From: Chiloscyllium plagiosum
Lineage: Eukaryota
Direction: 5' to 3'
Assembly: GCF_004010195.1 (NCBI RefSeq)
Contig: NC_057718.1
Coordinates: forward strand, 55,370,621 to 55,419,360
DNA length: 48,740 nucleotides
Both the position numbers and the translations under genes were made by a program. Under the pieces are notes generated by a model. It was not told the DNA's origin. It worked only from the letters and a program-made list of their open reading frames with translations, and made no database searches. Positions 1 through 48,740 of this stretch are shown here, in pieces. Within the stretch, counting starts at the first letter, position 1. Each line of letters starts with the position of its first letter.

Positions 1-67
1 GTCGATTCTCCTGTTCCCTGGATGCTGCCTGACCTGCTGCGCTTTTCCAGCAACACATTTTCAGCTC
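1..67 (+). mobile_element. Penelope-like pseudo-LTR 3' fragment, cut by window edge
   Basis: near-identical to ~35699-35765, which follows a GIY-YIG C-terminus, and to the reverse complement of 1214-1281. Confidence 0.8.
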
Positions 68-999
68 CTATCTCTTAAGGCAGCTTTCTTTCTCTTCCAT
101 TTTCTTTTTTCTTCTTTCCCCTCCTTAGAGGGATAAGCATCTCTCTCCAAAGAAGCACCAAGAACATTTCTTAGGTTATAAACTAATATGATTGCAAAAT
201 CATTCGTACATTTGCCTTTCCTAGTATTCCTTGTAGATTTTGGGTGAACTCATTATGTAGCTCTCAAAGGATATATTATTGCTGTAAATATTCCTTGTCT
301 TCAGTCACATTACAAATTGTAAAATGGGTAATGTTAAAATGGGCTCAATTTTTAAGAATGCAAGCTAATTGATTAAATGTTCTGGCCTCGTTTCTCATGA
401 ACTCCAGCGCCTTTCAACATGTGGTCATATCATGTGGTACACACATGCAGTAAAAAACTCTTTGGAATTTTGTTTTCCTTCACAAAATGTTCTAGGGTCT
501 CTAGCAGTCACCTGAATGACTACAGATCTTCTTGCCAAACAATGCCAGCATTCAATACTCCTTTAATTTTAGTAACAGCATAGTTTATGCATTGACACTC
601 AAACGTGGAGTTTGAGCAGTCATCTAACTGAGAGGTTACATTGCTATCAACTGAGACAGTTTAAATGGCTATTGTTGAATCCTGCTTTGAAAAGGAATAA
701 AGATTAATATTTAACCAGTTATTGTTTCAGTAACATTGTGTTGCAGATTGCTATCTGTGTGATGAATGAATTATTGTTTTTTTTTAAATTTAGTAGGGTG
801 GTGTTAATTGTGAATCCAGAAGTAAGGATCTCATGCAGTCAGAACAATTCCAATTTTTTCGATTGGTCCAACCAAATGCTGAGGCAACTGAAGTCATTAT
901 CTTCAGTATCTGTTGCAAACCTTGTTACCAGCTATCAACTCAATTTTTCTTCACAGACAGATAATTGCCTTCTTATTTGACCCATAGCTGAGCTTCTAA

Positions 1000-1640
1000 C
1001 CTCATACTGTCTTGATCGCCAAAGCCATCCACATTCAACTCCTTAATGTTGTCCATCTTTGTCTCTGCTTCAGCTCATTTTCCACAGAAACCATTATCCA
1101 TACCGATGTTATCTTTAGACCAAAGTATATTAATATTCTCCCAATTAGTGTTAAACTCATTAGTTGGGCTTGCAACTTGTCCTCTTATCCATCCCTGTAT
1201 TAGCTCTTTGTTTGAGCTGAAAATGTGTTGCTGGAAAAGCGCAGCAGGTCAGGCTGCATCCAGGGAGCAGGAGAATCGACGTTTCGGGCAAGAGCCCTTC
1301 TGCGCTTTTCCAGCAACACATTTTCAGCTCTGATCTCCAGCATCTGCAGTCCTCACTTTCTCCTTAGCTCTTTGTTTGACAACAATTTGATTTTAAAATT
1401 TTTGTTCTTGTTTTAAAGTCTCTACACAGTTTCTCTTCTCCTATCTCTATAACCTCTTGCTATCCCTACAACTTGTGATCATTTGTGCTGCTGTATACCT
1501 TGATTTAATGCTGCGTACAATTTACGACTGTGCCTTGACCTGATTATGTTCTGAGCTCTAGAATTTTCTCCCTAGAACCTGTCCATCTCTCTATCACACT
1601 TCTCTTTAAAGACTCTCCTTAAACCTATCTCTTTGCCTAT
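1000..1640 (+). mobile_element. decayed L2-like LINE 3' region
   Basis: TETIIHTDVIFRPKYINIL resembles the L2 AETLIHAFVTSRLDYSN motif; a later FKIL..FK-like segment; boundaries approximate. Confidence 0.5.
1216..1363. mobile_element. miniature Penelope-like insertion made of two inverted pseudo-LTR pieces, with TSD
   Basis: gagctgaaaatgtgttgctggaaaagcgcag is inverted as ctgcgcttttccagcaacacattttcagctc; flanked by ttagctctttgtttga at 1200-1215 and 1364-1379. Confidence 0.85.
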
Positions 1641-1869
1641 CTGGATTATTTTCTAAGAAGAAATCTGTTAATTGTTTTGAGAATTAATATTTCCCCTGTT
1701 AATTTAATCTAGAGTAATGTTGGGAATAAAAGGGGAAGGTATTGTGATCAGTGAAAAACAATGTATTTGCTGCTGACCTTTAAGAAAGCAGTCCATTAAA
1801 ATTTCTGAGCCATGGATTAGTTGTTAGAAATATCTCTTTGAATCTTGCACCAAGTCAAAGAGTGTCAAG

Positions 1870-2527
1870 TTGAAAGTAAGCATGCAGATGCAGCAGGCGG
1901 TGAGGACGACAAATAGTATATTGGCCATCATAACGAGGATTTAGATACAGCAGCAGGCATGTCTTGCTGCAGTAGTACAGGGCATTGGTAAGACCATACC
2001 TGGAATATTGTGTGCATCTTTGGTCTCCTTACTTGAGCAAGGATGTTATGACTACGGAGAGAGTCCTGGGTATAGCAAGATTGGTGTTTGGGAAGAGCCT
2101 GGATGACTTAGGACTATATTCACTACTAGAGTTTTTAGAAGAATTGGGAGGGAAGCTCATAGAAACCTGTAAAATTCTAATAAAATTTGACACGATAGAT
2201 GCAGAAAGGATGTTCTCAATCATTGGGGAGTGCTGAACCCAAGGTCAAAGTCTTCAGGATAAAGGGTAGCCTTTTTAGGAAAGAGACAAGAAGAAATTTC
2301 TTCACCCGGAGAGTGGTGAGCCATTGGAATTCTGTGCCACAAAGTGGTGAAGATGAAATATTTAATGATCTTAAGGAGATAGATTTTATTTCTTGAGGCT
2401 AAAGGGATCAAAGGATGTGAGGAGAAAATGGGAACAGGGTACTGAATTGACTAATCAGACATGATTGTATTGAATGGCAGAGCAGTCTCAAAGGGCTAAA
2501 TGGCCTATTCCTGCTCCTATATTCTAT
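1870..2527 (+). mobile_element. CR1 LINE 3' fragment (decayed)
   Basis: VRPYLEYCVHLWSPYL and RRNFFTRRVVSHWNS motifs; CR1 tail gggctaaatggcctattcctgctcctat. Confidence 0.85.
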
Positions 2528-3051
2528 GGTTCAAAGTTTTGTAAACTGCTGGTATGTTGAAATATTTTCAGAGCAAACCTGGAAGTTAAAAACTCTGCAT
2601 CTTTCAATTTTAATTTTAAAAGAATATAGATGATAGGGATATACACATGGATTAAATACAAGCTCATATAATTATAAATCACAAAATAAATATCTTGCAT
2701 TTCTCCAGCTATGGGTTTGAAGATGGGGGGACACAAAATGAAGTTGTTTTCCTCCAACCACCCACTCTCCCCAGAACTGTAAACTTTTGCAGGCATAGAG
2801 GAAGGATCAGGTGGCCACCTACTTTGGGGCCAATTGATGGATACTTAAATGCCTCATCTTGCCTTCTGATTTTTTTTTTTAATAAGTGGTTATCAATAGA
2901 CCCAAGTATGGGTAAACTGCCCAATTCTTACCTTATCCTTGTACAATCTTACAATGACTTCACCCTTCCCGATACTTAACTGGAGGAAATTTCTTCACAT
3001 GCAGTATCAGTTGGTTAAGCAATGTGATAGCAACAATAGAGAAATAGAAGG

Positions 3052-3148
3052 TTCTGATGAAGAGTCACTGGATTCAGAAGATTAACTCCACTTTCTGTCC
3101 ACAGATGCTGCCAGACCTGAGTTCTCCAGCAATTTCTGTTTTTGTTAT
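3052..3148 (+). mobile_element. Penelope-like pseudo-LTR fragment with degenerate hammerhead
   Basis: gttctgatgaagagtcactggattc...ttaactc...cacagatgctgccagacctg; same family as 23270-23369 on the - strand. Confidence 0.65.
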
Positions 3149-3179
3149 AGAGTTGTCGAGTAAAGTGGTGGTGGTGAGG

Positions 3180-3400
3180 TCGAGCTGGTCATCAGAGTAC
3201 ATGTGAAAACTAATGTTTTGCTTTTATGATATCAAGAAAGAACAGCATGTAAGTGAGAAAAAGGAGGGGACCAAGTATAGATCCATGGGAACGCCAGATG
3301 TAATGGTGTAAAAGCAAGAAGAGAAGTCATTCAAAGTGTTTTTTTTCTATATTTCAATAAGAATGGAACTGGGTGAATATATTTGCTATGATAGGAGACA
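3180..3400 (-). mobile_element. L2-like LINE RT fragment
   Basis: reverse strand reads GVPMDLY-/GSILGPLLFLTYMLF (frameshifted) and FHMYSDDQL. Confidence 0.6.
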
Positions 3401-3499
3401 AATAAAGTAGCTGAAAATCATTGGGACTATGATAGCCTATGGAGTTCCCATATAGGTGTCTTGTAGCTGAAATTATTGACTTCCAACACTCTCAATCAT

Positions 3500-3850
3500 C
3501 TTTCTTTGTGCTCAAATGCTACCTTTTTGTCAAGGGCAATCACACTGAATTTTCCTCTTGAGCCCATCTCTTTTGCCCGTGTCTGGATTGAAACTGCAGT
3601 GAAGTCAGGAGCTGAGTGGACCTGGCAGAAACCAAACCGCTTCACTGAGCAAGTTATTGTTGCACTGCCAATAATATATTCCATTGCTTCAATGATAATT
3701 AAATCTTAACTTACAGGGTGGTAGTTGGCCAGGTTGGATTTGACCTGCTGTTTGTGGACACGACATATCTAGATAATTTTTCATAATCCCGGATAGATGT
3801 CAGTGTTGGATTTGTACTAGAACCACATAGAACACTATTTTTCAGAACTT
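3500..3850 (-). mobile_element. LINE RT fragment (CR1/L2 superfamily)
   Basis: RFGFCQVHSAPD...VIALDKK matches the RT QFGFR and ALDxxxAFD motifs. Confidence 0.6.
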
Positions 3851-3879
3851 TTGTTGGAAATTTCTCACTTACAAGCATG

Positions 3880-6484
3880 CGAATTAGGAATAGGAATAGG
3901 CCATTCAGCTCCTTCAGGCTGCTCTGTCATTTAATAAGATCATGGCTGGTCTTATTGTAATGTCAAATTAATATTCCGACCTGTACCGATTACAGTCCTC
4001 CCCTCCTTGCTTTAACATGAATAAATCTATTCCTACCTTAAAAATATTCAAGGATTCTGTTTCCACCAGCTTTTCGTGAAGTGAGTTCCAAACACTAATC
4101 TCTGAGAGATACAATTAATCTCATTTTTGTTGTAAGTGGGCAGTGTTATCATTGACCCCTAATCCTAGATTCTCTCATAAGGAGAAAATCCTCTGTATAT
4201 CTAGTCTGTAAAAATCCATTAAGATTTTACTTTTCAATCGAATTACCTCTTACTGTCCAGTGAATACAAGTCCAGCCTGTCCAATGTTTCCTCATAAGAA
4301 AATTTCCCATTCCAGATATTATCCTTTAAAATTTGGCTGAACTGCCTCCAGTACATTTATATCCTTCCTTAAATAAGGTGACTAGTATTATACACTGTAC
4401 TCCTGATGTGTTCTTGCCAGTTCCCGGTGTAACTAAAGCATGACAACTCTGTATTTCATTCCTTTTGCAATAAATGTCAACATTCTGTTAGTTTTCCTAA
4501 TTAAACAGCTGGAGCTATGTGCTAACCATTTTGTGATTCATACATGGGGACATCCAGAATCCCACTGTATCTCAGATCTCTACAAGCTCTCACAATTAGA
4601 TTATATGTTTGTAATTCTTCCTGCCAAAATGGAGAGTTTCATATTTTCCCATGTTATATTGCATTTGCCATGTCTTTGTCTACTCAGTTAACCCACAGTG
4701 AATCTTTCTGTAGCTTCCTTTTATCCTGTTCACAATTTACTTTCCTATCTATTTTGCACTGTCAGCAAGTTTGGCAACTATATTTCCATCCTATCATCTA
4801 GTCATTCATATAAACTGTAAGCATTTTGAGATCTCAGCTGAAATTCCTGTGGTACACCACTAATCACATATCACCAATCTAAAAAAGACTAATTTACACC
4901 TACTCTCCACTTCCTCTTAGCCAGCCAGTCTTCTATCAACACTAGTGAGCTGTCTTGACAGTTTTTAATTTTTTCAATAACCGTTGAGGTGATGCATTAT
5001 CAGATGCCTCCTAGAAATCTGAGTATTGTACATCCACTAGTTACGTTTTATTCGCAGCACATGTTACCCTCTCAGAGAATTCCAAGAGATTGGTTAAACA
5101 TGGTTTCCTTTTCACAAAATCATGCCGACTCAGCCTAATTCCCTTAAACTTAGCCAAATGTCTTCCCATAACTTCTTTAATAATATTTTCCAATGCAATT
5201 TCTATGACTGGCATTAAGCTAACTAGCCTGTGCTTTCCTACTGTCTGTCTCCCTCTGTGTTTGAATAAGGAGGTTACATGCACTATCATGTAATCTACTG
5301 GTATCTTGCCTGAATAAAATAAGTTTTGCAAAATTAAAATTAATCAAAACTGCATCAACTATCGCACTAGCCACTTCTTTTAAGATCCTTAGATGAAGTC
5401 CATTAGCCCGCATCTCTAACCATCACTCTGTTCCTTCCTTCCTTTCCTGATTTGTCATTACTTCTGAAATGTTACTTGTATCCTCATACAAAGATTCATA
5501 CAAAATACCTTTCAATTAATCTGCGTTGTTCATGTATCTGTCATAATGCCATCTGCATTATTTTACATTACTAATTCTCCAGTGTTCCTATCTAAAAGAG
5601 CAGCATCCACTTTGTTTACTCTTTTCTTCTTTATGTAGTAACAGAAACTCTTGTTATCCATTTTTTGTATTTATGATTAGCTTTTTTCCTCATTCTAATA
5701 TTTCCCTGCCATTAATTTTTTGATCATTCTTGCTGTTTTTATATTCTGTCCAATCTTCTGGCCTGTCACCTTCCTTTGCAATAGTTATATACCATTTTTT
5801 TTAGTTTGATACTATCTTTAGCATTTCTAGTTGGCCACAGTGGTGGGGTCTGGACTTTAGGTGTTTTCTTATTCCTTGGAATGTATCTATTCCATATATT
5901 CTATTTCCTTAAATGTCAGAGAACGCATCCCTGTTTACTTTATTCTTGAACCTAATTTACCAGTTCATTTTCATCAGCTCTGCTTTCATCTCCCAATAGT
6001 TCCCCTTATTTAACTTTTTAAGAATAGCCTTTGACCCACTCCTCTCTCCTTCAACTAAATGTAAAATTCAGTCATATTATGATCATTTACTACCTCGGAA
6101 CACCTTCACTGTAAGATCATTAACTAATTCTATTTCATTGTGCAATGTCACATTTAGTAGAGTTAGCTCTCTGGTCAGCTCTAGAACATGCTGTTCTCAG
6201 AAGCTATCTTGAAAATTTCAATGAACTCCTCATCGATGCTACACTTGACAACTGACTTTTCCAGGTGATCAGTAGATTAAAATCTAACAATTATTAGCAT
6301 GTCTTTCTGACATAATATAATATAATATTTCTTCCTTTATGCTCCACCCTACTATTCAGTTACTGTTCGGGGGCCTGTATACCACTTCCATAAATGACTT
6401 TTTGCCTTTATCATTTCTCATTTCTATTTCCACATCTTAGTTCCCTGAATTTACGTTATCCCTTGCTTTTATGCTAATACTCTG
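3880..6484 (-). mobile_element. old CR1 LINE, interrupted by the Gypsy element and resuming at ~12941-13400
   Basis: tail ggaataggccattcagc at ~3893; ORFs HRLVSLMPVI..., KPCLTNLLEFSE and GLHLRILKEVASAIVDA. Confidence 0.8.
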
Positions 6485-7220
6485 TGTGACAATGCTGCTC
6501 CTTTGACAAGGTTATGTTGTCCATGGTTTTCTTTTCAGAATGGTTGTAAACCCAGACACTCCAGGAGGTCCAGGTTTGAAGGGTTTTAGGGCCAATTTGT
6601 TTATAGCTAACATATGCTGCCTCAGGCAAAAGGGTTTCAAGATGTTTAAAAAAAACGCTTGTATATTGAAAGTGAAGTGGCCAGTTTTCTTGCTTGGTTT
6701 GGTTTGGATTTAGCGGTCTGGCTGTTCATTGAAAGCAGTCAGTCAGTTTGAGGCTGCTGTTCCAAGGAACAGCTACATGGAAGAGGATGTTCCATGCTGA
6801 ATCTCTCTGTCATTTCTCTCTCGCTCTCTCGTGCACTCGCTCGCTCTCTCTCGCGCTCTTGCTCTCTCTGTGTCTCCCCTGCCCCCAACTCTCCCCCTCT
6901 CCTGTAAGATCCTGTGTTTCATTCGTTTTTGTTTGCCAGGGGTCTTTGTGGGGATTGTCGTAGGAATTTTGAACAGCATCAATAAGTTGGGTAATCTTTT
7001 GGTTTGCAGATAAATAAGTTATTCTATATTCTGTTCTCTTTTGTGTGTATTTCATTCGGTAATCTTGCAAGTAAATTCTGTTTTGTTTAAAACTAAGTGA
7101 CTGGGCCAGCTACATCACTCTGGTATATCCATTTTACACTACCTTAAAACAAGTAGCAAAGTTAGGGAGTCGGGAATACTTTTAGAAATGTTTTGAGAGG
7201 GTCTGACCCTGGCCGTAACA
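6485..7220 (+). repeat. 5' LTR
   Basis: tgtgacaatgctgctcc...ccgtaaca; collinear with 12274-12940; carries a longer CT-rich tract at ~6805-6900. Confidence 0.9.
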
Positions 7221-7223
7221 GAC

Positions 7224-7242
7224 TGGGGGAAATTTGCAGGAT
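7224..7242 (+). other. degenerate primer-binding site (tRNA-Pro-like)
   Basis: tgggggaaatttgcaggat 3 nt after the 5' LTR resembles tgggggctcgtccgggat. Confidence 0.45.
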
Positions 7243-10200
7243 TTGTTCTGTTGTTCAGATTTGGTATTAAGGTTGCCTGGCTCGAAGGCAGTGAGTGCTA
7301 GGTGTTAGTGTCTTTTGTTCTGGGTGTTGATTTTGGTTGGTTTAAACCATGCTTGGGAAACTCTTTCAGTCACTAAGAGTTTTCTGGCAGTGGAAGAATG
7401 GGACTTTGGAGGTTTTACAAAATGTGATTAAAGTCAAGCTACTGGAATTAGCAGACAAGTTGGGGTTGGAGCTGCCTCCTCCCCATAATGAAAGGAGAGA
7501 TAATTACAAACATAACTCAGTATTTAAATTTGTTGGAAACGCCATCTGAATCTTTAGAGATGGCTAAAGTTCAATTGAAATGAAGTAGCTTGAGTTAGAG
7601 GCTAAAGACTAGGAAAGGGCCACAGAAATGAAACTCTTTGTTTGAATTACGATTAAAAGCAGGGGAAAGAGAAAAAAAATGAAAAACCCCAGCAGAATAA
7701 AAAGGAAAGGACTAAATCGCCTTAGCAGAACAAAAAGAAAAGAGAGCGCGAAGGGAGAGAAAAGCGGAGTGAGGGAAGGATGAAAGAGAGGGAGATTGAA
7801 CTTCAGGAAATGGTACTTAGACAGGAAAAGTCAGCTTAAAAGGATGTAGATGAAGGTGAAGATAAGCTTGGTAAGGAAGAGAGTGAGAGTGAACAAACTC
7901 ATGGTAGCCAAAGACCTGGTGAGAATCTATTTCAATATATTCAAGTATTGCCTAAATTTGATGGTAAGGATGTGGAAGCCTTTTTATCTCATTTGAAAAG
8001 GTGGCTAAACAAATGCAGTGGCCAGTGATTATGTGATCCAAACAAAACTTGTAGGTAGAGCGAGTGAGGTATTTGCATCACTATCAGAGGAGGTATCTGA
8101 GACCTATGAGGCGGTGAAGAAAGCTATCTTAAGTGCATATGAGCTCATGCCAGAAGCCAACAGACATTTCGGGAATCTAGGAAGGCACCCTGGTCAAACC
8201 TACATTGAGTTTGAAAGGATCAAACAAGGCAATTTTGCTAGGTGGATAAGGGCATTAAACATACAGTAAACCTATGACGCTCTTAGACAGATGGTAATTT
8301 TGAATGAGTTAAAAAATTCACTTCCTGAAGTAGAACTCGTGGAAGAGCAGAGAGTTAAAACGGCAAGATAACAGCTAAAATGGCTGATGACTATGAGTTG
8401 GTCCATAAATCAAAGATTGGCTTCCAACATCAATTTCAATCCATGAGGGATAGAAATTGGGGTAAAGAAAAATCCTCACATGGAAAGGGAAAGGTAGATC
8501 TCAGTGAAGATCATAAGGATAACTTACCACAGGGTAAAAAAGAAACCCTTGAAAGGGAAAGAGAAGTTTAAAAAGCTGTGGTGTTTTCACTGCAACAAAA
8601 TAGGCCACATGAAACCATAGTATTGGTAGGTTAGGAAAAGCACTGGGAAGCCAACTGTAGGAAAACAGAATAAGCCAGTGAATTTTGTTGAAGTGGTAAT
8701 GGAAAGCACAGTGGAGGCTAGAAAGTTTCACCGAAATGTATAACCTGGTCAGAGTTTGGTTCAGGAGGAAGTGCCAGATCTTCTTGAACCATATACCTGA
8801 GAAGGTAAAGTTTACTCATGTAGGTGAGTAGCAGCAGGTAAAGAGATTGCAATATGAAAAAAACCCAAGAACTCCTCAATCATTTTGATTTTGAAAGATG
8901 AGGAGATAAGTACCTTTTGAAGGACTATTGTCAGAAAAGGTGCAAGTACCAGGAATTCACAGTAAGACAAGAAGCACTCAATTATGTAAAGTGAAGTTAG
9001 AGTGGCCAATGAAGAATGGAGATGTCATGGTAGGAGTATTGGGCAAACTTTCAGCTCCAGGTATACAATTTGTCTTTGCTAACGATACAGCAGGTTCACA
9101 GGTAAGGTTGCTGCCTACAGTGGTTGAAAAGCCAGTAGAAACTCAGGCAATTGAACTACTGCAGCACACATATCTTTGGATTTTTCCCGACTGTGTGTTA
9201 TGAGGTCACAAAGTCCCCAGTTGAAACCGGAAAGAACAAACAGTACAGATAAGAAGGTTGAAGTGGAATTAATAGAGACCCTGTTTGATCAAATGGTTGA
9301 GACAAACCAGGAGCAGATACATGACAAAGCAGACATCTATAGCTCAGATAAATTAACTGAGTTACAGCAAAAAGATGAAAATTTAAACCAATTATATCAA
9401 AAGCCATGCACGGAAAAAGAATCTGAATGTATCCCTGAATGCTACTATCTTAGAAATGATGTCTTAATGAGGAAATGGAAACCATCACATATTCAGGCAG
9501 ATGAGAAATGGGCAGAAATTCATCAAGTCATATTGCCAGTGGGTTATAGAAAGGTGGTGTTGCAAGTGGGGCATGAACTACCAGTAGGGGGACAATTAGG
9601 GGTAAGAAAAGCAAGCTAAAATACAAAAGAAATACTGGCGTGGGCTGCGCAAGGATAAGATTGAATTTTGCCAGACAAGTCATACATGTCAAGTAATTGG
9701 AAAACCACAGGCAGTAGTAAAACCCACACCTTTAATACCTATTTCTGCATTTGAGGAACCTTTTACAATAATCTTAGGATTCAATCTTGTAAAGACCCTT
9801 ATCTAAAATAAAAAGTGGAAATCAGTATTTGATGGCATTAATGGATGTGCCTGCTAGATTTCCAGAGGCCATTCCATTATGCAGTATCACAGCTAAAAGG
9901 ATTGTAGAGGAGTTAGTCAATTTCTTTCACTAAATCTGGACTACCCACAGAGATACAATCAGATCAAGGGTCAAACTTTACATCGAAATTATTCAAGGAA
10001 GTTATGGACAGTTTACAATTAAAACAATTCAAACCTACTGCATACCATCCAGAATCACGGAGTGCTAGAAAGGTGGTATCAGACACGAAAGACCATGTTG
10101 ACGGCTTACAGTCAAGACTATCCAGATGATTGGGATAAAGGAATTCCGTTTGTACTTTTTGCCATCAAAGATGCACCCGATTAAATTGACCAAATTTATT

Positions 10201-12260
10201 CCATTTAAATTAGTTTTTGGGCTTGAAGTGAGAGGACCACTAAAATTGATTAAGGAGAAATTAGAATGTTAGAATTCGGAGACCACATATTTGGACCTTG
10301 GGTCAGATTTTAAGGAACAAATCAATGAAGCAAGGGTGTTGGCTCGTCAGCATTTAAAGATATCACGGTATATAATGAAACGGGAAGCAGACAAGAAATC
10401 AAAACCTCGCAATTTTACTATCAGGGATAAAGTGTTATTGTTACTTGCAGTCATAGGTGAACCTTTAAACCAAGGTTTAGTGGACCTTATCAAGTTGAAA
10501 GGAAATTGAGTGAGATGAAGTATTTGATAAGGACTCCAGACAGAAATAAATCTCAGTGTGTGTCATGTGAATATGCTCAAAAGGTATTTTGACAAGGAAG
10601 GAAAGCAAAGAAGATTGTATTATTGGTTACAATACTGATTGAAGAACCAAGTTATGAGGATTCTGAACTGGACATTTTCCAAATTAAATTGGCCAATGAG
10701 GGAATTGATCCAAATTTTTGCCAATCATTGAGTTACCTTCCTGAGGAATATCAAAATGACCTGAAAGAGTTATTACTATCACAGGGGGAGATATGTGGAA
10801 ATAATAGGTAAGTACTTCCCAGTTTATGCATGATGGAGATACAGGAGATGCTGTTCCGATGAAGCAACATTCTTATAGGCATAACCCTCTAAAGTTGGCA
10901 CAGCTTCAAAAGGAGATTGAAAGCTTGCTCCAAGACGACACAATCAAAGTGAGTTACAGTGATGGGAGCTCACCCTTAGTAATGGTGCCAAAACCAGGTG
11001 GTACCCAATGATTATGAGTAGACTGTTGCAAAGTCAATGTAGTTACAAAGACTGATGCATATCTATTTCCGTGTTTGGAAGAATGTATTGAAAAGGTGGG
11101 ACTAGCAACTTATGTTTCTAAGTTTGACTTGCTTAGAGGATACTGGCACATAACTTTGTCCTAAAGACTGAAGACAATTTTGGCTTTTGTAATGGGCTGT
11201 ATCAGTTTAAAGTCATGCTGTTTGGTATGAAAGATGCACCAGCCACATTTCAGAGTCTAACCAATAAGGTCATTGCCAGATCACCCAATTGTGTATTTTA
11301 TATTGATGACCTGGTGATTTTTAAAACCATATGGAAGGAACATTTGCAACATTTATCAGAATTGTTGGATTGAATTCAGGAGGTAGGCTTGGTGATAAAC
11401 CTGGCTAAAACTGAATTTACCACAGCCCAAGCCACCTTCCTACGCCATGTTATTGGACATGAACAAATGGCCCCACGGAATGAAAAAACAGAGTAATTGA
11501 GGAGTTTCAGTACCATTTGACAAAAAGAGCAATACTACTGTTGCTGGGATTGAGTGGATTTTATTGAAAATTCATACCAAATTTTAGCAATGTGGTGGCT
11601 CCACTCATTGAATTGCTAAAAAAAGGCAAGAAGTTTCAGTGGACAGCAGACTGTCAGAAGGCACTTAATAGCATGAAAGCTGTGTTAACCACTGCCCCAG
11701 TGCTAGCCACGCCTAACTACGCAAAGCCATTCAGAGTGGCTGTTGGTGCGAGTGATGTAGGTGTTTTACTAGGAAAACAATGAGAAGATAGAAAGACTGC
11801 TTGTGTATGTCTACAGGAAATTGAACATTCATCAGAAGTATTGGACAGTTGAGAAGGAAACTTTGAGTTTGGTGTTGGCATTACTACATTTCAATGTTTA
11901 TGTTGCCAGTAATGTATCTGAGACAATCATATACACTGATCATAACCTATTTTTGTGGAGAAATTTAAGGACAAAAATTCCAAACTGTTTAGATGGAGCT
12001 TGTTGTTGCAACCATTCATTTTTGAATATTGTGCATGTGACAGGATGAGAAAACATGATTGCTGACACATTGTTGAGACTTGAATGAGAAATGGAGGCAT
12101 TTGGTGGCAAGAGTAAAACAGACTGAAACAAAATGTAGTAGTGCATGTTTGCATGATTATTGTCAACATTATGCATATGAGTATTGTAGTATACTAACAA
12201 TTTAAGATTAAGGTGTTTTAAAATGAAGCCATCTTTTGATGTTGATGGTTCTTTTTTTTT

Positions 12261-12273
12261 GAAAGGGAGGAGA
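12261..12273 (+). other. polypurine tract (PPT)
   Basis: gaaagggaggaga abuts the 3' LTR. Confidence 0.85.
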
Positions 12274-12940
12274 TGTGATGATGCTGCTCCTTTAATGACA
12301 TTATGCTCACCTGGCTTTTTTTCAGAGCCGTCATAAACCCAGCAACTCCAGGAGGTCTAGGTTTGAAGGGTTTTGGGTCAGTTTGATTATAACGAACAGA
12401 TACTGCCTCAGGCAAAATACTTTCAGGTTTTTTTGGGAAAAACATATTTCGTACAATGAAAGGGGATTGGCCAATTCTCCCAGCTCTGCTTTTCTGTTGT
12501 TTGGTTTTGTCTTTAGCAATCTGGCTGTTCATTGAAAGCAGTCAGTCAGTTTGAGGCTGCTGGTCCAAGAAACAGCTACATGGAAGAAGGTGTTCCGTGC
12601 TGAATCTATCTGTCACATCTCTCTCTCTCTCTCTCCTGTAAGACCCTGTGTTTGATTTTTACCTTCTTTTTGCCAAGGGGTGTTTATGGGGATTGTTGCA
12701 GGAATTTGGAACATCATCATTAAGTTGGGATAATCTTTTGGATTTTTAGATAGATTGTTATTCTATACTCTGTTCTCTTTTGTTTGTATTTTATTTGCTA
12801 ATCTTGCAAATAAATTCTGCTTGGTTTAAAACTTAGTGACTGGGCCACCTGCATCACTCCTGGAATAAAACAACTCGCAACGTTTGGGCCCAGGCTACTT
12901 TCTTGAAATGTTTTGAAGGGGTCTGGCCTGGTCCATAACA
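12274..12940 (+). repeat. 3' LTR
   Basis: tgtgatgatgctgctcc...ccataaca; preceded by a polypurine tract. Confidence 0.9.
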
Positions 12941-13418
12941 CACAATTAAATAGCAGAACTACACCTCTACCTTTTCCTAGTGCCAATGCCCCACAAACTG
13001 GAACCCAATTTCCATTTTGAGCCATGCATTCATATCTCTAATCTGATATGCCCTATGGCAATTTGCATGTGGTTTCGGTAATAATGCAGAGATTTAAGAT
13101 TAATCTTTTGAGGCTCTTCTTAATGTGAGGTCGTTCTCCTCATGTTGCCTATACAAATTTCGTTCTTTGTCATGTGTATGTTGTTGATACCTACAAGGAC
13201 CATAGTAACAGATCCTCCCCCCCTTCCTTGTCTGAGCAGAGGTCCTAAACCTTACCTCCTAGGCAGACAATGCAGAGAACAGTGTTAATCACTCTATCAC
13301 CCCAAATTACCACTACATTTCTTCTTTTGGCCCTGTCTTGAATAGCATCCTGTAACAGAATCAAATAGTGAATTCACATTCATGCAATAGCTCAGAGGTT
13401 CTTTAAACTTGTTTGGAT

Positions 13419-14560
13419 AGTAAGGCGTTCGACAAGGTTATTCATGGTAGACTGGTTAACAAGGTTAGATCAATGGAATGCAGCGAGAATGAGCCATTTA
13501 GATATAGAACTAGCTAGAAGATAGAAAACAGAGGGTGGTGGTGGAGGGTTGCCTTTCAGACTGGAGGCCTGTGACCAGTGGTGTGCCACAAGGATCGGTG
13601 CTGGGTTTACTGCTTTTTGTCATCAATATAAATGATTTGGATGTGAGCGTAAGAGGTATAGTTAGTAAGTTTGCAGATGACACCAAACCTGGAGGTATAG
13701 TGGATAGCAAAGAAGGTTACCTTTAGAGTACAATGGAATCTTGATCAGATGGGGCAATGGGCTGAGGAGTTGCAGATGGAGTTCAATTTAGATATATGTG
13801 AGGTGCTGCATTTTGGAAAAGCAAATCAAAGCAGGACTTCTACACTTAATTGTAAGATCCTAGAGAGTGTTGCTGAACAAAGAGACCTTGGAGTGCAGGT
13901 TCAAAATTCCTTGAAGGTGGGGTTGCAGATAGATTGGATAACAAAGAAGGCGTTTGGTATGCTGTCCTTTATTGGTCAGAGCAGTGAGTACAGGATTAGG
14001 GAGGTCATGTTGCGGCTGTACAGGACATTGGTTGGGCCACTTTTGGAATGTCGTGCGTAATTCTGATCTCCCTCCTATTGAAAGGAGTTGCGAAACTTGC
14101 AAAGGTTCAGAAAAGATTTACAAGGATGTTGCCAAGGTTGGAGGATTTGAGCTATAGGGAGAGGCTGAATAGGCTGGAGCATCGGAGGCTGAAGGGAGAC
14201 CTTATAGAAGTTTATAAAATCATGAGGGGCATGGATAGGGTAAGTAGTCTAGGTGTTTTCCCTGGCATCAGGGAGTTCAGAGCTAGAGGGCATAGGTTTA
14301 GGGTGAGGGGAGAAAAATTTAAAAGGGACCTAAGGGGCAACTTTTTCATGCATAGGACGAGGAAGTGCCAGAGGAAGTGATGGAGGCTGGTCTGTTTACA
14401 ACATTTAAAAGGCATCTGGATGGGTACATGAATCGGAAAGGTTTAGAGGGATATGGGCCGCATGCTGGAAAATGGGACGAGATTTGTTTAGGATATCTGG
14501 TCGGCGTAGACAAGTTGGACCGAAGGGTCTGTTTCTGTGCTGTACATCTCTATGACTCTA
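13419..14560 (+). mobile_element. 5'-truncated CR1 LINE (HER1-type)
   Basis: [23 protein letters not shown] and RRLKGDLIEVYKIM motifs; tail ctctatgactcta. Confidence 0.92.
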
Positions 14561-14644
14561 ATTGGAAAGGCCAATGCTCGTGTGTTCCTATCCTCTGGGT
14601 TAGCTTACCTGCCTCACCCAGAGTCTCACAGCCTTATCCCTAAA

Positions 14645-15001
14645 TCATAAAATCCCTACAGCATGGAAACAGGCCATTTGCCCCAACAAGTCCGAAGAGT
14701 AAACCCTACCCCCACCGCCCCACCAAGGCCCGTTCCCCTTCCGTATTATCCTACATTTACCCTTGACTAATGTACCCAACCCGCACATCCTAGAACACTG
14801 TGGGGAATTTAGCATAGCCGGTTCACCTAATCTGCACATCTTTGGATTTTGGGAAGAATCCAGAGCATCACGAGGAAACACACAAACAGACAAGGGGAGA
14901 ATGTGCAAATTCCACGCAGGCAGTCGTCTGAGGCTGGAATTGAACTGTGTCACTAGCGTTGTGAGTCAGCAGTACTAACCACTGAGCCACCATGCTGCCC
15001 C
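14645..15001 (-). mobile_element. tRNA-derived V-SINE (HE1-like) with CR1/HER1-type tail
   Basis: reverse strand: ggggcagcatggtggctcagtggttag (A-box), gttcaattcc (B-box), V-domain-like gtggaatttgcacattctcccc, tail aatggcctgtttccatgctgtaggga. Confidence 0.85.
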
Positions 15002-15879
15002 TGAACACTGACCAAATCGGACAACCAGACTCTAGGAAGTGTGGCTGATGAGTCCCACTGCCTGTAGTTCAGTCTCTAACTCAAACCCTGAATCAAAGTT
15101 GCTCAAATTTGCCGCAGGTGTCCTTGATCTGAATTTAAACTGGCATCCAGCAACTCCTACATGTTGGAACTGAGATACATTACTAGTCCTGCCATCCTTA
15201 ATGTGCTGTAAGGTACTACTTATTTTCAATTTTAAATTTAGTTATGTTTTTATCTGTTTGATTAACCTTACCACCAGTTGCTATATTATGTTGAAGTTAG
15301 GAATTGAATAAATCGTAGTCGCAAACCTTAGATATGTTGTCTTTGCTGTACCAAGTGACTTCAACTGTCTCTTGTTATCACATGGTATAAATTGGATCGG
15401 CTGAAAACAGGCATTTGGGATGTTAGGGATCTCCAGGACTGATAGTCAGTTGGTATTTTGGGTCAAAAAACAGTGTTGTACATGGCATGCTTGGTAAAGA
15501 TAGGAACAGTTTTGGGAGATAGAAAAATGGTTCAAGGATTTTGGACAAAAGAAAGAGTTTAGAAATGGTGGTTTGATTTGATATTTTCATCAGTTCATTA
15601 ATTTTTCATTGATTGCATTTTTGGAAAATCTCAACAGCACATTCTCTGGAGAAGTGTAGAATTGCTGATGGCCACATCTGGATTTTTATCTCGAACTGCG
15701 CAAATAGATTCTGGAAATCACTGTTGGTTTCAATAGAGTAATGACAGAGAATGCTGAACATGTTGCTGTCATTACAACTGCAAACCTTGAGTCTATATTT
15801 ACTTGGTATGTCAGCAACATAGTTCTTTTGCATGACGTTTGGCATTTATGTGCATATTCCCTCTGTCTTTGTCTATCAG

Positions 15880-16053
15880 CCCAAACCAACAAAAGGACGA
15901 ATGCGAATTCATTGTCTTGAAAATGTTGACAAAGCCCTTCAGTTTCTTAAAGAGCAAAGAGTACATTTAGAAAATATGGGATCTCATGATATCGTGGATG
16001 GAAACCACCGGTTGACTCTTGGTCTAATTTGGACCATCATTCTCCGATTCCAG
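15880..16053 (+). CDS. SPTBN1: beta-II spectrin exon (CH1 C-terminal half), first exon in window
   Basis: cag|CCCAAA...TTCCAG|gtaaat; encodes [58 protein letters not shown]; 174 nt, phase 0-0. Confidence 0.97.
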
Positions 16054-16304
16054 GTAAATTCAACAGTGCAGTGAATGTCACTAAGATCTTGATGCTTGCT
16101 TTAATTATTATTCTAATTTTTGACCACTTGTTTCCAAGAATGATACCTGTATGTCAGAGGATTATGTTGTGAGGAGAAATTTGTATAATTTAGGCACGTT
16201 TTCTCTAAAGCTTAGAAGTTTAAGGGTGAAGTTCAAAGTTTGTGAGAAGATTTGTAGCTCGGGTGCTCGTTGTGGTTCGGTTTGCCGAGCTGGGAATTTG
16301 TGTT

Positions 16305-16344
16305 GCAGACATTTCGTCCCCTGTCTAGGTGACATCCTCAGTGC
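16305..16344 (-). ncRNA. minimal type-I hammerhead ribozyme motif (PLE pseudo-LTR)
   Basis: GCA-CUGAGGA-U-GUCACCU(AGAC)AGGGGAC-GAAA-UGUC-UGC; helix I is GCA/UGC. Confidence 0.75.
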
Positions 16345-17297
16345 TTGGGAGCCTCCTGTGAAGCGCTTCTGTGATCTTTCCTCCGGCATTTGTAATGGTT
16401 TGAATCTGCCACTTCCGGTTGTCAGTTCCAGCTGTCTGCTGCAGTGGTCGGTATATTGGGTTCAGGTCGATGTGCTTATTGATTTGAATCTGTGGATGAG
16501 TGCCATGCCTCTAGGAATTCCCTGGCTGTTCTCTGTTTGGCTTGTCCTATAATAGCAGTGTTGTCCCAGTCGAATTCATGTTACTTGACATCTGCGTGTG
16601 TGGCTACTAAGGATAGCTGGTCGTGTCGTTTCATGGCTAGTTGATGTTCATGGATGCGGATTGTTAGCTGTTTTCCTGTTTGTCCTATGTAGTGTTTTGT
16701 GCAGTCGTTGCATGGGATTTTGTATACTACATTGGTTTTGCTCATGCTGGGTATTGGGTATTGGGTCCTTTGTTCTGGTGAGTTATTGTCTGAGAGTGGC
16801 TGTTGGTTTGTGTGCTGTTATGAGTCCTAGTGGTTGCAGTAGTCTGGCTGTCAGTTCAGAAATGCTCTTGATGTATGGTAACGTGGCTGGTCCTTTGGGT
16901 TGTGGCATGTCCTCATTCTGTTGTCTTTGCCTTAGGCATCTGTTGATGAAATTGCGCGGGTATCCGTTTTTGGTGAATACATTGTATAGGTGTTCTTCTT
17001 CCTATTTTTGCAGTTCTGGTGTACTGCAGTGTGTTGTGGCCCTTTTGAATAGTGTCTTGATGCAACTTCTTTTCTGTGTGTTGGAGTGGTTGCTTTCGTA
17101 GTTTAGGACTTGGTCTGTGTGTGTGGCTTTCCTGTATACCTTTGTGGTGAATTCTCCGTTCGGTGTTCTCTGTACCATCATGTCTAGGAATGGGAGTTGG
17201 TTGGCCATTTCTTCCTCTCTAGTGAATCGGATTGCTGTGAGTGTGGTGTTGATGATCAAGTGTGTGTTCTCTATTTCTGTGTTTTTAATGATTACAA

Positions 17298-17337
17298 GCA
17301 CTGAGGATGTCACCTAGACAGGGGACGAAATGTCTAC
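17298..17337 (+). ncRNA. minimal hammerhead motif, inverted copy with a helix I mismatch
   Basis: GCA-CUGAGGA-U-GUCACCUAGACAGGGGAC-GAAA-UGUC-UAC. Confidence 0.65.
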
Positions 17338-17797
17338 AACACAAATTCCCAGTTTGGCGAACAGAACCACAATTAAGGGTGAAGTCACTAAGATATTAAC
17401 AGGAGAAACAGTGTAGATAAAGATAAACTAGTCCTACTGATTGGAGATTCTAATAAAAGGAATAATCTGAGAATTAGGACCAGATCATTCAGGAGAGATG
17501 TTAGAACAAAGAGATGTTAGATTAGTTGTCAATTTTAAATCTGAGACAGATGGTTTTTTGTTAAGCAAAGGTATTAAGGGATATTTTCCAAAGGCAGGTG
17601 TGGAGAAACAAGCTTGAGGGACTGAATGGCCTACTCTTGTTCCTGTGTTGAGCAAATATGAACATTCCCCTTGTTAAAGCAACCAAATTGAAATTGCCTA
17701 AATCTGCTTCCTTTCAATAGCTCCTTTAGCTTTTGGGAAATTATTAAGTCATGCAAGTGAGACAATCCATTTGACAGAATTCATTTTTATTCCCAAG

Positions 17798-17889
17798 ATC
17801 CAAGATATCAGTGTTGAATCAGAAGACAACAAGGAAAAGAAATCTGCAAAAGATGCTTTGCTGTTATGGTGCCAGATGAAAACTGCAGG
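17798..17889 (+). CDS. SPTBN1: beta-II spectrin exon (CH1-CH2 linker)
   Basis: aag|ATCCAA...GCAGG|gtgagt; [31 protein letters not shown]; 92 nt. Confidence 0.96.
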
Positions 17890-17989
17890 GTGAGTGTTAT
17901 CAGTGGAATTGTTGTCACAACGTTTCCACAAGACAGTAGGCTCGATTTTATGAGGCATAAGCTCCTCACCCACCAGCCAGAAAGGGGAG

Positions 17990-18500
17990 GCAGTGACATT
18001 GATATTGTCACTGGATTAGTAATCCAGAGGCCCACACTAATGTTCTGAGGATATAGGTTGGATATTTGATCATTTACAGTTCACAGGAGCTTTAGAATAA
18101 TGACCTATGTGATTCATAGGGATCACACTGGATCTCATTCCTGATTAGGGGTGATAAACACAGTTCTTTGTGCCTTCCCCACTCCTTATTCCCCAGGAAG
18201 TTAGGCCTTTCCAAAGATTGAAAGTTTAAGGTACTGCTGTCTTAATACTGAAAATACCCTGCGGAAGGGATGGTGGGGAATATTAAATTAAAATATATTG
18301 TGGCAGATGGTGAGATTTGAATGCAGTAAAAATCTGGAATTAAAAGCCAGATAGTGGCAACCATGTAACCATTGTCGATTTATCATAAATAGCCACCTGG
18401 TTCACTATGGTGCTTTAGGGAATGAAATCTATAAACCTTACCCAGTCTGACTGTTTGTGTCTCCAGATACATTAGCACTGTGGTTGACTCTTAATTGCCT
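17990..18500 (+). mobile_element. old tRNA-derived SINE (DeuSINE/SacSINE1-like), interrupted at ~18060-18290
   Basis: gtcactggattagtaatccagag head; ctggttcact...tttagggaa.gaaatct...ccttacc..gtctg and tgtggttgactcttaattgcc body; family recognised from memory. Confidence 0.55.
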
Positions 18501-19272
18501 TCATACCACCCAACTCACTTCAATCACACCAGCAGAGACCCATACAATGCAGCTGAGTAATTTTTTTCTTGGTTGAATCTTGAACCTGAATAACACCATT
18601 AAAATAAATTGTTTTGATGGAATGCTTCATCCACGTCTTACTTGGATTTTCAAAACAAAACCATAATACTTTGTTTTTTCATTATGAAGGAAAATACATT
18701 TAATAGTTGTATTGTGTAATAGTGTCCACAATTGGAAATTTTGTTTTAATTAACTATTTGTGAACCCCTCTTTTTGCAGTGATTGTATTGGTTCTTGGAA
18801 ATAATGTGAAATTGAATACTTAACTAACTTTGGTTGAATATCTCAGTAAATTATTCCTGCAGAGTACTTATGAGGTAGATCCATGTATAATCGAGGTTCC
18901 TTTGTATTCTCAATCCTTAAGTCTTATGCACAACTGACATGTATCCATTCACTCATGTATATGCAAGTGTGCAACTTTTGCTTTAAAATTGCCATTTGTG
19001 ATATTAAGTGAATTAATTTTGGCATTGGTTTCCATAAAGTTCTGTAATTCTGTATAATACCAGCAAAAGTATGAATAAATTAACTCCGTATTTGTGTTTT
19101 GTTTAAACTGCCCTAATTTTTCAAACCTGTATTTTGACCTTATTTGACATCCTATGATTACTCCTGGTCATATCAGGTAAAAAGTTAGTTACCTCAAATA
19201 ATAATGGCTCCACATTTGCTAACTGAATTTTAATGCTGAGGAAGTAATTATTTTCTAGTTACTGTATGCTAG

Positions 19273-19836
19273 TGTTATGGACCAGATCAGACCCCTCCTC
19301 AAAATATTTTAAGAAGGTCACCTAGGTCCCAAGTTTTTCAAGCAAAACCACAATTTATTTAAACACTATACTTTAAATATAAATAAAAGAAAGAAATACT
19401 TAAATAACTTAACTCTATTGGAAAACTTAACCAAATAATAGATTTATTAACTGTTACAATATAGTAACATCCCATAAACACTCCCTTGATAAAAAAGGCA
19501 AATTCAGAAAAATAGATTTGTCCAACAGGTATCTCAGCAGCAGAGAGAAACCCCAGCTTCTAGCTGTAACCAAAAGAAGGTAACTTCTACCTCTTCAAGC
19601 CCACACTAGCAACTGCTTAAAGCTAAGCCTAAAAACTAAACAAAACGGAAAACCTGCTCTGTGACAGCTGACCACATCTATTCAGGCTGCCTCCATTGTT
19701 CCAACTTTTTAAAAAAAAACCAAGGCCCCAAGTTTCCTCTAGTGGTTTTGGTAGACTGTTTGGCACCTCTGCCTTACAACTTCTATTTAAAAAACAACAT
19801 TCAAAAAAAACCCCTTAAAGCCACAGCATTGTCACA
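19273..19836 (-). mobile_element. solo LTR related to the LTRs of the Gmr1-like element
   Basis: reverse strand begins tgtgacaatgctg and ends ggtctgatctggtccataaca, the same termini as 6485-7220 and 12274-12940. Confidence 0.8.
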
Positions 19837-19999
19837 TTTATAATTGTAGCCAGTTTTCCTATTTTTCTGGCACAACTGTAAAGATCATGTTTACCAGAGA
19901 TGAGGATTTGCTAAAATGATCACAATTCGGTAACAATATTGCAAATCATAAGGAGACTCCCTCTGTAACCAAATTAGAATTCTGTCTTTGAAGAATACA

Positions 20000-20219
20000 C
20001 AGGTCATTCTGCTATAACGCATGTTTCGTTAATGTGAATTTGCCATAATGTGATTGATAAATTGGGGCCTCTATTTCAAAGGTGTGAACTTTTACAATGT
20101 GTGTTGGCTTTAATACGATTACATCACCAACACTTTCAGCACTGTTTCTAAAGACTGATTTTTTTTCCCTATAACACGGGGTTGCACAAGTACATGTCCA
20201 TCCATTATAGAACCACCTG
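20000..20219. mobile_element. Tigger/Tc1-mariner-like MITE remnant
   Basis: imperfect terminal inverted repeats caggtcattctgctataac / ttatagaaccacctg; TA TSD not intact. Confidence 0.45.
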
Positions 20220-20348
20220 TTTCTAAAATTTTACCAAAATGACAACCATGAATCGATATGGCATGTTAACTTTAGCTTGTTGCATTTGGTTCTTAATTTA
20301 GTTTTCAAGATAGAAATAAAATCTTACACTTCCTTTTCCTCTCTGTAG

Positions 20349-20429
20349 CTATCCCAATGTCAATATTCACAACTTTACCACCAGCTGGAGGGATGGCATG
20401 GCATTCAATGCTGTTATACACAAGCATAG
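20349..20429 (+). CDS. SPTBN1: beta-II spectrin exon (CH2)
   Basis: tag|CTATCCC...CATAG|gtatgt; [27 protein letters not shown]; 81 nt. Confidence 0.96.
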
Positions 20430-20536
20430 GTATGTTGGCATTGCTAGCTTCAAATAAATATTCAATCACATTGTTTGCATTTATTTTGCAGTATGTATGT
20501 GGTCTATATTTTCTCACTCTATTATCATTTGGTCAG

Positions 20537-20652
20537 GCCGGACTTGATTGATTTTGACAAGCTTAAGAAGTCTAATGCTCACTACAATCTCCAGAATGCT
20601 TTCAACCTAGCAGAGCAGCACCTTGGGCTTACCAAACTGTTGGACCCTGAAG
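20537..20652 (+). CDS. SPTBN1: beta-II spectrin exon (CH2)
   Basis: cag|GCCGGAC...GAAG|gttaat; [38 protein letters not shown]; 116 nt. Confidence 0.96.
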
Positions 20653-21076
20653 GTTAATTTTTTAATGTTTCATTTTTAAGTGTTAGCATGATACTTTGTT
20701 CATGTTCATGTATAATTTACTGCTTGACAGCATTTGAAGAATGTTATTTGGATTCTGTAATGTTAATTCCCCACTCATAAACAATCATCCTTTTATTGCC
20801 CGAACTCTCCTCCACTCCATTGCTGACACCATTTTTCCAAATTGATGTTATAGTAGGTATAACTTGAGTTTGGATTCAAAAGTAGCTCTGAAATATTACC
20901 AATATTATTTGTTTCCTCTCCCTTGTTATCTTTAAAAAGCACATTACCATCAATGACCTTCATGGTCACTGTCATATAATGATCCTTAAAACTGGTAGTT
21001 CCCCTTTATTTACAATTTATACAAGCTGTTTGGCCACTACTATGCAGCTAGATAATACTCACCATTTATTCACCAG

Positions 21077-21189
21077 ATGTCAGTGTTGATCATCCTGATG
21101 AAAAGTCAATTATTACCTATGTGGTGACATACTACCACTACTTCTCAAAGATGAAGGCCCTGGCTGTGGAAGGAAAGCGCATTGGAAAG
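21077..21189 (+). CDS. SPTBN1: beta-II spectrin exon (end of CH2)
   Basis: cag|ATGTC...GGAAAG|gtattt; [38 protein letters not shown]; 113 nt. Confidence 0.96.
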
Positions 21190-21459
21190 GTATTTCAAAA
21201 TTTTTTGGAAACTACTGTGTATTAATTTTGAGGAGAATGTCCAGTAAGATTGAGAACAGTATAATGTTTTTCAGTGGTGAGATATATTTATAGCAGTCGT
21301 GATAACATGTGAAATTGAATCGTATTGAAGTGTAATCATCCCATCTTAAGTATTTAAATTCCATTACTATTGGTCTGACCTTTTTTCTGCTTTGTGTCTG
21401 CTAATGTGTAGAGTCCACGCATACAGTTACTTGCCTTAGTTTTAGAAAGATACCACTCC

Positions 21460-22185
21460 AGCCAGGTTTACTACTCTCTGGCTGAAAAAATTCCTCTTCC
21501 TTTCAGTTCCAAAGGACCTAGTCTTCACTCTGAGGCTGTGCCCTGGGTTCTTGTCTCTCCCCCTAGTGGACACATTTTCTCCATGTTCATTCTGTTCAGT
21601 CCTCTCAATATTCTAAGTTTCAATGAGATCTCCCATCCCACGCCTTTCCATACTCTATCAAGTACTGATGTAGAGTCCTCAACCGTTCCTCACATAACAA
21701 GCCCTTCATCCCTGGGATCATTCATGTAAACCCCTAGATCCCTAAACCTCTAGACCCCTACTAACTAGTAGATTTGTCCTTAGATATAGGGCCCAAATAC
21801 AGTCTGACCAAAGTCTTGTACAGCTTCAACAGCACATCTCTACTCTTGTATTCTAGCCCTCTTGAAATGGATACTAATATAGCATTTGCCTTCCTAACTG
21901 CCAACTGAACCTACATGCTAACCTTAAGAGAAGCCTGAACTAAAATTCCTAAGTCCCTTTACTTCAGATTTCTGAAAATTTTCCCCATTTAGAAAATAGT
22001 CTTTATTCTACCTACCAAAGTGCATAACCTCACACTTTCTCATATTGTATTCCATCTGCCACTTTTTTTGCCCGCTTTCCTAGTCTGACAAGTCCTTCTG
22101 CAGCCACTCTGCTTCGTGCATACTGCCTGCCCATCCATCTATCTTTGTCAACTGCAAACTTAGCGGCATGCCCTCAGTCCATCTT
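21460..22185 (-). mobile_element. CR1 LINE fragment
   Basis: reverse complement of the KFA(V)D, CEVMHFG and KANAILVSISRGLEYK motifs. Confidence 0.75.
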
Positions 22186-22425
22186 CAAAGGTAACAAAGT
22201 TGTTATTTAGTCTATTGGTTGCTGAGCTTAAAATGCTTGAGTCATCTAACCTCCTTGATCGTGTTACCATCACTTAACCCATTCCAAGGCATCCATTCTA
22301 ATATGATTAACACATTAAACAATCCCAGAAGTTATTTCTTAAAATTATTATTGAATTTTTTTTTGCAAATTTGACATTTCTTGAGTTTTGTTACTTTAAA
22401 CTTGTTCTATTTTCACATGTGACAG

Positions 22426-22613
22426 GTACTTGATTATGCGATTGAAACTGAAAAAATGATAGAAAAATATGAATCATTGGCATCTGACCTGCTGGAGTGG
22501 ATCGAACAGACTATCATCATCCTGAACAATCGTAAATTTGCCAATTCACTGGTTGGCGTTCAGCAGCAGCTACAAGCTTTTAACACATATCGCACTGTAG
22601 AAAAACCATCAAA
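22426..22613 (+). CDS. SPTBN1: beta-II spectrin exon (spectrin repeat 1)
   Basis: cag|GTACTT...TCAAA|gtaaga; [63 protein letters not shown]; 188 nt. Confidence 0.96.
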
Positions 22614-23269
22614 GTAAGATTATTAAACAGTTACTAACTTGCTACTTAAACTAGCTTCATCAGTCACTTGGGAAAACATAAATAAGAGCTGACTACTGAA
22701 CATTTCTCATTGCTATCTGACTCAGTATAGTTAACATTACAAATTTGTCATAGTGCACAGATAGTGGTAAACTACATTAAAATTTCAATAAGAAAAGCTT
22801 AGATGATGGTTAGGTAGCTCTTTAGAATGATTTAATTTTTTTTACGTTTATGGAGATGGGTGACACTGAGACTTGATTTTTTACCTTAATTGGTCTGTGA
22901 AGATACTGGAAGCATGTTTCCTGTAGGTGTTTGCTATCATCAATGGAGAATTTCAAAATTTTATCAAGCAACAATTAAAAAATGAAATTTTAGGTCTAAG
23001 TCAGGTTAGTATTTCATTGGGAAATGATGATGTTTCCATTTTGCTGTTGTGCTTTTCACTACCACAAGGGGCTGAGAGGTACGTAAAATGGCATTCCTAC
23101 TGATAATATATGCTGTAGTTTTAGTTTGTTGATGAGAGAAGGGAATGAATATTAAGTCAGCGGAAGGGCTGGCATTCAAGCAGACTGTTCTTTTACTCAA
23201 TATTGTCAAGCATCTTGAAAACTCTTGTGACTGAGCGTCATGTGTTTTGAGTGGTCAGGACATACTCTA

Positions 23270-23369
23270 ACAAAAACATAAATTGCTGGAGAAATTCAGC
23301 AGGTCTGGCAGCATCTGTGGAGAGAAAGCAGAGTTAATGTTTTGAGTCCAGTGACCCTTCTTCAGAACA
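23270..23369 (-). mobile_element. Penelope-like pseudo-LTR fragment with CpG-decayed hammerhead
   Basis: reverse strand: GUU-CUGAAGA-A-GGGUC(ACUG)GACUC-AAAA-CAUU-AAC, then tctgctttctctccacagatgctgccagacc. Confidence 0.7.
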
Positions 23370-23688
23370 AATGTTACATGCTCCTATTCTATCAAAGCTG
23401 AATATTATTTGATCGAGAGCAGGCTTTTCATAGTTCAAACAGGCAATTCTGATTTTTCAAAGCTCAATTTGCCAAAGCTCCTCTTCCTTGCTGTTATCAG
23501 GAAGGATGTAAGTTCATTTCATATATGCCAAGTGTAATTTTCTGGAACTTCCAATTAATTCTATCACAACTAAACTTGTGCATCACCCATTGAGTTTTGC
23601 AACAGAAATACGAAAATAATACAATTTGCATTATTCTTGTGTAATATCTAAAATAACTTATCTGCTATTTTGTTTCCTTCTGATATAG

Positions 23689-23806
23689 GTTTACAGAGAA
23701 AGGAAATCTAGAAGTATTGCTTTTCACTATTCAAAGCAAAATGAGAGCAAACAATCAGAAAGTATATATGCCAAGAGAAGGCAAACTCATCTCCGATATC
23801 AACAAG
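23689..23806 (+). CDS. SPTBN1: beta-II spectrin exon (spectrin repeat 1)
   Basis: tag|GTTTACA...AACAAG|gtaatt; [39 protein letters not shown]; 118 nt. Confidence 0.96.
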
Positions 23807-24452
23807 GTAATTACAAAAATTTCATTTTCTTCTGGAAGGAAATATATTTAACCTTGTCAGAAGCCTGTTGTAGTTTGTACAGGCAGCTACATCCTTGGAG
23901 TCGAACTAACATTTATTGCACCCTGGTTTCTGGGTTTTGCCCAAGACAAGAATTCAGCTGAGCACATAAGCTTCAAATCATTAGAGTAGAACTGCGCAAA
24001 GATAAGTAATTTAGCCATCAAGCCTGCATGGCTTTTTCAGAGAGCAATCTAATTCGTTCCACTTTCCACTCTTCTGATACATTTAAGCAATGTTCTCTCC
24101 TTCGCATGTTTATCGTAAGTCCTTTTGAAAACTGTTGTTGAATCTGAACGCTTCATGAAACACACAATGCGTTCCAGTCCCAATTGCTTGTTTGAAAAGT
24201 TTTTCATTATGTTGGTTCTGGTTCTTTTAGAAAATACCGGAAAGGTCTGTGTCCTTTCAGCCTTGGAATTAGATTTTCTTTAGCTTGCATAATTTTAAAC
24301 ACCTTTACCAAATCTCTTTTTGACACCACTGTTCTAAGAAAAACAAGTCCAGTATGTCCAGAGTATTTACCTAACTATTCCCTCATCTTTGGAAAAATTC
24401 CAGTAAATCACACTGCACCCTTTCCTAAACCTTCACATCCTCCCTCAAGTAT

Positions 24453-25245
24453 AAAATCACATGACTATAGTCCAACAAATTTATTTGAAACGGCAAGCTT
24501 TCAGAGCCCTGGCTCCTTCCTCAGGCAGCTAGTGAGAGAGAATGCATCGGACACAGAATTTATAAGTAAATGATCAAAGGGTCATACAACGCATGCGACA
24601 ATATTGAACAAACCTAGATGGCTATTAAGTCATTAATCCATTTGAATGGGGGTGCAGGCTTTGATTGAATGATATGTAAATCCCAGAATTTCTTTTAAGT
24701 CACTGCCCTAAGATAACTTCAAGTTTTGTCTGAATGAAGGTGACACCTCTGGTCAGACAATGAATGTTAGGTGTGAGGCCATGTTTCAAGTCTGTTTGTA
24801 TCTGTCAGACCTCCATTTTAATTGATTAAAGATTTAATAGCCATCTAGGTTTGTTTAGTACATTCACATAAGTTGAATGATCCTTTGACCTTTTACTTCG
24901 AATAAATCGGACACAGAATATGTCAGTACAAGATCAAAGGGTCATACAATTTATGCACCTTTATTCTGATAAAACCTGAGTTATCTTGGGCAGTGACTTT
25001 GAAGAAATTCTGAGATTTACATATTAATCAAAACCTGCACCCCATTCTAACAGATCAAAAACGTAATAGCCATCTAGGTTTGTCCATTACATTTGCATAA
25101 GTTATATGATCCTTTGATCTTTTACTTATTGTGTCCAATGCATTCTGTCTCACTAGCTGCCTGAGGAAAGCTTGTTGGACTATGACGTGGTGTTGTGTGA
25201 TTTTTGACTTTGTCCACCCAAGTCCAATACCGGCACGTCCACATC
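24453..25245. mobile_element. PLE-derived foldback element (~250-290 nt inverted arms with an inner inversion)
   Basis: 24453-24742 is the reverse complement of 24956-25204; hammerhead-like motif at 24493-24526 (-). Confidence 0.8.
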
Positions 25246-25456
25246 GTTCCTAAAATATAGCTGTTGAGAACTGAACTTAATACTACGGCGAGGACAGAAC
25301 TAGTGTTATCATAAACTTCTGGCTTTTTCACTCTATCCCTCAATTTATAAAGCCTAGGATTCCCATGATCTGCTTTCTTAAACTGTCACATTAGCTTTAA
25401 AAATTTGTGCATGAGCACCCGAGGTGCCCCTCTTCTGACACCATCTTTGAAATTGA

Positions 25457-25552
25457 ATCACGCAATCACCTGATGAAGGAGCGTTGCTCCGAAAGCTAGT
25501 GTGCTTCCAATTAAACCTTTTGGACTATAACCTGGTGTTGTGTGATTTTTAA
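25457..25552 (+). mobile_element. 96-nt PLE pseudo-LTR mini-insertion with TSD
   Basis: flanked by ctttgaaattga at 25445-25456 and 25553-25564; tail ttggactataacctggtgttgtgtgattttt shared with ~25175-25205. Confidence 0.85.
25467..25501 (+). ncRNA. minimal type-I hammerhead ribozyme with intact catalytic core
   Basis: CAC-CUGAUGA-A-GGAGC(GUU)GCUCC-GAAA-GCUA^GUG; helix I CAC/GUG, perfect 5-bp helix II, palindromic AGCU helix III. Confidence 0.85.
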
Positions 25553-26047
25553 CTTTGAAATTGAGCCATTTAACATGTATTGCCTCATCCCATTTTCAAA
25601 TGATATCCTGTGATGAGAAGTATCCAGTAAGGGCAAAATTTAGATGAACATAAGGAAAGATCAGGAATAGATGGTAAATAAATGGTTAATCCATGACCGG
25701 GGTGATACAGCATTGGAGAGTAGCATTTCTTCTAATATTTGTGATTTTTCTTTTCAAATAATGGCTCTGTTGTATTGTCATGTGTGTTGTCTCTCATCCC
25801 AGTGCATTTTGATTTCCCACCACTCCCTTAAGATGCTGTTAAAGCCGTGAGCTATCTCCGTGCAGAGGAGCCTCAATTATCCGAATGTCAATTATTCGAA
25901 TTTTGGAATTTCCTCACAAGATCGCAAGGTCCCAATGCTTGGCTAAACTGTGTTATCCGGCATTTGATTATCTAAACAAAATACTTCCTGCCCATGTCGA
26001 TCAGATAATTGAGGTTCCTTTGTACTATCAGATACTGGGTCTCAATG

Positions 26048-26510
26048 TCATAAGACATAGAAGCAGAAATAGGTCGTTTGGCTCATTGAGATTGCCCTGC
26101 CATTCAGTGAGATCATGGCTGATCTAATAATCCTCAACTTCACTTTCCTGTTTTTTATTCTCCAAACCCGAGACTCCTTTACTGATGAAAGATTTGTCTG
26201 TGTCAGCCATGAATATACAGCCCAACCTCCACAGTAACCATCTATAGTTAGGAATTCCACAGATTCACTATCCTCTGCAAGAAGAATTTCCTCCTCATCC
26301 CTATCTTAAATGGTCAACACCTTGCTCAGAGATCATGTCCCTGGTCCAAGATTCTCCCAAAAGGGGAATGAACCTCTCTGCATCTACCCTTTCAAATCCC
26401 CCGTGAATCCATTTGTTTCAGTAAAGTCACCTCACATTTTTCAAAGCTTCAATGAGTACAGATCCAACCTACTCAACCTCTCTTCATAAGCAAATTTCTC
26501 CATACTTGGG
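26048..26510 (-). mobile_element. CR1 LINE 3' end
   Basis: cataagacatagaagcagaaatagg tail; antisense RRKFFLQRIVNLWNS. Confidence 0.8.
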
Positions 26511-26739
26511 ACCTTTCTAATTTCTGGGGAAGGTATGACCTGTACAAGCCCGACAGTTGCACCAGAACCAGAACCAAGTCAATGTCCTTGATTCTCGGTT
26601 TGCTAGTGCTGTTACTGGGGGTTTCTGGCAGTGGTCTGAGATACGAGTGAAGTACAATAGGAGGTTATGCACAGAAAAATATAGAAGAAAAATCAAGTCA
26701 GTCTAGAAGACAGTGCAAATACAATCCAATTAAGGCTCA

Positions 26740-29700
26740 AGGATGGCATTTATTTTAATGCAAAGAGTCTTGCGAGTGAGGCAGATGAGTTGAGGGTGTT
26801 GACTAACAGACAGATATGTAGGCATATCTCACGTGTAAAATAAATAGGGTGATAATAGTAGGAGATTTAAACTTCCTCAATATTAACTTGAATAGACAAA
26901 GTGTGAAAGGCTTAGAGGAGGACAGAATTCTTAAAATGTGTTCAGGAGAGCTTCTTAAGCCAGCATTTAAGAGGAGGTGGTGGAAGTGGGTGTAATAGCA
27001 ATGTTTAAGAGGCATTTTGACAGATATATGAATAGGCAGGGAATAGTGGGATTTGGGCCTCTTGCTGAGATATTTGTATCATCGATAGTCACAGGTGAGG
27101 TGCCGGAAGACTGGAGGTTGGCAAACGTGCCACTGTTTAAGAAGGGCAGTAAAGACAAGCCAGGGAACTATAGACCAGTGCGCCTGACCTCAGTGGTGGG
27201 CAAGTTGTTGGAGGAAATCCTGAGGGACAGGATGGACATGTATTTGGAAAGACATGGACCGATTAGGGATAGTCAACATGGTTTTGTGCGTGGGAAATCA
27301 TGTCTCACAAACTTGATTGAGTTTTTTGAAGAAATAACAAAGAGGATTGATGAGGGCAGAGTGATAGGTGTGATCTATATGGACTTCAGTAAGGCGTTCG
27401 ACAAGGTTCCCCATGGGAGACTGATCAGCAAGGTTAGATCTCATGAAATACAGGGAGAACTAACCATTAGGATACAGAACTAGCTCAAAGGTAGAAGACA
27501 GAGGGTGGTGGTGGAGGGTTGTTTTTCAGACTGGAAACCTGTGATCAGTGGAGTGCCACAAGGATCGGTGCTGGGCCCTCTACTTTTTGTCATGAATATA
27601 AATGATTTGGATGCGAGCATAAGAGGTACAGTTAGTAGGTTTGCAGATGACACCAAAATTGGAGGTGTAGTGGACAGCGAAGAGGGTTACCTCAGATTAC
27701 AACAGGATCTGGACGAGATGGGCCAATGGGCTGAGAAGTGGCAGATGGAGTTTAATTCAGATAAATGCGAGGTGCTGCATTTTGGGAAAGCAAATCTTAG
27801 CAGGACTTATACACTTAATGGTTAAGGTCCTAGGGAGTGTTGCTGAACAAAAAGACCTTGGAGTGCAGGTTCATAACTCCTTGAAAGTGGAGTCGCAGGT
27901 AGATAGGATAGTGAAGAAGGCGTTTGGTATGCTTTCCTTTATTGGTTAGAGTATTGAGTACAGGAGTTTAGAGGTCCTGTTGCTGCTGTACAGGACATTG
28001 GTTAGGCCGCTGTTGGAATATTGCGTGCAATCCTGATCTTCCTATCGGAAAGATGTTGTGAAACTTGAAAGGGTTCAGAAAAGATTTACAAGGATGTTGC
28101 CAGGGTTGGAGGATTTCAACTACAGGGAGAAGAAGCTGAACAGGCAGGGGCTGTTTTCCCTGGAGCGTCGGAGGCTGAGGGGTGACCTTATAGAGCTTTA
28201 CAAAAGTATGAGGGGCATGGATAGGATATATAGGCAAAGTCTTTTCCCTGGGGTGGAGGAGTTCACAACGAGAGGGCATAGGTTTAGGGTGAGAGGGGAA
28301 AGATATAAAAGAGACCTAAGGGGCAACTTTTTCACGCAGAGGGTGGTACGTGTATGGAATAAGCTGCCAGAGGAAGTGGTGGAGGCTGGTACAATTGCAA
28401 CATTTAAGAGGCATTTGGGTGGGTATATGAATAGGAAGGGTTTGGAGGGATATGGGCCGGGTGCTGGCAGGTGGGACTAGATTGGGTTGGGATATCTAGT
28501 CGGCATGGACGGGTGGGACCGAAGGGTCTGTTTCCATGCTGTACATCTCTGTGACTCTATAACTGTATCGAGGCAAAAGTTTTTTAGTTTAGAAAGGCAT
28601 CATGTTTCAGTGTAGTTTTGGTGCGCTGAAGGGCCTGTTACAGTTTGTTACTGTTTTTTGTTCTTTAGCAAAAGAAAATCCTCCAAGAGAGCTGGACATA
28701 GGTTTGGAGAACAAAGCCGGGCAAGTGGTAAATGTGGTTGTGGGTTAAGAAATTAATTCTAGAAGTGTATTAGGGGAGAGTGAATAACCAGGGAAAGAGT
28801 AGTGTCCATCAGAGGCCAATGTGGCATCTGTATTTAGAAGAAGAAAACATAACTAAGGTTTTAACTGAGCACATTGTATCTATTATCATGGTAACAAAGG
28901 ACATTGTAGATATAGAAATCAGGGTTACAAACTGTGATGTACTTAAATGAGTTATCACTGAGAGCGCAAATTGTTAGCAATCTTAGTGGGCTGGAATGCA
29001 GTTAAATTCCCAAGCCCAGATGAGGTCTCTCCCAGGCTGCATGGGAGTTGAGGAATCAGATTTCAGGGCCTCTGCCATTCGTTTTCAAATCCTCTCTGAT
29101 CGTTGGAGTGGATACCAGTTGACCAGAGTACAGATAATATGGTGCCATATTCAAGAAGGATGTTAAAGTCACTGGCCTGTAGTTTCCTGGTTTATCCCTA
29201 ACAGCTGTGTAAGGAAGTTTTTGAAAAATGTTTTGAGGGACGGAATTATTCTCCACTTGGAGAGGAAAGAACTAATCAAGGATAGTCAGCCTGGCTTTGT
29301 AAGGGGGAAACGAAATCCAACAAATTTGAATGTTTTAAGGAGGTGACTTGGTGTGTTAATGAAGCTGGTGCAACTAATGTAGTTTATATGTACTTCATTA
29401 ATCCTTTTGACCAAGTTTTGCACGGCAGACTGATTGTGAAGCTAAGACCCCAAGGGACCCAGGGTAAACTAGATCCAAGATTGATCTGGTGGCAGGAAGC
29501 GGAGGCTGTTGGTTGAAGGTTGTTTTTGTGACTGGAAGCTTGTATCCATTGCCGCACCACAGGGTTCTGTGCTGGGTCCCTTGCATCTTGTAATGTACTT
29601 TAATGATCAAGACATAAAAATAAGAATTTAATTAGTAAGTTCACAGATGACACAAAAATCGGTAAAGTGCAAGGGGGAAAGTTTAGACTACAGGGCGATA

Positions 29701-30530
29701 TAGTTGGGTTGGGCAGAATAATGGCAAATTGCATTTAATCCTGAAAAATAAGAGGTGATGCATTTTGGAAGGACTAACAAGATGAGGGAGTACATGTTCA
29801 ATAGTACGACCAGAGGAAGTACAGAGGATCAGATGGACCTTGAGATGAATAACCATAGATCCTTAAAGGCAGGAGGATAGGTAGATAAGGTGGTTAAAAA
29901 GGCTTATGGGATATTTACCTTTATTCATCAAGGCATTGAACAGAAGAACAAGGTGGTTATGATGGGGACTTGTATATAACATCAGTTAGACAGCAGTTAG
30001 AGTACTGTGCAGTTCTGAAAAATGTGATTGCATTAGAGAAGGTACAGAAGAGAAACGGTATGTTGCATGGGCTGGACCAATTCAGCTATGATAGGTTGGG
30101 GTTATTTTTCTTGGAACAGGGAAGGCTGAGGGGGAATTCTAATTGAGGTATACAAAATTCAGATAGGCCTTGGCATGGTAGATAGGGAGAAAATTGTCCC
30201 ATAATAGAGGAGTTAATAACTGGGGGTGGGAACGTTGGGGGGTTGCAGTTTTAAGGTAAAGAACAGGAGATTAAGGATCGAGGGGGGAAAAAAAATGAAA
30301 ATTCATCCCGAGGTTGTGGATATCTGGAACTCTTTGCCTAAAGGTATTGTTGAGGCAGAAATCCTCAAGACAATTTAAGGACTGTTAAGCTGAACATTTG
30401 AAATGCCAAAGCATACAAGGGTAGGGGCCAAATGCTGGAAAATAGGACTAGAAAATATGGATGTATGCTGACTGGCATGGTCACAATGGATTGAAGGGCC
30501 TCTTTCCGTGATATGAAAGCTCTGATTCCA
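26740..30530 (+). mobile_element. old CR1 LINE (endonuclease to tail), interrupted at ~26971-28647
   Basis: IIVGDLNFLNIN at ~26852; KFPSPDEVSPRL; KDSQPGFVRG; KFTDDTK at ~29637; tail tgaagggcctctttccgtg. Confidence 0.75.
27055..28567 (+). mobile_element. young 5'-truncated HER1-type CR1 LINE
   Basis: near-intact [69 protein letters not shown]; a few stops and frameshifts. Confidence 0.95.
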
Positions 30531-31097
30531 CTAGTCCCAGGGTCACCCTCAATACTGAATAATTATGTCTGGTGCAATCTGGCTGAACATCCATGAACAG
30601 GAGTAGGCCATTCAGGATCTGAGTCATTCTGTCATTCAGTACCTCACCGTCATTTACCTACCGTATTGCTTGATAACCTGTTACCGAACATACCTCTGAA
30701 AATCGAAAATATGTTGACTCAACATCCATAATCTTTTCTAGGGAGAGTGTTCTTTATTTCTATTAAACATGGGTGCAAAAGTAATCTTTAATCTCTTTCA
30801 TAAAAGCCCTTCCTTACTCACTATGTGCAACCTCAGAAGATCTTCAACGAAAGAAGACTTGTGCGAAATGTTTCAATATGCATCACATTTTCCCTTTGCA
30901 GATTGATTAACTTGCCCAAGCCACCACCATCACCAAAACCCTGCCTTACTATAAAAAATGCCTACATTCCAGCTCAACCTAGTAGTGCATCTGCTGATCA
31001 AATATAAATATAGGATGACAGTTCTTGCTTTAACTGTAATGCTATGGTTTCTTATTTTTGATTGAAATAAGAGATATCAAAATAACACAATACATAT

Positions 31098-31881
31098 TAG
31101 AGTCATAGAGATGTACAGCACGGAAACAGACCCTTCGGTCCAACTCATCCATGCCGACCAGATATCCCAACCCAATCTAGTCCCATCTGCCAGCACCTGG
31201 CCAATATCCTTTCAAACCCTTCCTATTCATATACTCATTCAGATGCCTTTTAAATGTTGCAATTGTACCAGCCTCCACTACTTCCTCTGGCAGCTCATTC
31301 CATTCACGTACCACTCTCTGTGTGAAAAACTTGCCCCTTAGGTCTCTCTTATATATTTCGCCTCTCACCCTAAACCTATGCCCTCTAGTTCTGGACCACC
31401 CCACTCCAGTGAAGAGACTTTGTCTATTTATCCTATCCATGCCCCTTGTGATCTTATAAACCTCTATAAGGTCAGCCCTCAGCTTCCGACGCTCCAGAGA
31501 AAACAGCCCCAGTCTATTCAACCTTTCCCTGTAGCTGAAATCCTCCAACCCTGGCAACATCCTTGTAAATCTTTTCTGAACCCTTTCAAGTTTCACAACA
31601 TCCTTCTGAACGCAATGTTCCAACAGTGGCCTAACCAATGTTCTGTACAGCCGCAGCATGACCTCCCAAGTCCTGTACTCAATACTCTGACCAATGAAAG
31701 AATGTATACCAAATGTTGTCTTCACTATCGTATCTAACTGCGACTCTACTTTCAAGGAGCTATGAACCTGCACTCCAAGGTCTCTTTGTTCAACAACACT
31801 TACCATTAAGTGTATAAGTCCTGTTAAGATTTGCTTTCCCCAAAATGCAGCTTCTCGCATTTATCTAAATTAAGCTCCATT
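31098..31881 (-). mobile_element. young HER1-type CR1 3' fragment
   Basis: 227-aa antisense ORF nearly identical to the translation of ~27770-28480; tail tagagtcatagagatgtacagc. Confidence 0.93.
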
Positions 31882-32375
31882 TTACAAGAGTTGACAGCAA
31901 AGTTTTCATTTGTGCGTTTGAATTCCTTCATTAAGAATTTTACTTGAATGTTTTCACATCTTTTAAATTGCTTGGAGTCTGCAGTTGATTGTTATCCCAC
32001 AGAGGTCTGAAATTTTGGCCTTTTTTTCTCGACCCAAAAAGATTTCAAGATTCTTACGTTTTGCAGAGGACCATTAGTGTTTGCAAATTTTTATGGAGCT
32101 TTGGGGGCAATTTAACCATGTTTTGTCCTTCGTTTTGGGATCAGTTTATGAGCTTCTTATGGCACCTGTGTATTGCTGCTCAGTCTGTCTCCATATGACT
32201 GGATCACAAATAACAAAACTTTACTTGTATTTTTTTCCATCTTCAGCCACTTTCATCTCCTATAGGTAACCTTAATTTTGCCAGGAACATTAGCTATTAT
32301 TCATTTCATTTTTAATGCAGTTCAGTGAGTAATTAATTAATTAAAGGTTGACATTACTGAATACCAATCTTACAG

Positions 32376-32534
32376 GCCTGGGAAAGACTGGAAAAAGCTG
32401 AACATGAACGAGAACTGGCATTAAGGACTGAGTTGATCAGACAAGAAAAGCTGGAACAACTTGCACGTCGATTTGATCGTAAAGCTGCTATGAGGGAAAC
32501 CTGGCTAAGTGAAAACCAGCGCCTTGTCTCTCAG
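32376..32534 (+). CDS. SPTBN1: beta-II spectrin exon
   Basis: cag|GCCTGG...TCTCAG|gtgatg; [53 protein letters not shown]; 159 nt. Confidence 0.96.
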
Positions 32535-34473
32535 GTGATGTTTTATCTGATTTCAATATACAGCAAAAATAATATAGTTTTAAATCAATTCATTTTATCA
32601 AGGTTTTAGAATGCTTTTATAACTCAGAATTTGAAACTACAGTATTAAATGAGTGAAGGTGAAGGCTGATGCTATCGTTCTTATTCATTTAATGTTTCAT
32701 AAACAGCTGGTTGGACTTGAGATAATCCAGGTACAAAGAGCTCACTTATTATATTAAAATAAAAATCATTATCTATGTTTAATAGAAGTCAAATACAACT
32801 GGTAATATATTATCATTGATAATGTTCAAGTCGGAATAAATACCACAATCAACGATCATAAAATAAACAATTTCAGGTGATTCTTGCAGCTCCAGAAGTC
32901 TTTTTGCTGTCCAAGTTCAGAACATAACACAAAACAACTTTTCCAGGTCATCTCTATATAAGCATCAGTTATATGGTGGTACACAAAAATAAGGAGACCT
33001 ATGATCATGGATTTATTTTTCAGTGCCTCTCTTCCAGAACTTATGCACTACTTTAAAGTCATCGGCAATCATTCCCTAATAACTATTGTCCACCTCAGAA
33101 ATTCCCTGTCACTGATCATGCATTCTAAGGGTTCTTGTGTGGCTGATGAGCCTGATCCTAGAAACATATCCCTGACCACACATTTGGTGGGTGTTTCTGG
33201 GAAGTGGAACTGGGCTCTGGCCTTAATTATGAGCATTCCTTTCTCTGGTTCCTTCTCCATACTTTCTTTTGTCGAAGGGTGTTCTCAAAGAATTGTATCC
33301 CTTCATATAGGAGATTCCTCCAAATCAGATTCTTCTGGACAGGAGTCTCCCATGCTTTGATATTTGTTACATTTCTTGAGGTTAGCCTTCAGAGACTGTT
33401 TGAAATGCTTCCCTGGTCATCTTTTCATTTGAGTGCCTTCCTTGAGCTAGGCAAAGAAGATTTGCCAAGGTAGTCAAAATTCAGGCATGCTCAGCATGTG
33501 GCTGATCCAATGGAAGTTGGTTTCAGATAATCATATTCTCATTGCTGGTGTTGTTGACTCCTTCAAGGGTGCTAATATAAAGAATCTGTCTCAAACCGCT
33601 TTGGTGGTACTTCTCCCAGGCCTTGAGGTGGCATCTATACATAGTTCCAAGTTTCAGAGTCATAAAGGCAGTTGCCTTAAAAACAAGGGTCTTGATATCT
33701 GTACAAATGTTTTGGTTGTCAAAGGGTCTCATCCGTAAAAATTCTAAGGTGGTGCTTGTGGATTGGACCTCCATGTCAAAATCAGCAGTAGATGAGAGGT
33801 GGCACCCCAGATAGGGAAAATGTTCCATGTTTGGAGGATTTTTCTGTTGATCTAAATGGTGGGATTGACCAGAACCTGCCCTGGTAAAGGACTTGAGTCG
33901 TCTTCAGATTGAGACTGAGGCCAGTTGTTTGGTATACTTCCGCAAAGATGATAGTGAGGCTTGAAGATTCTCTTCCACAAAAGTATAGATGACATTGTCA
34001 TTTGAATACTGAAGTTTCGCAAGCAAGGTTGGTGTTCTTTTTTCCTTTGGACTTCAACCTATTGAGGTAGAAAACCTTTCCGTCTCTCTTTTAGACAATG
34101 TCCAAACCACTGGAATGCTTATTCTTGACCAGATAAAGGATGGTGGCGATGAAGATGGAAAAAAGATTGGGGCAATAACAAATGTCTGCTTGACCTCAAA
34201 GGATTCTGTCATAATATTGTCAGAGAGGGCTGTCACCAACTTCTTGTTCTAGAAAAGATGGAGAATGTTGATGAATTTCTGTGGACACCATGGTCTTCCA
34301 TAACACTTCCCAATTGACTAACTCAAAAACCTTGATCAGATAAATGAAGGCCTTGTATATTTCCACAGTTCATATGGGCTGACTCCCTAACAGATTTCTT
34401 CAGAGAATGGAGAAGGTGCCCAGTGAGGATTCAGGAAATGATTTTCCCAGCGATGGAGAGTAGGCAGAACTCT

Positions 34474-35802
34474 ATGTATTGGCAGGAGAATCGACGTTTT
34501 GGGCATGAGCCCTTCTTCAGGAATGAGGAAAGTGTGCCAAGCAGGCTAAGATAAAAGGTAGGGAGGAGGGACTTGGGGGAAGGGTGTTGGAAATGCGATA
34601 GGTGGAAGGAGGTTAAGGTGAGGGTGATAAGGTGATGATAGGCCAGAGTNNNNNNNNNNNNNNNNNNNNNNNNNNNNNNNNNNNNNNNNNNNNNNNNNNN
34701 NNNNNNNNNNNNNNNNNNNNNNNNNNNNNNNNNNNNNNNNNNNNNNNNNNNNNNNNNNNNNNNNNNNNNNNNNNNNNNNNNNNNNNNNNNNNNNNNNNNN
34801 NNNNNNNNNNNNNNNNNNNNNNNNNNNNNNNNNNNNNNNNNNNNNNNNNNNNNNNNNNNNNNNNNNNNNNNNNNNNNNNNNNNNNNNNNNNNNNNNNNNN
34901 NNNNNNNNNNNNNNNNNNNNNNNNNNNNNNNNNNNNNNNNNNNNNNNNNNNNNNNNNNNNNNNNNNNNNNNNNNNNNNNNNNNNNNNNNNNNNNNNNNNN
35001 NNNNNNNNNNNNNNNNNNNNNNNNNNNNNNNNNNNNNNNNNNNNNNNNNNNNNNNNNNNNNNNNNNNNNNNNNNNNNNNNNNNNNNNNNNNNNNNNNNNN
35101 NNNNNNNNNNNNNNNNNNNNNNNNNNNNNNNNNNNNNNNNNNNNNNNNNNNNNNNNNNNNNNNNNNNNNNNNNNNNNNNNNNNNNNNNNNNNNNNNNNNN
35201 NNNNNNNNNNNNNNNNNNNNNNNNNNNNNNNNNNNNNNNNNNNNNNNNNNNNNNNNNNNNNNNNNNNNNNNNNNNNNNNNNNNNNNNNNNNNNNNNNNNN
35301 NNNNNNNNNNNNNNNNNNNNNNNNNNNNNNNNNNNNNNNNNNNNNNNNNNNNNNNNNNNNNNNNNNNTGGAGGAAGAGCGCCTCATCTTCCGCCTGGGAA
35401 TCCTCCAACCACAAGGGATGAACTCAGATTTCTCCAGTTTCCTCATTTACCCTCCCCCTACCTTGTCTCAGTCCCAACCCTCAAACTCAGCACCACCTTC
35501 CTAACCTGCAATCTTCTTCCTGACCTCTCCGCCCTCTCTCCCACTCCGGCCTATCGCCCTCACCTTATCACCTCACCTTAACCTCCTTCCACCTATCGCA
35601 TTTCCAACGCCCCTCCGCCAAGTCCCTCCTCCCTACCTTTTATCTTAGCCTGCTTGGCACACTTTCCTCATTCCTGCAGAAGGGCTCATGCCCGAAACGT
35701 TGATTCTCCTGCTCCTTAGATGCTGCCTGACCTGCTGCGCTTTTCCAGCAACACATTTTCAGCTCTGATCTCCAGCATCTGCAGTCCTCACTTTCTCCTC
35801 GA
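34474..35802 (+). mobile_element. Penelope-like element with inverted pseudo-LTR spanning the assembly gap
   Basis: EEERLIFRLGILQPQGMN GIY-YIG C-terminus after the gap; 34482-34649 inverted at 35543-35712; TSD agaactct at 34466-34473 and 35803-35810. Confidence 0.85.
34650..35367. other. assembly gap (718 N)
   Basis: run of n. Confidence 1.
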
Positions 35803-36129
35803 AGAACTCTCAGTAATACCCAGAGTTGATTTGACTCCTTCCTTGAAGATGGTGGCGATAGCAGCATTCCTGAGATCAGGGATTTCTTCATTGTCCCAGA
35901 TTTACATTAACAGTTGAAGGAGATGAAAGGTAAATTCTGCTCCTCCAAGTTTGAAAATTACCTCTGGAATCCTATCCCATTTGTGCAGCTTTTCCAAACT
36001 TTGTATGTAACTTCAACCTCTGCCACGTTAGATGATATTCCAAGATCATATTCCAAGATCATCTTTGGTGGAGAGTTGGAGGATTTCCTCAAAGATGTCC
36101 TCTTCTACAATTTTTCTGCAGTGTAGGAG

Positions 36130-36222
36130 TTATAGAGTCATAGAGATGTACAGCATGGAAACAGACCCTTCGGTCCAACCTGTCCATGCCAACCAGATAT
36201 CCCAACCCAGTCTAGTCCCACC
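36130..36222 (-). mobile_element. HER1-type CR1 3' tail fragment inside the RTE
   Basis: matches ~31098-31188. Confidence 0.85.
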
Positions 36223-37186
36223 TACATGTTTTCTCCATCGAAGGCTGATGGTCTCTATATCTTTTAAAAAGGTTCTTTCCTGCTGCACACCAATTTAAGG
36301 CCAAGGGTATTGGATCCATATATTGCCTTGGTAGCACTGAAGAAGTCCCAGATGTCATGCTTGTTGGTAAGGAATTGCAGCTCCTTAGGTTTCTGAAGCC
36401 ACCATTGGTTCTTGATTTTCCTAGTTGTTCTTTGTAAATCTGCCTTTGCTGTTTGATAAGTTCTTCTCTCTGCCTTGCTGATGATGTCATCTTGCAAGGC
36501 ATCAAGAGCTTTCCTCAATGTCAATGATCGTGGATGATGGAGTCATTCTCTTCAAAGCTATCTTCGCGTGTTCTGCTCTTGTAACCAATGTTTTTTTTTA
36601 CAGCATGAGATGACGGCTGTCTTAAGCTCTTTTGAGATTTCCTTCACTCCTCTCCATCAAAATAAGTACTTTGGAAATTTTGATGAAGTCATTGTCAGAA
36701 CTAATGTTATAGTCCCACAAGCCGTAATAAATTCCTGATCCTGAAACTTAGTTGTCCTCACCATGTTGCAAACTTTCTGGCTAAATCAGTCCAGGTCATG
36801 GCGATGAATGAGATTGTTGCATTCGTCAATTACATATTGTCATTAGCAGAGGCTTTTGAGGAGGGCAATTATATGTTAACGTAAAACTGTTTGATGAATT
36901 GAGGCAAGAAAATTAATAATTTTGAGGCAGGTGAGTAAAATTAAGAAAATCTTGTGTTCAACCACATACTTTCCTATAATGAGAACTTAAAAATATGTTG
37001 TGCTACTATTGTGATGCAACTATTTAAAGCTGTAGTTTTTTAATACTTTTTCATCTTTTTTGGTAGGCTTCTGAAAATCATGTATATTTCATTAATCCAT
37101 CCGTTTGGCTGTACTTACAGATGTCTGTCTTTCTGAATATTTTAAAATGCCATCATCTAATATGACTTCTAACTCTTGTGCCACAG

Positions 37187-37489
37187 GACAATTTTGGTTT
37201 TGATCTCCCAGCTGTGGAAGCTGCCACTAAGAAGCATGAAGCTATTGAGACAGACATTGCTGCTTATGAAGAGCGAGTGCAGGCAGTAGTGGCTGTGGCC
37301 AAGGAGCTCGAAGCAGAGAATTACCATGACATCAAACGCATCACCGCACGGAAAGAGAATGTCTACAGACTGTGGGAATACCTACTGGAATTACTCCGAG
37401 CTCGTCGTCATCGTTTAGAGATGAATCTCAACTTGCAAAAGATTTTTCAGGAAATGCTGTATATCATGGACTGGATGGATGAAATGAAG
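37187..37489 (+). CDS. SPTBN1: beta-II spectrin exon
   Basis: cag|GACAAT...ATGAAG|gtagag; [31 protein letters not shown]...DWMDEMK; 303 nt. Confidence 0.96.
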
Positions 37490-37718
37490 GTAGAGAAATC
37501 AACTTTTCCAATATTATAGAGGTGTACTGTGGAATTTATTCCATTTACATAAGCTATAACTAACAAATGTACCCAAAGCAATTTTTTTAACAGCCTATAT
37601 ACAAAATAGTGATTTGAAATTTCCACTCTAAATAACTTGTTAATGCTTTATAAATCCTTTTTGTTGATTTCAGTATATTTGGCCTAATACTTAATGGAAG
37701 TTGTTGAAATTGTTGCAG

Positions 37719-37872
37719 GTTCTTTTGCTGTCACAAGATTATGGGAAACATTTACTTGGCGTAGAGGATCTCCTGCAGAAACATGCACTGGTGGAAGCTG
37801 ATATTGCTATCCAGGCTGACAGAGTGAAAGTTGTCAATGCTTCTGCTCAGAAATTTGCTTCTGAAGGTGAAG
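37719..37872 (+). CDS. SPTBN1: beta-II spectrin exon
   Basis: cag|GTTCTT...GAAG|gtatgt; [22 protein letters not shown]...QKFASEGE; 154 nt. Confidence 0.95.
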
Positions 37873-38831
37873 GTATGTTTTAAGCTTTCTCTCTTTCTGT
37901 CTTGGCTCTTATGTAATACTTTGGATGCCAGAGTTGTGGCTCAGTGTATAATATGCTATATTGACAATGAGGATTGAACCTTACTAGAAATCTATTAAGT
38001 GCCTTGTTTGGAAAGATACAGAGAGGGTTACACACTGTAAACCCTAGTGAGGTTTCTCATACTGTCCTCCCAAACCTGCTTCATTACCAATGCACTCGAC
38101 CCTATGGTGCCCCAATGATCATAATCTCCTAATTTTCATGTCAGAAATTGTCAACATCTAGTTTCTTTCCACTAGGTGGAAGAATGGGATTTGCACAAAC
38201 AGCAATGAAGTGATATAGAATCTTCATTATTACACTATAAAGGACTCTTGCTAGTCACTAGTGAAAATCTCATTCAACACTTGGGTGAAAAATGGGATTT
38301 TTTTGCTCACAATGGAAGGAAGCCACCCATTGCTGATCTCACATGGTTCTCCCAACTGTCTCACCAATGTCCACATCAATCAATGCTTTTGATTCTGTAC
38401 TGAACAATCGGTGTAGAACAGGAATGCATTTGGTTTCATTGCAGGAGACAGCGGAAATGAGAATCATGAAATGTTTCAGTTTCTTAATTGTGCTTCCGTC
38501 ATTCCTGCTGAGAAAGACACATGGTGTGCCATTGAGCAATACTAACAATGGAGTTAAACTCTGACTTTCTTAAATGCTCGCAACCATGATGGCAACAAGG
38601 AAAAAGGTTGTAAAATGCTAGAAAATTACAAATTGTTAAATTTAGAATCTTGTAAATCATGTTCACACAAATAGGAAACTGGAGCTACAGTTCTATTTCA
38701 CCGCTATTTTAATATGTCATTTTGTAGCCACTTTAGAATGACATTGGTGTAACTCTGTGCATAGGTCATTTATCATGTTCAATCTGACTTCCATGCATAA
38801 CTATTGGGGATAAATGTACAGAAACTTCATG

Positions 38832-39661
38832 AAAATTGAAGGTGTAGTGGACAGCGAAGAAAGTTACCTCAGATGGGCCAATAGGCTGAGGAGTGGCAGA
38901 TGAAGTTTAATTGAGATAAATGTGAGGTGCTGCATTTTGGAAAGGCAAATCAGCAGGACTTATACACTTAATGGTAAGGTCCTGGTGAGTGTTGCTGAAC
39001 AGCGAGATCTTGCAGTGCAGGTTCGTAGTTCCTTGAAAGCAGAGTCACAGATAGATAGGATAATAGAAAATACGATAGGTATGCTTTCCTTTATAGGTCA
39101 GAGGATGGAGTGTAGGAGTTGGGAGGTCATGTTACAGCTGTGCAGGACATTAGGTAGGAATATTTTAGAATATTGTGCGCAATTCTGGTCTCTCTGCTAT
39201 TGGGAAACTTGAAAGGGTTCAGAAAAGATTTACAAGGCTATTGCTAGGATAGGAGGATTTGAGGTATAGGGAAAGGCTGATTACCTTGGGGCTGTTTTCC
39301 CTGGAGCATCAGAGGCTGAGGAGTGGTCTTATAGTATTTTATAAAATCTTGAAGGGCGTGGAAAGGGTAAATAAGCAAGGTCTTTTCCCTGAGTTTGGCG
39401 AGTCCACTGCCAGAGGACATAGAGGGGAAAGATTTAAAAATGACCTAAGGGACAATGCTTTTGTGCAGAGGGTGGTGCATGTATGGAAGAGCTGCCAGAG
39501 GAAGTGGAGGAGGCTGGTACAATTACAACATCTGGATGGGTATATGAATAAGAAAGTTTTAGAGGGATATAGGCCAACTGCTGGAATATCTGGTCAGCAT
39601 GGACAAGTTGGATCAAAGGATCTGTTTCCGTGCTGTACATCTCTATAATTCTATGACTCTA
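38832..39661 (+). mobile_element. HER1-type CR1 3' fragment
   Basis: CEVLHFG, QRDLAVQV, LEYCAQFWS and LGLFSLEHQRLR motifs; tail ctctataattctatgactcta. Confidence 0.9.
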
Positions 39662-39806
39662 AATATATGTTTTAGAAATGGTAGGAGTTCCAGTTGGCAT
39701 ACAGGATTCTATACTGTTGCTGTACTACTAAACTCAATTGAAATGGGTTTTGTTAGTAAGTTTATGAACATGTTGAAAGAGGCATTTTCTTCTCCTCCCT
39801 CTTCAG

Positions 39807-40677
39807 GTTACAAACCATGTGACCCACAGGTTATTCGTGATCGTGTGACCCACCTGGAATTCTGTTACCAAGAGCTTTGTCAGCTGGCAGCTGAGCGAAG
39901 GGCTCGTTTGGAAGAGTCCCGACGCCTCTGGAAGTTCTTCTGGGAGATGGCAGAGGAAGAAGGCTGGATCCGGGAGAAAGAGCAGATACTTTCATCAGCT
40001 GACTATGGCAAAGATCTAACCAGTGTAATTCGTCTTCTCAGTAAGCACAAGGCATTTGAGGATGAAATGAGTGGACGGCGTGGACCTCTTCAACAAACGA
40101 TAAAAGAAGGTGAAGCAATGGTATCAGAGGAGCACTTTGGATCAGAAAAGATTAAGGAGAGGATTAAAGACATCCAGGAGCAGTGGGCCCACCTTGAACA
40201 ACTATCTGCAGTTCAGAAAAAGCGATTGGAAGAAGCTGCTAATGTTCACCAGTTTAAAGCTGATGGTGATGATATTGATGTGTGGATGTTAGATATTCTG
40301 AGGATTGTCTCCAGTAATGATGTTGGTCATGATGAATACTCCACTCAAGCCCTAGTGAAGAAACACAAAGATGTTGGTGAGGAGATTGCGAGCTACAGAC
40401 AAATCATTGATGCACTACATGAACAGGGGCGAAGTCTGCCGGATGAGTATTACAAGTCACCAGAAGTAGAAGGGAGGTTGACTGATATTGAGGAGCGTTA
40501 CAAGGAGTTAGCAGAACTGGCACGGCTTCGTAAACAAGCCCTCCAGGATGCGCTGTCACAGTACAAAATGTTCAGTGAAGCAGATGCATGTGAATTATGG
40601 ATTGATGAAAAGGAACAGTGGCTGAACAGCATGGAGATACCAGAAAAACTTGAAGATCTCGAGGTTATCCAACATAG
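39807..40677 (+). CDS. SPTBN1: beta-II spectrin large exon (spectrin repeats)
   Basis: cag|GTTACAAA...CATAG|gtaagg; YKPCDPQVIRDRV...LEDLEVIQHR; 871 nt. Confidence 0.97.
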
Positions 40678-43424
40678 GTAAGGAATAAAGTGTTCGCATT
40701 ATGAAAGGTAAAAGATGATTAATTATTCAAGGCCCATGTTAAAAGAGATGTGAATGAAAATTGAAATTGAAATCAAATATTGTAAGTCAGAGGTCAGCAA
40801 ACTTAATACCAAGAAGAGATTTTTTTAAGTTTACTGAAGATAATGAAAAACATGACAGAGAACATTTCAAAGGCTTTTATGAGAAGAATGTTATTGGAAT
40901 AGTGCTTTCTCATAAGTACGTTGGCCTGAAAATTTCTTGACTCACTGCACCTGTCTGAGTAGAAATTACCCTGAATGTTCTAACTACTTATAGAGTAAGT
41001 CAAGCATTGGTAACAATTCTCATCAGCTGTTCAACAGGACTCTGCAGAATTAATCCTTTTGTGAATTTAGACTCTCAACCAGACTTGCTTTGTGATACCA
41101 CTTCATTTCCAGAGAATTACGAACAGGTGAATCATATATCTAGGCAGTTCGGCACATCCTAATATTGTTGTACATTGTGTAGATTGGATGAATATATATG
41201 TAAGAGCCATGAGTTGGCAATGAAAGGTATGAGGGGGAATTGGGGATAGGCAGGTGTGGCATGAGGCTGAAAGGGGCTATGGGGGTGGGTGGAATGCTTG
41301 AGCTGGCATGGAGTTGGCATGAGTGGGCGTGGGTAAGACCTTTTGAACTTGTCTTTCAAAAGATTTTGAGTTCAAATTATGGTTTGCAGCTCCTGTGGGA
41401 TCTGTGAACCATGTTTCATAGACAAGGTGGCTTAACTCTAAAGTTTTTGGGATCTAGGCGGATTCTAATTGGGCCAGCTAGATTAAAGTAAATCCCACAC
41501 TGGAAGTTGGGAGTACTGAGAATTAGGGTAAAAATCTGCAATCAGGTCCTGTCATTGCTTTTAAGTGCCTCCCATCTGGGTCTATGTTAATAAAGTTTTT
41601 TAAGAAAAGGAAAAGCCATTTATTTAACTTGAAAATGGGAGTGTTTAATGAAGCGCAGCTAACAAACAGGGCTGTAGTGAGCTGCTTGTGATTCCAGAGC
41701 AGATCCAAATCTGGATGCATAGTGTGTGAATACTTTGTTGTAAGAGAAATGCATTTACTGATTATTTCAGCATTTCTGTTTTGATTCCATGTAAGTATGA
41801 ATTCATTGTTCTTCATTTTAAAATTAACACCTTTTAATGTTTAAATAGCATGGTGTTTGTTAATACCATGCCAGTGTATTGAGGTACTAGTTCTACGGTT
41901 ACTGGTTTTATCATGTACAGTATACCCTTAGGTTGCCCCCGAATTGTATGTAAGGCTATTTTAATGGCTCAAGAACAAAATATCATGAGTCGGAACAGAA
42001 AATGCTTGGAAACATTCAGTGGGTCAGACAACATCAGTGAAGAGGAAAATAACATTTAATTAGAATTGTGGCACCCAACCTGTGGTCCACAGAGAACACA
42101 CCAGAGCATTTCATCCAGCCTTGAATCACAGCACAAACATGAATCTTTCAAGAAACTGCTTGTTCAATCAGGGGTTCTTCCTGGCCTGCCTGTTGCAGGT
42201 TTGCTTGTGTGCCGATCAGCAACAAATTGAAGAAGAGAACCATTCTGTGATTCAAGTATGCATGACCAGCTGGAGGCCTCGAGCCCTGGCAGTGAGTCTG
42301 CAGGCTGGCTCTGGAAACCAGAGATTTTCATCAGGTATCGCTGGTGACTGGGACAGGAGGAAGAAAGTGAGATCTGGGACTTAGGAGGAGACTGCTCATT
42401 TGCTTCATCCTCCCCTGAACTCCACAAAGCAGTCACTGGGGACACGTGGTGGCAGGTGTAAATGTGTTAGCTTGCCTTATTCTTGTAAAAGGGGAAATCT
42501 CTGATAATGTACTAGTAGGTCTGCCTGAAGGTCAGCTTCTTGTCGGGGGTATAGTGGGTGGCTGTGGCAACCAGGGCTGAGCAGGGGTGCAAGGACTAGG
42601 CCAACTCAAGCAGCTCCTCCTGGCTGGCTGGGGCAACCACTCCAGGTCACTACCACTGAATGTGGGAGATGAAGGGTACAGGAAGGTGGGGAGGCAGATA
42701 AGGAAGCAGGGAGCCACTGACCATACCCCATTGAACTTGTAAGGATTGGTGGTTTCTGGGTACTCGCCCAGCAGTTATCTGGTCTATGGTACATGTTGAA
42801 GTGTTCCCAGTAAACTACCATCTTGGAGACCTGCAGCGCTGCCTTCACGCACAAAAGGAGTTGGAATGCATTTTCAAAAATTTTCAAAAGCAGTTTTGCT
42901 GTTCATCGTGCTTCATTTCCCTTGAAAAATTTGTTGTTCTTAAAGAAGTTCTTTGGAGCACAGAATCCCAGGGTTTAGTTTCTAAACGGGTTCAGAGAGT
43001 GGGAAGAGTGAGAGAGAGAAAGAAGGGGAGGGCATGAAAGAAGAAGAGAAGGAAAGCAACCTGTGAGAGGAGGAAACCCAGTCTAAACGTCAACTCACTT
43101 TCAACCCGCACATTTCCTGTGAATTTTTGGCAAGGACATGTTGGAGTGACCTCCAACAGAAGCAATGCAAAGTCAGCATTAGTCTAAATCTCAATCCTTA
43201 GCTTGGTCCCAGTCATCACCCTCTCCCCTCGTGAAAATGAATTGGGTCTTATTCTTTTTCTCTCCCGTGCTTTGCTTGACCAAAAAAGCAAAGATTGGCA
43301 ATATTGTTAAGCTTTGATTCTTGGTACTTTTTAAAATCACTTCTATTAAATACTCATTTGAATAGTCAGTTTACTACTTCAGAATTTTTTTGATGAGGTT
43401 AATGTTTACTGTTGATTGATTTGT

Positions 43425-43790
43425 TGATGTCACTTGTACTGAGATACAGTGAAAAGTGTTGTTTTACATGCTTTACAGGCAGATCGTACCATACAAAGTG
43501 CACCAGGGTAGCAGAACAGAGTGCAAAATACAATGTTATTACTGTGGAGAAGGTGCAGAGAGGGAGAGAGAGATCAGAATTAACATTTGAGAGGTCCATT
43601 CAAAAGTCTGATAACAGTGGGGAAGAGGCTGTTCTTGAATTTATTTGTGTGTGTATTCAAACCTTTGTATCTTTTGTCCGGTGGTGGATCAGAGTATAAC
43701 CGGGGTGGGAGGGGTCTTTGATTATGTTGGTTGCTTTCCCAAGGCAGTAGAAAATATAGATGGAATCAGTGGATGGAAGACTGGTTTACA
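43425..43790 (-). mobile_element. Rex1/Babar-like LINE 3' end
   Basis: reverse strand PPDKRYKGLNTHTNKFKNSLFPTVIRLLNG resembles LPSGRRYRS..TRT.RL.NSFFP.AIRLLN; (tcaa)n-like tail. Confidence 0.7.
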
Positions 43791-44563
43791 GTATGAGCCC
43801 CCACTGGATTGGCCACAATTGCATTAGAATAATCACCTTTTATTGTTGAGTGTTTAAATACACGGCTGCTGATTTGTGTTACTAAGTTATCAAGCTATCA
43901 AATCCCTGGATCCTTGGCCTGGGTTGACTAATCTGATCACTGCTGAATTATTGATGAACACTACAGTGTGTCTGCAAACCTTTGGTTTTGAGAACTGAAA
44001 ATTCAGCCAATATTTCGCTTCGAATGGCTATTCAGTAATGTATCCTGAAACAGTGTGCCACAGTGCATTATATGTAAGTATAAGATTGAGCTAATCTGAC
44101 CTATCTCCACAATTGGAGTCTGCCAGTACTATTTATCCCAGTTGATATATTGAATACCCACCATGCGAGAGAGCAGAAAGCTATAAGTATCACTGACCTC
44201 TTATTATTGCATAAATTGCTTTATTCACTTATGGAACAAGAAGATAGAAAGTTGGAGACAGAATACGTTATATAAGTTGTGGATGTAAGTTGTATTCAGG
44301 TTTGTATTCGGTGAACCTCCAGTGAAGCACTGGTGTTAGTGACCCGCTTTCTGTTTATGTGTTTAGGTTTCCTTGGGTTGGCGACGTCAAAACTCGCTCA
44401 CTTTATACAAGTATAAAACTAACCAAATATTAGGTTTTGTACATGTTCCCAGACTCCCCTTAATAATAATATTATTCAATATTTTTGCTTTTAAAGAATT
44501 AGGGAATCAAGCTCATATTCAAACTTTTGATTTATTTAATTTTCTTCTGTATTTCTACTCCAG

Positions 44564-44701
44564 GTTTGAAAGTCTGGAGCCAGAAATGAACAACCAGGCT
44601 TCTCGTATTGCAGTGGTGAACCAAATTGCTCGTCAGTTGATCCACAGTGGGCATCCCAGTGAAAAGGAGATCAAAGCACAGCAAGATAAGCTAAATACAA
44701 G
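44564..44701 (+). CDS. SPTBN1: beta-II spectrin exon
   Basis: cag|GTTTGAA...ACAAG|gtttgt; FESLEPEMNNQASRIAVVNQIARQLIHSGHPSEKEIKAQQDKLNTR; 138 nt. Confidence 0.96.
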
Positions 44702-45293
44702 GTTTGTTTGGCACCCAAAAAATAAGTATTGAGTAATTAGAAAATAGAATATGATTGAATAAATATATTCCTCATTTTAATTTTGCTGCAGTTTTCTTAT
44801 ATTCTAATCTGTTATGTATGAACCATCAGCAATAAGTTAATTAGACTTGGGATAAATTTCAGTTCTACCCGCCCAACCTACCACTTAGTTATATTTGTTC
44901 AGTAGTTCACTAGGTTTGTGTTTACTGGTTTCTTAACGTAGTGTAGGCAGTTATGTTGCATGTATGTTTTCGATTATACGTGGATTGGACTTAAAACTGT
45001 CAAGTCAAGTGAGCATTTTATTCCTCATTCAAAAGATATTTGTCAGTTTATTGTAGAGTGAAACATTTCATGTATCAAACTTGAATGGGTTAAAATCTGA
45101 ATAGATGCCACAGAAAGGTAAAAGCACACAGACATGCGTTTTGATTTTAACTACTCCACCTGGCAGTAATCTGGATGGTAGTGGACAGCAGTTTAAATAT
45201 GCTTGTTGCTTACCCCTCAAGTTTTCTTGTGGCCAAGAAGGGCAAAATTCTGTATCTCTGGAAATTTGATTCCATTTTCTATTCTGATTCTAG

Positions 45294-46050
45294 ATGGAGT
45301 CAATTCCGTCAACTAGTGGACCAAAAGAAAGATGCACTCAATTCTGCACTCAGCATTCAGAATTATCACCTTGAATGCAATGAAACAAAGTCTTGGATTA
45401 GGGAAAAGACCAAAGTCATTGAATCCACGCAAGATCTGGGCAATGATCTTGCTGGTGTCATGGCCCTCCAAAGGAAATTAACTGGAATGGAACGTGATTT
45501 GACAGCTATTGAAGCTAAGCTAGATGATCTACAGAAAGAAGCTGAAAGACTAGCTGCTGAACATCCTGATCAGGCAAATGCTATCATGAGCCGACTTTCA
45601 GAAATTAATGATGTCTGGGAAGAAATGAAATGTACTTTGAAGAACCGAGAAGAATCACTTGGTGAGGCAAATAAGCTTCAGCAATTCCTGCGCGATTTGG
45701 ATGACTTCCAGTCTTGGCTTTCAAGAACCCAAACTGCTATTGCTTCTGAAGATATGCCCAACACTCTGGCAGAAGGGGAGAAGCTGCTCACCCAGCATGA
45801 AAACATCAAAAATGAAATTAATAATTATGAAGAAGACTACCAGAAAATGCGTGATATGGGTGAAATGGTAACACAGGGACAGACAGATGCACAATATATG
45901 TTCTTACGCCAGCGTCTGCAAGCTTTGGATACTGGATGGAATGAGCTGCACAAAATGTGGGAGAACAGGCAGAATCACTTGTCTCAATCTCATTCATACC
46001 AATTGTTTTTAAGAGACACAAAACAAGCAGAGGGGTTCCTCAACAACCAG
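45294..46050 (+). CDS. SPTBN1: beta-II spectrin large exon
   Basis: tag|ATGGAGT...AACCAG|gtaaga; WSQFRQLVDQKK...AEGFLNNQ; 757 nt. Confidence 0.97.
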
Positions 46051-46731
46051 GTAAGATAAATATGGATCTACTTTTAATATTGACTTTCAATTCCACCGTA
46101 AGTCTTGGAGCATTTGGTATGTTTCTAATATTGACCTAGCATCTTCCTTAGTGCATCATAACATTTTCCTTCACTTTTTAAAATTTTACTTAAATTTGAT
46201 GAAACTTAAATTCCAGTGGCCCACTGTTTGAAACCTGTTGCCTTTTGGTCCAGATCAACACAAACTTCTCAGCTGAGCAGATATAAACAGTAAAATAGAT
46301 AAACTTTTTTTCTGATTAGAAGTCAATAGGTTTTTTTTAGTATTACTCTAAATTTGCTTCTTATTCTTTCATGGAATGTGAATGTTGCTAGCATTTGTTG
46401 CCAGGCACTAAATGCCCTTAAAGTGAGAGGCCTATTTGAACTGCTGCAATACATCTGGTATGGATTCACTCTCAGTACTATTAGGAAGAAAGTTGCATCT
46501 GGGCATGCAAATCAAAATTTAAGCAGTGAAATATAACAATATAAAGGCAATTATAAGAATTTATAAAATACTGAACTGTAATCCAAGCTGTTCCAAGAAA
46601 ACTCTTGTACTGAGCATATATCATGTTCAAAGGTGGAACTCATCATTTTATGTGCAATCAATGTATTACTTCTCAGATTACAAGTAGCAGTACGAAGCTG
46701 ATTGGCAATTTTTTCCTTTGTTAAAATAAAG

Positions 46732-46934
46732 GAGTACGTCTTAGCACACACTGAAATGCCCACCACACTTGAGGGTGCTGAAGCTGCCATTAAGAAGCAG
46801 GAGGACTTCATGACTACCATGGATGCGAATGAAGATAAGATAAATGGAGTGGTGGAGACAGGCAGGAGACTAGTCAGCGATGGCAATATTTATTCTGACA
46901 AAATCCAGGAAAAAGTTGACTCAATTGATGAAAG
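46732..46934 (+). CDS. SPTBN1: beta-II spectrin exon
   Basis: aag|GAGTAC...GAAAG|gtacaa; EYVLAHTEMPTTLEGAEAAIKKQEDF...KVDSIDER; 203 nt. Confidence 0.95.
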
Positions 46935-47881
46935 GTACAAATGCACTAATCAAGTGAGGTTCAGTTCTTCCTGTAAATCCCTGAGTTTAATATTCTATTT
47001 TCATGAAGTATTTGCTCTGAAAATTCTACATTATTAGAAGTATTTTATTATATAATATTGGAACCTTGTTGGAGAATGCGTCATGAAAGAAATTTCCATT
47101 GAATGCCTATTACAGTACCAAAATTTGACTTTTAATCAGGAAAACAACTAGACGTTTTAAGGTTATATAGGAACAGTTCTCAACTATAAATTCTCCTGTT
47201 CCCTCTGGCACTAAATCTTTATTTAATCTTGCTAATCTCTTTCTTTTCATATATTGATGGAAGCTTTTATAGTTTCTATCATCTCACCTCTTTTTCCCAA
47301 AAGTTCCTTTACAGCAGCATTGGTGCTGACTTGATAACCCAGTCAATGTACAAATCTGTCATCCATTATTACTGTGTAACACACGTCACATGCATCTCTA
47401 ATATCCTAATTTGTAGTATGCCCAACACCTCATACCTTAGCTTCATTTTCTATAAACAACTCTCACCAATGTTTCTTTCCCCTTGCTGTTCTTCTTAACC
47501 CATGTCCCATTGGGCTGCATTTAACGCTTAGAGGAAGTGCCTCAAGACTCAACTATTGTTGATTTGTCCTTGCATTTGACCAAATCTGAATCATAGACTT
47601 GTGTTACATCATTGTTTTGTGGTGTCATTTTCAAGCTTTAATTATTGTGTTTAGTGTATAGAATGGATTAATGAATTCCTTTTTCTTTGGCCCATTCAGA
47701 AGCTCCATTTCATCAGGGTGCAATAACAGGGAAGAAAAGGGGAAAAGTTACACATTTAAAATTTAGTGCTTGATAATCTTTAGGAGAATTCCTTTTTTTA
47801 AAAAAAAAGCAAATTTTTTTAATTTACAAAATTTAGTCTAAATAGCTTTTTAAAAATGTTCCTATTAAATTTAACTTACAG

Positions 47882-47972
47882 ACATAAGAAGAATCGTGAG
47901 GCTGCCAGTGAACTACTTATGCGCCTTAAGGACAACAGAGATCTGCAGAAGTTCCTTCAAGACTGCCAGGAA
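47882..47972 (+). CDS. SPTBN1: beta-II spectrin exon
   Basis: cag|ACATAAG...CAGGAA|gtaagc; HKKNREAASELLMRLKDNRDLQKFLQDCQE; 91 nt. Confidence 0.96.
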
Positions 47973-48083
47973 GTAAGCTTGCTTTACGAGTCATTTTACC
48001 AAATTAACATATGCTGTTTTGTTGTATCTCACTGCAAATAATTATTGCTTTGTTCCTTAAATAATAATGTTTTTCTTTTGCAG

Positions 48084-48230
48084 CTGTCCCTTTGGATCAG
48101 TGAGAAGATGCTCACTGCTCAGGACATGTCCTATGATGAAGCGAGAAATTTGCATAGCAAATGGCAGAAACATCAGGCTTTTATGGCAGAGCTTGCATCA
48201 AATAAAGAATGGCTGGATAAAATTGATAAG
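48084..48230 (+). CDS. SPTBN1: beta-II spectrin exon (last in window; gene continues)
   Basis: cag|CTGTCC...GATAAG|gtttga; [49 protein letters not shown]; 147 nt. Confidence 0.96.
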
Positions 48231-48740
48231 GTTTGATGGAATTTTGAATACTCCCAGCACTTTTCTGTGATAAATATATAGCAGTTAACTCATTTCTATT
48301 TTTATTTTTGTGACAGTAATAAAATAGTTAATAATTGATGTCAACTTATTAGATGTATACAATGTTAAACCTTGCAGTATTAAAATAAGGTGCTTGCTTC
48401 TCATGAAGTAGAGGGAAAAACAGCAAATATAAATTGCCAACTGGTATTTTTGCTTTACTGATTTGCTATAATACTGCAGAGCTAGATTACATTTTTGCTT
48501 AAATTATGTTCCCCCCTTTCTGGTTTACTACTTTTTCCAAATCAGCTTTGCAATCTTAACCTTTATGTAGTTACCAAACAGCCTTACTTCTCCTATCATT
48601 ACCTAAGTTCTCACAAGTCTGAACTTAATGAGCTAGTATTTTAAAGAAAATGTACAATTTTAGGTATAAATGGTTGATAGTAATGTGTTTAAATAAGGAA
48701 CCTGGAAACTCTACAATCTAATTCTCACACTCTCACTCTT

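Follow-up and report, generated by a model that had tools for sequence, protein, structure and literature searches.

We consider it quite probable that the 96-nt insertion described here is a young, 5'-truncated copy of the terminal repeat of a Penelope-like element (PLE), a family with more than 12,000 matching copies, and that the minimal hammerhead ribozyme it has brought into an intron of SPTBN1 is a silent passenger. The silent-passenger case is built on predicted folds, genome counts and the literature, and it is made for a motif whose core is fully intact. Positions are those of the window, the whole 48,740-nt stretch of DNA that was analysed, and the features are collected in Table 1.

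Table 1. Features of the insertion and its host intron in the window
Feature	Position	Strand	Basis
Host SPTBN1 intron (8,569 nt, GT..AG)	23807-32375	+	Exon mapping; follows the exon (23687-23806) coding approximately residues 355-394 of protein reference P0007
Target-site duplication, upstream copy, CTTTGAAATTGA	25445-25456	+	Direct repeat; empty site in related organism
5' junction, 6 nt foreign to the family's upstream region	25457-25462	+	Family match begins at 25463; pairing predicted
5'-truncated 3' end (pseudo-LTR fragment) of Penelope-like element	25463-25557	+	97-99% identity to best other copies
Minimal type I hammerhead: 3-bp helix I, core, extra A, 5-bp helix II, AGCU palindrome	25467-25501	+	Sequence and descriptor; class as given in the available part of PMC4209133
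Poly(A) signal hexamer ATTAAA (AATAAA in sister subfamily)	25510-25515	+	Sequence, family counts
Poly(A) addition site, per RNA reads of other family copies	25528-25530	+	Poly(A) as a loose end after 25530 in 39 reads
GU/U-rich downstream element	25534-25550	+	Sequence; predicted pairing partner of 25457-25470, which would leave helix I and C3 buried
Target-site duplication, downstream copy, CTTTGAAATTGA	25553-25564	+	Direct repeat; first 5 nt common to the element's end

Read on the plus strand, the motif begins with CAC (25467-69), CTGATGA (25470-76), an extra A (25477) and the helix II hairpin GGAGC-GTT-GCTCC (25478-90), and continues with GAAA (25491-94), GCTA (25495-98) and GTG (25499-501), with the predicted cut after 25498. 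The CUGANGA and GAAA core boxes and the N-U-H cut triplet of minimal hammerheads are all present, the extra nucleotide that separates position 9 from 10.1 is A25477, the G10.1-C11.1 pair is G25478-C25490, and helix III is replaced by the palindrome AGCT at 25494-97 (positions 15.2-16.2). The preliminary description had named this core, helix II, the 3-bp helix I, the AGCU palindrome and a flanking 12-nt direct repeat, all of which we locate where it placed them. A hammerhead descriptor (helix I of at least 3, helix II of at least 5) matches the window once and matches none of 40/40 locally shuffled windows, so the motif is not a product of chance. An Rfam scan of 24500-26500 gave no hammerhead match at E<=1, which is no evidence against the motif since the Rfam models do not cover the minimal form. 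A longer alternative hammerhead, with the downstream GTGTTGTG as helix I, was dropped on inspection, its position 17 being G. The host gene was likewise correctly named: the plus-strand coding sequence is 92% identical to SPTBN1 proteins, as against 71-72% for reptile/amphibian-type SPTBN2 entries, and exon mapping puts the motif 1.65 kb into the intron, sense to the gene.

That this is a genuine insertion flanked by a target-site duplication, as had been proposed, is borne out by a contig from a related organism that joins 25457 to 25566 and so has 108 nt fewer, the sum of a 96-nt insert and a 12-nt repeat. The flanks of this empty-site contig differ from the window at 26/594 nt, and a second study of the related organism is consistent with an empty site. 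With such an empty site in a related organism, the insertion must be both real and young. In a further sample of the window's own organism, contigs enter the insert by 20-28 nt from both flanks, where a firm bridge requires 31 nt. Family homology spans 25463-25557, so that CTTTG, the first 5 nt of the downstream repeat, is also the element's own end; since these 5 nt are common to both, 96+12 and 101+7 describe the same letters. The six foreign letters at the 5' junction look like a short piece of the element's 3' end in inverted orientation, from which they may have arisen. Of 95 columns compared with the most frequent letters in its subfamily (20 copies), the SPTBN1 copy departs in 3, one of them a near tie, and it is alone at its locus, with no tandem array around it.

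That so short an insertion is special finds no support. A genome scan for copy number had been proposed; a search of 3.56 Gb returned 12,186 exact matches to the 35-nt motif (6,164 + 6,022; reversed control 0), or one per 292 kb, at which density about 15% of windows of this size would contain one, and short inserts turn out to be the family's commonest product. Longer copies run upstream through a 3' UTR of approximately 590 nt into an ORF, in which copy L038 has a recognizable reverse transcriptase domain (Pfam RVT_1, E 6.6e-10). The linker between reverse transcriptase and endonuclease has the form CX4CxxC (CHGGRCKTC in copy L036, similar in L035, L038 and L083) and fits the CX2-5CxxC criterion for a zinc-finger linker, which marks Neptune or Nematis elements according to the available part of PMC8557442. 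The end of the ORF is GIY-YIG-like, with moderate support from Atlas matches of 0.97 in which GIY-YIG is found on 22-27% of members, and it has 32% identity to a GIY-YIG fragment elsewhere in the window; Pfam recognised no endonuclease in the family ORF and gave no GIY-YIG match. Judged from its sequence, the parent is an EN+ Penelope-like element, probably of Neptune/Nematis type. The hammerhead stretch stands behind the ORF in L038 and before it in L174, L179 and L180 (3/20 long copies, in partial tandem), and is thus a pseudo-LTR, since this partial tandem arrangement is what defines pseudo-LTRs. The ORF's ATG in these three copies follows directly on the tail, overlapping its last bases, about 93 nt past the cut site; all three are near full length, and their hammerhead, poly(A) site and tail all fall in the 5' leader of the downstream unit. 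Another copy, with a "1153-aa open frame", was dropped as a coding copy, the frame crossing assembly gaps.

A downstream anchor selects 17,059 copies, and we mapped the ends of the first 30 of these, all from one contig (loci L093-L122) and including both arms of some inverted insertions. Relative to the cut site, 3' ends lie at +54 to +68 in 13/30 copies and at +91 to +95 in 16/30, with one interrupted copy, while 5' ends lie at -25 to -43 in 18/30, at -3 to -18 in 5/30, at -56 or further in 7/30, and at the cut site itself in 0/30. The SPTBN1 copy, running from -36 to +58, has both of its ends in the main cluster. As a raw count, 16/30 copies are flanked by direct repeats of 9-13 nt, and an adjacent inverted segment was flagged in most of the 30; the 5' truncation and the two clusters of 3' ends match the pattern of EN+ Penelope-like elements, an optional tail of 30-40 nt included, in which two internal start points of reverse transcription explain a tail with two 3' ends (PMC11167929, in the part available). 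The SPTBN1 motif is in these respects an ordinary member of its family, likely a silent ribozyme motif on a retroelement stub. As an observation on its own, the 5'-end cluster 25-43 nt upstream of the cut site falls at the 5' arm of the hammerhead and could mark either an RNA start or a point of cDNA fold-back.

If the 96-nt unit were instead a mobile element of its own, a non-autonomous retrozyme or SINE spreading as ribozyme-processed RNA, then it would be expected that short inserts are the commonest form, as they are, and this would also accord with a proposal that non-LTR retrozymes derive from PLE terminal repeats (bioRxiv 2026.07.22.740005, seen in part). The 5' ends, however, are ragged (-3 to -358), longer copies continue into the 3' UTR and ORF of a coding element, the SPTBN1 copy lies outside any tandem array and its ends are off the cut site, and we regard this reading as extremely improbable. 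Under the preferred reading of a truncated terminal repeat, the element's endonuclease would have cut an AT-rich site, and the reverse transcriptase would have begun within the element's RNA, at the first of two start points on either side of a tail of 34-40 nt, perhaps aided by 5 nt of microhomology. Copying would then have halted after about 95 nt, just beyond the hammerhead, where most copies stop, and repair would have left the 12-nt duplication.

Whether the ribozyme would cut is another matter. Equilibrium folding gives helix I a probability of 0.000 and a competing stem one of 0.99 in 96-, 221- and 401-nt contexts. In this predicted stem of 13 bp, 25457-25470, including C3, pairs with 25534-25546, so that helix I would be buried, and forcing the hammerhead fold is predicted to cost 7 kcal/mol. 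The 6-nt 5' junction makes the stem stronger here than in most copies. We had considered the stem as a family-wide switch, a notion that holds only in part, with a median stem probability of 0.04-0.28 in 12 copies; the median probability of helix I across the same 12 copies is predicted to be <=0.15. In an RNA ending at 25530 the probability of helix I is about 0.67, and since the folding model is an equilibrium one, helix I could form briefly during transcription.

In the preliminary description, SPTBN1 pre-mRNA could be cleaved after 25498 if the hammerhead pairs with another copy of the family, to which may be added cutting with the help of the element's protein where the element is active. 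The core bases and the AGCU palindrome are all intact, thousands of copies exist and family RNA is made, and there is precedent for each route in the available parts of two papers: lone minimal hammerheads are uncut, and dimers and trimers from Schistosoma cut weakly (PMC4209133), while the hammerhead of a PLE in Anolis cuts only once the element's protein is added, with no RNA-seq ends seen at the site (PMC11167929). Dimer cleavage (Lunse et al.) is also summarised in PMC6765202 (seen in part). Against the dimer route, the two copies would be held together by only 4 bp, worth about -4.5 kcal/mol, and the minimum-energy fold of a two-copy dimer is predicted to pair the helix II arms instead. 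A partner is also lacking nearby: of the 8 minimal hammerheads in 118.7 kb of the SPTBN1 locus, which extends beyond that stretch, 3 are sense and 5 antisense, they come from about four families, and none is a second intact sense copy of AGCU type. The other two sense hammerheads have the palindrome ACGT and cannot, therefore, pair with AGCU, and further sense fragments of the same family in the locus are broken. The hammerheads of the locus vary in the sequence of helix II, and their palindromes are of AGCT or ACGT type. Against the protein route, the insert does not include the region where the ORF starts; in Anolis, the RNA to which the protein has to bind lies there (PMC11167929, in part).

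The genome offers a further line of evidence. Were cut RNA to serve as the template, copies beginning at the cut site would be expected, and among 17,059 copies foreign bases occupy both positions before it in 87, compared with 70 at a control two bases upstream (p 0.20); on inspection, the true breaks were 13/30 and 9/12. With no excess of copies starting there, it can be argued that the RNA that was copied was mostly uncut. The geometry of the RNA reads described below, in a library for which cut products would be too short for capture, suggests as well that polyadenylated family RNAs often span the cut site uncut. With helix I predicted not to form in the intron context and no intact sense partner in the 118.7 kb, the cleavage of SPTBN1 pre-mRNA once proposed appears unlikely at this motif on the modelled folds, and, weighing all of the above, cutting by either route strikes us as very unlikely. 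Having no helix III of its own, a 3-bp helix I that is predicted to lose to a 13-bp stem, and no partner copy at hand, the motif would be transcribed as part of the pre-mRNA and the intron then spliced out uncut. Action in trans is conceivable in principle, given the thousands of intronic copies elsewhere.

The description of the insertion as little more than the ribozyme plus a short tail holds for its length, but the tail is not inert, since it contains both ATTAAA and a GU-rich element. The hexamer is followed, 13-15 nt further on, by the addition site known from RNA of other copies, and the GU-rich element begins 4 nt beyond that. In a poly(A) single-cell run from the same organism (a 3'-end library; one run, one sample, about 2% read, of a kind that cannot show 5'-OH ends), 39 reads have poly(A) behind 25530, while 29 (7+10+12) among the reads listed run on past it. 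No genomic copy has an A run at the addition site (0 matches), so these tails are untemplated. Two forms of the hexamer have been amplified, ATTAAA with 17,059 copies and AATAAA with 7,122, whereas C or G at the variable position totals 356, the anchors used for these counts being slightly different. The hexamer, the GU-rich element and the untemplated tails together argue for a functional poly(A) site in the terminal repeat of this family. In the literature searched, in which subscription papers are incompletely covered, we met no poly(A) site in PLE pseudo-LTRs, and novelty is thus not established.

If such a site also worked in SPTBN1, the insertion would act as an intronic poly(A) site at which some transcripts end, at 25528-30, yielding a short RNA with coding sequence for the actin-binding domains and the first part of the spectrin repeats. 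The orientation of the insert, sense to SPTBN1, its signals at the spacing given above and the family-level evidence just given would speak for it. The reads, though, carry the alleles of other copies (66/70 at 25519 and 42/47 at 25485), all 112 match the SPTBN1 copy only partly, and 0 cover its unique flanks, from which it follows that they derive from copies elsewhere; the neighbouring exon has a depth under 1. Within the SPTBN1 copy the GU-rich element is predicted to be paired (unpaired probability <=0.09 over 25534-46), and the insert is without the element's upstream sequence. Poly(A) sites in introns are subject to suppression by U1 snRNP, and the 5' splice site lies 1.7 kb upstream. 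Premature termination within SPTBN1 therefore seems unlikely to us.

A bolder, combined reading, which we rate as unlikely, would treat the terminal repeat as similar to the R-U5 of retroviruses, with the RNA starting just upstream of the hammerhead, poly(A) added 30-32 nt behind it and reverse transcription starting in the tail. The inserts of 95-135 nt would then be products like strong-stop DNA that failed to jump to the RNA 3' end, and they would have seeded tens of thousands of working intronic poly(A) sites, one of them cutting short some SPTBN1 transcripts behind the part for the actin-binding domains. A single strand would be contested by helix I and the GU-rich element, coupling the two signals.

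In terms of the preferred reading, a truncated terminal repeat with a probably silent motif, the ribozyme is one more copy of a class described in 2014. The yield is at the level of the family: a cut-site count without excess, 5' ends that cluster shortly upstream of the hammerhead, and RNA reads that speak for a poly(A) site in the terminal repeat. If these results hold, they bear on the way in which Penelope-like elements are copied from an internal start point, and intronic polyadenylation, not self-cleavage, would be the route by which the insertions touch host genes. Only two leads, the poly(A) site and the clustering of 5' ends, seem to us worth following.

The window contains other repeats. 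An older inverted pair of a related subfamily lies just upstream of the insertion, at 24473-24760 on the minus strand and 24956-25245 on the plus strand; the antisense arm keeps AATAAA and a hammerhead (24524, minus) whose second helix I pair is G-C in place of A-U, while deletions have removed both helix II and the hexamer from the sense arm, a single case, and another sense fragment, upstream of the window, keeps AATAAA. A second Penelope-like family is represented at 16270-17372 by reverse transcriptase and GIY-YIG fragments on the minus strand (Pfam GIY-YIG E 0.014, below the cut-off), together with hammerhead-like motifs at 16341 (minus) and 17301 (plus) in both of which the helix III palindrome is broken. 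Related LINE reverse transcriptase fragments, which we take to be CR1-like, are found at 13419-14560, 27388-28559, 31098-31880 and 38832-39661, a decayed pol region like that of LTR retroelements at 8000-12050, and repeat fragments at 34430-35800 around a 718-nt assembly gap.

Among known systems, seen here through the available parts of the papers cited, the amniote intronic hammerheads of RECK, CTCL and DTNB (PMC6155905) are likewise of type I and on the sense strand of an intron, but they are canonical and held at one locus across species, whereas the SPTBN1 copy is minimal, of high copy number and absent from its relative's site. A domesticated intronic hammerhead was rejected given the empty site in the related organism, the absence of helix III and the absence of an Rfam match at E<=1. 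The non-LTR retrozymes (Cervera and de la Pena 2020, PMC7229834) share with our insertion a short non-coding repeat with a type I hammerhead, but they consist of tandem units of about 300 nt that give circular RNAs, in contrast to the lone truncated end of a coding element seen here; a retrozyme was set aside with a single copy at the locus and a family that is the end of a coding element.

PAc, a Poseidon element of Anolis carolinensis (Frangieh et al. 2024, PMC11167929), is closer, with a hammerhead near the junction of pseudo-LTR and ORF, two genomic 3' ends that bound a tail, and an AT-rich target. As in the RNA-seq data on PAc, read ends do not pile up at the cut site here (25498/25499), although the poly(A) library used could not have shown such ends. 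The ORF starts inside the hammerhead in PAc but at the end of the tail, about 93 nt past the cut site, in our family, and the zinc-finger linker of Neptune and Nematis, present here, is absent from Poseidon (PMC8557442, in part). The closest likeness is to the minimal hammerheads of metazoan PLE pseudo-LTRs (Cervera and De la Pena 2014, PMC4209133), with which the motif shares type I topology, an intact core, an extra base after A9, the G10.1-C11.1 pair, the palindrome at 15.2-16.2, a very short helix I (likewise of 3 bp in coelacanth, according to the supplement) and thousands of lone copies from truncated elements. The family's own sequence has 0 matches in the searchable text of that supplement. 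Its copy number (12,186 exact) is higher than that of the examples given there (approximately 4,000 in coelacanth and 9,000 in Xenopus), and the available part of that paper describes nothing like the poly(A) site that follows the cut site by 30-32 nt in this family. The class that had been proposed stands, with the core, the palindrome and the pseudo-LTR position all matching, and by every sequence feature tested the motif is the minimal hammerhead of a Penelope-like pseudo-LTR.
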